This document shows, piece by piece, positions 1 through 64,000 of a DNA stretch of 64,000 bases. Below the pieces are notes generated by a model that was not told the origin of the DNA, searched no databases, and saw only the letters and a list, made by a program, of their open reading frames with translations. Made by a program: the position numbers and the translations under genes. Within the stretch, counting starts at the first letter, position 1. Each line of letters starts with the position of its first letter. The stretch spans positions 3,234 to 67,233 of the forward strand of contig JACPAY010000005.1 of NCBI GenBank assembly GCA_016180575.1, written 5' to 3'. Source of the DNA: Candidatus Omnitrophota bacterium. Lineage in GTDB: Bacteria; Omnitrophota; Gorgyraeia; Aquiviventales; Aquiviventaceae.

Positions 1-553
1 GGCGATGGTCCACCCGCACTTCACCTTCAAGAAGAAGCTCTCGCACACCGCGGACTCGCAGGACCAGCGCCACCGGATGGTGCCGGCCTCGCGGCCGATC
101 CTGGCGTGCCACTTCGTCAGCGGGAAGCCCGACTACATCCTCCCGCCGCTCATCGCCGCACGAGCAGAGGCGGAGGCGGCCTATCGGGAGGCGATGGCGC
201 GCACCTGGACGGCGATCGACCGGCTCCTGAACCTCGGCGTGCCGCAGGAGCACGCCCTGTATCTTTTGCCCAACGCGTTCCCCATCCGGTTCGAGGAGTC
301 CGGCGACCTGCTGCACTTCCACCACAAGTGGGTCCAGCGGCTCTGCTACACCGCGCAGGAGGAGATCTGGAACGCCTGCCGCGACGAGGTGCTGCAGGTG
401 ACGGCGCGCTTCCCGCTCATCGGCCGCTACCTGCAGGCGCCCTGCTGGCCGAGGGCGCAGGCGCGCGTGCGCCCGGTCTGCCCGGAGGGCGACCGATTCT
501 GCGGGGTGGCGGTGTGGAAGCAACCTGTCGAAAACTATCGACGACTGATTTAA
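1..553 (+). CDS. ThyX-like (FAD-dependent thymidylate synthase family) protein, 5' end outside window
   Basis: ORF is open to the window start. QRHR and LLPNA..HFHHKWVQRLCYTAQEEI resemble the ThyX core, but the serines of RHRxxSxxxxSxRY are not conserved. C-terminus is Cys-rich. Confidence 0.5.
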   Translation, partial: AMVHPHFTFKKKLSHTADSQDQRHRMVPASRPILACHFVSGKPDYILPPLIAARAEAEAAYREAMARTWTAIDRLLNLGVPQEHALYLLPNAFPIRFEESGDLLHFHHKWVQRLCYTAQEEIWNACRDEVLQVTARFPLIGRYLQAPCWPRAQARVRPVCPEGDRFCGVAVWKQPVENYRRLI

Positions 554-578
554 AAAAAATGGGAGCCGGTCCCTTTTT
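552..578. repeat. Family A palindrome copy A1 (consensus AAAAATGGGACCGGTCCCATTTTT)
   Basis: aaaaaaaatgggagccggtccctttttg. Contains part of the upstream TAA stop and the hemQ ATG. Confidence 0.85.
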
Positions 579-1302
579 GCGAACGGAAACACAGCGGCAG
601 GGAACCGCACCGACGGCGGAGGCGAGGCAGGTGGTGAGCTTCTGCTTCTACCGCGTGGATCCGGCGTGGCGGCGGCTTTCCGCCGCGGAGAAGCGCAAGC
701 AGGGCGGGGAGCTGCTCGGCGCCGTCAACGCGTTCAGCAAGAAGCTGATGGTGCTGACCTACTCGCTCGTCGGGCTCAAGGCCGACGTGGACTTCCTCAT
801 CTGGCGCGTGGGCACGCGCCTGGAGGAGCTGCAGGAAATGTCCGGGGCGGTGCGGCAGACGACGATGGCCGGCTACCTCACGATGCCGTATTCGTACCTC
901 TCCATGACGAAGCGCTCGATGTACGTGGACAAGCTGGACCCGGACCATCCGGACAAGCGCAGGTGTATCACGCCCTTCCACAGCCGCTACCTCTTCGTCT
1001 ACCCCTTCGTCAAGACGACGGAGTGGTACCAGCTCCCCTTCGACCAGCGCCAGGCGATGATGGACGAGCACATCGTGCTCGGCAACAAGTACAAGTCGGT
1101 GCGCATCCACACGACGTACTCCTTCGGCCTCGACGACCAGGAGTTCGTCCTCGCCTTCGAGACGGACGAGCCGCGGGACTTCCTCGACCTCGTGCAGGAG
1201 ATGCGCGAGAGCAAGGCCAGGCCCTACACGCTGCGCGACACGCCCATCTTCACCTGCGTCGCCAAGCCGATGACCGAGATCCTCAAGGAGATCGGCGGCT
1301 GA
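559..1302 (+). CDS. hemQ: Chlorite dismutase family protein, coproheme decarboxylase (HemQ/ChdC)-like
   Basis: YLFVYPFVKTTEWYQL, MMDEHIVLG and TYSFGLDDQEFVLAFETD motifs. ATG lies inside palindromic element A1; an in-frame GTG at 631 is an alternative start. Confidence 0.75.
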   Translation: MGAGPFLRTETQRQGTAPTAEARQVVSFCFYRVDPAWRRLSAAEKRKQGGELLGAVNAFSKKLMVLTYSLVGLKADVDFLIWRVGTRLEELQEMSGAVRQTTMAGYLTMPYSYLSMTKRSMYVDKLDPDHPDKRRCITPFHSRYLFVYPFVKTTEWYQLPFDQRQAMMDEHIVLGNKYKSVRIHTTYSFGLDDQEFVLAFETDEPRDFLDLVQEMRESKARPYTLRDTPIFTCVAKPMTEILKEIGG

Positions 1303-2021
1303 TGGCGGCGCTCGCCTCGGCCGCCGGCGGCATCGCGAGTGAGACGGCCCAGTTCGCAAGCGACGGCTTTGCCATCCCCGCGTTCCTCGCCCGTCCGACC
1401 GACGCTGCGCGTCCGGCACCCGCCATCCTGCTCCTGCACGAGTGGTGGGGGCTCACCGACCACACCAAGGGGATCGCCAGGTGGCTGGCCGAGGCAGGCT
1501 ACGCGGCGCTTGCGCCGGACCTCTACGCCCGCCAGGGCTCCAAGGTGGCGGCCACACCCCAGGAGGCCGCCGCGCTCATGAACGCGGTTTCCTCCCAGGC
1601 GGTCCTCCGCGACCTCAACGCGGCGACGAAGCACCTGAAGGCGCAGCCCTTCGTCGATGCGCTGCGCGTGGGCGTCATCGGCTTCAGCATGGGCGGCACC
1701 TTCGCGCTGACCCAGGCCGCGCACAACTCGGACCTGAAGGCCGCGGTGGTGTTCTACGGCAAGGTCCCGCCCATCGAGACGTTTCGCTATCTGCTCTGCC
1801 CGGTGCTGTTCCACCACGCGGGCAAGGACGGCTGGGTGACGCGGCAGGAGGCGGAGCGGTTCCAGCAGGGGCTGGAGCGCTATGGGAAGCCCGGGACGCT
1901 GCACATCTATCCGGACGCGGACCACGCCTTCTTCAACGACACGCGGCCGGAGGCCTACCGCGCCCAGGACGCCCGGCTTGCCTGGGACCGCACCCTGGCG
2001 TTTCTGCGGCAGCATCTGTGA
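1302..2021 (+). CDS. Dienelactone hydrolase family protein
   Basis: LLLHEWWGL, GVIGFSMGG nucleophile elbow and C-terminal DHAF. TGATG overlap with hemQ. Confidence 0.8.
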   Translation: MAALASAAGGIASETAQFASDGFAIPAFLARPTDAARPAPAILLLHEWWGLTDHTKGIARWLAEAGYAALAPDLYARQGSKVAATPQEAAALMNAVSSQAVLRDLNAATKHLKAQPFVDALRVGVIGFSMGGTFALTQAAHNSDLKAAVVFYGKVPPIETFRYLLCPVLFHHAGKDGWVTRQEAERFQQGLERYGKPGTLHIYPDADHAFFNDTRPEAYRAQDARLAWDRTLAFLRQHL

Positions 2022-2028
2022 GGTGACC

Positions 2029-2508
2029 ATGGACCTGCAGGCGAAGAAGACCGCGCTGAGGAAGATCCCGCATGGCGTCTACGTCGTCGGGGTGAAGCAG
2101 GGAACGCAGCTCAACGCGTTCACCGCGACGTGGCTCACCCAGGTCTCGTTCACCCCGCCGCTCGTCGCCCTGGGCATCAAGAAGGACTCGCACTCGCTCG
2201 AGATGATCCGCAGCGACCGGGTCTTCTCCGTGAATCTGCTCGGCAAAAGCCAGAAGCCGCTCGCGGAGCACTTCGTCAAGCCCGCCAGCGTCGTCGGCGA
2301 GAAGCTCAAGGACGTTCCTCATCGGCCGGGCAAGACCGGCGCGCCGGTGCTGGAGGAGGCCATCGCCTACTTCGAGTGCGAGGTGCGCGAGATCGCCAAC
2401 GAGCACGGCGACCATGCGGTGGTGATCGGCGAGGTGGTCGAAGCCGGCGCACCGAAGGATGAGCCGGCACTGACGCTGATGGATACCGGCTGGCATTATG
2501 GCGGGTGA
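2029..2508 (+). CDS. Flavin reductase-like FMN-binding domain protein
   Basis: GVYVVGV...NAFTATWLTQVSFTPPLVALGI pattern of the Flavin_Reduct family. GAGG sits upstream of the ATG. Confidence 0.75.
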   Translation: MDLQAKKTALRKIPHGVYVVGVKQGTQLNAFTATWLTQVSFTPPLVALGIKKDSHSLEMIRSDRVFSVNLLGKSQKPLAEHFVKPASVVGEKLKDVPHRPGKTGAPVLEEAIAYFECEVREIANEHGDHAVVIGEVVEAGAPKDEPALTLMDTGWHYGG

Positions 2509-2517
2509 GCCGCGGGA

Positions 2518-2838
2518 ATGATCGCACCGCGTCCCGGCTGGTCCGCCCGGTGCCTGGCGGGAGCCGCGTTCCTCGCCCTGACGCTGGGCCTGGCATCCCC
2601 GGCTGAGGCGGGGCTCATCAGCGGCATCCAGAAAATCGTCGGCGGGATCTTTCAGCTGCCGCTCTCGACGCTCGTGGGGACCTTCACCGGACCGCCCCTG
2701 CTTGGCACCGCCATGGGCGCCGTCAACGGCCTAGTCAGCGGGACAGGGATGGTGCTCGGCGGGGCGCTCGAGGTGACCGGGGCGGGCGTGTCGCTCGCGA
2801 AGATGGTGGCGCCGTACGTCCTGCCATTTGTCTTCTGA
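2518..2838 (+). CDS. Small secreted glycine-rich hypothetical protein
   Basis: Signal peptide ending ASPAEA, Gly-rich hydrophobic body, high GC3. Confidence 0.45.
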   Translation: MIAPRPGWSARCLAGAAFLALTLGLASPAEAGLISGIQKIVGGIFQLPLSTLVGTFTGPPLLGTAMGAVNGLVSGTGMVLGGALEVTGAGVSLAKMVAPYVLPFVF

Positions 2839-2841
2839 GGA

Positions 2842-2895
2842 CCGGTATCAGATACCTAATTTGACGATGCGAGGCAACATGGTATCTGATACCGG
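2842..2895. repeat. Family B inverted repeat copy B1 (arms CCGGTATCAGATACC / GGTATCTGATACCGG)
   Basis: Arms at 2842-2856 and 2881-2895. Each arm is itself a GGTATC-n-GATACC palindrome. Confidence 0.85.
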
Positions 2896-3730
2896 AAGGC
2901 GGTTAAAAACCTACGCCAGCTTCGTCAAGCTGGAGCATACGCTCTTTTCGCTCCCGCTCATCTACGCGGGCGCGCTGTTGCACCACGAGGGGCTCAGCGC
3001 GCGCCTGGCGGCCCTCATCCTGCTGGCGGCGGCCGGCGGCCGCGTGGTGGCGATGGGGCTCAACCGGCTCATCGACGCCGAGATCGACGCGCGCAACCCC
3101 CGCACGCAGCAGCGGGAGCTGGCCCGCGGCGCCATGCGGCGGGGCGAGGCGTGGGTCATCGTGGGACTGGCCGGCCTGCTCTACGCGGCGAGCGCCGCCG
3201 CCATCGCGCCCATCTGCCTGCGGCTTGCGCCGATCCCGGTCGCGCTGTTCGTCATCTACCCCTACCTGAAGCGCTTCACCGCGCTCTCGCACCTGGGCCT
3301 GGGTCTGGCCTGGTCGGTGGCGCCGGCGGCCGGCTGGCTGGCGGCCTCAGGATCGCTTGAGTGGATCAGCGAGGTGGGCTGGCTGTGGCTGTTCGCCTGG
3401 CTCTGGGTGACCGGGTTCGACGTCATCTACGCGACGATGGACGAACCGTTCGACCGCCAGGCGGGGCTCCACTCGCTGCCGGTCGAGCTGGGCAGCCGGA
3501 AGGCGCTCCAGGTCGCCGCCAACCTGCACGCGATGGCGTTCCTGTCGCTCTATATGCTCTGGCTGACGGAGTTCTACTCCCGCGCGTCGCTCGTGTGGCT
3601 GCTCGCGATCGGCGCCCTGTTCATCTGGCAGCACGCCGTCGCCGCGCGCAAGCCTGCGTTCGCGTTCTTTCAACTGAACGGGGTCATCGGCTTCCTCGTC
3701 TTCGGGTTCGTCCTCTTCGGTCTTCGCTAA
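2879..3730 (+). CDS. mqnP: UbiA-family polyprenyltransferase, probable menaquinone MqnP
   Basis: LEHTLFSLP, NRLIDAEIDARNPRT and DVIYATMD Asp-rich motifs, multi-TM. Context with ubiX/ubiD-like/mqn genes. Start codon lies inside the right arm of element B1. Confidence 0.75.
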   Translation: MVSDTGRRLKTYASFVKLEHTLFSLPLIYAGALLHHEGLSARLAALILLAAAGGRVVAMGLNRLIDAEIDARNPRTQQRELARGAMRRGEAWVIVGLAGLLYAASAAAIAPICLRLAPIPVALFVIYPYLKRFTALSHLGLGLAWSVAPAAGWLAASGSLEWISEVGWLWLFAWLWVTGFDVIYATMDEPFDRQAGLHSLPVELGSRKALQVAANLHAMAFLSLYMLWLTEFYSRASLVWLLAIGALFIWQHAVAARKPAFAFFQLNGVIGFLVFGFVLFGLR

Positions 3731-3745
3731 TTCCAGGAGGTTCCC

Positions 3746-4300
3746 ATGCGCGTGGTCATCGGGATCACCGGCGCCTCGGGCGCGGTCTTCGGGGTGGACT
3801 TCCTCCGGCGCTGCCCGGCGGAGGAGAAGTACCTCATCCTGACGAAGTGGGGCCGGTACGTCCTCAAGGAGGAAACCGGGCTCACCGAGCACCACCTGGC
3901 CGAGCACGTGAAGAAGAGCTTCTCCGATGAGGACCTCGCCGCACCCTTCTCGTCCGGCTCGACGCCGTTCGATGCGCTGGTCATCCTGCCCTGCTCGGTC
4001 TCGACGATGGCGAAGATCGCCTGCGGCCTGGCCGACACGCTGCTGACGCGCGCCGCGGCGGTCGCGCTCAAGGAGCGGCGCCGGCTCATCATCGGCCTGC
4101 GGGAGACGCCGCTCTCCACGATCCACCTGGAGCAGGCGGCCAAGCTGTCGCAGGCCGGGGCGATCGTGATGCCGATCGCGCCGCCGTTCTACCACCGGCC
4201 GCAGACCATCGATGAGCTGGTGGAGCAGTTCAACGCCAAGGTCCTCAGCCTCCTCGGGTTCGAGACCGCCCTCGCCTGGAAGCCCGAAGCCCTGGAATAA
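3746..4300 (+). CDS. ubiX: UbiX-type flavin prenyltransferase (MqnL-like)
   Basis: MRVVIGITGASGAVFG N-terminus and PCSVSTMAKIA motif. SD GGAGG upstream. Confidence 0.85.
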   Translation: MRVVIGITGASGAVFGVDFLRRCPAEEKYLILTKWGRYVLKEETGLTEHHLAEHVKKSFSDEDLAAPFSSGSTPFDALVILPCSVSTMAKIACGLADTLLTRAAAVALKERRRLIIGLRETPLSTIHLEQAAKLSQAGAIVMPIAPPFYHRPQTIDELVEQFNAKVLSLLGFETALAWKPEALE

Positions 4301-4320
4301 TAGGAACCGGTCCCATTTTT
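4298..4320. repeat. Family A palindrome copy A2
   Basis: taataggaaccggtcccattttt, between ubiX and the ubiD-like gene. Confidence 0.85.
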
Positions 4321-4325
4321 CCTCG

Positions 4326-6083
4326 ATGAGCGATTTGCACAGTTTTCTGGCGCTGCTTGAGCGGGAAGGCCAGCTGGCGCAGGTGCGCATCGAGGTGGAC
4401 CCCGAGCTTGAGATCACCGAGATCGCCACGCGCGTCGTGAAGGAGCAGGGGCCGGCGCTCCTCTTCGAGCGCGTGCGCGGCTCCGATTTCCCTCTGGCCA
4501 TCAACATCCTGGGCAGCGCGAGGCGCATCGAGCTGGCGCTTGGCCGGCACCCGCAGCAGGTCGGCCGGGAGCTTTCGCGCCTGATGGAGGCGGCGATGCC
4601 GCCGCGCCCGAAGCGGCTGCTCGATGAGTGGCGCACCGTCGGCCGCGTCCTCGCATCGCCCCCCAAGCGCGTGCGGCGCGCGGCCTGCCAGGCCATCGAG
4701 GAGCCGCCGGACCTCTCGCGCCTGCCCATCATGAAGTGCTGGCCCAAGGACGCCGGGCGCTTCATCACCTGCGGCATGGTGCTCACCCACGACCCCGAGA
4801 CCGATACGCGCAACCTCGGCATCTACCGGATGCAGGTGGTGGGGCCCGACCAGGTGCTGATGCACTGGCAGATCCAGAAGGGCGGCGGGTTCCACTACTG
4901 GAAGGCCGAGCAGCAGGACAAGGCGCTCGCCGTCGCGGTGGTCATTGGCGGCGGTCCCATCCTGTACCTCGCGTCGGTGGCGCCGCTGCCGGAGGGGATC
5001 GACGAGATGGCCTTCGCCGGGTTCCTCGGCGGCGCGCGCGTCCCGCTGGCACTCGGGCGCACCAAGGTCACCGCGGTCCCGGCGGAGGCCGAGATCGTGC
5101 TGGAGGGGATCGTGCCGCCCGATGAGCGGTTGCCAGAAGGCCCCTTCGGGGACCACTTCGGCCACTACTCGCACCCGAAGCCGTGCCCCGTCCTCTGGGT
5201 GCAGGCGATGACCCGCCGCCCCAACGCCATCTACCTCTCCGCCGTCGTCGGCAAGCCGCCGCAGGAGGACCGGTACATCGGCGAGGCGGTCCAGGAGATG
5301 CTCCTGCCGATGATCCGGCTCATCCATCCGGAGCTGCGGGACCTCTGGGCCTACTACGAGGCGGGCTTCCACAGCCTGGCGGCGGCGTCGGTCTTCGAAC
5401 GGTTCGGCAAGGAGGGGATGAAGACGGCGCTGGGGCTCCTGGGCACCGGGCAGATGGCGCTGACGAAGTGCCTCATCCTGGTCGGCGCGGAGGTCGACGC
5501 GAGGGACGCGGGAGCGGTCCTTGGCGCCATCCGGGACCACTTCGACCCGGCCGAGGACTTCCTCTTGCTTCCCGGCGTGCCTTTTGATACGCTGGATTTC
5601 ACCAGCTTCACCCTGAACCTGGGCAGCAAGATGGTGCTGGATGCCACGCCAAACGGTACCGCGCCAGCGAGCCGCCCGCGACCGCTCGACGAGGCCCAGA
5701 TCAGGGCGCTGCACCCCCGCATCCGGCGCGCGCGGTTCCTCGAGAACGCGCTGCTCGCCGTCCAGGTCGAGGGGACGGGCCGCGAGGTCGTGGAAACACT
5801 CGTCCAGGCAACACCGCTCGCCGCCGTGAAGCTCATTGCCGCCGTCAGCCCCGACGTCGACCTGGCAGACCGCGAGAGCCTCCTGTGGGGGATCTTCAGC
5901 CGGTTCGACCCGGCGCGCGACGTGGTGTTCACGTCCACGGAGCTGCGGGGGGCGTGGCCGGTCTCGCGCGGGCGCCTGGGCATCGACGCGACGTTCAAAT
6001 CAGGATACCCCGAACCTCTCATGATGGACCCGCAGATCGTCAGGCGCGTCAGCGCGCGATGGCAGCGGTACTGGACCGCCTAG
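4326..6083 (+). CDS. UbiD-family decarboxylase (MqnM-like)
   Basis: LHSFLALLEREGQL, NLGIYRMQV and PEGPFGDHFGHY UbiD motifs. The upstream in-frame extension from 4212 overlaps ubiX and was rejected. Confidence 0.8.
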   Translation: MSDLHSFLALLEREGQLAQVRIEVDPELEITEIATRVVKEQGPALLFERVRGSDFPLAINILGSARRIELALGRHPQQVGRELSRLMEAAMPPRPKRLLDEWRTVGRVLASPPKRVRRAACQAIEEPPDLSRLPIMKCWPKDAGRFITCGMVLTHDPETDTRNLGIYRMQVVGPDQVLMHWQIQKGGGFHYWKAEQQDKALAVAVVIGGGPILYLASVAPLPEGIDEMAFAGFLGGARVPLALGRTKVTAVPAEAEIVLEGIVPPDERLPEGPFGDHFGHYSHPKPCPVLWVQAMTRRPNAIYLSAVVGKPPQEDRYIGEAVQEMLLPMIRLIHPELRDLWAYYEAGFHSLAAASVFERFGKEGMKTALGLLGTGQMALTKCLILVGAEVDARDAGAVLGAIRDHFDPAEDFLLLPGVPFDTLDFTSFTLNLGSKMVLDATPNGTAPASRPRPLDEAQIRALHPRIRRARFLENALLAVQVEGTGREVVETLVQATPLAAVKLIAAVSPDVDLADRESLLWGIFSRFDPARDVVFTSTELRGAWPVSRGRLGIDATFKSGYPEPLMMDPQIVRRVSARWQRYWTA

Positions 6084-7159
6084 CGCAGAAGCTCCAGCAG
6101 GGCGAGCGGCTCGCGCGCGAGGAGGCCCTGGCGCTCTTTGGGACGCGCGACGTCGTCGCCCTCGGCCGCCTCGCCGGGGCGGCCAAGCGCGCGCGCTTCG
6201 GCGAGCGCGCCCACTTCGTCATCAACCGGCAGATCAATCCCTCCAACGTGTGCGTCCTCTCCTGCCGGTTCTGCGACTTCGCGACCAAGCGGGGGCGGCC
6301 CAACGCGTACGAGATGACCATCCAGGAGATCCTGGAGCGGTGCAGCCCGGAGCTGCGCGAGGTCCACATCGTCGGCGGCCTGCATCCCGACTGGCCCTGG
6401 GGTTTTTACCTTGAGATGTTCCGCGCCATAAGAACGGCCTTCCCGCAAATCCAGATCAAGGCCTGGACGGCGGTTGAGATTGACTACTTCTCGAAGAAGT
6501 TCCGCCTCAGCGTCGAGGAGGTCCTGCGGCAGCTCAAGGACGCGGGCCTCGCCGCGCTGCCGGGCGGAGGGGCGGAGGTGTTCTCGGAGCGGGTGCGCAG
6601 ATCACTCTTCCCCTTCAAGATCGGGGCGCCCCGGTGGCTTGAGATCCACCGCATCGCGCACCGCCTCGGCATCCCGACCAACGCGACGCTGCTCTACGGC
6701 CACATGGAGACGCACGAGGAGCGCGTGGACCACATGCTCAGGCTGCGCGCCCTGCAGGATGAGACGGGCGGCTTCATGAGCTTCATCCCGCTCGCCTATC
6801 AGCCCGGCAAGACCCGGGTGGTGGCCCGCCAGGCCTCCGCCCTCGAGGACCTCAAGACGGTCGCGATCGCGCGCCTGCTGCTCGACAACGTCCCGCACAT
6901 CAAGGCGTACTGGGTGACGATGGGCGAGGAGAGCGCCTCGGTGGCGCTGCAGTTCGGGGCGGACGACATCGACGGCACGATCGGGGAGGAGCGCATCATG
7001 CACGCGGCCGATGCCGCCTCGCCCGTGAGCCTGACGCGGGGACGCCTGGTGGAGCTGATCCGGGAATCCGGCTGCGTGCCGGTGGAGCGCGATGCCCTCT
7101 ATCGCACCATCCACGTGTATGACGACCACGCGCATTGCGAGAATACCGTATCTCAATAG
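6059..7159 (+). CDS. mqnE: Radical SAM enzyme, probable aminofutalosine synthase MqnE
   Basis: CVLSCRFCDFA radical-SAM cluster and CofH/MqnE-like body (GGLHPD, QDETGGF, FGADDIDGT). Adjacent to mqnA. Confidence 0.65.
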   Translation: MAAVLDRLAQKLQQGERLAREEALALFGTRDVVALGRLAGAAKRARFGERAHFVINRQINPSNVCVLSCRFCDFATKRGRPNAYEMTIQEILERCSPELREVHIVGGLHPDWPWGFYLEMFRAIRTAFPQIQIKAWTAVEIDYFSKKFRLSVEEVLRQLKDAGLAALPGGGAEVFSERVRRSLFPFKIGAPRWLEIHRIAHRLGIPTNATLLYGHMETHEERVDHMLRLRALQDETGGFMSFIPLAYQPGKTRVVARQASALEDLKTVAIARLLLDNVPHIKAYWVTMGEESASVALQFGADDIDGTIGEERIMHAADAASPVSLTRGRLVELIRESGCVPVERDALYRTIHVYDDHAHCENTVSQ

Positions 7160-7883
7160 CGCCCCCTTCTTCCAGGGGCTGGCGCTGGGGGAGCGGTATG
7201 AGCTGACGGACTGCGCCCCGCGGGCGCTCGGGGCGCAGGCGGCGGAAGGCTCGCTGCTGGCCGGCCTGATGCCGCTGGCGGACTACCTCCGCCTGGAAGA
7301 GACCTTTGAGCGGGTGGGGCGCTTCGGCATCGCGGTCCGGGGGCGCGTGCGCAGCGTCCTGCTCTTTTCACGCAAGCCGCTCCGGCAGCTTGACGGCGCC
7401 GTCATCGCCGTGACGGAGGAGACGTCCACGACGGCTGTCCTGCTGCGCCTCTTGCTCGAGCAGCGCTACCACATCAGCCCCGCCGCCTATGAGCGCGGCG
7501 AGCGCCCGGACGCCGAGGCGCTCCTCCTCATCGGGGACGCGGCGCTCAAGTTCCAGCAGCGCAACGACCAGTATCCCTTTGAGACGGACCTGGCGTTTGA
7601 GTGGTGGCTCTGGCAGCACCTGCCCTGCGTCTTCGCGGTCTGGGCCATCCGGAAGGACGCCGGCGCCGAGGAGAAGAAAGAGCTTGAGCTGGCATTGTCC
7701 AAGTCGCTGGGGATCAACCTGCGGCAGCTTGAGCGGCTGGCCCAGGACGCCTCCCCAGGGCTCGGCGTCCCGGCCGAGGCGCTGCACAGCTACCTCTCGC
7801 AGTTCACGTACCGGTTCGGGCAGCCCGAGGAGGACGGGATCGCGCAGTTCAAGAGGCTGGTCCATGAGCATCATCTGCTCTGA
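7119..7883 (+). CDS. mqnA: Chorismate dehydratase MqnA
   Basis: RIARIPYLNSAPFF N-terminus typical of MqnA (VitK2_biosynth fold). Overlaps flanking mqn genes. Confidence 0.7.
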   Translation: MTTTRIARIPYLNSAPFFQGLALGERYELTDCAPRALGAQAAEGSLLAGLMPLADYLRLEETFERVGRFGIAVRGRVRSVLLFSRKPLRQLDGAVIAVTEETSTTAVLLRLLLEQRYHISPAAYERGERPDAEALLLIGDAALKFQQRNDQYPFETDLAFEWWLWQHLPCVFAVWAIRKDAGAEEKKELELALSKSLGINLRQLERLAQDASPGLGVPAEALHSYLSQFTYRFGQPEEDGIAQFKRLVHEHHLL

Positions 7884-8976
7884 GGCGCTCGAGGAAAAGG
7901 TGCTCACCGGGACCCGCCTCTCGCGGGAGGAGGGGCTGTGGCTCTGGCAGCGGGGCGACCTCCTGGAGCTGGGTCACCTCGCCAACCAGGTGCGCCGCCG
8001 GCTGCACCCGGAGCCTGTGGTGACGTTCGTCATCGACTCCAACCCCAACTACACCAACGTCTGCGTCACCGACTGCGTTTTCTGCGCCTTCTACCGCAAG
8101 CCCGGCAGCCGCGACGGCTATACCCTGACGGTGGAGCAGGTGATGGAGAAGGTCCAACGGGCGGCGGACCAGGGCGCGACGACGGTGCTGCTCCAGGGCG
8201 GCCACAACCCCCAGATCCCCCTCGACTACTACCTCGACCTCGTGCGCGAGACCCGCAGGCGGTTCCCCCGCATCACCCCGCACTTCTTCACCGCGTCGGA
8301 GGTCACCACGATGGCGCAGGTGGCGGGCCTCTCGGTCCGCGAGGTGCTCGAGCGCCTGAAGGAGGCGGGGCAGTTCACGCTGCCCGGCGGGGGCGCCGAG
8401 ATCCTCTCGGACCGCATCCGCCGGCGGTTGAGCCCGAAGAAGGGCGGGGCGGAGGCGTGGCTCTCGGTCCATCACGAGGCGCATCGCCTTGGCTTCAAGT
8501 CGACCGCCACGATGATGTTCGGCCACATCGAGGAGGACGAGGACATCCTGGAGCACCTCGAGCACGTCCGAGCGCTGCAGGATGAGACGGGCGGCTTCAC
8601 GGCGTTCGTGCCCTGGACGTTCAAGCCGGGCAACACCCCGCTTGAGCAGCGCATCGCGCAGCACGCGGGCCCCACGCGGTACCTGCGCATGGTCGCCTTC
8701 TCGCGGCTCTACCTCGACAACGTCCCCCACGTCCAGGCCACCTGGTTCTCCGAGGGCAAGAAGACCGGCCAGATCGCCCTCCACTTCGGGGCCGACGACT
8801 TCGGCGGCACGCTGTTCGAGGAGAACGTCCACGCGGCGACCGGCTTCGTCAACAAGACCGCTGTGGAGGAGATCGTGACGCTCATCCGGGAATCCGGCTT
8901 CATCCCGGCCCAGCGCACCACCCTCTACGAGGTCCTCCGCACGTTCGAGCCGGCCGCGGCGCCGGTGAGCGGATGA
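7864..8976 (+). CDS. mqnC: Radical SAM enzyme, cyclic dehypoxanthinyl futalosine synthase MqnC
   Basis: NPNYTNVCVTDCVFCAFYR, QGGHNP, QDETGGFTAF and FGADDFGGT motifs. Confidence 0.7.
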   Translation: MSIICSEALEEKVLTGTRLSREEGLWLWQRGDLLELGHLANQVRRRLHPEPVVTFVIDSNPNYTNVCVTDCVFCAFYRKPGSRDGYTLTVEQVMEKVQRAADQGATTVLLQGGHNPQIPLDYYLDLVRETRRRFPRITPHFFTASEVTTMAQVAGLSVREVLERLKEAGQFTLPGGGAEILSDRIRRRLSPKKGGAEAWLSVHHEAHRLGFKSTATMMFGHIEEDEDILEHLEHVRALQDETGGFTAFVPWTFKPGNTPLEQRIAQHAGPTRYLRMVAFSRLYLDNVPHVQATWFSEGKKTGQIALHFGADDFGGTLFEENVHAATGFVNKTAVEEIVTLIRESGFIPAQRTTLYEVLRTFEPAAAPVSG

Positions 8977-9974
8977 TCGGCATTGAGCTGGACTGGTCCG
9001 CCATCGTGGCGCGCTCGCTGGGCGGGCAGGGCTTCACGCGCGAGGAGGCGCGGGCGATCCTCGCGCTGCCCGACGACGAGATCCCGCTGCTCCTGGCGGC
9101 CGCGTTCGCCGTCCGGAAGGCGCACTTCGGCAAGCGCGTCAAGGTGTGCATCCTCCAGAACGCCCGCAGCGGGCTCTGCCCCGAGGACTGCCACTACTGC
9201 TCGCAGTCGTCGGTGTCGGAGGCGAAGATCGACAAGTACCCGCTGATGTCCGCGGAGCAGCTGGTGGACGGGGCGCGGCGGGCGGCCGCGGGCGGGGCGA
9301 GGCGCTACTGCATGGTGACGAGCGGGCGGGGCCCGGCCGATGAGGAGATCGAGCACTTCTGCGGGGTGACGCGCGCCATCAAGCAGGAGCTGCCGGACCT
9401 TGAGATCTGCGTGTGTCTCGGGCTGCTCTCCGAGGAGCAGGCAAGGCGCTTGAAGGCGGCGGGGGTGGGCTGGGTGAACCACAACCTCAATTCAAGCGAG
9501 CGGTTCTACTCCGAATTCTGCACCACCCACACCTATCAGGACCGCGTCGAGACGGTCCGCAATGTCCGCAAGGCCGGTCTCATGACCTGCAGCGGCGGCA
9601 TCGTCGGGATGGGCGAGACGGACGAGGACATCCTGGACCTCGCCTTCGCCTGCCGCGAGCTCGGCATGGATTCGATCCCGGTCAACTTCCTCCATCCCAT
9701 CCCGGGCACCCCAATGGAGGCCCATCAGTTCCTGACGCCGATGAAGTGCCTGAAGGTGCTCTGCCTCTTCCGCCTCCTGAACCCGTCGAGCGAGATCCGG
9801 GCGGCCGGGGGGCGGGAGGTGAACCTCCGCTCGCTGCAGCCGCTGGCGCTCTACGCCGCGAATTCCATCTTCGTGGAGGGCTACCTGACGACGCCGGGCC
9901 AGCAGGGCGAGGAGGCGCGGCGGATGATCGAGGATCTTGGCTTCGAAGTCGAACCGGCGGGGAGGGGCGGATGA
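8973..9974 (+). CDS. bioB: Biotin synthase (BioB-type radical SAM)
   Basis: CPEDCHYCSQS, VNHNLNSS, CSGGIVGMGE and IRAAGGRE (the 2Fe-2S Arg region). ATGA overlap with mqnC. Confidence 0.75.
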   Translation: MIGIELDWSAIVARSLGGQGFTREEARAILALPDDEIPLLLAAAFAVRKAHFGKRVKVCILQNARSGLCPEDCHYCSQSSVSEAKIDKYPLMSAEQLVDGARRAAAGGARRYCMVTSGRGPADEEIEHFCGVTRAIKQELPDLEICVCLGLLSEEQARRLKAAGVGWVNHNLNSSERFYSEFCTTHTYQDRVETVRNVRKAGLMTCSGGIVGMGETDEDILDLAFACRELGMDSIPVNFLHPIPGTPMEAHQFLTPMKCLKVLCLFRLLNPSSEIRAAGGREVNLRSLQPLALYAANSIFVEGYLTTPGQQGEEARRMIEDLGFEVEPAGRGG

Positions 9975-10516
9975 CGAGGCGATGGGTCGTGACGACGCTG
10001 GGGAAGGACCGCCCGGGGATCGTCGCGGGGGTCACGAAGATCCTCTACCGGCTTGGCTGCAACCTCGAGGACTCGGCGATGACGCGCCTGGCCGGGGAGT
10101 TCGCCATCATGCTCATCTTCTCGGCGCCGGCCAAGGCGGCCGAGGCCGCCCTGCGGAAGGCGTTCGCGCCGCTGGAGCGGGGGCTGTCGCTGACGGTCCA
10201 TCTGAAGCCGCTGACGAAAGCGGAGATCGCTTCGCCCCGAAAGCGGGGGCGGGCCTACGTGATCTCGGTCTACGGGGCGGACCATCCCGGCATCGTGTTC
10301 CGCATCACGGACTCGCTGGCGCGCGCCGGGGTCAACATCACCGACCTGCACACGCACCGCACCGCCGGGGACGGGGCGCCGCTCTACCTGCTCCTGCTGG
10401 AAGTGGAGACCCCGCCGCGGGTCAGCGCCGCCAGGCTTGAGCGGCGCCTGCACACCCTGGCCACGACGCTGCGTGTTGAAGTCAGCTTCCGCCCCGCAGA
10501 CGCCGCCGTCCTCTAA
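9971..10516 (+). CDS. Tandem ACT-domain protein (GcvR-like)
   Basis: Two DRPGIV/DHPGIV ACT motifs. ATGA overlap with bioB. Confidence 0.65.
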   Translation: MTRRWVVTTLGKDRPGIVAGVTKILYRLGCNLEDSAMTRLAGEFAIMLIFSAPAKAAEAALRKAFAPLERGLSLTVHLKPLTKAEIASPRKRGRAYVISVYGADHPGIVFRITDSLARAGVNITDLHTHRTAGDGAPLYLLLLEVETPPRVSAARLERRLHTLATTLRVEVSFRPADAAVL

Positions 10517-10576
10517 TCGGGGACAGCCACTAATTTCCCTATGGCAGACTCAAGGAAATCAGTGGCTGTCCCCGAT
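10515..10576. repeat. Family C inverted repeat copy C1 (arm AATCGGGGACAGCCACTAATTTCC)
   Basis: 24-nt arms with one mismatch and a 14-nt loop. Overlaps the ACT-gene stop and the def start. Confidence 0.9.
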
Positions 10577-11071
10577 TTTTCCATCCGGCGGTTTCCGGAC
10601 CCCCTCCTCAAGCAGCCGACGCGCCGCGTGGACCGCGTGGACGACCGCATCCGGGCGCTGATCGACGCGATGGTGCGGACGATGCGCCATCACCCCCGCT
10701 GCGTGGGCCTGGCAGCCCCCCAGGTCGGCCGCGGCCTGCGCATCGCGGTGATGGACGCCTCCCGGCACCCCAAGGCCGCGGCGAGCCTCGGCCTGCTCGT
10801 CCTCGTCAACCCGCAGATCCTGGAGCGCGAGGGCAGCCTGCTGCAGCGGGAAGGGTGTCTCTCCGTCCCGGACTTCACCGGCAACGTCCCGCGCGCGTCG
10901 CGCGTGCGCCTGGCAACCTGGGACCGGGCGGGCTCCGCGATGGAGCTTGAGCTGGAGGGGTTCGAGGCGGTCATCGCGCAGCACGAGGTGGACCATCTCG
11001 ACGGGACGCTGTTCCTGGACCGCGTCGCCAACCTCGCCACCGATGTCTTCAAGCGGAAAACCTACCTGTGA
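10541..11071 (+). CDS. def: Peptide deformylase
   Basis: GLAAPQVG, EGCLSVP and HEVDHLDG motifs. Both candidate starts (ATG 10541, GTG 10562) lie inside element C1. Confidence 0.85.
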   Translation: MADSRKSVAVPDFSIRRFPDPLLKQPTRRVDRVDDRIRALIDAMVRTMRHHPRCVGLAAPQVGRGLRIAVMDASRHPKAAASLGLLVLVNPQILEREGSLLQREGCLSVPDFTGNVPRASRVRLATWDRAGSAMELELEGFEAVIAQHEVDHLDGTLFLDRVANLATDVFKRKTYL

Positions 11072-11080
11072 AGAAGGCGT

Positions 11081-11164
11081 GTGAGTCACAAAGTCACAAG
11101 GTCACAAAGTCACACGTGTGACCTTGTGACCGCGTGGTAGTCTCCAGTGTGTGACCCTGCGACC
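11081..11164. repeat. Family D: inverted arrays of GTCACAA(R)/(Y)TTGTGAC 8-mers, copy D1
   Basis: Four forward units, then two plus two reverse units split by a 16-nt spacer. Lies between convergent def and mqnD. Confidence 0.85.
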
Positions 11165-11179
11165 GGCTGGTGGATGAGA

Positions 11180-12040
11180 TTAGTTCTTGAGCGGCTCGAT
11201 GACGGAGAGGCGGGGCGCTGCGGGGATCAGCCCGGCGCGGTGGGCCTGGTCGAAGAGGGTGCGCAGCGCCTCGCGGCAGGGTTTGGAGAGGCCCAGCGAC
11301 TCCTCGTTGACGTACATGCTGATGAACTGGCGGGCGCGGGCGGCGTCGGTCCCCCGGCCGTAGCGCATGGCGTAGGCCAGCGCCTCCTCCTGATGCGCGA
11401 AGGCGTAGAGGATGCTGTCCCGCAGGACGGTGGCCGCGCGGGACGCGGTCCGGCGCCCGAGCGCTTTCTTCACGACGTTGAGCCCGAGCGGCAGCGGCAG
11501 CCTGGTCCGCTGCTGCCACCAGATCCCGAGGTCGAGCACCGGCAGAAGCCCCGCGTCCCGGTAGGTGAGCTGCCACTCGTGGATCACGAGGCCCGCGTCG
11601 ACCTCGCCCCGCAGCACCGCCTCCGGCACCTGCTCGAACCGCATGGCGACCGGCACGCAGCCGGGCAGGGCGAGGCGCAGGACGAGGCACGCGGTCGTCT
11701 GGAGGCCTGGCACCGCGATGCGGCGGCCCTCCAGCTCCTGGGGGCTGCGCGGCGCCTTCGAGATCACCACCGGGCCGTAGCCCTGCCCGACGCTGGAGCC
11801 CACCGCGACGATCCAGTAGTCTTTGGCGAGGGCCGGATAGCTGGCGGCGGAGACCGCCGTCAGGTCCAGCTCGGCCTCCTGCGCGCGGTGGTTGAGCGCG
11901 TCGATGTCGGCGATGACGTGCTCGAACCGGAGGCCGTCCATCGGGATCGCGCCGGAGGCGATCGCGTAGAACATGAAGGCGTCGTCCATGTCCGGCGTGT
12001 GGCCGACGGTCAGGGCGCGCTCGGCGGTCCGGATCACCAT
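11180..12040 (-). CDS. mqnD: MqnA/MqnD family protein, probable 1,4-dihydroxy-6-naphthoate synthase
   Basis: VGHTPDMDDAFMFYAI N-terminus and periplasmic-binding-like fold of the VitK2_biosynth family. ATGGTGA overlap with the upstream reductase gene. Confidence 0.6.
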   Translation of the reverse strand: MVIRTAERALTVGHTPDMDDAFMFYAIASGAIPMDGLRFEHVIADIDALNHRAQEAELDLTAVSAASYPALAKDYWIVAVGSSVGQGYGPVVISKAPRSPQELEGRRIAVPGLQTTACLVLRLALPGCVPVAMRFEQVPEAVLRGEVDAGLVIHEWQLTYRDAGLLPVLDLGIWWQQRTRLPLPLGLNVVKKALGRRTASRAATVLRDSILYAFAHQEEALAYAMRYGRGTDAARARQFISMYVNEESLGLSKPCREALRTLFDQAHRAGLIPAAPRLSVIEPLKN

Positions 12041-12738
12041 TCCTCGTAATGGATCCTCTCGTTCGGGACGCCGAGGCCCTGCAGGTCCTTGTGGACCGCC
12101 TTGACGACCTCGAGCCACCCGCAGAGATAGATCTCCTTGTCGGAGACGTCGGTGATGTGCTTCTGGAACGTCTGCTGGATGTGCCCGACCTCGCCGTGCC
12201 ACTCCTTCGGCCGGCTCACCGTCGGGATGTAGCGGAAGTTGTGGCGGATCCCCGCCAGGGAGCGGAACTCCGACTCGTAGAGCAGCGAGTGCTCGTACCG
12301 CGTGCCGAACAGCAGCCAGATGTTCCGGGTGACGTTGCGGTGCAGGAGGTGCTTGACCATCGACCGGAAGGGGGCGACGCCGGTGCCGGTGGCCATGAAG
12401 ACCGGCTCGTAGTCGAGCGGCTCCTTGAGGAGGAAGTTGCCGTGCGGACCGGAGATCGAGACCGGATCGCCGGCCTTGAGCTTCCAGCAGTAGGTCGAGG
12501 CGGCGCCCCCCTCCACGTGCTGGATGCACAGCTCGACCGTCTGGGGCTCGTGGGGCGGGGAGGCGATCGAGTAGGCCCGCTTGACGACCTTCCCGCCCTG
12601 CGGGACGTTCAGGATGACGAACTGCCCCGCCTTGAACTCCATCGCCGGCGGCTCGAGGAGCTTCAGGCGGAAGCCCCTGACGTTGTACGAGAGGACATCG
12701 ACCCGCTCAACGGTCGCGCGGTAGAGGGTGGCTGGCAT
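12034..12738 (-). CDS. FNR-like FAD/NAD(P)-binding oxidoreductase (no Fe-S domain)
   Basis: RAYSIAS FAD motif and MATGTGVAPF NAD(P) motif, 234 aa. Confidence 0.7.
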   Translation of the reverse strand: MPATLYRATVERVDVLSYNVRGFRLKLLEPPAMEFKAGQFVILNVPQGGKVVKRAYSIASPPHEPQTVELCIQHVEGGAASTYCWKLKAGDPVSISGPHGNFLLKEPLDYEPVFMATGTGVAPFRSMVKHLLHRNVTRNIWLLFGTRYEHSLLYESEFRSLAGIRHNFRYIPTVSRPKEWHGEVGHIQQTFQKHITDVSDKEIYLCGWLEVVKAVHKDLQGLGVPNERIHYEEW

Positions 12739-12766
12739 CGTCGGCGGTATTGTATCAGGAAGCGCC

Positions 12767-12816
12767 GAAAAAGTACCAGGTACTTTCTCCGCTTTGAGAA
12801 GTACCCGGTACTTTTT
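12767..12816. repeat. Family F: two A-like palindromes (AAAAAGTACCnGGTACTTTTT)
   Basis: gaaaaagtaccaggtactttc and gagaagtacccggtacttttt, 29 nt apart start to start, in the divergent FNR-mqnD / mutY intergenic region. Confidence 0.75.
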
Positions 12817-12820
12817 GACC

Positions 12821-13597
12821 ATGACCCGCGCTGAACGGCTGCGCGTCTTCCAGCGGCGGCTCCTGCGCTGGTACCAGCGCCACCAGCGCGACCTCCCCTG
12901 GCGCAAGACGCGCGACCCGTACCGGATCCTCGTCTCCGAGGTGATGCTCCAGCAGACGCAGGTGGAGCGGGTCGTGCCCAAGTACCGCGAGTTCCTCCGG
13001 CGCTACCCGACCCTCGCGTCGCTGGCCCGGGCCCGGGTCGCGGAGCTGCGGAGGGTCTGGTATCCGCTCGGCTACAATGTCCGCCCGCTGCGCCTGCGCC
13101 GGATCGCGCAGCGCGCGCTGCGGGAGCACGACGGCCGCATCCCGGATTCGTACGACGGGCTGCTGGCGATGGACGGGATCGGCCGCTACACCGCGGGCGC
13201 TGTGCTGAGCTTCGCGTTCAAGCGCGACGCGCCCATTGTGGACACGAACGTCGCCCGATTGCTCTCGCGGTACTTCGGGCGGCCGAGGCGAGAGGGCCGG
13301 GCGGCTGCCCAGCACCGCCTCTGGCGCCTGGCGGAGGCGGTGATCCCGCCCGGGAAGGGCTATCTGATCAACCAGGCGCTCATGGACTTCGGGGCGGTCG
13401 TCTGCACCGCGCGCGCCCCGCGCTGTGGTTCCTGCGTCCTGCGCCGAAGCTGCCGCAGCTATCCATTCATAGGACCGCGGGTGACGCAGAGCCGGGGACC
13501 CCGTCGCCTGCCCGCAGGCGAAGGCCGAGGACAGCCGACGGGGTGGCGGCGCGGCAGGACCCGCGGTCCAATCGCTCATGCTGCGAAGGCGCCCTAG
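12821..13597 (+). CDS. mutY: A/G-specific adenine glycosylase / EndoIII-family HhH-GPD glycosylase (no MutY C-terminal domain)
   Basis: DPYRILVSEVMLQQTQV, HhH GIGRYTAGAV and the C-x6-C-x2-C-x5-C cluster. The last ~35 codons are encoded by repeat core E3. Confidence 0.8.
   Translation: MTRAERLRVFQRRLLRWYQRHQRDLPWRKTRDPYRILVSEVMLQQTQVERVVPKYREFLRRYPTLASLARARVAELRRVWYPLGYNVRPLRLRRIAQRALREHDGRIPDSYDGLLAMDGIGRYTAGAVLSFAFKRDAPIVDTNVARLLSRYFGRPRREGRAAAQHRLWRLAEAVIPPGKGYLINQALMDFGAVVCTARAPRCGSCVLRRSCRSYPFIGPRVTQSRGPRRLPAGEGRGQPTGWRRGRTRGPIAHAAKAP
13472..13569 (+). repeat. Family E core copy E3 with different termini (GGACCGCGGG / CCCGCGGTCC)
   Basis: Core tgacgcagagccgggga...ggtggcggcgcggcagga is nearly identical to the E2 core. 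It lies inside the 3' coding end of the mutY-like gene. Confidence 0.8.
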
Positions 13598-13976
13598 GCC
13601 CGCTCACTCAGCCATCGCCCTGATTGAGCGCCGGGGGCGCCTCCTCATCTGCCGGCGGCGCCCCGGCGGCTTCCTGGGAGGCTATTGGGAGTTCCCCGGG
13701 GGCAAGCGCAGGCCGGGCGAGCGCTGGGCCGCCTGCCTGCGGCGCGAGCTGCGCGAGGAGCTGGGGGTCACGGTCAAAGCGGTGCGGCCGCTCATGACGC
13801 TTCGACATCTGCAGGGCCCCAGCCCCGTCATCTGCAAAGTCTACCGCTGCGCCATCGCCCGCGGCAGGCCGCGGCCGCTCGCCGCCACAACCCTCCGGTG
13901 GGTGCCGGTTCGCCGGCTCGCCCGCTATCGCTTCCCGCCGGCCAACCGGCCACTCCTCGCCCGCCTGCGCAGTTGA
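13578..13976 (+). CDS. Nudix hydrolase (MutT-like)
   Basis: Intact Nudix box GGKRRPGERWAACLRRELREELGV. Confidence 0.75.
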   Translation: MLRRRPRPAHSAIALIERRGRLLICRRRPGGFLGGYWEFPGGKRRPGERWAACLRRELREELGVTVKAVRPLMTLRHLQGPSPVICKVYRCAIARGRPRPLAATTLRWVPVRRLARYRFPPANRPLLARLRS

Positions 13977-13995
13977 GCCGTCCCCGACGATGGCT

Positions 13996-14001
13996 TATAC
14001 T
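13996..14001 (+). promoter_or_regulatory. -10 box TATACT 8 nt before the otsA ATG (leaderless-type)
   Basis: tatact at 13996-14001; ATG at 14010. Confidence 0.4.
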
Positions 14002-14009
14002 GGATCATC

Positions 14010-15485
14010 ATGGTCTGGACGAACGCAAACCTGCGGGACATGATCCGCCAGCGGCTGGGCGATGAGCTGTTCGTCGTCGTCTCCAACCGCGAGCCGTACA
14101 TCCACCGCTTCGAGGGGGAGGAGATCGTCTGCGAGGTCCCGCCGAGCGGCCTGACGATCGCCCTGGACCCGGTCATGCGCGCCTGCGGCGGCCTCTGGGT
14201 GGCGCACGGAAGCGGCGAGGCCGACCATCAGGTCGTGGACGGTTCCGCCCACGTCCAGGTGCCCCCGGAGTCGCCGGCCTACACCCTGCGGCGGGTGTGG
14301 CTCACCAAAGAGGAAGAGCAGCGCTACTACTACGGCTTCGCCAACCAGGCGCTGTGGCCGCTCTGCCACATCGCCTACACCCGGCCCTCCTTCAACCTGG
14401 ACGAGTGGGAGACGTACCAGGCGGTGAACCGGAAGTTCGCCGACGCGGTGCTGGAGGAGATCGGCGACCGCCGCGCCTTCGTCTTCATCCAGGATTACCA
14501 CTTCGCGACGCTCTCGCGGCTGCTCAAGCGGGTCAACATCCGCACGGCGCAGTTCTGGCACATCCCCTGGCCGAACCCCGAGGCGTTCCGCATCTGCCCC
14601 TGGAGCGAGGAGATCCTGGACGGCCTCCTCGGCAACGACCTCCTGGGCTTCCACCTCCAGAATCACTGCCAGAACTTCATGGACACCGTCGACCGGACGA
14701 TCGAGGCGAAGATGGACTACGAGCGGTTTGAGATCACCCGCGGGGGCTGCACGACGATGGTGCGCCCATTCCCCATCAGCGTCGATTATGATGCGATTGT
14801 GGAGCGGGCGGCCAGCCCCCCCATCGCGGAGGAAGCCAAGCGCCTTGCGCGGCGCCACGGGCTCCGGAAGATGCTGGTGGGCCTCGGGGTGGACCGGCTC
14901 GATTACACCAAGGGGATCCCGGAGCGGCTCCGGGCGGTCGACCGGTTCCTGGAGCGCCATCCCGAGTTCCAGGAGAAGTTCGTCTTCGTCCAGGTGGGGG
15001 TCCCCAGCCGCGTCCACATCGAGGCGTATCAGCGGATCAACGACGAGATCGACCAGCTCGTCGAGTCCATCAACTGGAAGTACCAGCGGGACAACTGGAA
15101 GCCCATCCTCTTCCTGAAGGCCCACGCCTCGCCTATCACCCTCTACGCCTGGTACCAGCTCGCCAACTTCTGCGCGGTCAGCTCGCTCCACGACGGGATG
15201 AACCTCGTGGCGAAGGAGTTCGTCGCCTCGCGCGCCCGCGAGGACGGCGTGCTGATCCTGAGCCACTTCACGGGCGCCGCGCGCGAGCTGGTGGACGCTG
15301 AGCTCGTCAACCCCTACGCCGTGGATGAGATGGCCGAGGCGTTCCACCGGGCGGCGGTGATGCCGCTCGAGGAGCAGCAGCGGAAGATGCAGAAGCTCAG
15401 GGCGCAGGTCCACGAGCAGAACATCTACCGGTGGGCGGGGAAGGTCCTCTCGACGCTGTTCAAGTTCGAGTTCCAGGAGGCATGA
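14010..15485 (+). CDS. otsA: Trehalose-6-phosphate synthase (GT20)
   Basis: Full-length GT20 pattern: YYYGFANQALWPLCH, IQDYHF, GVDRLDYTKGI and LHDGMNLVAKEF. Confidence 0.9.
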   Translation: MVWTNANLRDMIRQRLGDELFVVVSNREPYIHRFEGEEIVCEVPPSGLTIALDPVMRACGGLWVAHGSGEADHQVVDGSAHVQVPPESPAYTLRRVWLTKEEEQRYYYGFANQALWPLCHIAYTRPSFNLDEWETYQAVNRKFADAVLEEIGDRRAFVFIQDYHFATLSRLLKRVNIRTAQFWHIPWPNPEAFRICPWSEEILDGLLGNDLLGFHLQNHCQNFMDTVDRTIEAKMDYERFEITRGGCTTMVRPFPISVDYDAIVERAASPPIAEEAKRLARRHGLRKMLVGLGVDRLDYTKGIPERLRAVDRFLERHPEFQEKFVFVQVGVPSRVHIEAYQRINDEIDQLVESINWKYQRDNWKPILFLKAHASPITLYAWYQLANFCAVSSLHDGMNLVAKEFVASRAREDGVLILSHFTGAARELVDAELVNPYAVDEMAEAFHRAAVMPLEEQQRKMQKLRAQVHEQNIYRWAGKVLSTLFKFEFQEA

Positions 15486-16294
15486 GACGGCCTCATGCGC
15501 TGCGCGACTGGCGTCGGCTGCGCGGCAGGATGGGCGGCGGCGCGTGGCTGGTGCTCATGGACTACGACGGGACGCTCACACCCATCCGGCCCACGCCCGC
15601 GGAGGCGCGCCTCGGCGCCGGGATGCGCGAGGCGGTAAGCGCCTTGAGCCGGGCGCGCGGCATCACCGTCGGCATCGTGAGCGGCCGATCCCTTGAGGCG
15701 GTGCGGCGGCTGGTCGGGCTACGGGGCGTGGTGTACGCGGGCAACCACGGCCTGGAGCTGCAGGGCCCCGGGCTGCGGTTCGTCCATCCAGGCGCCAGGC
15801 GGTCTATCCCGCTGCTGAGGCGGATTGCGAGGCAGTTGAGCCGGGCGCTTGCGGGCATCCCCGGGGCGCTGGTGGAATCCAAGCGGCTCTCGCTGAGCAT
15901 CCACTGGCGCCGGGTCCCGGCGGCTCACGCCGCGGCGTTCCACCGGCGCGTGGGGGCGGTCCTGGCGCCGTGGGCGGCGCGGCGGGCGGTGCGCGTGACG
16001 CGGGGCAAGCGGGTCGTCGAGGTCCGTCCCCCGGTGAGCTGGGATAAGGGGGCGGTCGTGGACTGGCTGGCGAAGCGGCACCGGTGCCGGGACGGGCGCC
16101 TCCTGTATCTTGGCGATGACCGGACGGATGAGGACGCCTTCCGCGCGGTCAACCGCCGATCCGGCATCGCGGTGTTCGTCGGGCGGCCCCGGCGCGGCAC
16201 CGCGGCCGGCTGGTGGCTGCGCGGCACGCAGGAAGCGGGCGAGCTCTTCAGGCGCATGGCGGAGGGGCGATGGGCGAACAGGCGAGCGCGGTGA
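15482..16294 (+). CDS. otsB: Trehalose-6-phosphate phosphatase
   Basis: LMDYDGTLTPI HAD motif I and GDDRTDEDAF motif IV. ATGA overlap with otsA. Confidence 0.8.
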   Translation: MRRPHALRDWRRLRGRMGGGAWLVLMDYDGTLTPIRPTPAEARLGAGMREAVSALSRARGITVGIVSGRSLEAVRRLVGLRGVVYAGNHGLELQGPGLRFVHPGARRSIPLLRRIARQLSRALAGIPGALVESKRLSLSIHWRRVPAAHAAAFHRRVGAVLAPWAARRAVRVTRGKRVVEVRPPVSWDKGAVVDWLAKRHRCRDGRLLYLGDDRTDEDAFRAVNRRSGIAVFVGRPRRGTAAGWWLRGTQEAGELFRRMAEGRWANRRAR

Positions 16295-16971
16295 CGGGAA
16301 CGCCGGCGGCGGCGGTGCCGAAGCCGTTTCAGTTCCGGACGGCGCTCGTGCTCCAGGAGTCCACCGGGCTGCGGGCATCGACGCTGGTCACCCTGGCCAA
16401 GCTCCTCCGCAAGGTGCCGGACTCCTGCGTCTACTACCACACCCACCACTTCGTGCTGGAGCACCATTACCTGACGCCTGAGCCGACCAACGACTTCGCC
16501 TACTGGGTGGGGGAGATCTTCGGGGACGAGACGCTGGGGGAGCTGTTGGCCAGCGTCGACATCATGGAGTACACCGCCCTCCAGGGCCTCCGCGAGGTGC
16601 TGGCCGGCACGATCGAGCGGTACATCAAGGAGCACCCGGCGACCCGGATCAAATTCGCGCCGTCGGGCCGGGAGTTCTTCTTCATCAAGTCGGTGCACGT
16701 CATCATGCCGACCCCCTACACCGTGTCCACCCTGGCGGAGTTCGCCCAGGCCCTGGAGCAGGTCTCCCTCCACTCGCTCTACTTCCACATCTTCGACGCC
16801 CGGCTGCGCCTGGGGCGCCCGACGAACGACTTCTCGCTGTGGCTCACGGAACAGCTGGGGCTGAAGGCGCTCGGCGAAAGCGTCGCCGGCCTGAACCCCT
16901 ACGCGCACACGCTGCAGACGCTCCGCACCATCCTGCTCTCCCTCATCCGCGAGGCGGCTGCTCATGCCTGA
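16270..16971 (+). CDS. DUF5752-like protein associated with the trehalose synthase gene
   Basis: FQFRTALVLQESTGLRA..YYHTHHF pattern recalled from DUF5752. Overlaps both neighbours. Confidence 0.45.
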   Translation: MGEQASAVTGTPAAAVPKPFQFRTALVLQESTGLRASTLVTLAKLLRKVPDSCVYYHTHHFVLEHHYLTPEPTNDFAYWVGEIFGDETLGELLASVDIMEYTALQGLREVLAGTIERYIKEHPATRIKFAPSGREFFFIKSVHVIMPTPYTVSTLAEFAQALEQVSLHSLYFHIFDARLRLGRPTNDFSLWLTEQLGLKALGESVAGLNPYAHTLQTLRTILLSLIREAAAHA

Positions 16972-18211
16972 GAACGCCACGGCGACCCTGGCCGCCTACG
17001 AGCCCATCGCCGGCAAGAGCGTCGTCGACGAGCTGCGCCAGCTCGCCGGCCGGCTCGCCGGCAAGCGGATCCTCATGGTCAACTCGACCCGGAAAGGAGG
17101 CGGGGTGGCGGAGATCCTCATCCGCATGGTCCCCCTGCTGGCCGAGCTGGGGCTGGAGGTCCGCTGGGAGGTGGTCGAGGGGTCAGAGCCGTACTACAAG
17201 GTGACCAAGAAGTTCCACAACGCGCTCCACGGGGCCGCGGAGCTCTTCACCCAGGAGATGTTCGACCTCTTCCTGGAGGTCGGACGAGCCAACGCCAAGC
17301 GGATCCCGCTGGAGGCCGATTTCGTGTTCATCCACGACCCCCAGCCCCTGCCGCTGGTGGAGATGCGGAAGCGGCACCCCTCCTCCCGCTGGGTGTGGCG
17401 GTGCCACATCGACGTCTCCCGCCCCAACCAGGCGGTGTGGCGGTTCCTCCAGCCCTTCATCCTGCAGTTCGACGCGGCGATCTATTCCACCCCCGCGTTC
17501 GCCCAGCCGCTCAAGATGCGGCAGGTGCTCATCCCCCCCTCCATCGATCCGCTGAGCGACAAGAACCGGGACCTGCCGCAGGAGGAGATCGACGCGGTCA
17601 TGCGGCGCCTCGAGATCCCGCGGGACCGGCCGATCGTCACGCAGGTCTCGCGGTTCGACCGCCTGAAGGATCCGGTGGGCGTCATCGAGGCCTTCAAGCG
17701 CGTCCGCCGCTCGGTCAAGTGCCGCCTGGTGCTCGCCGGGGGGCCAGCCACCGACGACCCGGAGGCCGAGGAGGTGCTGGGGCTCGTGCGGGAGCAGGCG
17801 AAGGGCAACCCGGAGATCCACCTCCTGATGCTGCCGCCGGACAGCAACATCGAGATCAACGCGCTCCAGCGCGCCTCCGCGGTCGTCGTGCAGAAGTCGC
17901 TGCGCGAGGGGTTCGGCCTCACCGTGTCGGAGGCGCTCTGGAAGGGCCGCCCGGTCGTCGCCTCGGCGGTGGGCGGCATCCCCCTGCAGGTGAAGCACCA
18001 TCACAGCGGCCTCCTCGTGCACAGCGTCGAAGGGGCCGCCTACGCCATCCGGCAGCTGCTGGGCAACCCGGCGTACGCGCAGCGGCTCGGCGAGAACGGC
18101 CGGGAGCACGTCCGGGAGAACTTCCTGCTCACCCGCCACCTCGTGGACTACCTCCTGACGTGCCTCACCACGCAGTACGCGGATGAGACGATCTTCCTCG
18201 ACGGCAGCTGA
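16964..18211 (+). CDS. treT: GT4 glycosyltransferase, TreT-like trehalose synthase
   Basis: VNSTRKGGGVAEIL N-terminal motif and C-terminal EGFGLTVSEALWKG GT4 motif. Confidence 0.65.
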   Translation: MPENATATLAAYEPIAGKSVVDELRQLAGRLAGKRILMVNSTRKGGGVAEILIRMVPLLAELGLEVRWEVVEGSEPYYKVTKKFHNALHGAAELFTQEMFDLFLEVGRANAKRIPLEADFVFIHDPQPLPLVEMRKRHPSSRWVWRCHIDVSRPNQAVWRFLQPFILQFDAAIYSTPAFAQPLKMRQVLIPPSIDPLSDKNRDLPQEEIDAVMRRLEIPRDRPIVTQVSRFDRLKDPVGVIEAFKRVRRSVKCRLVLAGGPATDDPEAEEVLGLVREQAKGNPEIHLLMLPPDSNIEINALQRASAVVVQKSLREGFGLTVSEALWKGRPVVASAVGGIPLQVKHHHSGLLVHSVEGAAYAIRQLLGNPAYAQRLGENGREHVRENFLLTRHLVDYLLTCLTTQYADETIFLDGS

Positions 18212-18217
18212 GCGCCC

Positions 18218-18823
18218 ATGATGCATCAGCTCGTGCTCTTCGATCTGGGCGGGGTCGTGTTCGAAGTGGAGTCGGATCGGCTCGTCCATCAGGTGGCTCA
18301 GGGGCTCGGCCGCCCGTTTGAGGAGGTCCAGGAGGCGGTGTACCATCCGGAGCTGTTGCTTCCCTTCGAGCTGGGGCGGATCACCGCGACGGCGTACTAC
18401 GAGGGGCTCAAGAAGCGCCTTGCGCTGCGCTGGACGTACGAGCAGTTCGCCCGAGCCTGGACCGGCATCTTCACGGAGAACACCGACGTGACCGCCCTCA
18501 TGCAGCAGCTGCGCAAGCGCCACCGGCTGATGGCGCTCACCAACACCAACACCCTGCACCTGGACTATATCAAGGCGTCGTTCCCCTCGCTGGCCGTCCT
18601 GGAGGCATGGGTGGCGTCCTGCGACGTCGGGCTGCGCAAGCCGGACCCGCAGTTCTACCGGCTGGCGCTCGAGCGGGCCGGGGTCCGGCCGTCCGAGGCG
18701 GTGTACGTCGACGACCGTCCGGAGATGGTGGAGGCGGGGCGGGCCGTCGGCCTCACCGCGGTCCGCTTCCAGAACGGCAAGCAGCTGGCCGAAGATTTCC
18801 TGGCCATCGGGCTCGCCCTATGA
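18218..18823 (+). CDS. HAD-IA family hydrolase
   Basis: LFDLGGVV motif I, LTNTN motif II and YVDD motif IV. Confidence 0.8.
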   Translation: MMHQLVLFDLGGVVFEVESDRLVHQVAQGLGRPFEEVQEAVYHPELLLPFELGRITATAYYEGLKKRLALRWTYEQFARAWTGIFTENTDVTALMQQLRKRHRLMALTNTNTLHLDYIKASFPSLAVLEAWVASCDVGLRKPDPQFYRLALERAGVRPSEAVYVDDRPEMVEAGRAVGLTAVRFQNGKQLAEDFLAIGLAL

Positions 18824-19116
18824 CGGCCGAGCGGACCAGTGTCCCGTATCAGAAGATCGTCTTCGTGTGCGTCAACCGGCGCGAGCCGCACGAGACGTGC
18901 TGCGCGCACCGGGAGAGCGAGGCCATCGCGGCGGCGCTGAAGGCGCGGGTGAAGGCGCTGGGGCTCTCGCGCGCCATCCGCGTGAGCAAGTCCGGCTGCC
19001 AGGACCTGTGCGCCAAGGGGCCGAACGTGATGGTCTTTCCGGATTACGTGTGGTACCACGGCGTGGCGCCCGGGGACGTCGAGCGCATCATTGAAGACGT
19101 CGTGCGAAGGCCTTGA
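18820..19116 (+). CDS. Thioredoxin-like [2Fe-2S] ferredoxin
   Basis: VFVCVN..C..., SGCQDLCAKGPNVMVFP pattern. ATGA overlap with the HAD gene. Confidence 0.6.
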   Translation: MTAERTSVPYQKIVFVCVNRREPHETCCAHRESEAIAAALKARVKALGLSRAIRVSKSGCQDLCAKGPNVMVFPDYVWYHGVAPGDVERIIEDVVRRP

Positions 19117-20746
19117 GCCCCTCGACGAGGACGAGCACCGCCAGCACGAGCAGGAGGCACGCGACGAGGGCGATCCCATCCAGCGCCGGCCGGCCGCTGA
19201 GCAGGCCCGCCGCCCACGGCCGGATGGTCAGGGCGAGCGACCAGAACGTCATCGTCAGCATGAACGCCGCCGGCAGCGCGCTCACCAGCCAGGGCCGGCG
19301 CGTGCGCTTCAGCCACACCGTGATCGTCACCAGGGTCAGCGCCGCCAACAGTTGGTTTGACGTCCCGAACAGCGTCCAGAACACCTTCCAGGCCGGCACG
19401 ATGTTCCCCATCGGGTCCCGCACCGTCCAGCTCACGCTCAGCGCCGGCAGCGCCAGGGTCGCGAGCGTCGCGCCGATGCCGCCCCAGCGCCCCTTCCAGC
19501 CGGTCAGCTCCTGGAAGACGTAGCGCCCCAGGCGCGTCGCCACGTCCAGCGTGTCGTAGATGAACGTGGCGAAGGCGAGCAGGGCGAACCCGCGCGCGAA
19601 CTCCCGGTTGATGCCGAACTGCTCCACGAAGTGGCTCAGGCCGCTCGCGTAGATCCGGTCGGGCGACTGCTGGGTCGCGACATCATTCGGCATGAGCAGC
19701 ATGACGGTGGATAAGGCCACCACCGCCACCAGCCCCTCCAGCAGCATTCCCCCGTAGCCCACCAGGCGGCAGTCCGGCTCCCGCGCGATCTGCTTGGACG
19801 TCGTGCCGGAGCTGACGATCCCATGGAACCCCGAGCAGGCCCCGCAGGCCACCGTCACGAAGAGGAGCGGGAAGAGCGGGAAGCCCCGCTGGCTCGTCCA
19901 GCCGAGGAACGCCGGGTACTGGATGCGGTCGCCTCCCACCAGGACCCCGACGACGCCGGCCGCGAGCGTGAGGTAGAGGAAGAACCCGCCCAGGTACCCG
20001 CGCGGCTGCAGCAGGAGCCACAGCGGGATGATCGAGGCGATGAAGCAGTAGGCGAGGATCACGCCGTTCCAGACAAGCTGCGGACGGACCGCCCAGGTAC
20101 TCGGGATGGCGAGCGGGATCGATTGGCCGACCCAGACGATCAGGCCCACGAGCGGCAGGAAGATGGCCGTCGCCAGTCCGAGCGGCATGCGCCAGCGGTA
20201 CAGGCACAGCCCCATCGCGCCGGCGGCGAACAGGTAGAGCGTGGAGGAAGCGGCGATGCCGCCGCCGTAGGCCGGCTCGACGAACGAGTGGCTCGTGAGG
20301 TCCGTGAAGGCGATGATGACGTAGATGAGCGACAGCCACACGAACCCCATGAAGAGCAGGTGCGCCCTGGGCCCGAGGTGCTCGTGGACGAGCTCGACGA
20401 TCGAGCGCGCGCCGTGCCGCACCGAGCTGACGAGGCTGGCGAAATCGTGCACCGCGCCGAAGAAGATGGCGCCGAAGACGATCCACAGCAAGGCGGGCAG
20501 CCAGCCGAACCACAGCGCCCCGAGGACCGGCCCGACGATGGGGCCGGCGGCCGCGATGGCGGAGAAGTGCTGGCCGAGGAGGAACGGCGCCTTGGCCGGG
20601 ACGTAGTCCACGCCGTCGTTGAGCGTGCAGGCCGGGGTCGCCCGATCGGGGGCGAGGTCGAGCCAGCGCGCGAGCAGCCGGCCGTAAACGGCGTAGGCCG
20701 CCAGGAACAGCGCGCACGCGGCGGCCGCGACCGCGAACAAGCTCAT
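19088..20746 (-). CDS. cstA: Carbon starvation protein CstA
   Basis: GQHFSAIAAAGPIVGPV, CGACSGFHGIVSSGTTSKQ and FGTSNQLLAA motifs. The 3' end overlaps the convergent ferredoxin gene by 29 nt. Confidence 0.85.
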   Translation of the reverse strand: MSLFAVAAAACALFLAAYAVYGRLLARWLDLAPDRATPACTLNDGVDYVPAKAPFLLGQHFSAIAAAGPIVGPVLGALWFGWLPALLWIVFGAIFFGAVHDFASLVSSVRHGARSIVELVHEHLGPRAHLLFMGFVWLSLIYVIIAFTDLTSHSFVEPAYGGGIAASSTLYLFAAGAMGLCLYRWRMPLGLATAIFLPLVGLIVWVGQSIPLAIPSTWAVRPQLVWNGVILAYCFIASIIPLWLLLQPRGYLGGFFLYLTLAAGVVGVLVGGDRIQYPAFLGWTSQRGFPLFPLLFVTVACGACSGFHGIVSSGTTSKQIAREPDCRLVGYGGMLLEGLVAVVALSTVMLLMPNDVATQQSPDRIYASGLSHFVEQFGINREFARGFALLAFATFIYDTLDVATRLGRYVFQELTGWKGRWGGIGATLATLALPALSVSWTVRDPMGNIVPAWKVFWTLFGTSNQLLAALTLVTITVWLKRTRRPWLVSALPAAFMLTMTFWSLALTIRPWAAGLLSGRPALDGIALVACLLLVLAVLVLVEGLKAFARRLQ

Positions 20747-22065
20747 CGGGGGCGGCCCTCGCGCTCCGAGAGCCAATAGAGCGGCAGGCCGACGGCGAGC
20801 AGCACGAACCCGAACGCGGCGTCGGCAGGCTGCTTGATGCAGACATCCGCGATGAACCCGGCGATGACGAGGCAGAACACCAGCGGCGTCCAGGGGTAGC
20901 CCCAGGCGCGGTATGGCCGGGGCGCTTTCGGCCGCAGGCGCCGCAGGCGCACGACGCCGAAGACCGCCAGGATGAAGAAGACCGAGATGACGACGGTGGA
21001 GTAGGTCATGATCTGCTCGAACGTCTTGGTGAAGACCAGGCCCACCGCGATGGCCGCGTTCGCCCACAGCGCCGTCGCCGGCGTGTGAAAGCCGGGGTGC
21101 ACGGTGCCGAGGCGCCCGAAGAGCGCGTGGTCCTTGCCCAGGGCGTAGAGGATGCGGCCGCCGGTGAGGATGTAGCCGTTGAGCGCCCCGAACGCGGAGC
21201 AGGCGATCATGCCGGCGATGAACGCCGCCCCCGCCCCGCCCCACAGCCGCTCCATCACGCTGGCGGCGACCAGCGGCGTGCGCACCAGCTCGTCCATCGG
21301 GATGGCGAGGAGGTAGCTCGCGTTCACCAGCAGGTAGAGCACGGTGACGCCCGCGACCCCCAGGATGATGGCCCGCGGCACGTTGCGGGTGGGCTGCCTC
21401 ACCTCCTCGGCGACGTAGGCCGCCTCCGTCCACCCGCCGTAGGTCCACAGCACGAAGACGAATGCCACGCCGAGCGACTGGAGCACCGGCACGTCAAGCC
21501 GCGGCATGGTCCAGTCCAGCGCCACCGCCTGCCGCGAGGCCAGAATGGTGAGGCCCGCCGCGACCAGCGAAACGAGCGCGCCGATCTTCAGGACGGTGAA
21601 GACGTTCTGCACGTACTTGCCCCACCGGACCCCGACGACGTTCACCGCGGTGAGCAGCAGGATGGCCCCTGCCGCCACCCATCGCAGCGCCCCGTTCCCG
21701 TAGGGGAGGAGGCGGCCGCCGTACTCGGCGAAGACGAACCCGAGGATCGCGATGGTGCCGGTGCGCTCGATGAACAGCTTCGTCCAGCCGAACAGGAACC
21801 CCCAGAACCTGCCGTAGACTTCGCGGATGTAGACGTAGTCGCCGCCGCTGGCCGGGAACATGGCGGCGAGCTCCGCGTAGCAGAGCGCGCCGCACAGCGA
21901 CACGACGCCCCCCACGAGCCACAGCAAGAGGAAGAGGGCGGGGGAAGGGACGTGGCCGGCGATGGCGCTGGCGGTCCGGAAGATCCCCACCCCCACGATG
22001 CAGCCCACCACGAGCATCGAGGCGTCGAACAGCCCGAGCGACCGAACTAACGCAGGTTTGTTCAT
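20743..22065 (-). CDS. APC-family amino acid permease
   Basis: 12-TM pattern with CYAELAAMFPASGGDYVY. ATGA overlap with cstA. Confidence 0.85.
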   Translation of the reverse strand: MNKPALVRSLGLFDASMLVVGCIVGVGIFRTASAIAGHVPSPALFLLLWLVGGVVSLCGALCYAELAAMFPASGGDYVYIREVYGRFWGFLFGWTKLFIERTGTIAILGFVFAEYGGRLLPYGNGALRWVAAGAILLLTAVNVVGVRWGKYVQNVFTVLKIGALVSLVAAGLTILASRQAVALDWTMPRLDVPVLQSLGVAFVFVLWTYGGWTEAAYVAEEVRQPTRNVPRAIILGVAGVTVLYLLVNASYLLAIPMDELVRTPLVAASVMERLWGGAGAAFIAGMIACSAFGALNGYILTGGRILYALGKDHALFGRLGTVHPGFHTPATALWANAAIAVGLVFTKTFEQIMTYSTVVISVFFILAVFGVVRLRRLRPKAPRPYRAWGYPWTPLVFCLVIAGFIADVCIKQPADAAFGFVLLAVGLPLYWLSEREGRPR

Positions 22066-22070
22066 CCGGG

Positions 22071-22131
22071 GCCACAACGTCACAGGGTCACACGTCACAT
22101 GCGACCTTGTGACATGTGACTCTGTGACACC
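22071..22131. repeat. Family D copy D2
   Basis: gccacaacgtcacagggtcacacgtcacatgcgaccttgtgacatgtgactctgtgacacc, between vanY-like and the permease gene. Confidence 0.8.
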
Positions 22132-22132
22132 A

Positions 22133-22960
22133 TCACTCTTTCTCTCCCTCGAAGTGCCAATGCCAGGGCTCAAACGCCGTCCCGTGAGGGTTGCCGCGCG
22201 GGTAGGAGAGGGCGAAGCCGAACCGGGCCGCGTGCTCCTCGAGCCAGCGGTACTCGGGCAGCGCCTCGAACTCCTCGGGGTGGTCCTCGCCGTTGATGCC
22301 CGCCTCGTTGATGAAGTCAACGGCCTGCCGCGGGGGGTAGCCGTGCTCGCTGTGCCCGGGGAGCGCCACGAACCGGTTCGTCTCGGTGATGGAGTCGCCG
22401 TGCTTGGGCAGGTAGAAGAGGAAGAGGTAGAGCTGGTAGGCCGGGGAGCGGTAGCCGGACTCCACCCGCAGCCGCGTGCCAAGGTCGGCTTCCATGGCAT
22501 CCATCATCCGCTGGTAGGCCGACAGGGCCTCGCGCGGCAGGTACTGGGGATCGAGCGGCTTCGCGACGCCTTCCTTCACGATCTCCTGGGGCCCGACCGG
22601 AACGAGATCCGGCGGGGCGGACGGCTCGCCGAAGAAGTGGGCGGTCGCGCCAAGCGAAGCGGCTTTCAGGGCGCGGAACGCGTCCAGGAACGCCCGCTGC
22701 GGGGGCGAGAGCGGCTCATAGAGCTCCTCCCACGTCAGGAGGGCCGCCGTGCCCCCGCGCTGCTTGGCGGTGAGGGAGGGCTCAAGCGCCTGGAGGATGG
22801 CGTGGAGTGCCGCGGCATCATCCGGCGACAGCCGCCCGACGTCCACCGCCGAGGCGGGGAGGGGACACAACAACCAGGCGGCAGCCGCCGCGATGGCGAG
22901 CCGCCGCCTGGTTGAGGTGGACCCCGCCCCTCCAGGGGGCGGGGTAAATCGTCCAGACAC
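22133..22960 (-). CDS. Peptidase M15B/VanY-like D-alanyl-D-alanine carboxypeptidase
   Basis: SGYRSPAYQ, GHSEH and EPWHWHF motifs. GTG start chosen 2 nt after the upstream stop; signal peptide present. Confidence 0.7.
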   Translation of the reverse strand: MSGRFTPPPGGAGSTSTRRRLAIAAAAAWLLCPLPASAVDVGRLSPDDAAALHAILQALEPSLTAKQRGGTAALLTWEELYEPLSPPQRAFLDAFRALKAASLGATAHFFGEPSAPPDLVPVGPQEIVKEGVAKPLDPQYLPREALSAYQRMMDAMEADLGTRLRVESGYRSPAYQLYLFLFYLPKHGDSITETNRFVALPGHSEHGYPPRQAVDFINEAGINGEDHPEEFEALPEYRWLEEHAARFGFALSYPRGNPHGTAFEPWHWHFEGEKE

Positions 22961-22962
22961 CG

Positions 22963-23652
22963 CTACCGCTTGCGTGACTGGAGTTGCTCGATGAGGTCGG
23001 ACACCCAGCGTCCGGCGATGTCCTTGCACCCCAAGCCGAACGCAAGGCCCACGCCCAAGCTGATGCCCGCCAAGATGATCAGGAACACGTCGCCGAAGAA
23101 CGGGACCTGAAGCTGCTGGAGGGCAGCCACGACGGCGAAGATGATCACCACCGCCTGCACCGCTTGGCCAAGGACGTGCGCCTGCACGATGCCGGCGTTG
23201 CTGGTCGCCGTCCGCACGGTCGCCGAAAGGAACGCCGAGGCGAACGCGCCGACGATCAGGATGAACACCGCGGCGACGACGTTGGGCAAGAACCCGACGA
23301 TCTGCTGGAAGAGCTCCGCAGCCACCGTCAGGTTCAAGGCGTTGAGCGACGTCATCACGACCGCCAACATGACGATCCAGTAAATGATGGCCCCAATCAG
23401 CTCCGAGGTCTTCCGCCGGATCCCTCCCTTGGAGAGGAGCGTGGCGAACCCGATCTGATCCGCGAACTTGTCGAGGGTCACCACCTTGAGCGCTCTGTTG
23501 ATCACCTGCTCGATGCCTTTGGCGATCAGCCAACCGACAAGGAGAATAGCGAGGGCGGGGAAGATGCTGGGGACGAACGAGGCGAGCTGATTGATGGCCG
23601 TCTGCAGAGGCGTGATCACGAGTTGCTGAACGAGATCCCGACCGGTCTCCAT
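22963..23652 (-). CDS. Conserved TM-helix repeat membrane protein (mechanosensitive-channel-associated type)
   Basis: Repeated hydrophobic helices with AKGIEQVINRAL-like loops. SD AAGGAGG upstream. Confidence 0.5.
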   Translation of the reverse strand: METGRDLVQQLVITPLQTAINQLASFVPSIFPALAILLVGWLIAKGIEQVINRALKVVTLDKFADQIGFATLLSKGGIRRKTSELIGAIIYWIVMLAVVMTSLNALNLTVAAELFQQIVGFLPNVVAAVFILIVGAFASAFLSATVRTATSNAGIVQAHVLGQAVQAVVIIFAVVAALQQLQVPFFGDVFLIILAGISLGVGLAFGLGCKDIAGRWVSDLIEQLQSRKR

Positions 23653-23690
23653 CTCGTTATCACCTCCTTCTGGGTTGTCAGACCGCCAAT

Positions 23691-23719
23691 AGTCTAGGCA
23701 AACGATCCGCGCTTTGCAA
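23691..23719 (-). promoter_or_regulatory. Promoter for the TM-helix-repeat / vanY-like operon
   Basis: Minus strand reads TTGCAA - 17 nt - TAGACT, with an upstream A/T tract and a downstream AAGGAGG SD. Confidence 0.5.
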
Positions 23720-23738
23720 GCATTATTTTTAAAGCCTG

Positions 23739-24110
23739 CTACTCATACTCTTGGGCTGGCCCGTCCGGCTCCTCCGTGAAGACGTACTCGGGCTGGATGA
23801 CCGGCTGGTAGCCCGGCGGCGCCGGGAACGGGAAAGTGACCAGCTCATAGAGGCCGGCGGCGGTGCGGATGAAGCCGTAGCCGAGCCCTCGCAGCAGCCC
23901 CCAGGTGAAGCCGGCCATCGCGCCGTCGAGCTGGGTCGTCTCGTGCATCCGCTTGGGCACTTCGACCCAGCCGGTGACGGTGTTGACCGCGCCCCGGGTC
24001 AGCTTGGCGACCGCCCCTCCGGCCTCCATCGGATCGGCGGAGACTTGAGGCGCGCCGGCCAGCAGGATGAGCGCTGCGAGCCATCCCTCCATCGCGGCAA
24101 GCGGCTTCAT
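23739..24110 (-). CDS. Small secreted protein, exosortase-system-associated (TIGR04073-like)
   Basis: Signal peptide, then KLTRGAVNTVTGWVEVPKRM and GLLRGLGYGFIRTAAG pattern. Confidence 0.5.
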   Translation of the reverse strand: MKPLAAMEGWLAALILLAGAPQVSADPMEAGGAVAKLTRGAVNTVTGWVEVPKRMHETTQLDGAMAGFTWGLLRGLGYGFIRTAAGLYELVTFPFPAPPGYQPVIQPEYVFTEEPDGPAQEYE

Positions 24111-24148
24111 GGAGCACCTCCGGGTTGCCCACACTCTAGCATAAGGGC

Positions 24149-24183
24149 GTATCAGATACCAAGCCCCGTTTGGTATCTGATAC
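24149..24183. repeat. Family B inverted repeat copy B2
   Basis: gtatcagatacc aagccccgttt ggtatctgatac, in a divergent intergenic region. Confidence 0.85.
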
Positions 24184-24194
24184 AATAGGCGCCC

Positions 24195-25892
24195 ATGGAC
24201 CGGCACGAGCAGCGCGTCGTTCGCTTTCTCTCCAAGCCCTCCGCCTATCCGCATCGCGCGCCCGCCGTGGCGCGGCGGGAGACGCACGTCTCGCACGTTT
24301 TCCTGGCCGGCCCGTTCGCCTATAAGCTCAAGAAGCCGGTGAAGTTTCCGTTCCTCGATGCCTCCACGCTGGCCAGGCGCCGGCGGTTCTGCGGGCTGGA
24401 GCTCTCGCTCAACCGCCGCCTGGCGCCGGCGGTCTACCTGGGCATGGTGCCGATTGTGGAGACGCCGGCGGGGCTGCGCCTCGGTCCCTCGACTCGGCCT
24501 TCGGCCTCGCTCGGGACGTCGCCCGGACGCGACGGGGCGGGGCTCCGCGGGCACGAACGGATCATCGAGTGGGTGGTGAAGATGCGCCGCCTGCCGGAGG
24601 AGCGGATGCTGGACCAGGTGGTCGCCCGCCGGCAGCTGACCAGGGGCGACATGCTCCGCATCGCGGACCGGCTCAGCCGGTTCTTCCGGCGCGCCGCGCG
24701 GGGCCCCGCCATCGCCCGCTACGGCGCCCCGGACCAGGTGGCCGCGCTGGTCCTGGGCAACCTGGACGAGTGCCGGCCGTTCGTCGGCCGACTCTTCTCG
24801 GAGTCCGACCACCTGTTCCTCAAGGCGGCCTACCGCCAGTACCTGGCGCTCCACGAGCCGCTGCTGGCGCGGCGCGCGCGCGAGGGCCGGATCATCGATG
24901 GCCACGGCGACCTGCGGTGCGAGAACATCTGCCTGCCTGCCGCGCCGAAACGAGGAATGAAGCGTGGCGCGGCGCAGGCAGGCCTGACCAGTCCGGTCAT
25001 CTTCGACTGCGTGGAGTTTCAGCCGGCGTTCCGGTGCGGGGACATGGCCAACGATTTCAGCTTCCTCGTCATGGACCTGGAATTCCGCGGACGAGCCGAC
25101 CTGGCCGACGCCCTGGTCGCCGGGTACCGGCGCCGCCTGGGCGATGCGACCCTCGCGCAGGTCCTCCCGTTCTACAAGTGCCACCGCAGCCTCGTGCGCG
25201 GCAAGGTGCGGGCCCTGGCGTGGTCCCAGCACCCGCGCACGGCGCGGGGCCGGCGCGTGCGCGCGCTCTCCCGCCGCCACTTCCAGCTTGCGGCGCGCTA
25301 TGCACGAGCCTTCGCCCCGCCGCGGCTCGTGGCGGTCGGCGGGCTGATCGGCACCGGCAAGAGCACGCTCGCCCGCGCGCTGGCCCAGGCGCTGGGGGCC
25401 TCCTGGCTGCGCACCGACGAGATCCGGCTGCGCGAGTTCGCGCGCGCCAAGCGGCGCGGGCAGGGCTTCGCCCAAGGCCTCTACGCCCCGCACATCTCGG
25501 AGCTGGTGTACCGGCGGCTGCTCCGGCGGGCCGAGACCCTGGTGCGCGAGGGGGGCTCGGTCATCTGCGACGGGACGTTTTCGAAGGCCGCGGGGAGGGC
25601 GGCGCTGCGCGAGATCGCCAGGCGGCACGGTGGTTCGTTTCACTTCTTCGAGTGCGTGGTCCCCCGCGCGGTGGCCCTGCGCCGGGTGGCCAGGCGCTAC
25701 GCCGCGCGCGCGGATCTTTCGGAGGCGCGGCCGGAGCACTACGACCGGCTGCGGGCCGGCTTTGAGCCCCGCCCTCGGCGGGGCTGGCCGCGCCGGGACT
25801 GGACCCGGCTCTCCGACAACCGCGCGCCCCAGGCGACCGCGGCGGCCGCGCTGGCGGCGCTGCGGCGCGCATGGTCTCAATTTGGCGGGTGA
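24195..25892 (+). CDS. Bifunctional APH-like kinase domain / P-loop (AAA_33-like) ATP-binding protein
   Basis: HGDLRCENI..FDCVEF kinase motif and C-terminal GLIGTGKSTLA Walker A. Contains in-frame hairpin insert H1. The last codons and the stop come from element E1. Confidence 0.7.
   Translation: MDRHEQRVVRFLSKPSAYPHRAPAVARRETHVSHVFLAGPFAYKLKKPVKFPFLDASTLARRRRFCGLELSLNRRLAPAVYLGMVPIVETPAGLRLGPSTRPSASLGTSPGRDGAGLRGHERIIEWVVKMRRLPEERMLDQVVARRQLTRGDMLRIADRLSRFFRRAARGPAIARYGAPDQVAALVLGNLDECRPFVGRLFSESDHLFLKAAYRQYLALHEPLLARRAREGRIIDGHGDLRCENICLPAAPKRGMKRGAAQAGLTSPVIFDCVEFQPAFRCGDMANDFSFLVMDLEFRGRADLADALVAGYRRRLGDATLAQVLPFYKCHRSLVRGKVRALAWSQHPRTARGRRVRALSRRHFQLAARYARAFAPPRLVAVGGLIGTGKSTLARALAQALGASWLRTDEIRLREFARAKRRGQGFAQGLYAPHISELVYRRLLRRAETLVREGGSVICDGTFSKAAGRAALREIARRHGGSFHFFECVVPRAVALRRVARRYAARADLSEARPEHYDRLRAGFEPRPRRGWPRRDWTRLSDNRAPQATAAAALAALRRAWSQFGG
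24932..24982 (+). repeat. Family H intragenic hairpin insert H1 (51 nt, in frame)
   Basis: cctgcctgccgcgcc-16 nt-ggcgcggcgcaggcagg inside the kinase-like ORF, translated LPAAPKRGMKRGAAQAG. Confidence 0.75.
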
Positions 25893-25980
25893 CGCGGAGC
25901 CGGGGGCCCCGCCGCCCGCCCGCAGCGCAGCGAGGACGGCCGGCGGGGTGGCACAGCGGCAGGCCCCGCCAAATTGAGAC
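25874..25980 (+). mobile_element. Family E MITE-like element copy E1 (16-nt TIR GTCTCAATTTGGCGGG, GC-rich ~75-nt core)
   Basis: TIRs at 25874-25889 and 25965-25980. The left TIR encodes SQFGG plus the stop of the kinase-like gene. Confidence 0.85.
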
Positions 25981-26024
25981 AGTACCGCGCCTGGCTGGCT
26001 CGGACGTGACTCCCCGGCCAGGTG

Positions 26025-26030
26025 TATAAT
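26025..26030 (+). promoter_or_regulatory. -10 box TATAAT upstream of sodN
   Basis: ggtgtataat. About 45 nt of leader carrying the SD. Confidence 0.4.
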
Positions 26031-26079
26031 GAGGTTTGAGACGCTCAACGCCGCGTGTGCCAACCAGAAGGAGGCTGTG

Positions 26080-26547
26080 ATGTCCTGGATGCAGACCGTG
26101 ACCCGGGCGATGGACCGCCTGTTGCGGATCGAGCCGCTGTACGCCCACTGCGACGTCCCCTGCGGCATCTACGACCCGCACCTGGCCTCCGTTTCAGCCA
26201 AGACCGTCTACACGATGGTGAAGAAGGTGACGGACCTGAAGGACCCGGGGGCGGGCGCGCCGCCGCAGGACGCCCTTGAGTACCGCAACACCGTCGTGCG
26301 CATGGTCCAGACCAAAGAGGCCCACGCGCAGCTGTGCAAGCAGGAGCTGCTCATCCTCTGGACCGACTACTTCAAGCCGGAGCACCTGGCGATGTTCCCG
26401 GACCTCCATGAGACGTTCTGGAAGGCCGCGAAGCTGTGCTCCTACAATAAGCAGCACGTGGATCTGGCGAAGTCCCAGGAGCTCATGGATGCGGTGGGCA
26501 AGATCAGCGAGCTCTTCAAGAAGGCGGAAGCTGCCAAGAAAAAGTAG
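26080..26547 (+). CDS. sodN: Nickel superoxide dismutase precursor
   Basis: Pro-peptide followed by the HCDVPCGIYDP Ni-hook. SD AAGGAGG lies 6 nt upstream. Confidence 0.9.
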   Translation: MSWMQTVTRAMDRLLRIEPLYAHCDVPCGIYDPHLASVSAKTVYTMVKKVTDLKDPGAGAPPQDALEYRNTVVRMVQTKEAHAQLCKQELLILWTDYFKPEHLAMFPDLHETFWKAAKLCSYNKQHVDLAKSQELMDAVGKISELFKKAEAAKKK

Positions 26548-26554
26548 GGCAAGA

Positions 26555-26998
26555 TTGCTCCGCATCGACGGGCACAGCATGGCGCCGGTCCTAAAGGCCG
26601 GCGAGCTCGTCGTGGTCGAGGAGGGCGCGTACGCCTCCGCCGCACCCCGGCGGGGCGACGTGGTGGCGGCGCGCCCCGCGGCGCTGGGCGGCCGGGCGTG
26701 CGTCAAGCGCGTCGCCGGCCTCCCGCATGAGCGGGTGCGGGTCGGCGAGCGGGAGTGGCGGCTTGAGGAGGGGCAGTTCTTCCTCCTCGGCGACCGCGCG
26801 GAGGACAGCCTGGACTCCCGTGCCTTCGGCCCGGTCCCGCGCGAGGAGCTGCTCGGCCCGGTGCGCAAAATCGGGACCGGTTCCATTTTTCATCGCATCA
26901 GGCTGTTGGCGACGATGATGCGCGGGCGCGACAGCGGCGCCGCGGCGCGGGGCCGGGCGGCTTCCCCATTGTGTAACGAAAGCGGCCCTGGCATGTGA
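26555..26998 (+). CDS. sodX: S26-type NiSOD maturation protease SodX
   Basis: GHSMAPVL catalytic Ser motif and KRVAGLPHE. Needs the TTG start at 26555 to retain the Ser. The C-terminal tail reads through element A3. Confidence 0.65.
   Translation: MLRIDGHSMAPVLKAGELVVVEEGAYASAAPRRGDVVAARPAALGGRACVKRVAGLPHERVRVGEREWRLEEGQFFLLGDRAEDSLDSRAFGPVPREELLGPVRKIGTGSIFHRIRLLATMMRGRDSGAAARGRAASPLCNESGPGM
26867..26890. repeat. Family A palindrome copy A3 (inside the sodX 3' coding region)
   Basis: aaaatcgggaccggttccattttt, translated as KIGTGSIFH. Confidence 0.8.
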
Positions 26999-27026
26999 CG
27001 TGCTCCACCTCCAGTAACGACAACCT

Positions 27027-27065
27027 AACACGCAGGAGAGAGACGCTCTCCTGCGTGTTTTGCTT
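27027..27065 (+). terminator. Rho-independent terminator after sodX
   Basis: aacacgcaggagag-agacg-ctctcctgcgtgtt followed by ttgctt (14-bp stem, T-rich tail). Confidence 0.65.
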
Positions 27066-27079
27066 GAGAGGAGGGGAGC

Positions 27080-27760
27080 ATGGGGTGGGCGCGCTGGATG
27101 ATGGCGGGAATGCTCGTCTGGGGTGCCGGACGCCCGGACGCGCAGGCGGCTGTCCGGATCAATGAAGTGCTGGCCGATCCGTCCGCGGATGCGAATCGAG
27201 ACGGGACGACCCACACGACGCAGGATGAGTTCATCGAGCTGGTCAACACGGCGGCGGAGCCGGTCTTCCTGGAGCAGTGGAGCCTCTCCGATCTCGTGCA
27301 GGTGCGCCACCGGTTCGCCGCTCCGCAGGTCATCCCCGGCTTCGGCTTCTTCGTGGTGTTCGGCGGCGGCGCGCCGCAGGGGTTCGCCAATGCGAGCATT
27401 GCGTCGAGTGGAAGCCTGGGGCTCAATAACGCCGGCGACACGGTGACCTTGCGGGACGCTGGCACTCTCCTGGTGGATGCGGTCACCTATGGGAGCGAGG
27501 GTGGACGGAACAGCTCGCTCACGCGCTCCCCTGACGGGGCCGGCCCCTGGACGCTGCATCAGGGACTCAACGGCCTCCCCTTTTCTCCCGGCACAACGGT
27601 GGATGGCCGCGCCCGCCTCGAGCCCACCCCTCACCTGCCGCCCCCTCCCCTCCATACGGACGCCACAGGCGGGCCCGTCCTGCCGGAGCCGTCCTCGCTC
27701 GTCCTCGTAGGCCTCGGCGGGCTGGGACTGGCGCTGCGCCGCCGTCTCCGCGGCCGATGA
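27080..27760 (+). CDS. Lamin-tail-domain protein with PEP-CTERM anchor
   Basis: VRINEVLADP...EFIELVN LTD motif and C-terminal PEPSSLVLVGLGGLGLALRRR sorting signal. Confidence 0.75.
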   Translation: MGWARWMMAGMLVWGAGRPDAQAAVRINEVLADPSADANRDGTTHTTQDEFIELVNTAAEPVFLEQWSLSDLVQVRHRFAAPQVIPGFGFFVVFGGGAPQGFANASIASSGSLGLNNAGDTVTLRDAGTLLVDAVTYGSEGGRNSSLTRSPDGAGPWTLHQGLNGLPFSPGTTVDGRARLEPTPHLPPPPLHTDATGGPVLPEPSSLVLVGLGGLGLALRRRLRGR

Positions 27761-27782
27761 TGCGCGCTGGTCGTGACAGGCG

Positions 27783-27788
27783 TATAAT
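27783..27788 (+). promoter_or_regulatory. -10 box TATAAT 11 nt before the asmA-like ATG
   Basis: cgtataataattctcgccgATG. Confidence 0.4.
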
Positions 27789-27799
27789 AATTCTCGCCG

Positions 27800-29158
27800 A
27801 TGAAGAAGTTCCTCATCATCCTGGGCGTGCTCATCCTGGCTGGCCTGGTCGTCGCGGGCGTCTTCCTGGCCACGTTTGATGTGGACCGGTACCGGCCGCT
27901 GATCGTGCGCGAGCTGGAACGGGCGATCGGCCGGCCGGTGGCGCTGGAGCGCATCTCGCTCGGCTGGCGGCAGGGGATCGCGCTGCAGCTGAAGGGGTTC
28001 ACGGTCTTTGAAGGCGTCGCCGCCGGCAACCGGCCTGTCATCGAGGTCGATGTGGCGAGCGCCTTGGTGCCATTGTGGCCGCTCCTGCGCAGGGAGCTGC
28101 GGGTGTCGTCGGTGGTCCTGCTGCGGCCCCGCGTCCATGCGTCGCGGGATGCCCAGGGACGCGTCAACCTCGTGGGGCTGGCCGCGGCCGCCGCCCCAGC
28201 GGGAGCGGCCGGGGCGGCCCGTCCCGCGCCGGGAGCAGGGCAGCCTGCCATCTCGTTCCGCGTCGATTCGTTCCGTGTGGCGGACGGCACCCTGCGCTGG
28301 ACCGACGCGATGGCCCAGCCGCCCATGGAGCTCTCGCTCACCCAGGTCGACCTGGCGGTGACGAACATCGCGCCGGGCCAGCCGATGGATGTCGAGCTGC
28401 GCGGCGCGCTGGCCAGCCAGACGCCCAACGTGCAGCTGCGCGGGCGCCTCACGCTGCCAACCCTGGCCGGCGGGCCGGCCGTCGCGTCATCCGGTTCCGC
28501 AGAGCAGGTGCGGTTCACCGTCGAGCGCCTGCCGCTGGAATCCGCGTTCCGCGCGGCCGCCGACGCGCCGCAGCTGCGCGGCACGCTGACCCTGTCGCTG
28601 GAATTGGATGCGCTCACCCTCGATCCGCAGGTCGTCCGCGGCCTGTCGGGACGCGGCACGGCCAAGCTGGACGAGCCGGTGGTGGCGAACCTGAATGTCC
28701 TGCGGGCGGTGCTTGAGAAGTTCGCAATGATCCCGGGCCTTGTCGAGACGCTGGAGGCGCGCCTGCCGGAATCCGAGCGCGCCAAGCTCAACGCCAAGGA
28801 CACCGTCCTGAAGCCGATCGAGCTCTCGATGCTCCTCGAGGCCGGCGTCCTCCGGTTCACGGGCCTCACGGTGCAGAGCGACACGTTCGGCCTGGACGGG
28901 AGCGGGAGCGTCGGCTTTGATGGCACGGTGGATGTCCGCTCCACCCTGCGCGTCGACCCCGCCCTTTCCGCCGCCCTGGTCCGCAGCGTCAATGAGCTGC
29001 AAGGGCTGGCGAACGACACGGGGGAGCTGGAGATTCCCTTGACCGTCCAGGGCCAGGCGCAGCGCCTGGCGGTGGTGCCGGACCTCCAGTACGTGGCCTC
29101 GAGGATCATCGCCACCAGAGCGATCGACCTGCTCGGAGAGGTCTTGCGCAAGCAGTAA
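27800..29158 (+). CDS. AsmA family protein
   Basis: N-terminal anchor MKKFLIILGVLIL and DVDRYRPLI..., followed by a long beta-rich body. Confidence 0.65.
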   Translation: MKKFLIILGVLILAGLVVAGVFLATFDVDRYRPLIVRELERAIGRPVALERISLGWRQGIALQLKGFTVFEGVAAGNRPVIEVDVASALVPLWPLLRRELRVSSVVLLRPRVHASRDAQGRVNLVGLAAAAAPAGAAGAARPAPGAGQPAISFRVDSFRVADGTLRWTDAMAQPPMELSLTQVDLAVTNIAPGQPMDVELRGALASQTPNVQLRGRLTLPTLAGGPAVASSGSAEQVRFTVERLPLESAFRAAADAPQLRGTLTLSLELDALTLDPQVVRGLSGRGTAKLDEPVVANLNVLRAVLEKFAMIPGLVETLEARLPESERAKLNAKDTVLKPIELSMLLEAGVLRFTGLTVQSDTFGLDGSGSVGFDGTVDVRSTLRVDPALSAALVRSVNELQGLANDTGELEIPLTVQGQAQRLAVVPDLQYVASRIIATRAIDLLGEVLRKQ

Positions 29159-29192
29159 CCCCGCCAGTCCCCTCGCTTTTTTCCCGCGCGCC

Positions 29193-29222
29193 TTGACGCT
29201 CGTCTCCGCGCTCAGGTAGACT
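29193..29222 (+). promoter_or_regulatory. Sigma70-type promoter for the riboswitch-controlled operon
   Basis: TTGACG - 18 nt - TAGACT. The predicted TSS is just upstream of the aptamer. Confidence 0.5.
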
Positions 29223-29231
29223 TCATTCAAT

Positions 29232-29349
29232 ACTCTCGAAACGGCAAACTTCCCGCAAGGGAGGGACGCAAAGCCGCGGGTCCTGGTGCCTGGCTCTTCG
29301 CGAAGCGAAGTGCCTGGCACCGGAAGGATAGCCGGGCTACCGAAAGAGG
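29232..29349 (+). promoter_or_regulatory. c-di-GMP-I (GEMM-I) riboswitch
   Basis: ACGGCAAAC-[ttccc GCAA gggag hairpin]-GGGACGCAAAGCC-[long P2 hairpin ggtgcc..ggcacc]-AAGGATAGCCGGGCTACCGA matches the order and conserved blocks of the Vc2-type aptamer as I recall them. Ends at the ATG of the DUF948-like gene. Confidence 0.75.
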
Positions 29350-29673
29350 ATGACTGACGCGCTTCTGCTCGTGATTGCTGCAAGCATCATCGGCGTGTGC
29401 CTCCTCGCGACCACCCTTGCCACTCTCTCCACCATGCGTGAGTTCCGCGCGACGCTTGGCGAAACACGGGAGCTGCTGGCCAGATGGAACGCGATGACGC
29501 GGCGCGTCGAGGCGGTGGTCGGCTCGGCCTGCGATGCCGCCTCCGCGACGCTCGAGGGGCTCTCCCGCTGGAAGGCGCGGGCGGAGCAGGTGTTCACAGG
29601 CCGATCGGGAAACGGGGCGAGGGCGGAGCCTCGCCGGCATGGCAGGTCAACCAGAGGAGGGGAACGGGGATGA
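29350..29673 (+). CDS. DUF948-like small membrane protein
   Basis: N-terminal TM plus helical region. First gene downstream of the GEMM-I riboswitch. Confidence 0.5.
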   Translation: MTDALLLVIAASIIGVCLLATTLATLSTMREFRATLGETRELLARWNAMTRRVEAVVGSACDAASATLEGLSRWKARAEQVFTGRSGNGARAEPRRHGRSTRGGERG

Positions 29674-29987
29674 AGCGGACTCGTCGAGGGAAGACAGGGT
29701 TGCTGCAGGCGACGGCTTCATTTGTGCTGGGGGCGGTGACGGGGGCCATCGTGGCGCTGCTCTACGCCCCCACATCCGGGCAGGTCGCCAGGAGACGGCT
29801 GGCGATGAAGGCCCGCGGGCTGCAGCGCACCGCGGTCCGGCGTCTCGGCCGCGCCCAGCGGGCGCTGGCGACGAAGGCCGAGCACGTCCGCGAGGCGGCC
29901 GCCGGATGGATGACGGAGCGCTTCCCGGTCCGGAACGGCCGGCATCCGATCCGCCATCGCGCGATCCGTCACGCGGCGGCGCGGTAA
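29670..29987 (+). CDS. YtxH domain protein
   Basis: GAVTGAIVALLYAPTSGQVARRRL YtxH signature. ATGA overlap with the preceding gene. Confidence 0.65.
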   Translation: MKRTRRGKTGLLQATASFVLGAVTGAIVALLYAPTSGQVARRRLAMKARGLQRTAVRRLGRAQRALATKAEHVREAAAGWMTERFPVRNGRHPIRHRAIRHAAAR

Positions 29988-29990
29988 GTT

Positions 29991-30053
29991 AATCGGGGAC
30001 AGCCACTAATTTCCTAGTGGTGGCCGAAGGGAAATTAGTGGCTGTCCCCGATT
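29991..30053. repeat. Family C inverted repeat copy C2
   Basis: Perfect 24-nt arms at 29991-30014 and 30030-30053. Confidence 0.9.
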
Positions 30054-30098
30054 GTTTCCCGATTGTTTCCCCAATTGTTGGCGATTGTTTGCTATAAT
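30049..30098 (+). promoter_or_regulatory. Four tandem 11-bp iterons (CGATTGTTTCC x2, CCAATTGTTGG, CGATTGTTTGC) abutting a TATAAT box
   Basis: Iterons at 30049-30092; TATAAT at 30093-30098. The first iteron overlaps the end of element C2. Confidence 0.6.
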
Positions 30099-30158
30099 AC
30101 GCTCACTACACGGAGCTTTTGCCTTCCTGCATCGCACGCCTGAATCCGTACTGTATCC

Positions 30159-30323
30159 ATGCGCAACCGCGCCGCCCGCGACATCGGCGAGGAACTGAAA
30201 CAGATCCTCGCGCGGCTCAGGGCGCTGGCGAAGGATGAGCGCGCCGCGCGCGGCCCTGAAGCCGAAGCCCTGGAGATCGCCATCGTGAACCTCGACAGCG
30301 CCATCGAGATCCTGACGGAGTAG
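30159..30323 (+). CDS. Unannotated 54-aa helical protein (MRNRAARDIGEELKQILARL...)
   Basis: Below the ORF-track size cutoff. ATG..TAG in frame with strong GC3 bias. Stop is 2 nt before the next start. Confidence 0.5.
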   Translation: MRNRAARDIGEELKQILARLRALAKDERAARGPEAEALEIAIVNLDSAIEILTE

Positions 30324-30325
30324 CC

Positions 30326-30610
30326 ATGCCGGACATCAGCGTGACCACCGCCGCCACGAACGACGGCTGGACCTTCGGCGTGCAGGTGGCGGAGGCGAAC
30401 GGGCAGACGCGGCACAGCGTCACCCTCAGCCAGCGGGACTTCGCGCAGCTCACCGAAGGCAAGCAGACCACGCCGGAGGAGCTGGTGCGAAAGTCCTTCG
30501 AATTCCTCCTCGAGCGGGGGCCGAAGCACCAGATCCTGCGCCAGTTCGACCTGCCGGCGATCGTCCGGTACTTCCCCGACTACCCCACCGCCATCCGCAG
30601 CAAGCTCTAG
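30326..30610 (+). CDS. Conserved hypothetical 94-aa protein (ELVRKSFEFLLERGPKHQILRQFDL..RYFPDY)
   Basis: High GC3. The motif resembles a widespread uncharacterised small-protein family as I recall it; not verifiable here. Confidence 0.6.
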   Translation: MPDISVTTAATNDGWTFGVQVAEANGQTRHSVTLSQRDFAQLTEGKQTTPEELVRKSFEFLLERGPKHQILRQFDLPAIVRYFPDYPTAIRSKL

Positions 30611-30706
30611 TCCTGGCCGAGCCAGGTCCAAGGTGATATCAGAGACCCGCCGTAGTACACTAGAGATCATCCTGTCCATGCGGCCACATCACCGGCGGAG
30701 GCGAAG

Positions 30707-31048
30707 ATGAAACGATGGGTGCTCGGCATCATCTGCGGCGTCGCGCTGGCCTCGGCGGCTCAGGGCCAGGAAGAGGCCGCCCCGCTGACCGAGGCCCCCA
30801 TGGAGACCATCGGGCGCGCCGCGTTCAGCGTGCCGAAGGGCTACGGGCGCCTGGCGGCCATCGTGGAGAGCTCGGAGATCCACCACCTGTATTTCGAGGA
30901 CGGCCAGGGGACCGTCCGCGTCGTCCTCATCGGCCCACGTGGCGCCGCGGCGCGGGCCCGGAACGCGCTCCAATTGCTCTCGTCGGATGTCTATGTCATT
31001 GAGCGGGGGTTGGGAGCCGTTGAGGTCGTGCCGAGCGGGGAAGAGTGA
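30707..31048 (+). CDS. Small secreted hypothetical protein
   Basis: Signal peptide ending ASAAQG. Coupled to the next gene (GTGA overlap). Confidence 0.5.
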   Translation: MKRWVLGIICGVALASAAQGQEEAAPLTEAPMETIGRAAFSVPKGYGRLAAIVESSEIHHLYFEDGQGTVRVVLIGPRGAAARARNALQLLSSDVYVIERGLGAVEVVPSGEE

Positions 31049-32082
31049 TCGGCGGGGCTATGCGCCGCCCTCGCGCCCGAGCGCGGCTGCGCTACGCGTT
31101 TGACGACGAGAACCGCCTGGTGATCCGGGAGCGCCGTCCCCTCGCCGAGCGGGCGCAGCCGGTCCGGATTCTCGAAGGGACCGTCTCGGCCGACGGCGGC
31201 AACCGGCTGGTCTACAGGGCGCAGATGCCAACCGGGATCTCCCGGTCCGGTCCCCGCGCGATCGCCCTTGACGGCACCTGGGCGCTGACGCCCGCCCATG
31301 ACCTCGCGCTCACGCTGCATGAGACCGTCGCCAGGGACCGGCAGACGCTCTACCTCAAAGGCGCCCTCGCCAAGGCCGAGGCGCACGCGCTGGTCTTCGC
31401 CCTGCGCCGGCAGGACGGCCGCGCCGATGCCTCCCAGACCCTGACGCTCTCCGGCCGGTGGCAGGCGGATGCGCGCAACCGGCTCACCTTTCTGGTGGGG
31501 AAGGGGGATGGGTCGGAGGAGCGGCTGACGCTTGGCGGCGGGTGGGAGGTCGGGCCGGATCACGAGCTGCAGTATCGCTACCGGCGCCGCGCGCTCCGCG
31601 GCCGGGAAGAGCACGTGCTGGCGTTTGCCGGCGCGTGGGAGGTCGCGGCGGCCGGCCGGCTCCTCTACCGCCTGGAGGGCTCGGCGGACTCGGCCTTCGA
31701 GTTCCGGGCGAGCCTCCAGCGGCCGGGCCTGAGCGCCCGCGAGGGCCGGCTCGTCTACCAGGTCGGCATCGGCCTCTCCCGGGGAAGGACGCGGCAGCAG
31801 CGCGTCGCGCTCTTCGGCGCCTGGAAGCTCAACCGCGACCTCTCGGTGTCGTTCGAGGTGCCGTACGCGGGGGGCCGCGTCCGCAGCCTCCGCTTCGAGG
31901 GGACGTACGCCCTCACGCCCCAGGATCGGGTCGCGGTCGCGCTGTGGGGGCCCGGCGGCGAGCCGCTTGGCCTGACCGTCACGTTCACCCGCGACCTGGT
32001 CCCGGACGCGAGCCTCTTCGTCCGGCTGCGGCGGGACGAGCGCGAGCGCTCCCTCGTCGGCGGGGTCCAGGTGCGGTTCTAG
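31045..32082 (+). CDS. Repeat protein of unknown function (about six L-x-L-x-G-x-W...L-x-Y/F units)
   Basis: Recurrent units: LDGTWALTPAHDLALTL, LSGRWQADARNRLTFLV, LGGGWEVGPDHELQYRY, FAGAWEVAAAGRLLYRL, LFGAWKLNRDLSVSFEV, FEGTYALTPQDRVAVAL. Confidence 0.55.
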   Translation: MIGGAMRRPRARARLRYAFDDENRLVIRERRPLAERAQPVRILEGTVSADGGNRLVYRAQMPTGISRSGPRAIALDGTWALTPAHDLALTLHETVARDRQTLYLKGALAKAEAHALVFALRRQDGRADASQTLTLSGRWQADARNRLTFLVGKGDGSEERLTLGGGWEVGPDHELQYRYRRRALRGREEHVLAFAGAWEVAAAGRLLYRLEGSADSAFEFRASLQRPGLSAREGRLVYQVGIGLSRGRTRQQRVALFGAWKLNRDLSVSFEVPYAGGRVRSLRFEGTYALTPQDRVAVALWGPGGEPLGLTVTFTRDLVPDASLFVRLRRDERERSLVGGVQVRF

Positions 32083-32085
32083 GGG

Positions 32086-32505
32086 TTGCGGATGCCGTCC
32101 TTTCCCGTGTCGGCCAAGAAGCAGCTCGCCCTCGAGGCCGCAATGCGCCGGCTGGGCGTCGATGAGCGCGACCTGGAAGAGCGGTTCATCCGCTCGCGCG
32201 GCCCGGGCGGGCAGAATGTGAACAAGGTCTCGACCTGCGTCGTCCTGCGGCATCGCCCCAGCGGCCTTGAGGTGCGCTGCCAGCAGGAGCGCTCCCAGGC
32301 GCTGAATCGGTTTCTCGCGCGGCGGCTGCTGCTGGGCCGCCTGGAGGCCGAGCGGCTGGGACGGGAGAGCGCCGAGGCCCAGGCCGTCGCCAAGCTGCGC
32401 CGGCAGAAGCGCAAGCGGTCCAAGCGGGCGAAGGAGAAGGTGCTGGCCGCCAAGCGGCTCCGGGCGGAAAAGAAAGCGCTGCGCCGCCCTCCTTCGCTCG
32501 ACTGA
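32086..32505 (+). CDS. arfB: GGQ-motif peptidyl-tRNA hydrolase, ArfB-like ribosome rescue factor
   Basis: SRGPGGQNVNKVST motif, ~139 aa, Lys/Arg-rich C-terminal tail. Confidence 0.7.
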   Translation: MRMPSFPVSAKKQLALEAAMRRLGVDERDLEERFIRSRGPGGQNVNKVSTCVVLRHRPSGLEVRCQQERSQALNRFLARRLLLGRLEAERLGRESAEAQAVAKLRRQKRKRSKRAKEKVLAAKRLRAEKKALRRPPSLD

Positions 32506-32528
32506 ACAATGGGACCGGTTCTATTTTT
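32505..32528. repeat. Family A palindrome copy A4
   Basis: aacaatgggaccggttctattttt, between arfB-like and the PPIase gene. Confidence 0.85.
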
Positions 32529-32544
32529 CAAAAGGAGGCTGGAG

Positions 32545-33078
32545 ATGAGGTGGTGGGGTATCGTTGGCGTGGTGGTTGGGGGAGGGCTCCTGATGGGATC
32601 AGCGCACGCGCAGTCTGACCGTCCCCGGGCGGTGATCGAAACCGCCAAAGGGCGCATCGTCATCGAGCTCTACGCGGAGGAGGCGCCGAAGACGGTGGCC
32701 AACTTCGTGAAGCTCGCCAAGGAGGGGTTTTACAACGGGATCATCTTCCACCGCGTGATCCCCGGCTTCATGATCCAGACCGGAGACCCCACCGGCGCGG
32801 GCATGGGCGGTCCGGGCTACACCTTTGAGGACGAGTTCGCTCCCGGCCTGCGCCACGACGGCCCCGGCGTGGTGTCCATGGCGAACGCGGGCCCCAACAC
32901 CAACGGGAGCCAGTTCTTCATCACCCTCGCCGCCGCCCCGTGGCTGGACGGGAAGCACGCGATCTTCGGCCGCGTGGTCGAGGGACAGGAAGCCGTCGAG
33001 CAGATCGCCGCCGCCGGGCGCGACGCCCAGGACCGTCCGCTCGACAACATCCCCATGACGCGCGTGGCCATCGAATGA
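32545..33078 (+). CDS. Cyclophilin-type peptidyl-prolyl isomerase, secreted
   Basis: [15 protein letters not shown] and [17 protein letters not shown] motifs. Start chosen after SD AAGGAGG; the ATG at 32509 lies inside element A4. Confidence 0.85.
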
Positions 33079-33087
33079 GGAGACCGC

Positions 33088-33128
33088 GTCCCGCTTTCGC
33101 CATCGGATGAGGGGAGCGAAACCGGGAC
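33088..33128 (+). terminator. Hairpin after the PPIase gene
   Basis: gtcccgctttcgc-15 nt-gcgaaaccgggac (13-bp stem, one mismatch). No U-tract. Confidence 0.3.
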
Positions 33129-33144
33129 GTGGTCCCGGGACTAT

Positions 33145-34029
33145 ATGAGACCCAGGGTGCTGGTCGTCTATAAAAAAGACGCCTACCAGCAGTACATCCA
33201 GGAACAGCGCGATCCCCATCTGCTGCGTCTGCTCCGCCGGGCCCACGCCGACGCGCAGGACATGGAGCGCGCCCATGCGGCGCATGAGGAGGCGCTGAAC
33301 GCGATCGTGCATGCCCTGCGGCAGCTCCCGGTCGAGTTCGACCTGGCCTACCGGGCGGATTTGAAGATCACGAGGCGCTACCGGCTGGTGGTGTCGGTTG
33401 GCGGGGACGGCACATTCCTCCAGGCGGCCCGCAGCGTCATGCGGACCCCGATCCTGGGGGTGAACTCGGATCCGCTGCGCAGCGAGGCGGTCTTCTGCGC
33501 CGCCACGCGCCGGACCTTCCCCCGCCTGATGCGCTTGGCGCTCCAGGGGCGGCTGCCCGCGCTGCGCCTCCACCGGCTTCAGGTGCGGCTCAACGGGCGG
33601 CCGCTCGCCCTGCGCGCGCTCAACGACGTGCTCGTGGTCCACGACGACCCGGCGACGATGAGCCGCTACCGCCTGCGGATTGGCGCCCGGGAAGAAACCC
33701 AGAAAAGCTCAGGCCTCTGGGTCTCCACCGCGGCCGGCTCCAGCAGCGCCGTCCTGGCGGCCGGCGGTGTCCGCCTGCCGTGGGGGGCGAAGCGGTTCCA
33801 GTACCGCCCGCGCGAGATCTACCGTGGGCGGCTCTCCCGCTGCCGGTTGCGGGGCGGGGTGCTGCCGCCGCGCGCCGAGCTCCGGGTGACCTGGCTGATG
33901 CGGCGGGGCAGCGCGTTCCTGGACGGGCCGCATGTGAAAATCCCGCTTCGGTTCGCCGACCGGCTGGAGATCCGGCTCTCCTTGACCGACCCGCTGCGCG
34001 TGCTCGGGCTGCGGTCGAACTCCCGCTAA
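33145..34029 (+). CDS. nadK: NAD kinase
   Basis: VVSVGGDGTFL motif and NAD kinase architecture. Confidence 0.75.
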   Translation: MRPRVLVVYKKDAYQQYIQEQRDPHLLRLLRRAHADAQDMERAHAAHEEALNAIVHALRQLPVEFDLAYRADLKITRRYRLVVSVGGDGTFLQAARSVMRTPILGVNSDPLRSEAVFCAATRRTFPRLMRLALQGRLPALRLHRLQVRLNGRPLALRALNDVLVVHDDPATMSRYRLRIGAREETQKSSGLWVSTAAGSSSAVLAAGGVRLPWGAKRFQYRPREIYRGRLSRCRLRGGVLPPRAELRVTWLMRRGSAFLDGPHVKIPLRFADRLEIRLSLTDPLRVLGLRSNSR

Positions 34030-34033
34030 CACA

Positions 34034-34069
34034 CACGACGCCCCCCAGCCTGCGCTGAGGGGCGTCGTG
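34034..34069. terminator. GC-rich hairpin between convergent nadK and cspA
   Basis: cacgacgcccc-14 nt-ggggcgtcgtg. No clear U-tract. Confidence 0.35.
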
Positions 34070-34120
34070 GACTCTCGATCACCCGTCCCCGCCTGAAGCG
34101 GGAACGTGTATCACCAGGCC

Positions 34121-34351
<231 letters not shown>

Positions 34352-34484
34352 CTAACCACACTAACAAAAACGCCGCCCGACAACCTTAGCGGTTGCCTTG
34401 CGGCTTTCCACCACTGAAGATCGTGCTTGTCTTGCCTATCTGCGTACAACAGCTTGTCGTGCACATGCACTCTGAACGCTTGCT

Positions 34485-34513
34485 AGCATACCCAAAAAAC
34501 GGCGGTCTGTCAA
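34485..34513 (-). promoter_or_regulatory. cspA promoter
   Basis: Minus strand reads TTGACA (34513-34508) - 17 nt - TATGCT (34490-34485) with an A/T-rich UP-like tract. Predicts a ~140-150 nt 5' UTR typical of cold-shock genes. Confidence 0.6.
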
Positions 34514-34575
34514 CTCAAAAATTGGTCCCCTGCGCCTCGGATATACGCAGCCTACTCAGGGACAATGAGATAGCG

Positions 34576-35124
34576 CTAATTGAGCGTGGAGGCCGACTTG
34601 GGGCCCCCGCGCGGCCCAGGCGCGGCGCACTGGTTGGCGGCGCAGGCGGGGTTGCGGTGCAGGAGGTAGCGGTGAGATGCCACCCAGCGGTAGAGCCGTG
34701 TTCCAACCCAGCGCGCCCCCGGCAGATGCGCCAAGGGGGCGAGCCACCATAAGAGCGGCAGCCGCCTCGTCATCCGCGCAAACGCCTCAAACCCCCCAGT
34801 GAGCCGGCCGTTGGGCTCCAGCAGGATCATCTCGCTGCGGCACCGCTCCGGCGTGAGGACGGGGCTGAGCCGCGTGAGGTCCGGCTGCGCGTGGAAGTCC
34901 AGCGGGTCCAGCCAGCCGAACAGGTCCAGGGCCCGCAGCCGCCGGACGCTCTCCAGGCAGAGTCCGCAGCGGCCGTCGTAGAGGAGGATCGCCCGGCCGC
35001 GCGCGGCGTGCGCCGCCCGCCGCCCCTCGATCCACCGCCCCACCGCCGCCGGCCGGATGAGAGGCATCAGGGGATGACGAACCGCGTGATGAGCGTGTGG
35101 CGGCGCAGGCGCATGTACGCCCAT
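34576..35124 (-). CDS. Thiol-disulfide oxidoreductase DCC family (DUF393)
   Basis: LLYDGRCGLC motif. Start uncertain; an alternative ATG gives a 5' end at 35067. Confidence 0.65.
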   Translation of the reverse strand: MGVHAPAPPHAHHAVRHPLMPLIRPAAVGRWIEGRRAAHAARGRAILLYDGRCGLCLESVRRLRALDLFGWLDPLDFHAQPDLTRLSPVLTPERCRSEMILLEPNGRLTGGFEAFARMTRRLPLLWWLAPLAHLPGARWVGTRLYRWVASHRYLLHRNPACAANQCAAPGPRGGPKSASTLN

Positions 35125-35131
35125 TATACGC

Positions 35132-35137
35132 TATAAT
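35132..35137 (+). promoter_or_regulatory. -10 box TATAAT 9 nt before the aconitase ATG (leaderless-type)
   Basis: gctataatgaaaattcgATG. Confidence 0.45.
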
Positions 35138-35146
35138 GAAAATTCG

Positions 35147-37420
35147 ATGTTGCAGCCCGAAGAGCTCGACATGATCAAGCGCCTGTACGGGCGGATGAGC
35201 GCCGTCCACCAGGCCGCCCGCGCGCGGTGGAAGCGCCCGCTCACACTGGCGGAGAAGATCCTGCTCACCCACGTCAAGGATCCCGCCGCGCAGCCCTTCG
35301 TCCGCGGGGAGAGCTACCTCGCCCTGCAGCCCGACCGGGTCGTGATGCAGGACGCGACGGCGCAGATGGCGATCCTGCAGTTCATGCAGGCCGCGCGCGA
35401 CACGGTGGCGGTGCCGACGACGGTGCACTGCGACCACCTCATCCAGGCCCGCGTGGGCGTCTCGGAGGACATGAAGGCGGCGCTTGCGGCCAACCGCGAG
35501 GTGTACGACTTCCTGCGCAGCGCCTCGGCGCGCTACGGGATGGGGTTCTGGGAGCCCGGGGCCGGCATCATCCACCAGGTCTTCCTCGAGCAGTACGCCT
35601 TTCCAGGCGGCCTCGTCATCGGGACCGACTCGCACACCCCCAACGGCGGCGGCCTGGGGATGCTCGCCATCGGCGTCGGCGGGGCGGACGCGGCCGACGT
35701 GATGGCCGGCCTCGCCTGGGAGCTCAAGTGCCCGAAGCTCATCGGCGTACGCCTGACCGGCGCGCTCAGCGGCTGGGCCTCGCCCAAGGACGTCATCCTC
35801 AAGCTCTGCGGCCTCCTCACGACGAAGGGGGGCACGGACAAGATCATCGAGTTCTTCGGCCCGGGAACCCAGTCCATCAGCTGCACCGGGAAGGCCACCA
35901 TCACCAACATGGGCGCGGAGGTCGGGGCGACCACGTCGGTGTTCCCGTTCGATGAGCGGATGGTCCGCTACCTCAAGGCGACCGGCCGCGCCGAGGCGGC
36001 TGCGCTCGCCGAGCAGCACGCAAAGGACCTCACCGCCGATCCCGAGGTGGAGCGCGACCCGAAGCGCTGTTTCGATGAGCTGGTCGAGATCGACCTCTCC
36101 GCGCTTGAGCCGCACGTCGTCGGCCCGCGCCGGCCGGACCTTGCCCGGCCCATCTCGCGGCTGGCCAAGGACGTCGAGGCGGGCGGCTTCCCCCCACAGA
36201 TCAAGGCCGCGCTCATCGGCAGCTGCACGAATTCCTCGTACGAGGATATCGAACGCGCGGCCGCCATCGCCCGGCAGGCCAAGCAGGCTGGCCTGAAGGC
36301 GCAGGTCTACTTCCTCATCACGCCGGGGTCGGACCAGATCCACAACACCATCCGGCGCGACGGCCAGCTGGCGGCGCTGGAGGCCATCGGGGGCACGGTG
36401 CTGGCCAACGCCTGCGGTCCGTGCATCGGCCAGTGGAAGCGCGACGACATCACGCCGGGCGAGGTGAATTCCATCCTGACCTCGTTCAACCGCAACTTCC
36501 CCGGGCGCAATGACGGCACCGCCGAGACGCTGGCGTTCATGGGCAGCCCCGAGCTCGTGACCGCCATGGCGCTCGTCGGCGACCTGCGCTTCAACCCGCT
36601 CACGGATCCCGTGACCGCGCCGGACGGCCGGAAGGTGCACCTTGAGCCTCCGGCCGCTCCCGAGCTGCCCCCCAAGGGCTTCGCCCAGGGCGCGAGCGGC
36701 TACCTGCCGGCCGCGCCGCTGGCCGAGCGCCGGGGCATCGAGGTCGTCCTCCCGGCCGCGAGCGAGCGGCTCCAGCGCCTGGCGCCGTTTCCCGCATGGG
36801 ACGGGAACGAGTTCGAGCGGCTGCCCATCCTCATCAAGGTCAGCGGGCCGTGCACCACCGACCACATCTCGCCGGCGGGGAAGTGGCTGCGGTTCCGCGG
36901 CCACCTCGACCGGATCAGCGACAACATGTTCACCGCCGCGGTGAACGTCTTCACGGGCGGGGCTGGCACCGCCGTGGACCTGCTGGATGGCCAGACGAAG
37001 CCAATCCCCCAGGTCGCCCGCCACTACAAGGCGGAAGGCCTGGGATGGGCGGTCGTGGGCGACGAGAACTACGGGGAGGGTTCCAGCCGCGAGCACGCGG
37101 CGATGTCGCCGCGCTACCTGGGCTGCAGGCTCGTCATCGCGAAGGGCTTCGCCCGGCTGCATCTGACGAACTTGAAGAAGCAGGGCATCCTGCCCTGCAC
37201 GTTCGCGGACCCGGCGGATGCCGACCGGGTGAAGAGCGGGGACCGTATCAGCGTCGCGGGCCTGAGGGCGCTTGCGCCCGGCTCGAAGCTCTCCGCCTCG
37301 CTCCACCACGCGGACGGCCCCGCCGAGTCGTTCCCGCTCCTCCATTCGCTCACCGAGGAGCAGATCCGCTGGTTCAAGGCCGGGGCCGCCCTCAACCTGC
37401 TGTCCTCCCCTCGCAGTTGA
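35147..37420 (+). CDS. acn: Aconitate hydratase (mitochondrial-type, ~757 aa)
   Basis: VMQDATAQMA, GTDSHTPNGGG, IGSCTNSS and NACGPCIGQW cluster ligand motifs. Confidence 0.9.
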   Translation: MLQPEELDMIKRLYGRMSAVHQAARARWKRPLTLAEKILLTHVKDPAAQPFVRGESYLALQPDRVVMQDATAQMAILQFMQAARDTVAVPTTVHCDHLIQARVGVSEDMKAALAANREVYDFLRSASARYGMGFWEPGAGIIHQVFLEQYAFPGGLVIGTDSHTPNGGGLGMLAIGVGGADAADVMAGLAWELKCPKLIGVRLTGALSGWASPKDVILKLCGLLTTKGGTDKIIEFFGPGTQSISCTGKATITNMGAEVGATTSVFPFDERMVRYLKATGRAEAAALAEQHAKDLTADPEVERDPKRCFDELVEIDLSALEPHVVGPRRPDLARPISRLAKDVEAGGFPPQIKAALIGSCTNSSYEDIERAAAIARQAKQAGLKAQVYFLITPGSDQIHNTIRRDGQLAALEAIGGTVLANACGPCIGQWKRDDITPGEVNSILTSFNRNFPGRNDGTAETLAFMGSPELVTAMALVGDLRFNPLTDPVTAPDGRKVHLEPPAAPELPPKGFAQGASGYLPAAPLAERRGIEVVLPAASERLQRLAPFPAWDGNEFERLPILIKVSGPCTTDHISPAGKWLRFRGHLDRISDNMFTAAVNVFTGGAGTAVDLLDGQTKPIPQVARHYKAEGLGWAVVGDENYGEGSSREHAAMSPRYLGCRLVIAKGFARLHLTNLKKQGILPCTFADPADADRVKSGDRISVAGLRALAPGSKLSASLHHADGPAESFPLLHSLTEEQIRWFKAGAALNLLSSPRS

Positions 37421-37457
37421 CGAGACACCGACGCCACGGTAGCATTGTGAGGCCCTC

Positions 37458-38105
37458 ATGAGTCCCCGCCCCAGCAGCAAACGGGAGTCCGACCGCCTCC
37501 CGATGTCGGTCCGCGTCGGCCAGGCGCTCCGGCGGTACTTCGTGACGGGGCTGGCGGCGCTCGTCCCGGTCGCCGTCACCATCTGGCTGGTCGTCAAGGT
37601 GTTCCAGTTTGCGGACGGCTTCCTCGGCCGGGCGCTCGGCTTCCAGCTCCCGGGCCTGGGACTCGTGGTGACGCTGCTAGTCATTCTCGCCGTCGGCGTC
37701 TTGTCCATCCACTTCTTCGGGCGGGTGGCGTTCCGGACGATTGAGCTGGGGTTTGCCCGGCTGCCGATTGTGCGGAAGATCTACCCGGCGGTCAAGCAGC
37801 TGGCCCAGTTCCTCTTCAACGAGGAAAGCCGCAACGCCGCGTTCCGGCGGGTGGTGCTGGTGCAGTACCCGCGGCCCGGGCTCTACTCCATCGCGTTCGT
37901 CACCAACGAAGCGAAAACCTCGGCGACCGGCAAGCCGGAGACGCTGCTCACCCTGCTCATCCCCAACCCCCCCTCGCCGTTCACCGGGCCCATCATCTTC
38001 TCGCCGGAGGCGGACGTCATCCCCCTCCAGCTCTCGGTGGAGGAGGCCGTCAAGTTGATCGTCTCCGGGGGCGTGGTGGCCTCGCCCCTGCAAGCCATCA
38101 AATGA
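37458..38105 (+). CDS. DUF502 membrane protein
   Basis: Two N-terminal TMs, then the PNPPSPFTG motif typical of DUF502. Confidence 0.65.
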   Translation: MSPRPSSKRESDRLPMSVRVGQALRRYFVTGLAALVPVAVTIWLVVKVFQFADGFLGRALGFQLPGLGLVVTLLVILAVGVLSIHFFGRVAFRTIELGFARLPIVRKIYPAVKQLAQFLFNEESRNAAFRRVVLVQYPRPGLYSIAFVTNEAKTSATGKPETLLTLLIPNPPSPFTGPIIFSPEADVIPLQLSVEEAVKLIVSGGVVASPLQAIK

Positions 38106-38144
38106 GGAGTCCGGGAACCGGACCCGGGACCATCGAGGGCTAGC

Positions 38145-40259
<2,115 letters not shown>

Positions 40260-40311
40260 GCCTCCGCTGACCGATTCGCTCACGGCCCTCCTCAGCCGCG
40301 TCAGCGCGTGG

Positions 40312-41604
40312 GTGTGGGGCCTTCCCCTCATCATCCTCCTCGTCGGCACCGGCGCGTACCTCAGCATCCTCCTGCGCGGCATCCCATTCCGCCGGCTGCC
40401 GGAGGCGCTCCACCTCGCCTTCATCCGCCGCAGGGACCCCGACAGCCCGGGAGACATCTCGCACTTCCAGGCGCTGATGACGGCGCTCTCGGCGACCGTC
40501 GGCGTCGGCAACATCGCGGGGGTGGCGACCGCCATCGCGATCGGCGGCCCGGGGGCGATGGCGTGGATGTGGCTGACCGGCCTCGTCGGGATGGCGTCGA
40601 AGTACGCCGAGGCGGTGCTGGCGGTGCGGTACCGGATCGTCAACCCGCGGGGGGAGATGTCCGGCGGCCCGATGCACTACATCGAGCAGGGCCTGCGCTG
40701 TCGGTGGCTGGCGGTCGTCTTCGCCGTGTGCGCCGCCGCGGCCGCCTTCGGGATCGGGAACATGGTCCAGGCCCATTCGGTGGCGGACGGGCTGCGGACC
40801 ACGCTGGGCATCCCGCCGGCGGCTTCCGGCGCGGTGATGACGGTGGGGACCGCCCTGGTGCTCGTCGGGGGGGTCAAGTCGATCGGCCGGGCCGCCAGCA
40901 TCGTCGCGCCGGTCATGATCCTCGTCTACGTCGCGGGGGGCGCTGCGGCGCTCATCGTCCATCGTGAGCTGCTGGGGCAGGCCCTGGTCGAGATCCTGCG
41001 CGGGGCGTTCAATCCGCCGGCGGCGGTCGGCGGGTTCGCCGGCGCGGCGTTCGCCCAGACGCTGCGCATCGGCATCGCGCGCGGGATCTTCTCCAACGAG
41101 TCGGGCCTCGGCTCCTCGCCGATCGCCGCCGCGGCCGCCCAGACGCGCGACCCGGTGCGGCAGGGGCTGGTCTCCATGAGCCAGACGTTTCTCGACACGC
41201 TCGTCGTCTGCTCCTTCACGGGCCTGGTCATCGTCGCATCCGGGGCATGGCGGTCAGGGGCGAGCGGGGCCGAGCTGACCATCCGCGCGTTCCACGACAC
41301 CCTGGGCGTCGCGGGAGCGTGGCTTGTGCCGGCGAGCCTCGTGCTGTTCGCCTACTCGACCGTCCTGGGATGGAGCTACTATGGCGAGAAGGCGGTGGAG
41401 TATCTCGGCGGGATCCGGGCCGTGGCGCCCTACCGGTGGCTGTTCTGCGGGGCGGTGTTCGTCGGCGCCGTCAGCAAGCTCGAAGCGGTCTGGTCGTTGG
41501 CGGACATCCTCAACGGCCTGATGGCCTTGCCCAACCTCGTCGCCCTCCTGATCCTCTCCCCGGTCGTCCTGGCGGAAACGCGCCGCTACTGCGGCATGCG
41601 GTAA
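40312..41604 (+). CDS. Sodium:alanine symporter (AGCS family)
   Basis: ALMTALSATVGVGNIAGVATAI and FSNESGLGSSPIAAAAA motifs. GTG start; the frame stays open upstream (possible CTG at 40267). Confidence 0.85.
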   Translation: MWGLPLIILLVGTGAYLSILLRGIPFRRLPEALHLAFIRRRDPDSPGDISHFQALMTALSATVGVGNIAGVATAIAIGGPGAMAWMWLTGLVGMASKYAEAVLAVRYRIVNPRGEMSGGPMHYIEQGLRCRWLAVVFAVCAAAAAFGIGNMVQAHSVADGLRTTLGIPPAASGAVMTVGTALVLVGGVKSIGRAASIVAPVMILVYVAGGAAALIVHRELLGQALVEILRGAFNPPAAVGGFAGAAFAQTLRIGIARGIFSNESGLGSSPIAAAAAQTRDPVRQGLVSMSQTFLDTLVVCSFTGLVIVASGAWRSGASGAELTIRAFHDTLGVAGAWLVPASLVLFAYSTVLGWSYYGEKAVEYLGGIRAVAPYRWLFCGAVFVGAVSKLEAVWSLADILNGLMALPNLVALLILSPVVLAETRRYCGMR

Positions 41605-41625
41605 TCTCCACAGCGCTCTCCCCCA

Positions 41626-44563
41626 TTACCCTGTTGGGGCCACCCGCCGTCCATCAGCCACCGCGGTCTCGGCGCCGCGAGGGGTGAGTCCGTACTGTTT
41701 GCGCTCAAGCCTGCTGAAGAGGCTGTAGGCGCATGGGACGACGAAGAGCGTCAGCAGCGTTGAAAAGACCACCCCGCCGATGACGGCGATCGCCATGGGC
41801 CGGCGGGTTTCGGCGCCTGGGCCAAGGGCGAGCGCCGGCGGCACCGCGGCGGCGATCGTCGAGATGGAGGTCATCAGGATGGCCCGAAGGCGCGACGGGC
41901 AGGCCTCCAGGAGCGCCGGCTGGACCGCCATGCCGTGCTCCCGCCGCTGGTTCGTGAAGTCCACGAGCAGGATCGAGTTCTTCTTCACGATCCCCATGAG
42001 CAGGATGAGGCCGATGAAGCTATAGATGTTGAGCGACTGGTTGAGGAGCCACAGGCCGAGGAACGCGCCCGAGATGCTGAAGGGCAGCGCCAGCAGGACG
42101 CTCACCGGATGGAGGTAGCTGTTGTACTGCGAGCCGAGCACCATGTACGACACGATGATCCCCAGGAGGAGCGCGAAGAGCAGGCTCTGGAACGATTCCT
42201 TGAACGTCTCGCTGCTGCCCCCGAACACCACCCGGTAGCCCTCCGGCACGACCTCGCGCGCGAGCTGCTGCACGTCGGCCATGGCCGCGGCCTGCGATTG
42301 GCCGGGCGCGATGTTGGCGAAGACGTTGATGGCGCGCTCGCGGTTCTTGCGGGTGATGGTGAGCAGCGTCGGCTTCTCCGTCAGGGCGACCACGTCCTTG
42401 AGCTGGACCAGCTCGCCGTGCGTGTTCCACAGCCACAGCCGCTCGATGTCCTCGGCCTGCGTCCGCTGGGAGGGGACCAGGCGGACCCGGATGTCGTAGC
42501 GCCGGCCGCCGCGCGTGTACTTGCCCACCCGCTGGCCGCCGATCAGGGCGTTGACCGTCTGGGCGATCGTCTGCATGCTGACCCCGCGCTCGGCCGCCTG
42601 CTTGCGGTCCGGCCGCACGCGGACCTCGGGGATCCCCGTCAGGTAGTCGGTGTCCACGTCCACCATGCGCGGGCTCTCGCCCATCCGGCGCTCCAAGTCG
42701 AGGGCGGTGTTGGCCAGGACGTCCCAATCCGGGCCGCGGATGGAGAGCTCGATCGGGAAGCCGCGCTGGGCCGAGAAGCCGGACATCGAGAGGTCCTGGA
42801 TCCGCGCCTTGACGTCCGGAATCGCGCTCATCTCCTTCCGGAACAGGTCCATGAGCGCCTGCTGGGAGAGGTCGCGCTTGTTGGGCGGCACGAGGGTGAC
42901 AAACAGGACCCCGGTGTTGACCTCGCCGCCGCCGAACCCGCCGATCGCGCCGAAGTAGCGCCGCATCTCGGGCCGGCTCATCGCGAGGGCCTCGGCCGCC
43001 TTGAACTTCTCATCCGTGAATTCGATGGATGAGCCCACCGGCGTCTGCAGCCGGATGAGGAACATGCTCTGGTCCTGGCTCGGCACGAACTCCTTGCGCA
43101 GGAACGGGAAGACGCCCAGCGAGGAGACGAGGAAGACGACCAGCGACGCGCCGAGCACGGCCCATCGGTGGTTGAGCACGCCGGGCAGCACCCGGCGGTA
43201 GCCTGCCTCAAGGCCCCGGAAGCCCCGCTCCACCGCCCGGCCGAGACGGCCGCTGCGCGCGCCGACCCGGAGGAACTGCGAGCAGCGCATGGGGGCGAGG
43301 GTCAGCGCCTCGAGCAGGGAGAGCGCCACCGCGACCGAGATGGTCACGCCGAACTCGAAGAAGAACTTACCGATGATGCCGGTCATGAACGCCACGGGCA
43401 GGAAGATGGCGATGATCGCCAGGGTGGCCGCAAGCGCCGCGCCGGTGATCTGCCGCGCGCCCATCCGGGCCGCCTCCACCCGCCCGAGGCCGTGCTCGCG
43501 CTGGCGGACGATGTGCTCGAGCACCATGATGGCGTCGTCCACGACGATGCCGATGGCGAGCGAGGATGGACTCCTCGACGAACCGGGTGCGGTCGAAGTT
43601 GATGCCGAGCGAGATGCCCGGCGGCAGCTCTCGCTGCACCTCGGCCATGCGCTCCTTGACGCGGCGCGCCACCGCAACCTCGTTGGCCCCGCGCTGCTTC
43701 TTGATGCCGAGGCCCACCGCCGTCTCGCCCATGATCCGGGAGATGCGCCGCACGTCCGCCAGCCCGTCCTCCACGATTGCGACATCCTTGAGGTAGATGG
43801 GGGCGTAGATCGGCTGCCCCGCGCGGCGGGTGATCAGGATCTTCCCGAACTCCTCCACGCTGGCCGCCTCGCCGAGCGCGCGCACGTTGAGCTCCTGCGT
43901 GCCGGTCTCGATGCGGCCGCCCGGCATCTCGACGTGCTCGCGCTGGATGGCGTCGATGACATCGGCGACGGTGAGCTGGTAGGCGGCGAGCTTGTCCGCA
44001 TCGATCCAGACGCGCAGGTTGCGCTCGACCCAGCCGCCGAGGAAGATCTCGCCCACCCCGTTGATCGTCTGGAACCGGTCCTTGAGGTGGTCCTGGACGT
44101 ACTCCATGAGGTCGCGCTTGGGGACGTCCCCCGAAACGCCGAGCCACATGATGGGGTTGTCCTGCGGGTTCTGCTTGGTGACGATGGGGGGATCGAGGTC
44201 ATCCGGCAGGCGCAGCTGGGCCTGGGCGAGCTTGGTCTGCACCTCCTGGAGCGCGACGTCGATGTCGCGGTCCAGGTCGAACTCGATGGTGATGTTGGCG
44301 CTCCCCTGGCGCGTGGTGGAGGAGATGTCCCGGATGCCCTGGATGCTCATGACGACATCTTCCACGACGTCCACGACGTCGGTCTCCATGACCCCCGGCG
44401 CCGCGCCCTCCCAGTCCAGGCTGACGTTGAGGACGGGGAACTCGACGTCCGGCATCTGGCTGACCCCCATCCGCGAATAGCCGATGCCGCCGAACAGAAT
44501 CAGGGCGGCCATCAGCATCCAGGCGAAGACCGGGTTCTTGATGGAGAAATCAGAGAGCGTCAT
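41626..44563 (-). pseudogene. RND (AcrB/HAE1-type) efflux transporter disrupted by an internal deletion plus frameshift
   Basis: N-terminal ORF (44563 down to ~43565, ...RTRFVEESI) and C-terminal ORF (from ...LAIGIVVDDAIMV to 41626) are in different frames. About 60 residues (two TMs) that separate these motifs in AcrB are absent. Confidence 0.8.
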
Positions 44564-45872
44564 GGGGAAGCTCGCCTGTGGCGACGAGCAGCTGCCAGTA
44601 GAGGCGCTTCAGCTCGTAGTCGGCGCGGATGACCTCGCGCCGGGCGTCCTCGAGGTCCTGGAGCGTCTCGAGGACGTCGAGGGTGTTCACGAGGCTCAGC
44701 CGGTAGTCCTCCAGCTGGAGCCGGTAGTTCTCCTCCGCCGCCTGCCAGGCCTGGTCCAGCGCCCGGGCGCGCGCGACGGCGGCCTGCAGCAGCGCGTAGC
44801 GGTCGCGGATGTCCAGCTCGGCCTGCCGCCGGGTCTGCTCGAACCGGAGCTGGGCCTGCCGGGCGCGCGAGGCCGCGGAGCGCACGGCGCCCTTGGCGCT
44901 GCCGCCCTGGAAGATGGGGACGTCCACCGTGAGCAGGACGTCCCACTCGACATCCTTCGCGTTGCCGACCCGCTCCGTGTAGTAGTTCCCCTCAAGGTCC
45001 ACCTCCGGCCAGTAGTCGGCGCGCGCGACCGCGGTCTCATGCTGCGCGAGGCGCCAGGCCTCTTCCGCGGCCCGGACATCCGGACGAGCTGCCGCCTTGC
45101 CCACGTACGCGCCCTCCGGCGCCAGCTCGCCGAGCGGGATCTCCTGATCGGCGACGCCCTCCAGGCGGGGCAGTCCGGTCAGGAACTCGAGGAGCTGCCG
45201 GGCCGTCGTCTCCGCGCTCCGCGCCTGCTCCATCTCGGCCTCGACGCGGCGCAGCTGCGCCTCGACGCTGGCGACCTCGCTCGCGCGCGATCGGCCCAGG
45301 CGCCTGCGGTCCTCCAGCTCCTCGATGCGGGCGAGCAGCGTGGCGCGGATCGTCTCCAGGGCGAAGAGGTCGCGCCGCTGCTCCGTCAGGAGGTAGAAAG
45401 CGTCGGCGACATCCACGAACAGCAGCTGCTCGGCCCGGGCCTTCTCGTGCAGCCGCCCCTGCCGCTCGGCGCGCGCCCCGGCCACGGCGGCGAACTCCTT
45501 GAATCCGGTGAAGAGCGGCTGGGTGAACGTGAACCGCCGCTCCGGGATGTGCTTGAGGGTGAAGGCGGTCGCGCCGGTCCCATCCTGCCGCTTGTCTGTG
45601 GAGACAAACGAGACGTCCGGCAGGGCGCTGCCGAGCGCCTGGAGGAAGCGGCCGCGGGTCTCCTCGAGCCGCTCCCCGCTGATGGCGATCTCCTCGCTGC
45701 GCTTGAGGGCGAGGGCGAAGCAGTCGGCGAGGGTCAACAGCCGGCCGGCTGCCGCCGAGTCGGGCTGTTCCTGCTGCGGGGGGATGGGGACGAGGATCTC
45801 CTGAGCGGCGGCCGGGGTGGCGAGGGCGATCGTGAAGCAGAGCAGGAGCAGCGGAAGGCGTAAGGGCGCCAT
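44550..45872 (-). CDS. TolC-family outer membrane efflux protein
   Basis: Signal peptide and two-repeat TolC pattern. Overlaps the RND gene start by 14 nt. Confidence 0.8.
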   Translation of the reverse strand: MAPLRLPLLLLCFTIALATPAAAQEILVPIPPQQEQPDSAAAGRLLTLADCFALALKRSEEIAISGERLEETRGRFLQALGSALPDVSFVSTDKRQDGTGATAFTLKHIPERRFTFTQPLFTGFKEFAAVAGARAERQGRLHEKARAEQLLFVDVADAFYLLTEQRRDLFALETIRATLLARIEELEDRRRLGRSRASEVASVEAQLRRVEAEMEQARSAETTARQLLEFLTGLPRLEGVADQEIPLGELAPEGAYVGKAAARPDVRAAEEAWRLAQHETAVARADYWPEVDLEGNYYTERVGNAKDVEWDVLLTVDVPIFQGGSAKGAVRSAASRARQAQLRFEQTRRQAELDIRDRYALLQAAVARARALDQAWQAAEENYRLQLEDYRLSLVNTLDVLETLQDLEDARREVIRADYELKRLYWQLLVATGELPHDAL

Positions 45873-45873
45873 G

Positions 45874-46311
45874 TCATCGGCCCGCCGCTTGCAGCTGGCC
45901 CCGGAGCTTGGTGACGACCTCGTGGAACGCCGCCAGCTCGTGCGGCTCGAGCGAGACGAGCGCCTCCTCCCACCGGCGGCGGACAACCTGTTCAAAGTCC
46001 TGGAAGAACGCCCGCCCCTTGGGCGTCAGCTCGACGAGGACCTGCCGCCGGTCGTCGGCCTGCGGGACGCGCCGGACGAAGCCCGACCGGACGAGGCGCT
46101 CGACGATCCCGCTCGCCGTCGGCATGGTGACATGGAGGTTCCGGGCGAGCGTCCCCATGGGGCACCGGGTGTAGGCCCGGATGGCCCCCATCACGAGGAA
46201 CTGCGTCTGGGTCACGCCCCGCCGGACGAAAAACTCCAGCTGAATGCCCCGCAGGATGTGGGGCATCAGCCGGGCGACCCCCAGGCTGACGTCTTTCCGT
46301 GTCAGGCGCAT
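45874..46311 (-). CDS. MarR family transcriptional regulator
   Basis: Winged-helix pattern TQTQFLVMGAI...LARNLHVTMPTASGIVERLV..GFV.R..D..DRR. Confidence 0.85.
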   Translation of the reverse strand: MRLTRKDVSLGVARLMPHILRGIQLEFFVRRGVTQTQFLVMGAIRAYTRCPMGTLARNLHVTMPTASGIVERLVRSGFVRRVPQADDRRQVLVELTPKGRAFFQDFEQVVRRRWEEALVSLEPHELAAFHEVVTKLRGQLQAAGR

Positions 46312-46332
46312 ATTAGCTAAATATTAGCTTAT
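46311..46332. promoter_or_regulatory. Candidate MarR operator
   Basis: attagctaaatattagcttata: direct ATTAGCT repeat containing the palindrome TTAGCTAA, abutting the marR start. Confidence 0.35.
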
Positions 46333-46357
46333 ACAAACTAATTCGTCAAGGCGCCCA

Positions 46358-46385
46358 GAAAAAATAGGAACCGGTACCGTTTTTC
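46358..46385. repeat. Family A palindrome copy A5
   Basis: gaaaaaataggaaccggtaccgtttttc, in the marR / IMPase divergent region directly upstream of TACAAT. Confidence 0.8.
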
Positions 46386-46387
46386 AG

Positions 46388-46393
46388 TACAAT
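46388..46393 (+). promoter_or_regulatory. -10 box TACAAT 6 nt before the IMPase ATG (leaderless-type)
   Basis: cagtacaatagcggcATG, immediately after element A5. Confidence 0.4.
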
Positions 46394-46399
46394 AGCGGC

Positions 46400-47188
46400 A
46401 TGGGCAGCCAACGGGCGTTGCTGGGCTGGGTCGAGCGCCAGGTCCTCGCCTGCCGGCCGATCGCCCTGCGGCACTTCCGCTCCCGGGCGCTCCGCGTCGA
46501 GCGCAAGAGCGACCGGTCGCCCGTGACCGCCGCGGACCGGGCCATCGAAGCGCGGCTGCGGCGGGCGCTCGCGCGGGCCTGTCCGGGGGAGAGCATCGTC
46601 GGGGAGGAGTTCGGGCGCACAGGGCGCGATCGCGCCACCTTCTGGACGCTCGACCCCATCGACGGGACCCGGGCGTTCTCCCGCGGCCTGCCGTCCTGGG
46701 GCATCATGGTCGGCCGGGTGGAGCGCGGGCGGCCCGCCTTGGGCCTCATCGACTTTCCCGCCGTCGGGGTGACCATCGGCGTGGCGCCGGGGGTGGCGGC
46801 GTATGAGCGGGGCAGGGGCGGGACGAGCCGGCTGCCTCGCCCGAGGGCCGTGCGGTCGCTGCGGGAGGCGGTGATTTTCCACGGCGGTGCGCACTGGTGG
46901 CAATCCACGCGGTATGCCGCCGGGTTTGTCCGGGTCGCGCGCGCCTGCTTCCTCGAGCGCGCCTACGGGGACTGCTATGGGTACCTGTGGGCGCTGCGCG
47001 GCGGCGCGGACGCGGTGCTCGATTACGGGGTCAAGGTCTGGGACCTGGTGCCGCTGGCCGCGCTGGCCCGGGCGACGGGCCGCGCGCTGACCGACTGCCG
47101 CGGCCGCCCTTCCTGGACCGGGCCGGACTCCATCTTCGCCTCGCCACCCCTTGCCCGCCTCATCGCCAGCACGCTCAGGCATGCCTGA
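46400..47188 (+). CDS. Inositol monophosphatase family protein
   Basis: SPVTAADRAIE, WTLDPIDGT and WDLVPLAAL motifs. Confidence 0.8.
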   Translation: MGSQRALLGWVERQVLACRPIALRHFRSRALRVERKSDRSPVTAADRAIEARLRRALARACPGESIVGEEFGRTGRDRATFWTLDPIDGTRAFSRGLPSWGIMVGRVERGRPALGLIDFPAVGVTIGVAPGVAAYERGRGGTSRLPRPRAVRSLREAVIFHGGAHWWQSTRYAAGFVRVARACFLERAYGDCYGYLWALRGGADAVLDYGVKVWDLVPLAALARATGRALTDCRGRPSWTGPDSIFASPPLARLIASTLRHA

Positions 47189-48491
47189 GTTCGCCTTCCC
47201 GGACGGCTTCCTCTGGGGCAGCGCCACCTCCGCCCACCAGGTCGAGGGGGACAACGTCCACAGCGACTGGTGGGCGTGGGAGCAGGCCGGCCGCGTGAAG
47301 GAGCCCTCCGGGCTCGCCTGCGACCACTACCGGCGCTTCGCGCAGGATTTCGACCTCGCAGCGGAGCTGGGACACAACGCGCACCGCTTCTCGGTTGAGT
47401 GGAGCCGCCTCGAGCCCGCGGAGGGCCGGTGGGACGAGGCGGCGCTTGCGCACTACGTCGAGGTGGTGCGCGCGCTCCGCGCGCGGCGCCTGGAGCCGAT
47501 CGTGACGCTCCACCACTTCACCACCCCCCAATGGTTCGCCTTGCGGGGCGGATGGGTGCGGCCGGACTCGGTGGAGGCCTTCGCGCGGTATGTCCGCCGG
47601 GTCGCCGCGGCGCTGGGCGATTCGGTCCGGTACTGGGTCACCATCAACGAGCCGATGGTCTATGTCCGGATGCATTACATTCAGGGATTGGGCCCGCCCG
47701 GCGCCCGCGACCTCCCGCAGGCGCTCCGCGTCATCGAGCATCTCATCCGCGCCCACGCGGCCGCCTACCGCGTGCTGCACGGCGCGCGCCGCGGGCCAGG
47801 CCCGGCCCCGCAGGTCAGCGTCGCCCATCACGCCCCCGCCTTCGGGCCGTGCCGGCGGTGGTGGCCGCCGGACCGCTGGATGGCCGCGCGGACCGACCGC
47901 GTGTTCAACTGGGCGCTCCTCGAGGCGCTGACCGAGGGCCGGTGGGTCGTGCCCGGAGTGGGGAAGTGGCGCATCCCGGAGGCCGCAGCGACGCTCGACT
48001 ATGTCGGCGTGAACTTCTACGGGCGGCAGTTCATCCAGTGGGCCCCCGCGGCGGGCGCGTGGCCCGGCGCGAGCTGCGACCTGGGACACCATCCGCGGGA
48101 GGTCACCGAGCGCACCTCGTACGGCTGGGATGTGCACCCGGCCTCCTTCGTGCAGGTCCTCTCGCGCATCGGGCGGATGGGGCGGCCGATCCTCGTGACG
48201 GAAAACGGCACCTACATGCAGGACGACGCCAGGCGCTGGGACTTCATCCTGCGCCACGTGCAGGCGATGGCGCGCGCGTTCCAGCAGGGCGCGCGGATCA
48301 TCGGCTACTGCTACTGGTCGCTCCTCGACAACTTTGAGTGGGCGGATGGGTTCGGCCCGCGCTTCGGCCTGGCGGAGGTGGACTACGCGACCCAGCGGCG
48401 GACCATCCGAGACAGCGGCCGCCGGTACGCGGAGATCTGCCGCGCCAACCGCGTGGAAATCGGGGACATGGAAATCGGGGACAGCCACTAA
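47181..48491 (+). CDS. GH1 beta-glucosidase
   Basis: FLWGSATSAHQVEG, TINEP (acid/base) and VTENG (nucleophile) motifs. The last ~10 codons and the stop are encoded by element C3. Confidence 0.85.
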   Translation: MPEFAFPDGFLWGSATSAHQVEGDNVHSDWWAWEQAGRVKEPSGLACDHYRRFAQDFDLAAELGHNAHRFSVEWSRLEPAEGRWDEAALAHYVEVVRALRARRLEPIVTLHHFTTPQWFALRGGWVRPDSVEAFARYVRRVAAALGDSVRYWVTINEPMVYVRMHYIQGLGPPGARDLPQALRVIEHLIRAHAAAYRVLHGARRGPGPAPQVSVAHHAPAFGPCRRWWPPDRWMAARTDRVFNWALLEALTEGRWVVPGVGKWRIPEAAATLDYVGVNFYGRQFIQWAPAAGAWPGASCDLGHHPREVTERTSYGWDVHPASFVQVLSRIGRMGRPILVTENGTYMQDDARRWDFILRHVQAMARAFQQGARIIGYCYWSLLDNFEWADGFGPRFGLAEVDYATQRRTIRDSGRRYAEICRANRVEIGDMEIGDSH

Positions 48492-48544
48492 TTTGCGAAT
48501 GGGAACAATTGTGTCCAGGCTTAAATTAGTGGCTGTCCCCGATT
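48455..48544. repeat. Family C inverted repeat copy C3 with 15-nt tandem duplication of the left end
   Basis: ggaaatcggggacat/ggaaatcggggacagccactaattt ... aaattagtggctgtccccgatt. Confidence 0.85.
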
Positions 48545-48548
48545 GTTG

Positions 48549-49392
48549 ATGCGGGCGTTGGTGCTGGGGGCGACCGGGCATATCGGGCTGCCCCTGGGTG
48601 TTCCATGCCGCTGGCTACTATCCCCGGTTTCGAGAGCGGCGCAAGGAGGCCATCGAGCGGGGCCTCCGGTCCACGCGCCGTCTCCTCGAGCAGCTCCGGC
48701 GGATGGGCCCCGCGCGCATCGTCTTCACGAGCAGCGCAGCCACCATCCGGCGCGTGCCCGGGCGGCCGGCGACCGAAGCGGACGCCGAGCCCTGGCCGCC
48801 GGCCGAGTGGCGGCCGCTCTACGCGACGGTCAAACTCGCGATGGAGCACGAGGTGCTGGAGGCCTGCCGGGGCGGGCTGCCCGCCGTCGTGGTGAACCCC
48901 AGCCTCTGCGTCGGGGAGTACGACGCGCGGCCCTTCTCCGGCCGGGCCGTCCTGGCATTCGCCCGGCCCGGCATCCCGGTCTACGTGCGGCACACCTTCA
49001 ACGCGGTCTACACCGGCGACGTCGCCATTGGGCACCTCCGCGCGGCCGAGCGGGGGCGTCTCGGCGAGCGCTATCTCCTCGTCGGCCGCAACGTGACCCT
49101 GCGGGAGTTCGCAACGCTCGTCGCCCGGGCGGCCGACGTGTGCCCGCCGCGGTGGCGCGTCCCGTACGGCCTCGTGTGGGCCGCGGCCGTCTCGACGGAG
49201 GCCGCCGCCTGGCTGGCGCGCACCGAGCCGTTGCTGCCGCGGGGTGCTGTCCACTCGCTGCGGATGGGACAGCTGCTGGATGGGACGAAGGCGCTGCGGG
49301 AGCTCGCGCTGCCCCAGACGCCGCTTGAGGAAGCCATCCGGCGGGCGCTTGCGTGGTTTAAGTTGCTTCCTTCCGGTATCAGATACCGGTAA
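48549..49392 (+). pseudogene. NAD-dependent epimerase/dehydratase with internal deletion and frameshift
   Basis: MRALVLGATGHIG Rossmann start (frame of 48549) is joined after ~16 codons to VFHAAGYY... (frame of 48598). About 50 residues normally between these motifs are missing. Confidence 0.7.
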
Positions 49393-49427
49393 AATAAACG
49401 GGTTAGTAGGCCGGTATCTGATACCGG
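49373..49427. repeat. Family B inverted repeat copy B3
   Basis: ccggtatcagataccgg ... ccggtatctgataccgg. Encodes the last codons (GIRYR) and the stop of the epimerase pseudogene. Confidence 0.85.
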
Positions 49428-49441
49428 AACGGGAGGCGCTC

Positions 49442-49771
49442 ATGCGATACGTGATGGCCGGGTTCGCCTTGGTGCTGGCGGTCGGCTGGCCGGCCGGGGC
49501 GGAGGCGCGCGACAAGCCTGTCGAAGAGCTGACGCAGGACATGTGGACGCTCGCGTTCGCATGGACCGAGCCGATCAAGCACGTGGTCAAGGAAACGCGC
49601 CGGTTCGACCCGGTGAGCGGCTTCTGGTTTGGATTGCTCGAGGGGTCCATCAAGTCGTTCGAACGGACGGCCGCAGTCTTCTTCCCGCCGCCGCAGGAGG
49701 CGCCGGAGGAGCAGCCGGGCGGGCCGAAACACGAGCCGCTCGAAGAGCCGCTCCTGCGCTACACCTTCTGA
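49442..49771 (+). CDS. Small secreted hypothetical protein (possibly TIGR04073-like)
   Basis: Signal peptide ending AGAEA. AWTEPIKHVVKE...GLLEGSIKSFERTAA is reminiscent of the 23739-24110 product. Confidence 0.45.
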   Translation: MRYVMAGFALVLAVGWPAGAEARDKPVEELTQDMWTLAFAWTEPIKHVVKETRRFDPVSGFWFGLLEGSIKSFERTAAVFFPPPQEAPEEQPGGPKHEPLEEPLLRYTF

Positions 49772-49775
49772 CGCG

Positions 49776-50990
49776 ATGGCCGATTGGCTGAACGGCGTGC
49801 TGAGCCAGCACGGCCTCTGGTGGGGGCTGCCCGCCGTCTTCCTCGTGGGGCTCTCCCTCAACCTCACGCCATGCGTCTACCCCATGATCCCGGTGACCTT
49901 CGCCTTCTTCAGCAGCCAGGCCGCAGGCTCGCTGGGGCGAGCCGCGCGGCTCGCGGGCTGCTACGTCCTGGGGGTCGCGCTGATGTACGCGGCGCTCGGG
50001 CTTGCTGCGGCAAAAACCGGCGCGCTCTTCGGATCCTGGCTGCAGCACCCCGCCGTGCTGGCGGCCCTTGCCGCCGTCATCGTCGCGCTCGCCCTCAGCA
50101 TGTTCGGCCTGTATGAGCTGCGGCCCCCGCGCGCATTGATCCGCCGGCTCGGCACGGCCTCGGCCGGGGCCTGGGGCGCCTTTCTCATGGGCGCGGTGGT
50201 CGGCCTCGTGGCCGCGCCGTGCATCGGGCCGGTCGTCTTGAGCCTCCTCCTGTTGGTGAGCCAATTGGGCGATCCGTTCGCCGGGTTCCTCCTCTTTCTC
50301 GTCATGGGGTTGGGGATGGGCGCGCCGTACGTCGCGCTCGGGGTCGCGGCGGACCGGGTCGGGCAGCTGCCCAAGGCGGGCGCGTGGCTCGTCTGGAGCA
50401 AGAAGGCGCTCGGCCTGCTCCTGCTCGGCCTTGCGCTCTTCTTCCTCAAGCCGCTGCTGCCCGGACAGGCGCCGCGGCTCTTGGGGGCCGCGTTGCTGGC
50501 GGGCGGCGGGATGTACCTCGGGTGGCTTGAGCGCAGCCGCGGACGGCGGGCGGCCTTCACCCGCGTGCGCCGGGTGGTCGGGGGGCTGCTCATCGCAGCG
50601 GCGCTCGTGATGGCAGTGCCGCGGCCCCGACTGGCATCGCCGGTCGCCTGGATCCCCTACACCGCGGCGTCGCTGGAAGAGGCCCAGCGGAGCGGCCGGC
50701 CGATCCTCATCGACATTTACGCGGATTGGTGCATCCCCTGTGTTGAGATGGAGCACGTCACGTTCCGGGATCCCACCGTCGCGCAGGCGCTGCAGTCGGT
50801 GGCGACGCTGCGGGTGGACGCGACGCGGGGGGTGTCGAAGGAGGCGGAGCGGTTCCTTTCGCGCCACCGCGTTTACGGCGCGCCGACGATGCTGTTCTTC
50901 GACCGGACCGGTCATGAGCGGGAGGACCTGCGGCTGCTGGGGTTCGCGGCGCCCGACGAATTCCTCGAGCGGCTGCAGCAGGTGTTGTGA
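49776..50990 (+). CDS. dsbD: DsbD/CcdA-type thiol:disulfide interchange protein with C-terminal thioredoxin domain
   Basis: LNLTPCVYPMIP and AAPCIGP membrane Cys motifs plus a WCIPC thioredoxin motif. Confidence 0.8.
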   Translation: MADWLNGVLSQHGLWWGLPAVFLVGLSLNLTPCVYPMIPVTFAFFSSQAAGSLGRAARLAGCYVLGVALMYAALGLAAAKTGALFGSWLQHPAVLAALAAVIVALALSMFGLYELRPPRALIRRLGTASAGAWGAFLMGAVVGLVAAPCIGPVVLSLLLLVSQLGDPFAGFLLFLVMGLGMGAPYVALGVAADRVGQLPKAGAWLVWSKKALGLLLLGLALFFLKPLLPGQAPRLLGAALLAGGGMYLGWLERSRGRRAAFTRVRRVVGGLLIAAALVMAVPRPRLASPVAWIPYTAASLEEAQRSGRPILIDIYADWCIPCVEMEHVTFRDPTVAQALQSVATLRVDATRGVSKEAERFLSRHRVYGAPTMLFFDRTGHEREDLRLLGFAAPDEFLERLQQVL

Positions 50991-51004
50991 GCGGCCAAGG
51001 TGCT

Positions 51005-51116
51005 GTCTCAATTTGGCGGGTCCTGCCGCGCCGCCACCCCGCCGGCTGTCCTCGGCCTCCTGGCCTGCGGGCAGGCGGCGGGGGCCTCGGCTCCGCGTCA
51101 CCCGCCAAATTGAGAC
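51005..51116 (-). mobile_element. Family E MITE-like element copy E2 (inverted relative to E1)
   Basis: TIRs at 51005-51020 and 51101-51116. The reverse complement of the core aligns with the E1 and E3 cores. Confidence 0.85.
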
Positions 51117-51220
51117 ACGACCGCGGCCAAACCGGGGTTGAACGCCGTGCGGGGCTCTGCTAAACTGAACATGTGAACTCGGTCGCGACTTTGGGTGCGG
51201 AACGGACAGGGAGGTGCGGG

Positions 51221-51724
51221 ATGTGGGGTGGTCGTGTGCTGGCGCTGGTCGCCGTGGCCGCGCTCGCGAGCGGGTGCGCGGGGGCGCGGACGAGCCAGGA
51301 GCTGGCGCGGTTGCAATCGCAGGTCGGACTGTTAGATGAGCGCATGACGCAGCTTGAGCGTTCGGGCGTGGGCGGCGCCTTCACGACGGGCTCGTTCATC
51401 GAGCCGGGCGCGGATGCGGGGACGACCGTCACGAGCGCGGCGCCGGCGAAGAAGTCGTCGGCCGGCAAGAGCGCCGGGACGCCGTCGGCGGCGAAGCCCA
51501 CGACGCGCCAGATCCAGCAGGCGCTCAAGAACGCCGGCTTTTACCAGGGGACCGTGGACGGCAAGAGCGGCCCGATGACCAAGGACGCGGTCAAAGAATT
51601 TCAGCGCGTGCACGGCTTGGTCGATGACGGCGTCGTCGGGAAGCAGACCTGGACGAAGCTCAAGGCGTACGCCGACCTCTCCGCCGCCGGCGACGAGCTC
51701 AACGCCGCTGAGCCCCTGAAGTAA
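51221..51724 (+). CDS. Lipoprotein with peptidoglycan-binding (PG_binding_1) domain
   Basis: Lipobox LASGC. IQQALKNAGFYQGTVDGKSGPMTKDAVKEFQ PG-binding motif. Confidence 0.7.
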   Translation: MWGGRVLALVAVAALASGCAGARTSQELARLQSQVGLLDERMTQLERSGVGGAFTTGSFIEPGADAGTTVTSAAPAKKSSAGKSAGTPSAAKPTTRQIQQALKNAGFYQGTVDGKSGPMTKDAVKEFQRVHGLVDDGVVGKQTWTKLKAYADLSAAGDELNAAEPLK

Positions 51725-51740
51725 CCCCCGCGCGGGCGTC

Positions 51741-52490
51741 ATGCTCCGTGCGAGCGGGAATGCGCGGCGGTCATGGGCGCGAGCGGCGGTGGCCATCGCC
51801 GCCGTCGCGACGGCCGCAGGCTGCACGGGCCGCCGCGTGACCATCCCGCTCATCCCGCCGTTCGTGCCGTCCTCCTCCCCCATGCTCTGGTCGGAGCCCT
51901 TCGACACGCTCAACCCGGAATGGTGGCGCGAAGTGGAAGTCCATGGGCACACGCAGTATGAAGCGGTGCCGCTCGAGGGCCGCCCCTGCCTGCGGGCCTC
52001 GAGCCATCAGGCGGCCTCCATCCTCCTCAGCCCCCTGCGGTTTGACCCGGAGACCTACGAATGGCTGTCCTGGGACTGGCGCGTGGACCGGCTCGTGGAG
52101 GGGGAGGCGCTGGAGCGCAAGGAGGGCTCGGACGCCGCGGCCCGGGTCTATGTCTACTTCGAATCGAAGGGGCTGCCGTGGCAGAAGCGCAACCTCGACT
52201 ACGTCTGGTCGGCCTCGCTGCCGGTGGGCACCGTCCTGACCAGCGCCTACTCCTCGTCCTCCAAGATCATCGTGGCGGAGAGCGGGTCGGCGTCGCTCGG
52301 CCAGTGGCGAACCGTCGAGCGGAATCTCGAAGAGGATTACGAGCGGTGTTTCGGCAAGGGGAGCCTCCCGGAGGTCCTCGCCATCGGCCTCATGAGCGAC
52401 ACCGACAACACCGGCGGGGACGCCCTGGCCTACTTTGACGAGCTGCGCGTCAGCCGCCGGCCGCGCGCCGCGCGCTCCCGCCGCCCCTGA
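51741..52490 (+). CDS. DUF3047 domain protein
   Basis: LSWDWRVD...ARVYVYF...LDYVWS pattern recalled from DUF3047. Lipoprotein-like N-terminus. Confidence 0.6.
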   Translation: MLRASGNARRSWARAAVAIAAVATAAGCTGRRVTIPLIPPFVPSSSPMLWSEPFDTLNPEWWREVEVHGHTQYEAVPLEGRPCLRASSHQAASILLSPLRFDPETYEWLSWDWRVDRLVEGEALERKEGSDAAARVYVYFESKGLPWQKRNLDYVWSASLPVGTVLTSAYSSSSKIIVAESGSASLGQWRTVERNLEEDYERCFGKGSLPEVLAIGLMSDTDNTGGDALAYFDELRVSRRPRAARSRRP

Positions 52491-52491
52491 C

Positions 52492-54237
52492 GTGGAGGAC
52501 CAGCCGGTGCCGGAGACGAACCCCCTCATCCAGACGGCCTCGTGGGGCCGCCACGCCGGCCTCGTGCGGGGGGCCCTCGAACGCCTCAGCGCCCAGCGCG
52601 CCCTGCCGCGGCTCTGGGAGCGCGACGGTTCGCTCTGGAGCGATGAGCCGGCCGTCCAGGCCGCGATCCGCAACCGGCTCGGGTGGCTCTCCATTGCCGG
52701 CGTCATGTCGAAGCAGGTGGACGCCCTGCGCGGGCTTGCGCAGGAGCTCCGCGAGGCCGGCTTCACCCACGCGCTCTTGCTTGGGATGGGCGGCAGCGCC
52801 CTGTTCCCGGAGGTCTGCCGCAAGACATTCGGCGTCGCCCCGGGCCATCCGGACCTGACCGTCCTGGATACCAGCGACCCGGCCGCCATCCGCGCGCACA
52901 GCCGGCACCCGCTCAAGCAGCTCTTCGTCATCGCCTCCAGCAAATCCGGCACGACGAGCGAGACCGCCGCCCTCACCGCCTACTTCTATGACCTGTTCAA
53001 GCAGGGCGGCCTCGACGCCGGCGCCCACTGCCTGGCCATCACCGATGCGGGGACGCCGCTGGAGCGGCAGGCGAGGACGCTCCGGTTCCGGCGCGTCTTT
53101 GCGCACGGCCCCGGCACCGGCGCGGAGGTGGGCGGGCGGTTCTCCGCCCTGACGTATTTCGGCCTGGCGCCCGCATCACTCATCGGGGTTGACGTGGCGC
53201 GGTTGCTGCAGCGGGCCGAGGCCATGTTCACGCGCTGCGGCCCGGAGGCGCCGCCGGAGGGCAATCCGGCGGCCGAGCTGGGGGCGGGGCTCGGCGCGCT
53301 GGTGCAGGCCGGCGTGGACAAAGTCACGCTCTTCTGCGCGCCGGAGCTGGCCGGGTTCGGGGCCTGGGCAGAGCAGCTCATCGCGGAGAACCTCGGCAAG
53401 CAGGGGAAGGGCCTCGTGCCCATCCTCGGCGAGCCTGCGCGCGAGCCATCCTCCTATGCCGACGACCGCGTCTTTGTCGTGCTGGACCTTGCCGCGCGCC
53501 CCGACACGGGACTTGAGGCGGCCGCCGAGGCGCTCGGCACAGCCGGGCACCCGGTGGTCAGGATCCGGTGGAGGGATCCCTACGATGTCGGCGGCGAGGC
53601 GGCCAAATGGTTCGTGGCGTCGGCGCTCATCGGCCACCTCATAGGCATCAACGCCTTCGATGAGCCCAACGTCCAGGAGAGCAAGGACCGCACCAAGGCG
53701 CTGCTGGAGCGGTATGCGCGCGAGCAGCGGTTCCCTGAGGAGGCGCCGGCGTGCTCGGACGCCCAAGTGGACGTCTACGGGACAGCGGAGGCCGGCACCT
53801 CGCTGGCGCAGTGTCTGGGGGCGTTCTTCCGGCGCCGCCGCCCGACCGATTACGTCGCGCTCCTCTCGTTCCTGCCCCGGACCGACGCGCTCGACCATGC
53901 CGTCGTGGCGCTGCGCGAGCGCCTTGCGGCGCGCTCCGGCGCCGCGACGATGCTGGGGTTCGGTCCCCGCTACCTCCATTCGACCGGCCAGCTCTACAAG
54001 GGTGGGCCCGACGGGGGGCTGTTCCTCCTGCTGACGGCCGAGGAGCCCGAGGACCTGCCGATCCCCGGCGAGCCGCACACCTTCGGCGTCCTCAAGCGGG
54101 CGCAGGCGGTGGGCGATTTCGAGGCGCTGCGGCAGCGGGGCCGCCGCATCCTGCGCCTCCACCTCCGCGGCGACCTCGGCCGCGCGATGGAGCAGCTGGC
54201 GCGCGCCCTCGACGCGGCGGCCGCCGAACCGCTCTAG
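52492..54237 (+). CDS. pgi: Glucose-6-phosphate isomerase (PGI domain of the transaldolase/PGI type)
   Basis: LLLGMGGSALFPEV and IASSKSGTTSET SIS motifs. GTG start directly after the upstream stop. Confidence 0.7.
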   Translation: MEDQPVPETNPLIQTASWGRHAGLVRGALERLSAQRALPRLWERDGSLWSDEPAVQAAIRNRLGWLSIAGVMSKQVDALRGLAQELREAGFTHALLLGMGGSALFPEVCRKTFGVAPGHPDLTVLDTSDPAAIRAHSRHPLKQLFVIASSKSGTTSETAALTAYFYDLFKQGGLDAGAHCLAITDAGTPLERQARTLRFRRVFAHGPGTGAEVGGRFSALTYFGLAPASLIGVDVARLLQRAEAMFTRCGPEAPPEGNPAAELGAGLGALVQAGVDKVTLFCAPELAGFGAWAEQLIAENLGKQGKGLVPILGEPAREPSSYADDRVFVVLDLAARPDTGLEAAAEALGTAGHPVVRIRWRDPYDVGGEAAKWFVASALIGHLIGINAFDEPNVQESKDRTKALLERYAREQRFPEEAPACSDAQVDVYGTAEAGTSLAQCLGAFFRRRRPTDYVALLSFLPRTDALDHAVVALRERLAARSGAATMLGFGPRYLHSTGQLYKGGPDGGLFLLLTAEEPEDLPIPGEPHTFGVLKRAQAVGDFEALRQRGRRILRLHLRGDLGRAMEQLARALDAAAAEPL

Positions 54238-54257
54238 CGAGCGGTCCTCGCGTCGGT

Positions 54258-54263
54258 TATAAT
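54258..54263 (+). promoter_or_regulatory. -10 box TATAAT upstream of nuoA
   Basis: ggttataatggacgtgagg; ATG at 54288. Confidence 0.4.
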
Positions 54264-54287
54264 GGACGTGAGGACATCCCTCGTCGC

Positions 54288-54656
54288 ATGTCGGACCTCT
54301 ACTTCCAGCACTATCTCTTTATCGGCGTGCTGACCGCCGTCGCGGTCGCCTTCGGCGTGGCGCCCCTCATCCTGGCCCGGTTCATCGCGCCGCGCAGGCC
54401 CGCGCCGTCCAAGCAGGCCCCTTACGAGTGCGGGATCGAGTCGGCGGGCGATCCCTGGGTCCAGTTCCGCGTGCAGTATTACCTCTACGCCCTGCTCTTC
54501 GTCATCTTCGACGTCGAGGTGGTCTTCATCTACCCCTGGGCGCTCGTCTGGAAGGGCCTCGGGCCGGTCGTGCTCGCCGAGATGGCGCTCTTCCTCGCCA
54601 TCCTCGGCGTGGCGCTTGCGTACGCGTGGAAGAAAGGCGTGCTCGAATGGGAGTAG
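54288..54656 (+). CDS. nuoA: NADH-quinone oxidoreductase subunit A
   Basis: YECGIE and [15 protein letters not shown] motifs. Confidence 0.9.
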
Positions 54657-55240
54657 ACGAGGGGCTGAAGAGCGAGCTGCAGAAGCAGGGCGTCTACGTG
54701 ACGACGTGGGACCAGCTCGTCAACTGGGGCCGGAGCAACTCGATCTGGCCGCTCCAGTTCGGCCTCGCCTGCTGCGCCATCGAGATGATCGCGACCGCGG
54801 CCTCGCGCTATGACATCGCCCGCTTCGGCTCCGAGATCTTCCGCGCCAGCCCCCGCCAGGCGGACCTCATGATCGTGGCGGGGACGGTGACGAAGAAGAT
54901 GGCGCCGCAGGTCGTGCGGCTCTACAACCAGATGGCGGAGCCCAAGTACGTCATCTCGATGGGCGCCTGCGCCACCTCGGGCGGCCCGTTCCACACCGGC
55001 TACAACGTGCTCAAGGGGATCGACCGGTACATCCCCGTGGACGTGTACATCCCAGGCTGCCCGCCGACGCCCCAGGGGCTCCTCGAAGGGCTGATGCGGC
55101 TCCAGGAGCGGATCAAGAGCCGCTCGATGGGCCAGGAGGTGGGGGCGAAGCAGGCGGCGTATCCCGTGCCCGCCTTCGGCGCCTCGGGCCTCGAGCCCCG
55201 CTATACCCCCGGCGTCTTCCAGCCCCGCAAGCCCTGGTGA
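54647..55240 (+). CDS. nuoB: NADH-quinone oxidoreductase subunit B
   Basis: [18 protein letters not shown] and PGCPP N2-cluster motifs. C-terminal extension present. Confidence 0.9.
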
Positions 55241-55264
55241 AAAACGGTACCGGTTCCCATTGTT
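55239..55264. repeat. Family A palindrome copy A6
   Basis: gaaaaacggtaccggttcccattgtt, between nuoB and nuoC. Confidence 0.8.
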
Positions 55265-55267
55265 CCG

Positions 55268-55774
55268 ATGCTGCCATCCCCTGATGAACTGAAACGCGCG
55301 TTGGAGCAGTTGCTGCCCGGCGTCTCGCTGACGCTGGAGGGAACGGTCCTGTTCGTGGGGCCGAAGGACCTTGCCGCGGTGTGCCGCTGCCTGAAGGAGC
55401 AGGAGCGGTTCGGGCTCGACTACCTCGCGAACCTGACGGCGGTGGACTACCCGACGGAGCACCTGCCTGCCGCGCCGGAGGCGAGCACGAGTGGCGCGGC
55501 GCAGGCAGGGCGGATGGATGTGGTCTACCACCTCTATTCCATGGCGCAGAAGCACGGCCCGGTCATCCTCAAGGTGAAGCTCCCGCGGGCGAATCCGGTC
55601 GTCGCATCGGTGACCCCGATCTGGCGGGGCGCCGAGTTCCAGGAGCGCGAGGTCTATGACCTCTACGGGGTGACCTTCGAGGGGCATCCGGATCTGCGCC
55701 GCATCCTCATGTGGGACGGCTTTCAGGGCCACCCGATGCGCAAGGACTACGTGCCGGAGGATCAGGATGCTTAG
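55268..55774 (+). CDS. nuoC: NADH-quinone oxidoreductase subunit C (contains in-frame hairpin insert H2)
   Basis: LTAVDY...VVYHLYS and [22 protein letters not shown] motifs. Confidence 0.85.
55462..55509 (+). repeat. Family H intragenic hairpin insert H2 (48 nt, in frame)
   Basis: cctgcctgccgcgcc-16 nt-ggcgcggcgcaggcagg inside nuoC, translated [16 protein letters not shown]. Confidence 0.75.
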
Positions 55775-55850
55775 CGCGACGGAGCTGCTCGAGGTGAGCC
55801 TCCCCGGCCCGCCTGTCATCAGAGCCGGGGCGGGCGGGCCGCAGCCATGA
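55767..55850 (+). other. Relic or alternative nuoD 5' end (27-codon [19 protein letters not shown]...)
   Basis: Its ATG overlaps the nuoC stop. ATELLEVSL parallels [14 protein letters not shown] of the annotated nuoD. It is followed by the hairpin cggcccgcc..ggcgggccg. Confidence 0.45.
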
Positions 55851-56986
55851 TAACACCGCACGCGATTTCCGCCGAGCTGCTGGAAGTCAGCTTGGGCCCC
55901 CAACATCCGTCCACCCACGGCGTCTTCCGCATGAACGCGACGCTCGACGGCGAGACCATCGTGAAGCTCAAGCCGGTGATGGGCTACCTGCACCGCAACC
56001 ACGAGCAGATCGGCGAGCACGCGACCTACATCGCGAGCTTCCCGTTCACCGACCGGCTGGATTACTTCTGCGCGATGTCGAACAACCTGGGCCTTGCCCT
56101 CGCCATCGAGAAGCTGGGCGGCATCCCGGTCTCGGAGCGGGGCGAGTACCTGCGCGTCATCATGGCGGAGCTCACCCGCCTGGTGAACCACACCGCCGTC
56201 ACCGGCTTCCTCCTCAACGACATGGGCGCGTTCGGCACGCCGCTCCTCTATGCCTTCCGCGAGCGCGAGAAGATCCTCGACCTATTCGAAGAGGCGTCCG
56301 GCTCCCGGATGATGTGCAACTACATCCGGCCAGGCGGGGTGCGGCAGGACGTGCCGCCCGGGTGGCTGGATCGCGCCCGGGAACTCGTGCGGGGCTATCC
56401 GGCGTTCCTGGATGAGTTCGAGCGGCTGCTGACGGAAAACGAGATCATCCGCCAGCGCGCGCAGCAGGTCGGCGTCCTGCCGAAGGAGCTGGCGGTCAGC
56501 GCCAGCATCACCGGCCCGATGCTGCGCGCCTCAGGGGTCAACTACGATATCCGCAAGGTGGACGGCTACTCCCTCTACCCGCGCTTCAAGTTCAAGGTGC
56601 CGCTGGGCACGGTGGGCGACGTGTACGACCGCTACTACGTCCGCATCCTCGAGATGCGCGAGAGCGTCAAGATCCTGGAGCAGGCGCTGAAGGAGATCAA
56701 TGACGCGAGCCCGTCCATCAGCCCGAAGGGGCTGGCGCTCGTGAAGGCGCCGCGGACGTTCCGCCCGCCGAAGGGCGAGGCCTACGGCCGCATCGAGGCG
56801 CCGAAAGGGGAGCTGGGGTTCTACCTTGTGAGCGACGGCACGCCGCAGCCCTACCGCTACCACATCCGGGCGCCGAGCTTCATCAACCTGACGGTGCTCG
56901 AGGACCTGTGCCTCAATCATAAGGTGGCGGACGTCATCATCATCCTCGGCTCGGTGGACATCGTGATGGGTGAAGTTGACCGATGA
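55847..56986 (+). CDS. nuoD: NADH-quinone oxidoreductase subunit D (NdhH-like)
   Basis: [22 protein letters not shown] and APKGELGFY motifs with C-terminal [12 protein letters not shown]. Lacks the SMEx(4)HHFK segment of NuoEFG-containing complex I as I recall it. Confidence 0.85.
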
Positions 56987-56990
56987 CGGA

Positions 56991-57090
56991 GTCACAAAGT
57001 CACACAGAGGAGAAGCTGCACGCGGTCACAATGTCACATGGCTTCATGGCCAGTCCACCTTGTGACTTTGTGACCTTGTGACTTTGTGAC
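56991..57090. repeat. Family D copy D3
   Basis: 2+2 forward units and 4 reverse units (cttgtgactttgtgaccttgtgactttgtgac), between nuoD and nuoI. Confidence 0.85.
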
Positions 57091-57108
57091 TTCATAGGAG
57101 TATCTGCA

Positions 57109-57726
57109 ATGATTGGGGTTGGGGTGCTCAAGGGGATGGGGGTGACGCTCAAGACGTTCCTCGAGACCTACCCCTGGGGGCGGGGGCTGCTGCGGACGCT
57201 GCGCATGCCGCCGACGAACGGCCTTGTGACGGTCCAGTACCCCGACGTCAAGCAGCAGCACTCGGAGCGGTTCCGCTACTTCCCGTTCCTCGTGTACGAC
57301 CGGACGCCGGATGACCTGCGCTGCGTCGCCTGCAAGATCTGCGAGCAGGAGTGCCCCCCGCAGTGCATCCACATCGTGGGGCCGGCGAAGGACGCGCAGG
57401 GCCGTCCGCTCAAGGCGCACGGCCGGACCTACCCGGTCGCGTTCGACATCGATATGTCCATCTGCATGTCCTGCCGCATCTGCGTGGATGTCTGCCCCTT
57501 CGACGCCATCGAGATGGACAACCAGTACGAGCTCTCCGCCTCGGACCGTTGGGATCCCATGGTCTACGACAAGGAGAAATTGCTCAAGCCGGCCGAGTAC
57601 TTCCAGCAGATCAAGCCCACTGAGGCGGCCGAGGTGGACGCGCGCCTCGCCGCCAAGGCGAAGAAGGCCGCACCTGCCGCCCCACAGCCGCCAGCCCCGC
57701 CGGCCGCGCCGCCCCCCGCCGCATGA
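57109..57726 (+). CDS. nuoI: NADH-quinone oxidoreductase subunit I
   Basis: CVACKICEQECP and CMSCRICVDVCP 4Fe-4S motifs. Ala/Pro-rich C-terminal tail. Confidence 0.9.
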   Translation: MIGVGVLKGMGVTLKTFLETYPWGRGLLRTLRMPPTNGLVTVQYPDVKQQHSERFRYFPFLVYDRTPDDLRCVACKICEQECPPQCIHIVGPAKDAQGRPLKAHGRTYPVAFDIDMSICMSCRICVDVCPFDAIEMDNQYELSASDRWDPMVYDKEKLLKPAEYFQQIKPTEAAEVDARLAAKAKKAAPAAPQPPAPPAAPPPAA

Positions 57727-58988
57727 GCATTTCCCTCGACCAGCTCTTCGTGCAGCTCCACGGCGCCCTCCTCGGCGCGCTGCCGGCCTGGGCGCGCCCC
57801 TGGGTCTCGATCCTGGTGCGGATCGGGGTCATCGCGGCGCTCGCCCCGCTCATCATGATGTACCTCACGTGGATCGAGCGGAAGCTCATCGCCCGGATGC
57901 AGAACCGGTTTGGCCCGACCCGCGTGGGGCGCTACGGGCTGCTGCAGCCGCTCGCCGACGGGCTGAAGATGCTGATTAAGGAGGACATCGTCCCGACGGG
58001 CGCGGACCGGTTGCTCCACCTGGCGGCCCCGATCCTCGCGGTGGTCCCGGCGGTCCTGCTCTTCGCGGTGCTGCCCTTCGGGCGCAACCTCATCGCGGCC
58101 GACCTCAACGTCGGGCTCCTCTACGTCTTCGCGGTCTCCTCCGTCAGCTCCTACGCGATCTTCATGGGCGGCTGGGCCTCCCGGAGCAAGTTCTCCATCA
58201 TCGGGGCGATGCGCTCGGTCGCGCAGATCATCTCCTACGAAGTCCCGGGCGTCCTCTCGGTCGTCGCGGTCATCATGGTCACGGGCACGCTGTCCATGGT
58301 GGGCATCGTCGAATCGCAGGCCGAGCGCTGGTTCGTCTTCACCCCCTGGGGGCTCGTCGGTTGCCTCCTCTTCTTCCTCAGCGGGGTGGCCGAGGTCAAC
58401 CGCACGCCCTTCGACATGCCGGAGGCGGAGTCCGAGCTCGTCGCGGGCTTCCACACCGAGTACAGCGGGATGAAGTTCGCCCTGTGGTACATGGCGGAGT
58501 TCCTCGAGTCGTTCGCCGTCTGCGCCCTGACGGTGACGTTCTTCCTCGGCGGGTGGCAGGGGCCGCCGGTGCCGTTCTGGGCGCTGGCCGCGCTTTTGGC
58601 CGCGCTCGTCGGGACCGCCCGCCTGCTCATGTGGCCGGTGCGGCTCCTGGGGGCGGCGGCGATGGCGGGGGCGGGGGTGCTGTGGGGCGCTGAGCCGATC
58701 CCCTCCTGGATCTGGTTCCTCGCCAAGACGTACGCGCTCGTCTTCGTCCTCGTCTGGTTCCGCGGCACGCTGCCGCGCCTGCGGATCGATCAGCTGATGG
58801 GCCTCGCGTGGAAGTTCTTCCTGCCGCTTGGGCTCATCAATATCCTCGCCGCCGGCCTCTGGGTCTTGTGGCCGTTCCCCATCGGAACCGCGGCGAGCGC
58901 GCTCCTGCTCCTCGTCAGCGGCTGGGGCCTTGTGCGCGCGAACAACCCCGCGCCGCTGCAGTCCCGCACGTACGTCTTCGCCGAATAA
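57723..58988 (+). CDS. nuoH: NADH-quinone oxidoreductase subunit H
   Basis: ERKLIARMQNRFGP, GLLQPLADGLK and NRTPFDMPEAESELVAGFHTEYSG motifs. Confidence 0.9.
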   Translation: MSISLDQLFVQLHGALLGALPAWARPWVSILVRIGVIAALAPLIMMYLTWIERKLIARMQNRFGPTRVGRYGLLQPLADGLKMLIKEDIVPTGADRLLHLAAPILAVVPAVLLFAVLPFGRNLIAADLNVGLLYVFAVSSVSSYAIFMGGWASRSKFSIIGAMRSVAQIISYEVPGVLSVVAVIMVTGTLSMVGIVESQAERWFVFTPWGLVGCLLFFLSGVAEVNRTPFDMPEAESELVAGFHTEYSGMKFALWYMAEFLESFAVCALTVTFFLGGWQGPPVPFWALAALLAALVGTARLLMWPVRLLGAAAMAGAGVLWGAEPIPSWIWFLAKTYALVFVLVWFRGTLPRLRIDQLMGLAWKFFLPLGLINILAAGLWVLWPFPIGTAASALLLLVSGWGLVRANNPAPLQSRTYVFAE

Positions 58989-59002
58989 ACAAGGAGGCGC
59001 CG

Positions 59003-60775
59003 ATGACATCGCAGCCTGGGGACTCTCCAGCCCGCGTCGCGGCCTCGGAGCCGGCCGCTATCGAGTGGGAGCGCAAGCCGAAGACGATCGACGCCAACCT
59101 CAAGGACTACGACGCCGCCTACAAGGGCTTCGACTGGAAATCGGTCGAGCGGGAGTTCGACTGGTCGAAGACGGGGAAGGTGAACGTGGTCCATGAGGCG
59201 GTGGACCGCCACGCCGCCTCCCCGCGCAAGGACAAGCTCGCGCTCGCCTTCACCGACTTCGCGGGCCGGGATGAGCGCTGCACCTTCCAGGACCTCAAGC
59301 GGCTCACGAGCCGCTTCGCCCACGCGCTGCGGCAGCTCGGCGTGAAGAAGGGCGACCGCGTGGGGACGTTCCTGCCGCGCACGCCCGAACTCTACATCGC
59401 GATCCTCAGCATCAACCGCATCGGCGCCATCCCCGTGCCGCTCTTCGAAGCGTTCATGGAGCAGGCGGTCGAGGACCGGCTGGGGGACAGCGAGGCGGTC
59501 GCCTGCGTCACCTCGCCCGCCCTGAAGGGCCGCATCCCGCTCAAGAAGCTGCCGAAGCTCAAGCGGCTCATCCTCGTCGGCGCCTCCGGCGCGCTCGCCC
59601 CCAACGAGGCGAGCTACGAGCAGGCCACCGCCAACGCCCCGGATTGGGTGGAGCCGGAGTGGCTCACTGTTGACGACGGCCTCGTCATCCACTACACCTC
59701 AGGCTCCACGGGAAAGTCCAAGGGGGCGCTCCACCGCCAGTACGCGATGGTCGGCCACTACCAGACGAGCAAGTGGGCGCTCGACCTGCGGGATGACGAC
59801 GTGTACTGGTGCACGGCGGATCCTGGGTGGGTGACCGGCACCTCCTACGGCATCTACGGTCCCTGGACGCTGGGGATCTCGAGCGTCGTGATCGGCGGCC
59901 GCTTCGACCCGGACCGGTGGTACGAGACCATCCAGCGCTACAAGGTCACGATGTGGTACAGCGCGCCCACCGCCTACCGCATGCTCATGTCCGCGGGCGA
60001 GGCCATCCCGAAGAAGTACGACCTCAAGAGCCTGCGCCACATCTGCAGCGTCGGCGAGCCGCTCAATCCGGAGGCGCTGAAGTGGGTCAAGAAGATCACG
60101 GGCCTGGCGCCCCATGAGACCTGGTGGATGACCGAGACCGGCATGCAGCTCATCTGCAACTATCGGAGCAAAGATTTCCCCATCGGGTGCACGGGCAAGC
60201 CGTTCCCGGGCACCTACGCGACGGTGGTGAACGACCAGGGCAGGGAGCTGCCGCCGGGCGAGCTCGGCCACCTCGTCGTCAAGCCGGGCTGGCCGTCGAT
60301 GATGAAGGAGATCTGGCGAAACCCCGTCAAGTATCAGGAGTACTTCCGCATCCCCGGCTGGTATGTGAGCGGCGACAGCGCGTACCGGGACGAGCAGGGC
60401 TACCTCTGGTACCAGGGAAGGGCGGACGACGTCATCAAGACGGCGGGCGAGCGCGTGGGGCCGTTCGAGGTCGAAAGCGCCCTCGTCGCGCACCCGGCGG
60501 TGGCCGAGGCGGGGGTGATCGGCAAGCCCGACCCGGTGCGCGGGCACATCATCAAGGCCTTCGTCTCGCTGCGCAAGGGCCACCAGCCCTCGGAGCAGCT
60601 CAAGCAGGACATCGCCGACTTCGTGAAGAACAACCTTGCGGCCCACGCCGCCCCGCGCGAGATCGCGTTCGTGGACAAGGTGCCCAAGACCCGGTCGGGG
60701 AAGATCATGCGCCGCGTCCTGCGCGCCTGGGACCTCGGCCAGCCCGTCGGCGACATCTCGACGATGGAAGAATGA
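59003..60775 (+). CDS. acs: AMP-forming acetyl-CoA synthetase family ligase
   Basis: YTSGSTGKSKG AMP motif, WWMTETG, SGDSAYRDEQGY and PKTRSGKIMRR motifs. Confidence 0.8.
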   Translation: MTSQPGDSPARVAASEPAAIEWERKPKTIDANLKDYDAAYKGFDWKSVEREFDWSKTGKVNVVHEAVDRHAASPRKDKLALAFTDFAGRDERCTFQDLKRLTSRFAHALRQLGVKKGDRVGTFLPRTPELYIAILSINRIGAIPVPLFEAFMEQAVEDRLGDSEAVACVTSPALKGRIPLKKLPKLKRLILVGASGALAPNEASYEQATANAPDWVEPEWLTVDDGLVIHYTSGSTGKSKGALHRQYAMVGHYQTSKWALDLRDDDVYWCTADPGWVTGTSYGIYGPWTLGISSVVIGGRFDPDRWYETIQRYKVTMWYSAPTAYRMLMSAGEAIPKKYDLKSLRHICSVGEPLNPEALKWVKKITGLAPHETWWMTETGMQLICNYRSKDFPIGCTGKPFPGTYATVVNDQGRELPPGELGHLVVKPGWPSMMKEIWRNPVKYQEYFRIPGWYVSGDSAYRDEQGYLWYQGRADDVIKTAGERVGPFEVESALVAHPAVAEAGVIGKPDPVRGHIIKAFVSLRKGHQPSEQLKQDIADFVKNNLAAHAAPREIAFVDKVPKTRSGKIMRRVLRAWDLGQPVGDISTMEE

Positions 60776-60799
60776 AAAACGGGACCGGGTCCCTTTTTT
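60775..60799. repeat. Family A palindrome copy A7
   Basis: aaaaacgggaccgggtccctttttt, starting at the last base of the acs TGA stop. Confidence 0.85.
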
Positions 60800-60817
60800 C
60801 CACCGTTGGCCGATCAG

Positions 60818-60842
60818 AAAAAATGGACCCGGTCCCAATTTT
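60818..60842. repeat. Family A palindrome copy A8
   Basis: aaaaaatggacccggtcccaatttt, supplying the tlpA-like start codon. Confidence 0.85.
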
Positions 60843-61350
60843 GCTTTCGCTGCTTGTTCTCGCCGGCTGCGGCCAGCAGGGGATCGGCGCCGATTGGAAA
60901 CGCATCGAGCCCGGCGTCGCCGCGATCGACTTCGAGCTGCCGCAGCTCGACGGCCCGCCGGTGAAGCTGTCGGACTACCGGGGCCGCGTCGTCGTCATGG
61001 AATTCTGGGCGACCTGGTGCGGCCCCTGCCGGTTTTCACTTCCATCGCTTGAGGTCATCTACAAGCGGTACCGCGACCGAGGGATGACCGTCCTCTTGAT
61101 CAATGAGGGGGAAGAGGCCGAAGTGGCGCGGAAATGGGCGGAGAAGCGGTTCACGGCTCCTATCCTCCTGGACCGGGACCAGGCGGTCGGCGCGCGCTAC
61201 CGCGTGCGCGGCATCCCGCGGCTCTTCATCGTGGACCAGGCGGGGAACCTGGCGTATGCGCATGAAGGCTACGGCGGGGGGCTTGAGCGGAACCTCACGC
61301 TGATCCTCGATGAGTTCCTGGCGCCCCCCGCACCCGCCGCAGATGGCTGA
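60823..61350 (+). CDS. TlpA/ResA-like thioredoxin-fold lipoprotein
   Basis: Lipobox LAGC and WATWCGPC motif. The ATG and first ~7 codons lie inside element A8. Confidence 0.8.
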   Translation: MDPVPILLSLLVLAGCGQQGIGADWKRIEPGVAAIDFELPQLDGPPVKLSDYRGRVVVMEFWATWCGPCRFSLPSLEVIYKRYRDRGMTVLLINEGEEAEVARKWAEKRFTAPILLDRDQAVGARYRVRGIPRLFIVDQAGNLAYAHEGYGGGLERNLTLILDEFLAPPAPAADG

Positions 61351-61756
61351 TACGTTGAGCCTTCAAGACATCACCGTCGAGTGCCGGCTCGGGGTCCACG
61401 AGTGGGAGCGAGAAACGCCCCAGACCGCATGGGTGGATCTTGAGCTGGCGATTGATGCCGCCGCCGCGGCGGCCGCGGATGACGTGGAAGCGACGGTGGA
61501 TTACGCGGCCCTCGTGGAGTCGGTGCGGCGCCTCGCGCAGAGCCGCCCCTACCGCCTGCTGGAGACGCTGGCCGAGGAGATCGCGTCGCTCGTGCTGGGA
61601 GAGGCCGGGACCCCGTGGGTGCGGGTGCGGGTCAAGAAGCAGGCGCTTCCGGGGGTCGGCTACGCGGCGGTGGAGATCGAGCGCGCCGCGGCCCGGCGCC
61701 GCGCGGCCCGCCGTCCGGCGCGGGGACGCCGCCGGACCGCGGCATCGGGCCGGTAG
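61343..61756 (+). CDS. folB: Dihydroneopterin aldolase (FolB family)
   Basis: LGVHEWERETPQ..V.LEL..D......DD...TVDYAAL pattern. Arg/Ala-rich tail overlaps the 3' end of queD. Confidence 0.7.
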   Translation: MADTLSLQDITVECRLGVHEWERETPQTAWVDLELAIDAAAAAAADDVEATVDYAALVESVRRLAQSRPYRLLETLAEEIASLVLGEAGTPWVRVRVKKQALPGVGYAAVEIERAAARRRAARRPARGRRRTAASGR

Positions 61757-62145
61757 GCGGCGACGGAGCGCTCCGTCTCCCACACCCGGACGCAGGTGAC
61801 CGGAAAGCCCTGGGAGGCGGCGTGCTCGAAGATCAGCCGGGCGATCGCCTCGGCGGTCGGGTTGTCGTCGAGCAGGAAGACCGGCTCATGCCGCTCCCGC
61901 AGGAGCGGCGCCACCGGATCGTCGCGGTGCAGCAGCATCTTGTGGTCCAGCTCCTGGTCGATCCACGCCTGCACCACCCGCTTGATCTCGTCGAAATCCC
62001 GCACCATCCCCCTGCGGTCCAGCGTCCGGCTGCTCAGCTCGATCTCGACCTTCCCGTTGTGCCCGTGCAGGTAGCGGCACTTGCCCTGATAGTTCAGGAG
62101 CCGGTGGCCGTAGCAGAACTCGATAACTTTGGTAACTGCATACAT
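61660..62145 (-). CDS. queD: 6-carboxy-5,6,7,8-tetrahydropterin synthase
   Basis: FCYGHRL...C..LHGHN motif of the PTPS/QueD family. Confidence 0.85.
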   Translation of the reverse strand: MYAVTKVIEFCYGHRLLNYQGKCRYLHGHNGKVEIELSSRTLDRRGMVRDFDEIKRVVQAWIDQELDHKMLLHRDDPVAPLLRERHEPVFLLDDNPTAEAIARLIFEHAASQGFPVTCVRVWETERSVAAYRPDAAVRRRPRAGRRAARRRAAARSISTAA

Positions 62146-62148
62146 GGC

Positions 62149-62207
62149 GTCACAAGGTCACAAGGTCACAAGGTCACATGTGACGTGTGACGCTGTGACG
62201 TTGTGAC
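62149..62207. repeat. Family D copy D4 (most regular)
   Basis: gtcacaag x3 + gtcaca | tgtgac gtgtgac gctgtgac gttgtgac, starting 4 nt from the queD ATG. Confidence 0.9.
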
Positions 62208-62217
62208 CCACAATGGG

Positions 62218-62389
62218 TTAGAACCGGTTTCATAAATCCCCGCGGCCGCGCTGGGCCTAGCGGCGAGGCCCGCAAGGCGCGAGGAGCGTGGCGTACTCGC
62301 AGACGAGTACGCGAGCGACGAGCAACGCCGCGGGCCGACGCCGAGGCGCTCGCAACGCGGCTCGCGCGGATTTATGAAACCGGTTCTAG
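62218..62389. mobile_element. Family G MITE-like element (22-nt TIR TTAGAACCGGTTTCATAAATCC)
   Basis: TIRs at 62218-62239 and 62368-62389. The interior is a long imperfect palindrome centred on gcgtactcg-caga-cgagtacgc. Confidence 0.8.
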
Positions 62390-63120
62390 GCGATCAGTTG
62401 TCCGCCATCAACGAATATGGTGGAGCCGGTCATGAAGTCGGTGCCCTCGATGAGGAACAGCACCGTGTTGACGATGTCCTGCGGGTCGCCCCACCGCCCG
62501 AGCGGGACGCGCCGGGCGATCCGCTCGCGCGCCGCCTGGCTCATCCTGCCCGGCGGCAGGATCGGTCCGGGCGCGATGGCGGTCACCTGGATGCCCGGGG
62601 CCAATTCCTTTGCAAGCGCCCGGGTCAGCCCGAGGACGCCCGCCTTGGAGACGCAGTAGGGCAGGTAGTCGCGATAGGGGCGCACCGCGGCCCAGTCCGC
62701 GAGGTTGATGATCTTGCCGCCGCCGCGAGCCCGCATGAGCCGGCTCGCATAGAGGGCGCACAGGAACGGCCCCTTGAGGTTGGCGTCGAGCGCGCGGTCC
62801 CAGTCGCGCTCCGTGAGCGCGCCGAAGGGCGTCCGGTCGAACGTGGCCGCGCTGTTGATGAGCACGTCCAGCCGCCCGAAGCGCCGCCTGACGCGCTCGA
62901 TGAGCCGGCGCACCTCATCGGCCCGCGACAGGTCCGCCCGGATCGCCAGCGCCTCGGCGCCGAGGCGCTCAAGCGCCGCCAGCGTCTGGCGGGCCTCCCG
63001 CGCGGAGGTCCGGTAGGAGAACGCGACGCGGGCCCGGCGCTCGGCCAGGGCGAGGGCGATGGCGCGCCCCAGCCGACGGGCGCCGCCCGTCACGAGCACC
63101 ACGCGGCCGTCAAGGGTCAT
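62386..63120 (-). CDS. SDR oxidoreductase, pteridine-reductase-like (PTR1/FolM type)
   Basis: VTGGARRLGRAIA cofactor motif and Y-x3-K (YCVSK). Context is folB/queD/queC. The stop codon lies in the right terminal repeat of element G. Confidence 0.7.
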   Translation of the reverse strand: MTLDGRVVLVTGGARRLGRAIALALAERRARVAFSYRTSAREARQTLAALERLGAEALAIRADLSRADEVRRLIERVRRRFGRLDVLINSAATFDRTPFGALTERDWDRALDANLKGPFLCALYASRLMRARGGGKIINLADWAAVRPYRDYLPYCVSKAGVLGLTRALAKELAPGIQVTAIAPGPILPPGRMSQAARERIARRVPLGRWGDPQDIVNTVLFLIEGTDFMTGSTIFVDGGQLIA

Positions 63121-63132
63121 CCCGGCCCTGCC

Positions 63133-63432
63133 TCAACCGGCCCGCTTCTGCAGCTGCTCGACCATCTTGTTGATCGACCGGGCCAGATCCTCCAGCGCAT
63201 CCCCCTGGCGCAGCTGGACGCGCTGCGAGAAGTCTCCCTGGCCGATGGCCTGCAGGGCCCGCTTCAGGCGGTTCATGGGCCCGATGACGCGGTGGCTCTG
63301 CCGGATCCCCAACATGAAGATCAGGGGGATCGCCAGGAGCAGCTCGACGAGGAGGGTGACGGCGATCGTGATGAGCGCGACAACCAGGATGCGCGCGTCG
63401 CGGTCCGGGGCGTAGAGGTTGTTCCAGACCAC
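63133..63432 (-). CDS. Small membrane-anchored HAMP-domain protein
   Basis: One TM, then the HAMP pattern IGPMNRLKRALQAIGQGDFSQRV....DALEDLARSINKM. GTG start inferred. Confidence 0.5.
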   Translation of the reverse strand: MVWNNLYAPDRDARILVVALITIAVTLLVELLLAIPLIFMLGIRQSHRVIGPMNRLKRALQAIGQGDFSQRVQLRQGDALEDLARSINKMVEQLQKRAG

Positions 63433-63498
63433 AGGTACTGCTTGCGCGGATGCGGCGGCTGGCCGGGCATGGCGCCGGCCAGTATAGCACGGTGCTGA

Positions 63499-63527
63499 TT
63501 GACTTTTCCACGACGGTTTGTTACTGT
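63499..63527 (+). promoter_or_regulatory. Candidate queC promoter
   Basis: TTGACT - 17 nt - TACTGT; ATG is 15 nt downstream. Confidence 0.4.
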
Positions 63528-63541
63528 GCAACTTTGGATGC

Positions 63542-64000
63542 ATGTCCAAACTCTTGACGCCCATCTGCGTGCTCGCAAGCGGCGGGCTCGACAGCGCAGC
63601 GCTCCTCATCCGATGCCTCAAGGCGGGCGGCCGGGTCGCTCCGCTCTACCTCCGGTGCGGGTTCGTCTGGGAGGCGGCTGAGCTGCACTGGCTCCGGCGC
63701 TTTCTCCGGTCGGTGCGGTCGCCTCGCCTCCTGCCGCTTCAGGTGCTGGATGTCCCGCTGCGCTCCACGTACGGCGCCCATTGGAGCTTGACCGGGCGCC
63801 GCGTCCCGGGGGCCTCCAGCGCGGACGAGGCGGTCTACCTCCCCGGCCGCAACGTGCTCCTGCTCGCTCACGCCGCCGTCCGCTGCGCCCAGCGGGGCAT
63901 CACGACGATCGCCATCGGCACGCTCGCGGGCAATCCCTTCGGCGACGGTTCGCCGCGCTTCTTCCGCGGGATGAGCGCCTGCCTCTCCCTGGCGCTGCGC
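63542..64000 (+). CDS. queC: 7-cyano-7-deazaguanine synthase, 3' end outside window
   Basis: VLASGGLDSAAL PP-loop. Frame is open from ATG 63542 to the window end (153 codons); absent from the ORF track because it has no stop. Confidence 0.85.
   Translation, partial: MSKLLTPICVLASGGLDSAALLIRCLKAGGRVAPLYLRCGFVWEAAELHWLRRFLRSVRSPRLLPLQVLDVPLRSTYGAHWSLTGRRVPGASSADEAVYLPGRNVLLLAHAAVRCAQRGITTIAIGTLAGNPFGDGSPRFFRGMSACLSLALR

Follow-up and report, generated by a model that had tools for sequence, protein, structure and literature searches.

The 64-kb stretch of DNA analyzed here, referred to as the window, contains eight close copies and two variants of a short palindromic repeat at gene boundaries, against approximately none expected by chance. 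We favor, with moderate confidence, the view that these elements, which recall the REP repeats of E. coli, are lineage-specific short palindromic repeats of a REP/MITE-like kind, which occur solo or as inverted dimers and behave as copied DNA rather than as dedicated terminators of transcription. Identical 19- to 21-mers are found at unrelated loci and in different genomes, indicating copying rather than convergence.

The repeat family and its position between genes

The ten window copies are 22–27 bp long and the family unit is about 24–28 bp, made up of an A-tract, a GC-rich core centred on ACC(N)GGT and a T-tract; the family consensus is (T)GAAAAA-t-GGNACC(N)GGTNCC-a-TTTTTC(A). A fuzzy scan with the query GAAAAATGGNACC(N)GGTNCCATTTTTC, which has 24 specified positions, detected exactly eight copies in the window at four or fewer mismatches and none at five to eight. 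The same scan of shuffled windows gave 0–0.6 matches. The half-site GGTNCCNTTTTT, allowing one mismatch, matched the window 18 times against about 0.7 expected by chance; 16 of these matches were inside the eight palindromic elements, and the other two were isolated matches at chance level. Within the half-site, G1, G2, T3 and C5 are invariant and one position varies freely. Single copies carry one of two discrete asymmetric cores, GGGACCGGTTCC (type I) or GGAACCGGTACC (type II), either core being found in both orientations. The even-centred cores are asymmetric 12-mers, and odd-centre copies (ACCNGGT) were found as inverted pairs. The ten copies are as follows (window coordinates, unstranded).

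E1, 552–577: irregular copy AAAAAAAATGGGAGCCGGTCCCTTTT between thyX and a hemQ/Cld-like gene; the thyX stop TAA (551–553) overlaps the element, and the hemQ/Cld-like ATG 559 is within it.
E2, 4298–4320: type I core in reverse orientation (GGAACCGGTCCC) between ubiX and ubiD; the ubiX stop TAA (4298–4300) forms its first 3 nt, and the ubiD ATG 4326 (start of P0121) is 5 nt past the T-tract, without a Shine-Dalgarno sequence.
E3, 12767–12788: GTACC-A-GGTAC variant and the first of the two units of an inverted dimer, located in an 82-bp divergent region between an fnr-like gene (minus strand, start 12738) and an nth-like gene (plus strand, start 12821).
E4, 12795–12816: GTACC-C-GGTAC variant, second half of the E3–E4 dimer; the nth-like ATG begins 4 nt downstream.
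E5, 26867–26890: type I core forward (GGGACCGGTTCC), directly 3' of the last conserved residues of a sodX-like S26 peptidase; the ORF continues through E5 into a non-conserved tail, and no stop codon overlaps the element.
E6, 32505–32528: type I variant (GGGACCGGTTCT) overlapped by the arfB-like stop TGA (32503–05); the Shine-Dalgarno sequence AAGGAGG comes next, ahead of the cyclophilin ATG 32545.
E7, 46358–46384: type II core in forward orientation (GGAACCGGTACC), between the divergent marR (minus strand) and inositol-monophosphatase (plus strand) genes, in their promoter region.
E8, 55239–55264: type II core reverse (GGTACCGGTTCC), occupying the entire spacer between the nuoB stop TGA (55238–40) and the nuoC ATG 55268.
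E9, 60775–60799: odd-centre GGGACC-G-GGTCCC, the sole perfect core; the acs stop TGA (60773–75) overlaps the element, and an ATG (60772–74) overlaps the same stop (ATGA).
E10, 60818–60842: inverted partner of E9 (GGACC-C-GGTCC), containing the annotated tlpA start, ATG 60823.

The sequence-only reading had listed ten positions, and a related sequence was present at all ten (10/10), including the variants at 12767–12816, which are two real GTACC(N)GGTAC units. Its proposal of an unusually dense repeat family at gene boundaries was borne out. The description as a perfect 24-bp palindrome is true of no copy: the quoted 24-mer is absent from the window, and only three copies come within three mismatches of it. 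A generic search for perfect palindromes gave no discrimination in the GC-rich DNA of the window. The Rfam 15 covariance models had no hit overlapping any copy, either at the gathering threshold or at E ≤ 1, and a literature search with the core sequences returned only cloning primers and similar sequences. A resemblance to LexA, Noc/ParB and hix-like sites was rejected, as the spacings do not fit.

Six of the eight loci lie between co-directional genes, and two are divergent promoter regions (E3/E4 and E7). An upstream stop codon overlaps the first 1–3 nt of the element at E1, E2, E6, E8 and E9, that is, at five of the six co-directional loci. No such overlap was found at E5, E10, E3/E4 or E7; the earlier description of most copies as starting within 0–5 nt of an upstream stop fits E1, E2, E6, E8 and E9. 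Five times, including once at a divergent locus, the next ATG is inside the element or 3–5 nt beyond it. The element ends each read T(G/A)AAAAA(T)G. Copies inside ORFs were E5 in the window and one at L120.

Pfam confirmed the ubiX/ubiD and nuoB/nuoC identities. An ATG within the motif had been proposed as the start of two genes. For the tlpA-like gene this agrees with the annotation (P0001, 175 aa, 100% identical), which begins at ATG 60823. For the hemQ-like gene it is likely only: numbering from ATG 559 matches that of solved HemQ/Cld chains, and the length of the ORF agrees with a 248-aa orthologue in the relative L211.

Turnover of the elements among relatives

We compared the gene junctions of the window with those of relatives. 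The close relatives recovered were mostly short contigs. The thyX/hemQ junction of L211 reads TGATCATG and has no element. Between nuoB and nuoC, only the window has an element; nuoB C-terminal tails were read from the sequence in L001, L002 and L003, and the called genes overlap in L203. Between ubiX and ubiD, L208, L211 and L209 each have a different palindrome. At the acs/tlpA junction, the pairs are of the GGGACC type in the window and in L222 and of the GGGAGC type in L204–207; L002 has a GTGCC-type pair, L001 has a single GTGCC-type copy, after which the contig ends, and L203 and L221 have nested composites. An N-filled assembly gap is also located at the element in L203. L218 has an insertion in the centre of its E6 orthologue, and ACC(N)GGT flanks the nested insertions on both sides in L203 and L218; the dimers themselves have inverted-repeat ends. 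Such gain, replacement and nesting between relatives point to the behavior of a copied or mobile repeat. This turnover had been missed in the sequence-only reading.

Exact identity was found between unrelated loci. E7 and inverted E8 share an identical 20-mer, E6 (arfB/ppi) and the acs/tlpA element L222a share an identical 21-mer, and L208 (ubiX/ubiD) and L002 (acs/tlpA) share an identical 19-mer. The E3/E4 and L002 acs/tlpA dimers have the whole composite unit in common, with an identical spacer, TCCGCTTTG.

Some observations count against copied repeats. Position is kept between the window and relatives for E5 and E6 (in L218) and for E9/E10 (in L222, 72% TlpA identity), and the non-coding DNA flanking these copies has diverged. 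At the acs/tlpA pair, both arms of both copies changed in coordination (GGGACC to GGGAGC). This positional conservation and these coordinated changes suggest selection or homogenization rather than neutral junk. In addition, Pfam detected no transposase or recombinase among the approximately 60 window ORFs. No target-site duplication was recognized in the element flanks.

A metagenome scan with the pattern AAAAN{1,3}GGNACCGGTNCCN{1,3}TTTT gave at least 120 matches. Among the matches listed, most were palindromes unrelated to the family or conserved genes from a wide range of environments; only L120, L199 and L141 are likely family members, and L146, L124 and L139 perhaps are.

REP elements, including SMAG and other families tagged with GTAG/CGTC, are imperfect palindromes of 20–40 bp that are present in many copies, are species-specific and form several subfamilies per genome (Di Nocera et al. 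2013, PMC3733652). A unit may stand alone or be paired with an inverted copy across a short spacer, and such a dimer can form a single large stem-loop. Most are located downstream of ORFs, between co-directional or convergent genes, where their termini can supply stops; some lie inside genes, and they can insert inside other palindromes (PMC3733652). The window family resembles them as a short imperfect palindrome repeated ten times in 64 kb, in its inverted dimers forming one stem-loop (E9/E10, E3/E4 and L222), in its preference for co-directional junctions with the stop often inside the element, and in its copies within ORFs and nested insertion. However, the REP super-families described so far are defined by a GTAG or CGTC tetranucleotide, conserved and unpaired, at one end (PMC3733652), and this tag is absent at both ends of all copies studied here, which are (T)GAAAAA and TTTTTC(A). 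The stems are also much shorter, with A/T-tract arms, the element also gives an ATG used as a start codon, the two divergent promoter regions are atypical locations, and no RAYT (REP-associated transposase) gene was found within the 64-kb window. Compared with MITEs such as the Neisseria Correia elements, the dimer looks like a very small element with terminal inverted repeats of about 19–25 bp and a short spacer, and is similar in being co-transcribed with its neighbors and in nested insertions. It is far smaller (50–70 bp for a dimer and 26 bp for a solo copy), and neither a target-site duplication nor a parent IS element was identified for the window family.

The palindromic motif could also be the binding site of a dimeric protein, a global regulator or nucleoid-associated protein recognizing GGNACC(N)GGTNCC with A/T flanks. 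The invariant half-site positions with one freely varying position, the near absence of half-sites elsewhere, and the two divergent promoter regions, one beside marR, are consistent with such a site. However, the centre spacing varies between 0 and 1 nt, the cores are exact asymmetric types in both orientations, and most copies are located at 3' gene ends or inside operons and ORFs, not upstream of promoters. The neighboring genes are functionally unrelated, and the cores were replaced wholesale among close relatives (GGGACC, GGGAGC, GTGCC and GTGTC). We regard this explanation as very improbable. E7 was rejected as a MarR operator, as marR has a separate palindrome, AGCTAAATATTAGCT, over its own −10 element. 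The T-tract was also considered as a promoter −10. The distance from the element to a TACAAT box is 2 nt at the inositol-monophosphatase gene and 12 nt at fnr; thus, there is no fixed relation to promoters.

Folding and a possible role in transcription termination

The folding energies of single copies range from −3.4 to −14.7 kcal/mol, compared with −10.1 ± 4.1 kcal/mol for random 36-mers from the window, and their fold z-scores are about 0. The copies in dimers have complementary centre bases. The pair at 60775–60842 consists, as described earlier, of two copies; they are mutually inverted (centre base G versus C) and 43 bp apart, centre to centre. E9, the spacer and E10 together form a single long hairpin (−33.6 kcal/mol, z = −4.5) with the 3' tail AAUUUUGCUU, rather than two mini-terminators. 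The sequence-only reading had not noticed the one-hairpin fold. The E3–E4 dimer likewise forms one hairpin (−25.4 kcal/mol, z = −6.7), and the L222 dimer folds at −42.5 kcal/mol. A covariation count was formally strong, but the inner five pairs are perfect through sequence selection, and orthologue comparisons are fairer. The bias of G·U over A·C on the sense strand was about 5:2, from too few copies to be informative.

The motif had been described as a potential symmetric mini-terminator or attenuator. More generally, the elements could be selected bidirectional intrinsic terminators or attenuators, in which the A-tract, hairpin and U-tract halt or attenuate RNA polymerase both ways. The architecture matches the textbook form, with an A-tract, a GC-rich hairpin and a U-tract whichever strand is read; the dimers form hairpins of high thermodynamic stability flanked by A/U tracts, and AUUUUUU directly follows the L204 dimer. 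In a simple terminator scan, E9 was the only copy to pass, on both strands, and terminator-like sites across the window were otherwise not enriched. However, the solo stems span 4–6 bp, contain mismatches and gain no more stability on folding than shuffled or random sequence, which speaks against a terminator in each copy, and the even-centred cores give a stem mismatch with no space for a loop. The copies are not at the ends of transcription units. Within the nuo and ubiX/ubiD operons they precede start codons by 3–5 nt, two loci are divergent promoter regions, and in relatives the tlpA reading frame contains copies. About 140 nt downstream of E5 there is a hairpin of the conventional terminator-like kind, with a long stem and a U-tract (−25.3 kcal/mol). 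Moreover, identical 20-mers across loci are not expected of convergent terminators, and exact identity between loci indicates copying. We consider a selected terminator function improbable.

Stop and start codons and possible translational coupling

If the elements are copied repeats, as we favor, copies would arise through duplication, transposition or gene conversion and would turn over at gene boundaries. Given the sequence of its ends, an element can provide the upstream gene with its stop codon and, 4–5 nt on, the downstream gene with an ATG, or alternatively can sit immediately before an existing ATG. Such elements may be tolerated between tightly packed genes because they carry their own stop and start codons. 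A transcribed solo unit would provide only a weak A-tract/hairpin/U-tract module. A transcribed inverted dimer would form a strong hairpin, with its 5' arm extending from the stop codon and its 3' arm containing the start codon that follows. Most probably, downstream translation would then depend on a ribosome terminating upstream, and some attenuation or protection of mRNA ends may also occur.

Ribosomes are reported to stall at REP elements that lie no more than 15 nt from a stop codon (Liang, Rudd and Deutscher 2015, cited in PMC12306157). In the window, too, a hairpin begins 0–5 nt past the upstream stop, and a terminating ribosome would meet it. The window elements differ from the REP elements so cited in that the solo hairpins are weak and the next start codon is within the module.

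Translational coupling might itself be the primary selected function. The stop-to-start hairpin would be opened only by the ribosome terminating upstream, and the same ribosome would re-initiate at the downstream ATG without a Shine-Dalgarno sequence. In keeping with this explanation, five of the six co-directional loci place the stop codon at the 5' edge of the element, and an ATG without a Shine-Dalgarno sequence is found inside the element or 3–5 nt after it at E1, E2, E4, E8 and E10 and at L001-8635, L208, L211, L204 and L222. The acs/tlpA pair is conserved with its coordinated arm changes, and in every relative checked the tlpA ORF remains uninterrupted from the acs stop onward, through one to four elements. 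However, E3/E4 and E7 have no upstream cistron, E5 has no downstream start, and a normal Shine-Dalgarno sequence follows the element at E6 and in L218. The solo hairpins are too weak for occlusion, and orthologous junctions in relatives function without the element. Coupling as the primary selected function appears quite improbable to us.

As a speculative and rather unlikely possibility, the element could be a portable "stop-hairpin-start" cassette with T(G/A)AAAAATG ends, which inserts between overlapping cistrons with neither gene broken. The dimer, whose hairpin may have the stop at its 5' base and the start in its 3' arm, would enforce strict coupling of termination and reinitiation, and the element would be taken over as coding sequence. 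It may provide the HemQ N-terminus and, in the lipoprotein signal peptide of TlpA, both the n-region, which is rich in lysine, and the beginning of the hydrophobic core. We know of no earlier description of a stop-hairpin-start repeat class.

Proteobacteria and a small number of other phyla account for most known families of short palindromic repeats. The family described here is new in belonging to an uncultured high-GC lineage labelled Omnitrophica, without defining tags and with the build of a miniature bidirectional terminator. It is also distinctive in its exact placement at stop/start junctions, where it supplies both codons. Such repeats will mislead gene callers on start codons, as for tlpA and hemQ, and likewise on the sodX tail. 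They probably also fragment metagenome assemblies of the lineage, as suggested by the N-filled gap in L203 and the mostly short contigs of relatives. If the coupling idea holds, the element would be a simple natural module enforcing translational coupling, and the cassette, if true, would represent a repeat class shaping operon translation in an uncultured phylum.

Short palindromic repeats at gene junctions

A related sequence was present at all 10 positions named in the sequence-only reading, and the copies are numbered E1 to E10 by position. Gene identities at the junctions were taken from Pfam and ORFs from the window sequence.

Copies of the repeat and their surroundings
E1, 552..577: thyX/hemQ-like junction; stop TAA overlaps the A-tract, ATG 559 within the element
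E2, 4298..4320: ubiX/ubiD junction; first 3 nt are the stop TAA, ATG 5 nt beyond the T-tract, without a Shine-Dalgarno sequence
E3/E4, 12767..12788 and 12795..12816: divergent fnr-like (-) and nth-like (+) genes; 82-bp region, nth ATG 4 nt past E4
E5, 26867..26890: end of the sodX-like peptidase domain; ORF continues through the element into a non-conserved tail
E6, 32505..32528: arfB-like/cyclophilin junction; stop TGA overlaps, followed by a normal Shine-Dalgarno sequence and ATG
E7, 46358..46384: between divergent marR (-) and inositol monophosphatase (+) genes
E8, 55239..55264: nuoB/nuoC junction; occupies the 27-nt spacer, ATG 3 nt beyond
E9/E10, 60775..60799 and 60818..60842: acs/tlpA-like junction; stop TGA overlaps E9, annotated tlpA ATG 60823 within E10 (database protein P0001)

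The family consensus was (T)GAAAAA-t-GGNACC(N)GGTNCC-a-TTTTTC(A). Scanning the window (G+C 69%) gave eight copies with four or fewer mismatches over the 24 specified positions and none at five to eight mismatches. Together with E3 and E4, whose core is GTACC(N)GGTAC, these bear out the unusual density reported earlier, as shuffled windows gave 0 to 0.6 consensus matches. The family described as a perfect 24-bp palindrome is thus real, but the quoted 24-mer occurred in none of the 10 copies, and only three came within three mismatches of it.

Even-centre copies (ACCGGT) were solo, and their 12-nt cores fell into discrete asymmetric types, each present in both orientations: type I, GGGACCGGTTC(C/T), forward in E5 and E6 and reverse in E2; type II, GGAACCGGTACC, forward in E7 and reverse in E8. 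An identical 20-mer was common to E7 and inverted E8. Odd-centre copies (ACCNGGT) formed the inverted pairs E3/E4 and E9/E10; because the centre bases of E9 and E10 are G and C, E10 is the reverse complement of E9.

The adjoining genes were functionally unrelated to one another. An operator for a dimeric DNA-binding protein would account for the invariant positions of the motif and for the rarity of half-sites outside palindromes: with one mismatch allowed, GGTNCCNTTTTT matched 18 times against about 0.7 expected, 16 of them inside the eight palindromic elements and two isolated, at chance level. Centre spacing varies, however, the majority of copies do not precede promoters, and cores switch wholesale among close relatives; we regard this explanation as quite improbable.

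Other sequences near these genes were also recorded. The palindrome AGCTAAATATTAGCT (46315-46329), 4 nt ahead of the marR start codon, overlaps the predicted -10 element (TAATAT) of the marR promoter and is likely a MarR auto-operator distinct from E7. TACAAT boxes (12749-12756 and 46388-46393) 6-10 nt before ATG suggest leaderless or near-leaderless mRNAs for the fnr-like and inositol monophosphatase genes. Since the box at 12749-12756 reads TATTGT on the opposite strand, that promoter may be bidirectional. The intergenic DNA preceding a DsbD-like gene holds two 17-bp palindromes, CCGGTATC(A/T)GATACCGG (49373-49389 and 49411-49427), at a spacing of 38 bp; these could be paired operators or belong to a further repeat family. 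Inverted GATTTATGAAACCGGT(T)CTA copies (62213-62233 and 62369-62389) lie about 150 bp apart between PTPS-like (-) and SDR (-) genes.

Predicted RNA folding

Solo copies are unremarkable as RNA: their minimum free energies ran from -3.4 to -14.7 kcal/mol, where 36-mers drawn at random from the window gave -10.1 ± 4.1, and their z-scores from -1.4 to +0.4. The E3/E4 pair folded into a single long hairpin (-25.4 kcal/mol, z = -6.7), as did E9/E10 (60770-60846; -33.6 kcal/mol, z = -4.5). The latter is best regarded as a single inverted dimer whose hairpin spans both the stop codon of acs and the start codon of tlpA.

The proposal that the motif is a symmetric mini-terminator or attenuator fits the architecture and the strong hairpins of the dimers, but not the solo copies, which are not stable, nor the placement, which is wrong for terminators. 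Terminator-like sites were not enriched in the window, and downstream of E5 lies a long-stem hairpin of the conventional kind, with a U-tract, that is conserved in the relative L218. Terminators or attenuators are thus an unlikely identity for the family. The hairpin itself (27027-27062, +; -25.3 kcal/mol, z = -5.7) consists of a GC-rich stem of 14 bp with UUUUGCUU after it. It lies upstream of the LTD/PEP-CTERM gene and is either the real sodN-sodX terminator or a 5'-UTR hairpin.

Two further RNA features were found. A c-di-GMP-I-GGC riboswitch aptamer (29234-29345, +), which at 62.9 bits exceeded the gathering score of RF03167, precedes small hypothetical and YtxH-like genes. In a stretch that overlaps a gene for a cold-shock protein (34079-34472, -), a cspA thermoregulator-like 5' region matched RF01766 with 60.5 bits (E = 8e-13), short of the gathering score of 78.

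The junctions in related genomes

Junctions were compared with syntenic relatives at 70-92% protein identity; the database proteins P0001 (TlpA-like) and P0121 (UbiD) were 100% identical to those of the window. At nuoB/nuoC, L001, L002 and L003 had no element and a nuoB C-terminal tail instead, and the called genes of L203 overlap; therefore, E8 was gained in the lineage of the window. The thyX/hemQ junction of L211 was TGATCATG, with the element absent. At ubiX/ubiD, L208 (92% UbiD identity) had GAAAAAGTGCCTGGCACTTCTG, L211 a long nested palindrome whose outer arms resemble those of the family, and L209 an unrelated hairpin.

The acs/tlpA junction carried a forward and reverse type I pair in L222 (-42.5 kcal/mol), a GGGAGC-N-GCTCCC pair in L204-207, and a GTGCC-N-GGCAC pair in L002, of which L001 had one copy before the contig end. 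Compared with the window, the L204-207 pair has changed in concert in all four of its arms. In L203 and L221, composites of about 120-240 bp held other palindromic units nested between family-like outer arms, with an assembly gap at that of L203. L218 had a single-copy remnant with an inserted pair at arfB/ppi and a related copy at the position of E5, beyond which the ORF tails were unrelated. Exact 19-21-mers were common to non-orthologous loci, and the E3/E4 dimer matched the L002 acs/tlpA dimer over the whole unit, including the spacer TCCGCTTTG.

Across these junctions, elements have been gained, replaced and nested, the same subfamilies recur at different loci in different genomes, and dimers move as units. 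Such behaviour indicates a copied or mobile repeat family and does not match independently evolved terminators or a regulon. We rank REP/MITE-like repeats first and consider this identity, on balance, the probable one. REP families as described in PMC3733652 include inverted dimers able to form one stem-loop, termini supplying stop codons, intragenic copies and insertions into other palindromes, and their subfamilies are species-specific. The present family shares the inverted dimers and stop-supplying ends but lacks the REP-defining GTAG/CGTC tag, and no transposase was found in the 64-kb window.

Several other structures were seen in these loci. In the metagenome match L120 (661-790), a LigD-phosphoesterase-like ORF (MAAQPIFVVHEHHASRLHHDLRL...) meets a family copy about 30 codons in and stops soon afterwards, apparently truncated by the element pair. 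L209, of lower G+C, carries a boundary palindrome of its own, ATAAATTTTGC-NNN-GCAAAATTTAT, at 11754-11780, where its TAA is the ubiD stop codon, and at 21439-21465; a restriction-modification pair (555-2856; N6/N4 methyltransferase and BsoBI-like endonuclease) is inserted between its thyX and hemQ. Inverted heptamer/octamer tandem arrays (GTCACAA... facing ...TTGTGAC) form a long intergenic hairpin between nuoD and the next gene of the window (56987-57108). The same junction in L001 (7945-8035; GCTCTGG... facing ...CCCGAGC) and fnr/nth in L209 (19480-19590; CCACAGAA... facing ...TTCTGTGG) have arrays alike in architecture and unrelated in sequence.

Stop and start codons

The upstream stop codon lay in the 5' edge of the element at five of the six co-directional loci, and in five cases the downstream start was within the element or at most 5 nt away. 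Several relatives have operon genes that abut or overlap, for example nuoA-D as called in L203 and the nuoB/nuoC-region junctions of L001-L003; in the window, ATG 60772 overlaps the acs stop (ATGA). Since the element ends read T(G/A)AAAAATG, an insertion could replace such a junction with neither gene destroyed, and the placement could come from survivorship.

The geometry may also serve a function. On finishing the first gene, a ribosome at its stop codon would melt the 5' arm and so free the start codon that lies in or beside the 3' arm, coupling the two genes. Work cited in PMC12306157 reports that ribosomes stall at E. coli REPs lying no more than 15 nt from a stop codon. A dedicated coupling device would account for the stop/start geometry, but it leaves the divergent loci and E5 unexplained and the junctions of relatives work without an element; we consider it improbable.

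Two observations hint that some loci are under selection or are being homogenised: the acs/tlpA pair persists down to 72% TlpA identity, and the tlpA ORF is open through one to four elements in every relative checked. From its annotated start the tlpA product begins MDPVPILLSLLVLAGC, with an n-region without positive charge, and the in-frame ATG 60772 would add K, R and K. We thus suspect that the true start is upstream of 60823, in which case both E9 and E10 would be translated.

Short palindromic intergenic repeats are already known as a kind, and the present family is a variant of them. It comes from an uncultured lineage and is set apart by the lack of known tags, by A/T-tract arms and by unusually precise placement on stop/start junctions. 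If the idea of a portable stop-hairpin-start unit is confirmed, the family would be of greater interest.

Follow-up and report, generated by a model that had tools for sequence, protein, structure and literature searches.

Four short arrays of inverted repeats, here called D1 to D4, occupy intergenic spacers in a 64-kb window (the whole stretch of DNA that was analysed, 64 000 nucleotides, whose numbering is used throughout). The feature is real and non-random, and comparison with relatives indicates that the four copies are probably dispersed insertion elements, lineage-specific and located at gene boundaries. The same hairpin architecture encloses a gene for a four-helix-bundle protein in many phyla, and forms with and without this gene occur at the same junction in close relatives. 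We therefore lean, with modest confidence, towards a full model in which a small, palindromic and non-autonomous insertion element is present in four copies, D1 to D4, the gene-less kin of four-helix-bundle elements and similar in kind to the intervening sequences (IVSs) of rRNA.

Periodic hairpins at four gene junctions

The hexamer GTCACA is present 31 times in the 64-kb window when both strands are counted, and 29 of these 31 occurrences fall inside the four intergenic clusters. A search with GTCACANNGTCACA at one mismatch or fewer gave 19 matches where 0.06 were expected, and none of 100 shuffles reached 19. Two GTCACA hexamers lie outside the arrays, the 29th lowest count among 180 hexamers of the same composition. 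Avoidance of the hexamer was considered as a possible sign of a GTCACA-specific factor and was rejected on this rank. The G+C content is 69% for the window and approximately 50% for the stems of D1 to D4. Proteins named Omnitrophica WOR_2 or Candidatus Omnitrophica match the NuoD encoded in the window at 90% identity. D1 to D4 are the sole periodic inverted arrays of the window, which also contains several families of non-periodic palindromes. A 1.2-kb contig matched by the SDR gene ends in a neighbouring palindrome.

Array polarity is the same in all four copies: the 5' arm is made of GTCACA units and the 3' arm of TGTGAC units. The 5'-arm unit is GTCACANN and the 3'-arm unit is NNTGTGAC; three to four units are found per arm, mostly with a period of 8 nt and sometimes of 7 nt, and nearly the whole element is stem. 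The hexamer is conserved, and the 2-nt spacers between hexamers are variable and often unpaired, as in D4. The predicted stems contain 20–39 pairs, and the predicted hairpin energies range from -35 to -54 kcal/mol, corresponding to z values of -3.5 to -5.8 against shuffles. Rfam searches of the whole window at gathering thresholds, and around D4 at E ≤ 1, returned only chance matches resembling miRNA precursors, and no rRNA was detected by Rfam in the 64-kb window. All four copies are located in spacers between protein-coding genes, and none lies in a 23S rRNA helix (Table 1). A literature search with the exact repeat strings returned nothing relevant.

Table 1. Position, neighbouring genes and unit composition of the four arrays in the window
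Copy	Positions	Strand	Location	5' side	3' side	Gap from stem to downstream start codon
D1	11081..11164	.	Fills the spacer between convergent def (stop at 11071) and mqnA-like (stop at 11180) genes	4 GTCACA units (11085-11114)	TGTGACCTTGTGAC (11117-11130), 19-nt non-repeat interruption (11131-11149), TGTGACCCTGCGAC (11150-11163); 2 units either side of the interruption	
D2	22071..22131	.	Between vanY-like stop (22135-22133, minus) and permease ATG (22065-22063, minus; amino-acid permease)	About 4 units: GCCACA (degenerate), GTCACA x3	About 4 units: TGCGAC (degenerate), TGTGAC x3	5 nt
D3	56991..57090	.	Between nuoD stop (56986) and nuoI ATG (57109)	2 units (56991-57004), 20-nt interruption CAGAGGAGAAGCTGCACGCG (57005-57024), 2 units (57025-57038)	After a 22-nt apical loop (57039-57060), 4 TGTGAC units (57061-57090)	18 nt
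D4	62149..62207	.	Upstream of queD ATG (62145, minus); cleanest copy	Four GTCACAAG-type units, spacings 8,8,8 nt	Directly following, 4 TGTGAC units, spacings 7,8,8 nt	3 nt

A preliminary description of this DNA had grouped four copies into a single family. All four were recovered where it had placed them, and the grouping is borne out by their common hexamer and polarity. It had also located three of the copies between co-directional genes, 4–18 nt from the next start codon; this applies to D2, D3 and D4, with measured gaps close to that range, and D1 lies between convergent genes. The insertion behaviour of the arrays, and the four-helix-bundle genes enclosed by the same architecture elsewhere, are points that go beyond that description.

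The copies differ in how closely they engage the neighbouring genes. In the fold of D2, the base of the stem takes in the vanY-like stop codon. D4 has a predicted stem of approximately 25–29 pairs, with internal loops of 1–2 nt at the unit spacers, and in the sense-strand fold the AU of the queD AUG is paired with the base of this stem. At D3, an AGGAG motif is found 8 nt ahead of the nuoI ATG, in the short tail that follows the hairpin. The permease and queD starts, which follow D2 and D4 respectively, are without a Shine–Dalgarno motif. This was evaluated as a special trait of D2 and D4 and was rejected, since many genes of the window are without one.

Occupied and empty junctions in relatives

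Syntenic contigs of relatives were compared at the D1 to D4 junctions, the relatives with empty sites for D1 to D3 showing 80–91% protein identity. The D3 site is empty in three loci (L126, L128 and L129; NuoD 80–85% identical), where the nuoD stop and the nuoI start overlap as ATGA. In the window, the order is ATGA, the hairpin with its short tail, and ATGA again. The D2 site is empty in L210, in which the permease is 91% identical and TAG is followed immediately by ATG, and in L211 (88%). At the D1 site, a relative whose mqnA-like protein is 89% identical (L222) has a 4-nt spacer, compared with 108 nt in the window. The D4 site is occupied in all three relatives examined (L120, L121 and L123), each time by an inverted array of another unit. 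No GTCACA arrays were found at the syntenic sites of close relatives.

The preliminary description had further proposed that D3 occupies the expected place of nuoEFG, and this did not hold. The relatives all have the 11-subunit order nuoA-B-C-D-I-H, in which the D/I junction is tight or overlapping. Many of them show the ATGA overlap; D3 is an insertion into a junction that was tight in the ancestor, and not the scar of a loss of nuoEFG.

Direct repeats of 4 nt flank D3 (ATGA, at 56983-56986 with the nuoD stop and at 57109-57112 with the nuoI start) and D2 (GATG on both flanks); D1 is without such a repeat. Other flanking repeats are ATGATC in L125, CG(G/A)TGA in L154 and ATG in L216. Since the flanking repeats include start and stop codons, selection for intact genes could mimic a target-site duplication.

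Non-repeat sequence provides a separate line of evidence. The minus-strand reading of D1 can be aligned with plus-strand D3 over its full length, interruption included. The two copies have the same 3' arm for 30 nt, spacer order included, and the interruptions, ACACTGGAGACTACCACGCG and ACAGAGGAGAAGCTGCACGCG, show 13 identities when aligned, a score that was reached by 15 of 2000 shuffles. Slippage cannot create a common interruption of this kind. The sharing of non-repeat sequence by D1 and D3, in opposite orientations and 46 kb apart, and the recurrence of a single hexamer at four unrelated junctions thus point to dispersal of an element. Simple local duplication, the possibility against which the preliminary description had set its own reading, is not what was found, given this shared sequence and the empty sites of the relatives. 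No mobility enzyme or transposase was identified, and a tblastn search of the 64-kb window with the IS200/IS605 TnpA of Nostoc gave no match at E ≤ 10.

The arrays that occupy the D4 site in relatives consist of GTTGGCGC in L120, TGGAAGC in L121 and GTCAGAAG in L123, the last differing from GTCACAAG by one nucleotide. Other junctions of the same genomes are also occupied: ATTTTGG arrays are present at the nuoD/nuoI and SDR/HAMP junctions in L121, and GTCAGAAG arrays at nuoA/nuoB as well as queD in L123. The vanY/permease junction of L213 has an inverted array of GGATTTT-type units, and further hairpin units are CTGGGCT in L127 and GTTACAA in L138. The dominant unit is GTCACA in the window (four of four hairpins), GTCAGA in L123 (two of three) and GGATTTT in L121 (two of three). 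Periodic-hairpin arrays vary between genomes in both unit sequence and unit number, and the unit families, as judged from these sequences, tend to be genome-specific. Toxin–antitoxin modules inserted in relatives were found to have no flanking periodic arrays.

GTCACA arrays elsewhere were scanned for as three tandem units in one genome per species, which yielded at least 118 stretches. Among the matches listed, inverted pairs come from Omnitrophota, Planctomycetota, Verrucomicrobiota and Bacteroidales, and 15 of them are GTCACA-first against 2 of the opposite polarity (two-sided binomial P of approximately 0.002 by our own arithmetic). Direct arrays without an inverted partner number 124 against 17 inverted among the matches listed. 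A long ORF starts at most 45 nt downstream of 24 arrays in the TGTGAC sense and of 12 in the opposite sense, out of 122 arrays among the matches listed, a bias that is weak. In small viral contigs, inverted GTCACA sites are few and consist of 2+2 units; their polarity is weaker, at 7 to 3, and no four-helix-bundle gene is nearby. These are probably a different kind of site, namely iterons.

Four-helix-bundle genes within the same architecture

In a Bacteroidetes locus (L028), a GTCACA array precedes and a TGTGAC array follows a small ORF, which encodes a TIGR02436 four-helix-bundle protein. This protein is also known as PF05635, the '23S rRNA intervening sequence protein' (S23p), and is a relative of Avd of the diversity-generating retroelements. 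A four-helix-bundle gene with flanking arrays was found in an Omnitrophota locus as well (L038). Loci picked solely by NuoD contained the gene and its flanking arrays at nuoB/nuoC and nuoD/nuoI junctions, namely L154 (two copies), L138, L146, L166 and L192. In those NuoD-picked loci, the first codons of the gene (MSYNVK) are themselves encoded by array units.

An independent plasmid sample of 14 four-helix-bundle genes included nine with inverted flanking arrays, two with direct arrays, one with a one-sided array and two with none; the two genes with direct arrays indicate that the stem is not universal. The inverted-array genes belong to Nostoc (several), Scytonema, Geminocystis, Picosynechococcus, Riemerella and Azospirillum. 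The Azospirillum gene (L220) lies inside 23S rRNA and its element is an IVS, with GAGGAC-type heptamers. In 81 kb of sequence around eight plasmid genes, 12 of the 25 arrays with a period of 7 or 8 were situated no more than 120 nt from the gene, positions that account for 6% of the sequence. Gene-less arrays elsewhere on the same plasmid use the unit of the gene-bearing element (L214 and L217). Units are also shared within protein clades, GTCAGRA being associated with three proteins that are 77–80% identical and AAAGCTA with two that are 74% identical. Insertion behaviour is also seen in the gene-bearing elements: in a conserved Nostoc plasmid operon, A-B-C, the gene is found at A/B in two plasmids and at B/C in a third, and the other junction is tight each time.

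Three states of the nuoD/nuoI junction were observed in one soil clade (NuoD 90% identical, L138 versus L154). The junction is empty in nine contigs, contains the gene with arrays in L154, and contains arrays only in L138. The loop of the gene-less L138 form begins with ATGTTACAAC, like the start of the gene. Four-helix-bundle genes are truncated in L028, L105 and L139, which fits a decay toward gene-less hairpins. An hmmsearch with a four-helix-bundle profile found no such gene in the 64-kb window or in approximately 90 kb of close relatives; the link to D1 to D4 consequently rests on the common architecture, on the one Bacteroidetes GTCACA case and on another clade.

The IVS in the 23S rRNA of Coxiella burnetii is a 428-nt element with a 28-bp terminal stem and an S23p ORF in the loop, and tandem GACAGAT heptamers, two or three depending on the strain, are located upstream of the ORF (PMC4990558). 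The RNase III cut falls where the first repeat begins, within the stem, and the element was termed a selfish element of unknown origin by its authors (PMC4990558). Among 23S rRNA IVSs, an S23p ORF is present in Coxiella and Leptospira and absent from Salmonella, and their sporadic distribution suggests horizontal spread (PMC4990558). D1 to D4 are similar to these IVSs in being stem-loop insertions with terminal inverted repeats, in which a long stem is built of short tandem repeats. They differ in being located in the spacers of protein operons and in having an 8-nt unit and no ORF in the loop, and RNase III cleavage is putative in their case.

Tandem TAACTGA arrays were described in Beggiatoaceae, Cyanobacteria and Bacteroidetes as direct repeats that mostly end 1 nt before starts, and no mechanism was given (PMC4679880). 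The BOGUAY genome contains 169 direct TAACTGA sets against one inverted set, and no long stems were predicted (PMC4679880). In Nostoc, heptamer repeats near start codons affect expression (bioRxiv 10.1101/2022.06.06.494920). Like the STRR and TAACTGA arrays, D1 to D4 consist of tandem intergenic units of 7–8 nt, often a few nt before starts, with one dominant unit per genome. In contrast to those arrays, which are direct, 7 nt in period and mostly in one orientation, D1 to D4 have 8-nt units in inverted pairs that form hairpins. The TAACTGA unit was found in distant phyla, as are units of the D1 to D4 type. The STRR and TAACTGA papers that were found make no link to four-helix-bundle genes.

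D1 to D4 also share a number of properties with REP/BIME elements, REPINs and other bacterial MITEs, being short, non-coding, palindromic, multi-copy, intergenic, tolerated in operons and subject to presence/absence differences. As in a MITE, filled and empty sites (D1, D2 and D3) and dispersed non-repeat sequence (D1 and D3) are observed. Unlike REP/BIME elements, which are imperfect palindromes of 20–40 bp with a GTAG/CGTC end, they are almost entirely periodic stem. Eukaryotic foldback (FB) elements likewise have inverted arms made of tandem short repeats, but they are of kilobase scale, use a known and different transposase and belong to another domain of life. The literature search, which was incomplete in coverage, found no description of inverted periodic hairpins at operon junctions, and no paper linking such arrays to four-helix-bundle genes outside rRNA.

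A candidate mechanism and its alternatives

According to the proposed model, D1 to D4 would be gene-less derivatives of four-helix-bundle elements, or would have been mobilised by such elements. The copies have entered tight gene junctions in this lineage, at or beside stop and start codons. Upon transcription of the operon, the arms would pair into a dsRNA stem of approximately 20–30 bp or more, and RNase III may cut this stem, as it does in rRNA IVSs, so that the polycistronic mRNA would be split there. Such processing of the D1 to D4 transcripts is a credible proposal on the present analysis, if not quite a probable one. Putative cleavage of the stem would explain how insertion into coupled junctions is tolerated. 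The downstream gene would either keep its own initiation signal, as with the AGGAG of nuoI after D3, or start at the base of the stem, as after D2 and D4. The number of units would drift through replication slippage, and the arms would be kept complementary by correction between them. Sense RNA was more stable than antisense RNA in 8 of 13 hairpins, which gives no signature of selection at the RNA level.

It is unlikely that the hairpins arose in place, through slippage and palindrome correction and without mobility, and were kept for mRNA stability or translational coupling. An origin of this kind would agree with the inverted arrays that precede the queD start in every one of the four genomes examined, their units differing from genome to genome, and with the repeated filling of the nuoD/nuoI and vanY/permease junctions by different units. 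The upstream stop in the D2 stem base, the partly paired start codon at D4 and the variation in heptamer number among Coxiella strains are consistent with it as well. However, it does not account for one hexamer at four separate junctions of one genome, nor for the non-repeat interruption common to D1 and D3 in opposite orientations, and coupling is inapplicable to D1, between convergent 3' ends. At three of the sites the genes of the closest relatives are not separated by any spacer, which would have left no local sequence to expand. Improbable, too, is a role in translation initiation or post-transcriptional control, in which the NNTGTGAC array just ahead of the start codon would serve as the binding site of a factor or of the ribosome and would be masked by the GTCACA arm. 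D2 and D4, which end 5 and 3 nt from starts that lack a Shine–Dalgarno motif, would suit this role. So would the TAACTGA arrays, most of which end 1 nt before starts where an RBS is rare (PMC4679880), and the Nostoc heptamer repeats near starts, which alter reporter expression (bioRxiv 10.1101/2022.06.06.494920). Against it, no gene lies downstream of D1, an AGGAG is present at D3 itself, many genes of the window do without a Shine–Dalgarno motif anyway, and the bias toward a downstream ORF is weak, at 24 versus 12 of 122 arrays among the matches listed.

The arrays could also be DNA sites at which a protein specific for GTCACA binds every 8 bp (operators, iterons or nucleoid-organising arrays, for instance), an explanation that we consider less probable still. 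A conserved hexamer with varying, often unpaired 2-nt spacers (D4) would be expected of protein sites, and the GTCACA-first polarity elsewhere (15 to 2 among the matches listed), the iteron-like inverted 2+2 sites of viral contigs and the partly genome-specific unit families, which follow the clades of the four-helix-bundle protein, also speak for them. But the four copies occur in unrelated operon contexts, one of them between convergent gene ends, and the corresponding junctions of relatives contain unrelated units. Moreover, with an 8-bp period, neighbouring sites would not face the same side of the helix, and no candidate regulator is encoded beside any copy. Least probable of all are REP/BIME-type elements (REPINs) moved by a RAYT, or Rho-independent terminators. 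In favour, the copies are intergenic, palindromic, multi-copy and present inside operons, and D1 is placed where a bidirectional terminator would be expected. Yet no copy has a GTAG or CGTC head at either end, the stem is periodic, and the window gave no TnpA match. No T-run follows any stem on either strand, the stems are of approximately 50% G+C in a genome of 69% G+C, and three copies are found within operons right before start codons. The preliminary description had already set the periodic stem apart from REP/BIME elements, a distinction upheld by the missing heads and by the absence of an IS200/RAYT-like ORF from the window.

The model of gene-less, IVS-like insertion elements can be extended beyond this genome. 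It is possible, although doubtful, that periodic-stem hairpins and the S23p/Avd-like genes that they enclose constitute one widespread and hitherto unrecognised class of mobile elements, inserting at operon stop/start junctions and at rRNA helix tips in Omnitrophota, Cyanobacteria, Bacteroidota, Proteobacteria and others. For its mobility or maintenance, each element would encode a protein acting on the element's own 7–8-nt arrays, with D1 to D4 as miniature derivatives. The cyanobacterial STRR and TAACTGA-type arrays, the former long without explanation, would be accounted for as well.

Hairpins of this kind disrupt assembly and mislead the calling of start codons in metagenome-assembled genomes. 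Their occurrence demonstrates that tight junctions, even the ATGA overlaps of a complex I operon, accept hairpin insertions of 60–100 nt. Two hypotheses can now be tested, namely that insertion is tolerated via RNase III and that an Avd-like protein has a role outside diversity-generating retroelements. If true, the proposed relationship would bring together three topics kept apart for decades: the IVSs of rRNA with their enigmatic S23p gene, the short tandem heptamers known from cyanobacteria and giant sulfur bacteria, and the many orphan genes in operons that are annotated as 'four helix bundle protein'.

Non-periodic palindromes and a riboswitch in the window

In addition to the GTCACA/TGTGAC arrays, which are built of tandem 7-8-nt units, the window contains several inverted repeats of other kinds (see table). 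One non-periodic family has three copies, with arms AATCGGGGACAGCCACTAATTTCC / GGAAATTAGTGGCTGTCCCCGATT of 24 bp that are perfect or near-perfect. The predicted start of def (10541) lies in one of the copies, and two are adjoined by tandem repeats, of 11-mers (30045-30090) and 15-mers (48454-48483) respectively. An independent short-read contig with the same SDR gene as the window (L223) terminates within the TAGAACCGGTTTCATAAATCCCCGCG element, which suggests that this element breaks assemblies. The sole Rfam match within the window is a c-di-GMP-I-GGC riboswitch aptamer.

Coordinates of repeats and associated features in the window and in loci of relatives
Feature	Locus	Positions	Details
Palindrome family, AATCGGGGACAGCCACTAATTTCC / GGAAATTAGTGGCTGTCCCCGATT	window	10515-10577, 29991-30053, 48473-48544	non-periodic, three copies
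c-di-GMP-I-GGC aptamer (RF03167)	window	29234-29345	+ strand; Rfam, 62.9 bits, above gathering score
Inverted repeat TTCCGGTATCAGATACCGG	window	49371-49429	isolated, perfect, 19 bp
Complex I operon	window	54428-58988	11-subunit type, nuoA-B-C-D-I-H
Palindrome AAAAACGGGACCGGGTCCCTTTTTTC	window	60775-60842	isolated; partner arm just past acyl-CoA synthetase stop
Inverted repeat TAGAACCGGTTTCATAAATCCCCGCG	window	62219-62388	26 nt, enclosing 118 G+C-rich nt; between SDR stop and D4, the array upstream of queD
Intein in acs-like gene	L123	13314-16214	
PemK module	L123	16363-17294	
Palindrome TCCCACCACCTGCCAG ... CTGGCAGGTGGTGGGA	L125	3620-3760	non-periodic; nuoD/nuoI junction
Repeat family GGGACGTCTCTATTTTTCGCC and complement	L212	1640-1690, 3015-3220	

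Repeats and inserted genes in other genomes

A further relative, L212, carries its own repeat family, and these GGGACGTCTCTATTTTTCGCC repeats occupy several spacers, including the vanY/permease junction. In the relative L123, an intein with a LAGLIDADG domain was found in the AMP-binding (acs-like) gene, and a PemK toxin module has been inserted between acs and the thioredoxin-like gene; periodic arrays are absent from the flanks of both.

Four-helix-bundle genes (small TIGR02436/S23p/Avd-like genes) are housed within functional operons in three genomes. One lies between cas6 and cas4 in Pseudanabaena (L207), one between cas10 and cmr3 in Picosynechococcus (L208), and one, antisense, between the ribonucleotide reductase genes nrdB and nrdA in Nostoc edaphicum (L214).

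Sites of the form GTCACA-NN-GTCACA ... TGTGAC-NN-TGTGAC were also observed in viral contigs of 4-6 kb (L224-L230), with 2+2 units around a short loop. These sites are near-identical in four of the contigs and may be replication-origin iterons.

The nuoD/nuoI junction

The nuoA-B-C-D-I-H order of the 11-subunit complex I is common to the window and all relatives (loci L119-L123), and nuoEFG are absent from the operon throughout. At the nuoD/nuoI junction of another relative, L125, an exact direct repeat, ATGATC, flanks the palindrome TCCCACCACCTGCCAG ... CTGGCAGGTGGTGGGA; it is the clearest candidate for a target-site duplication at this junction.
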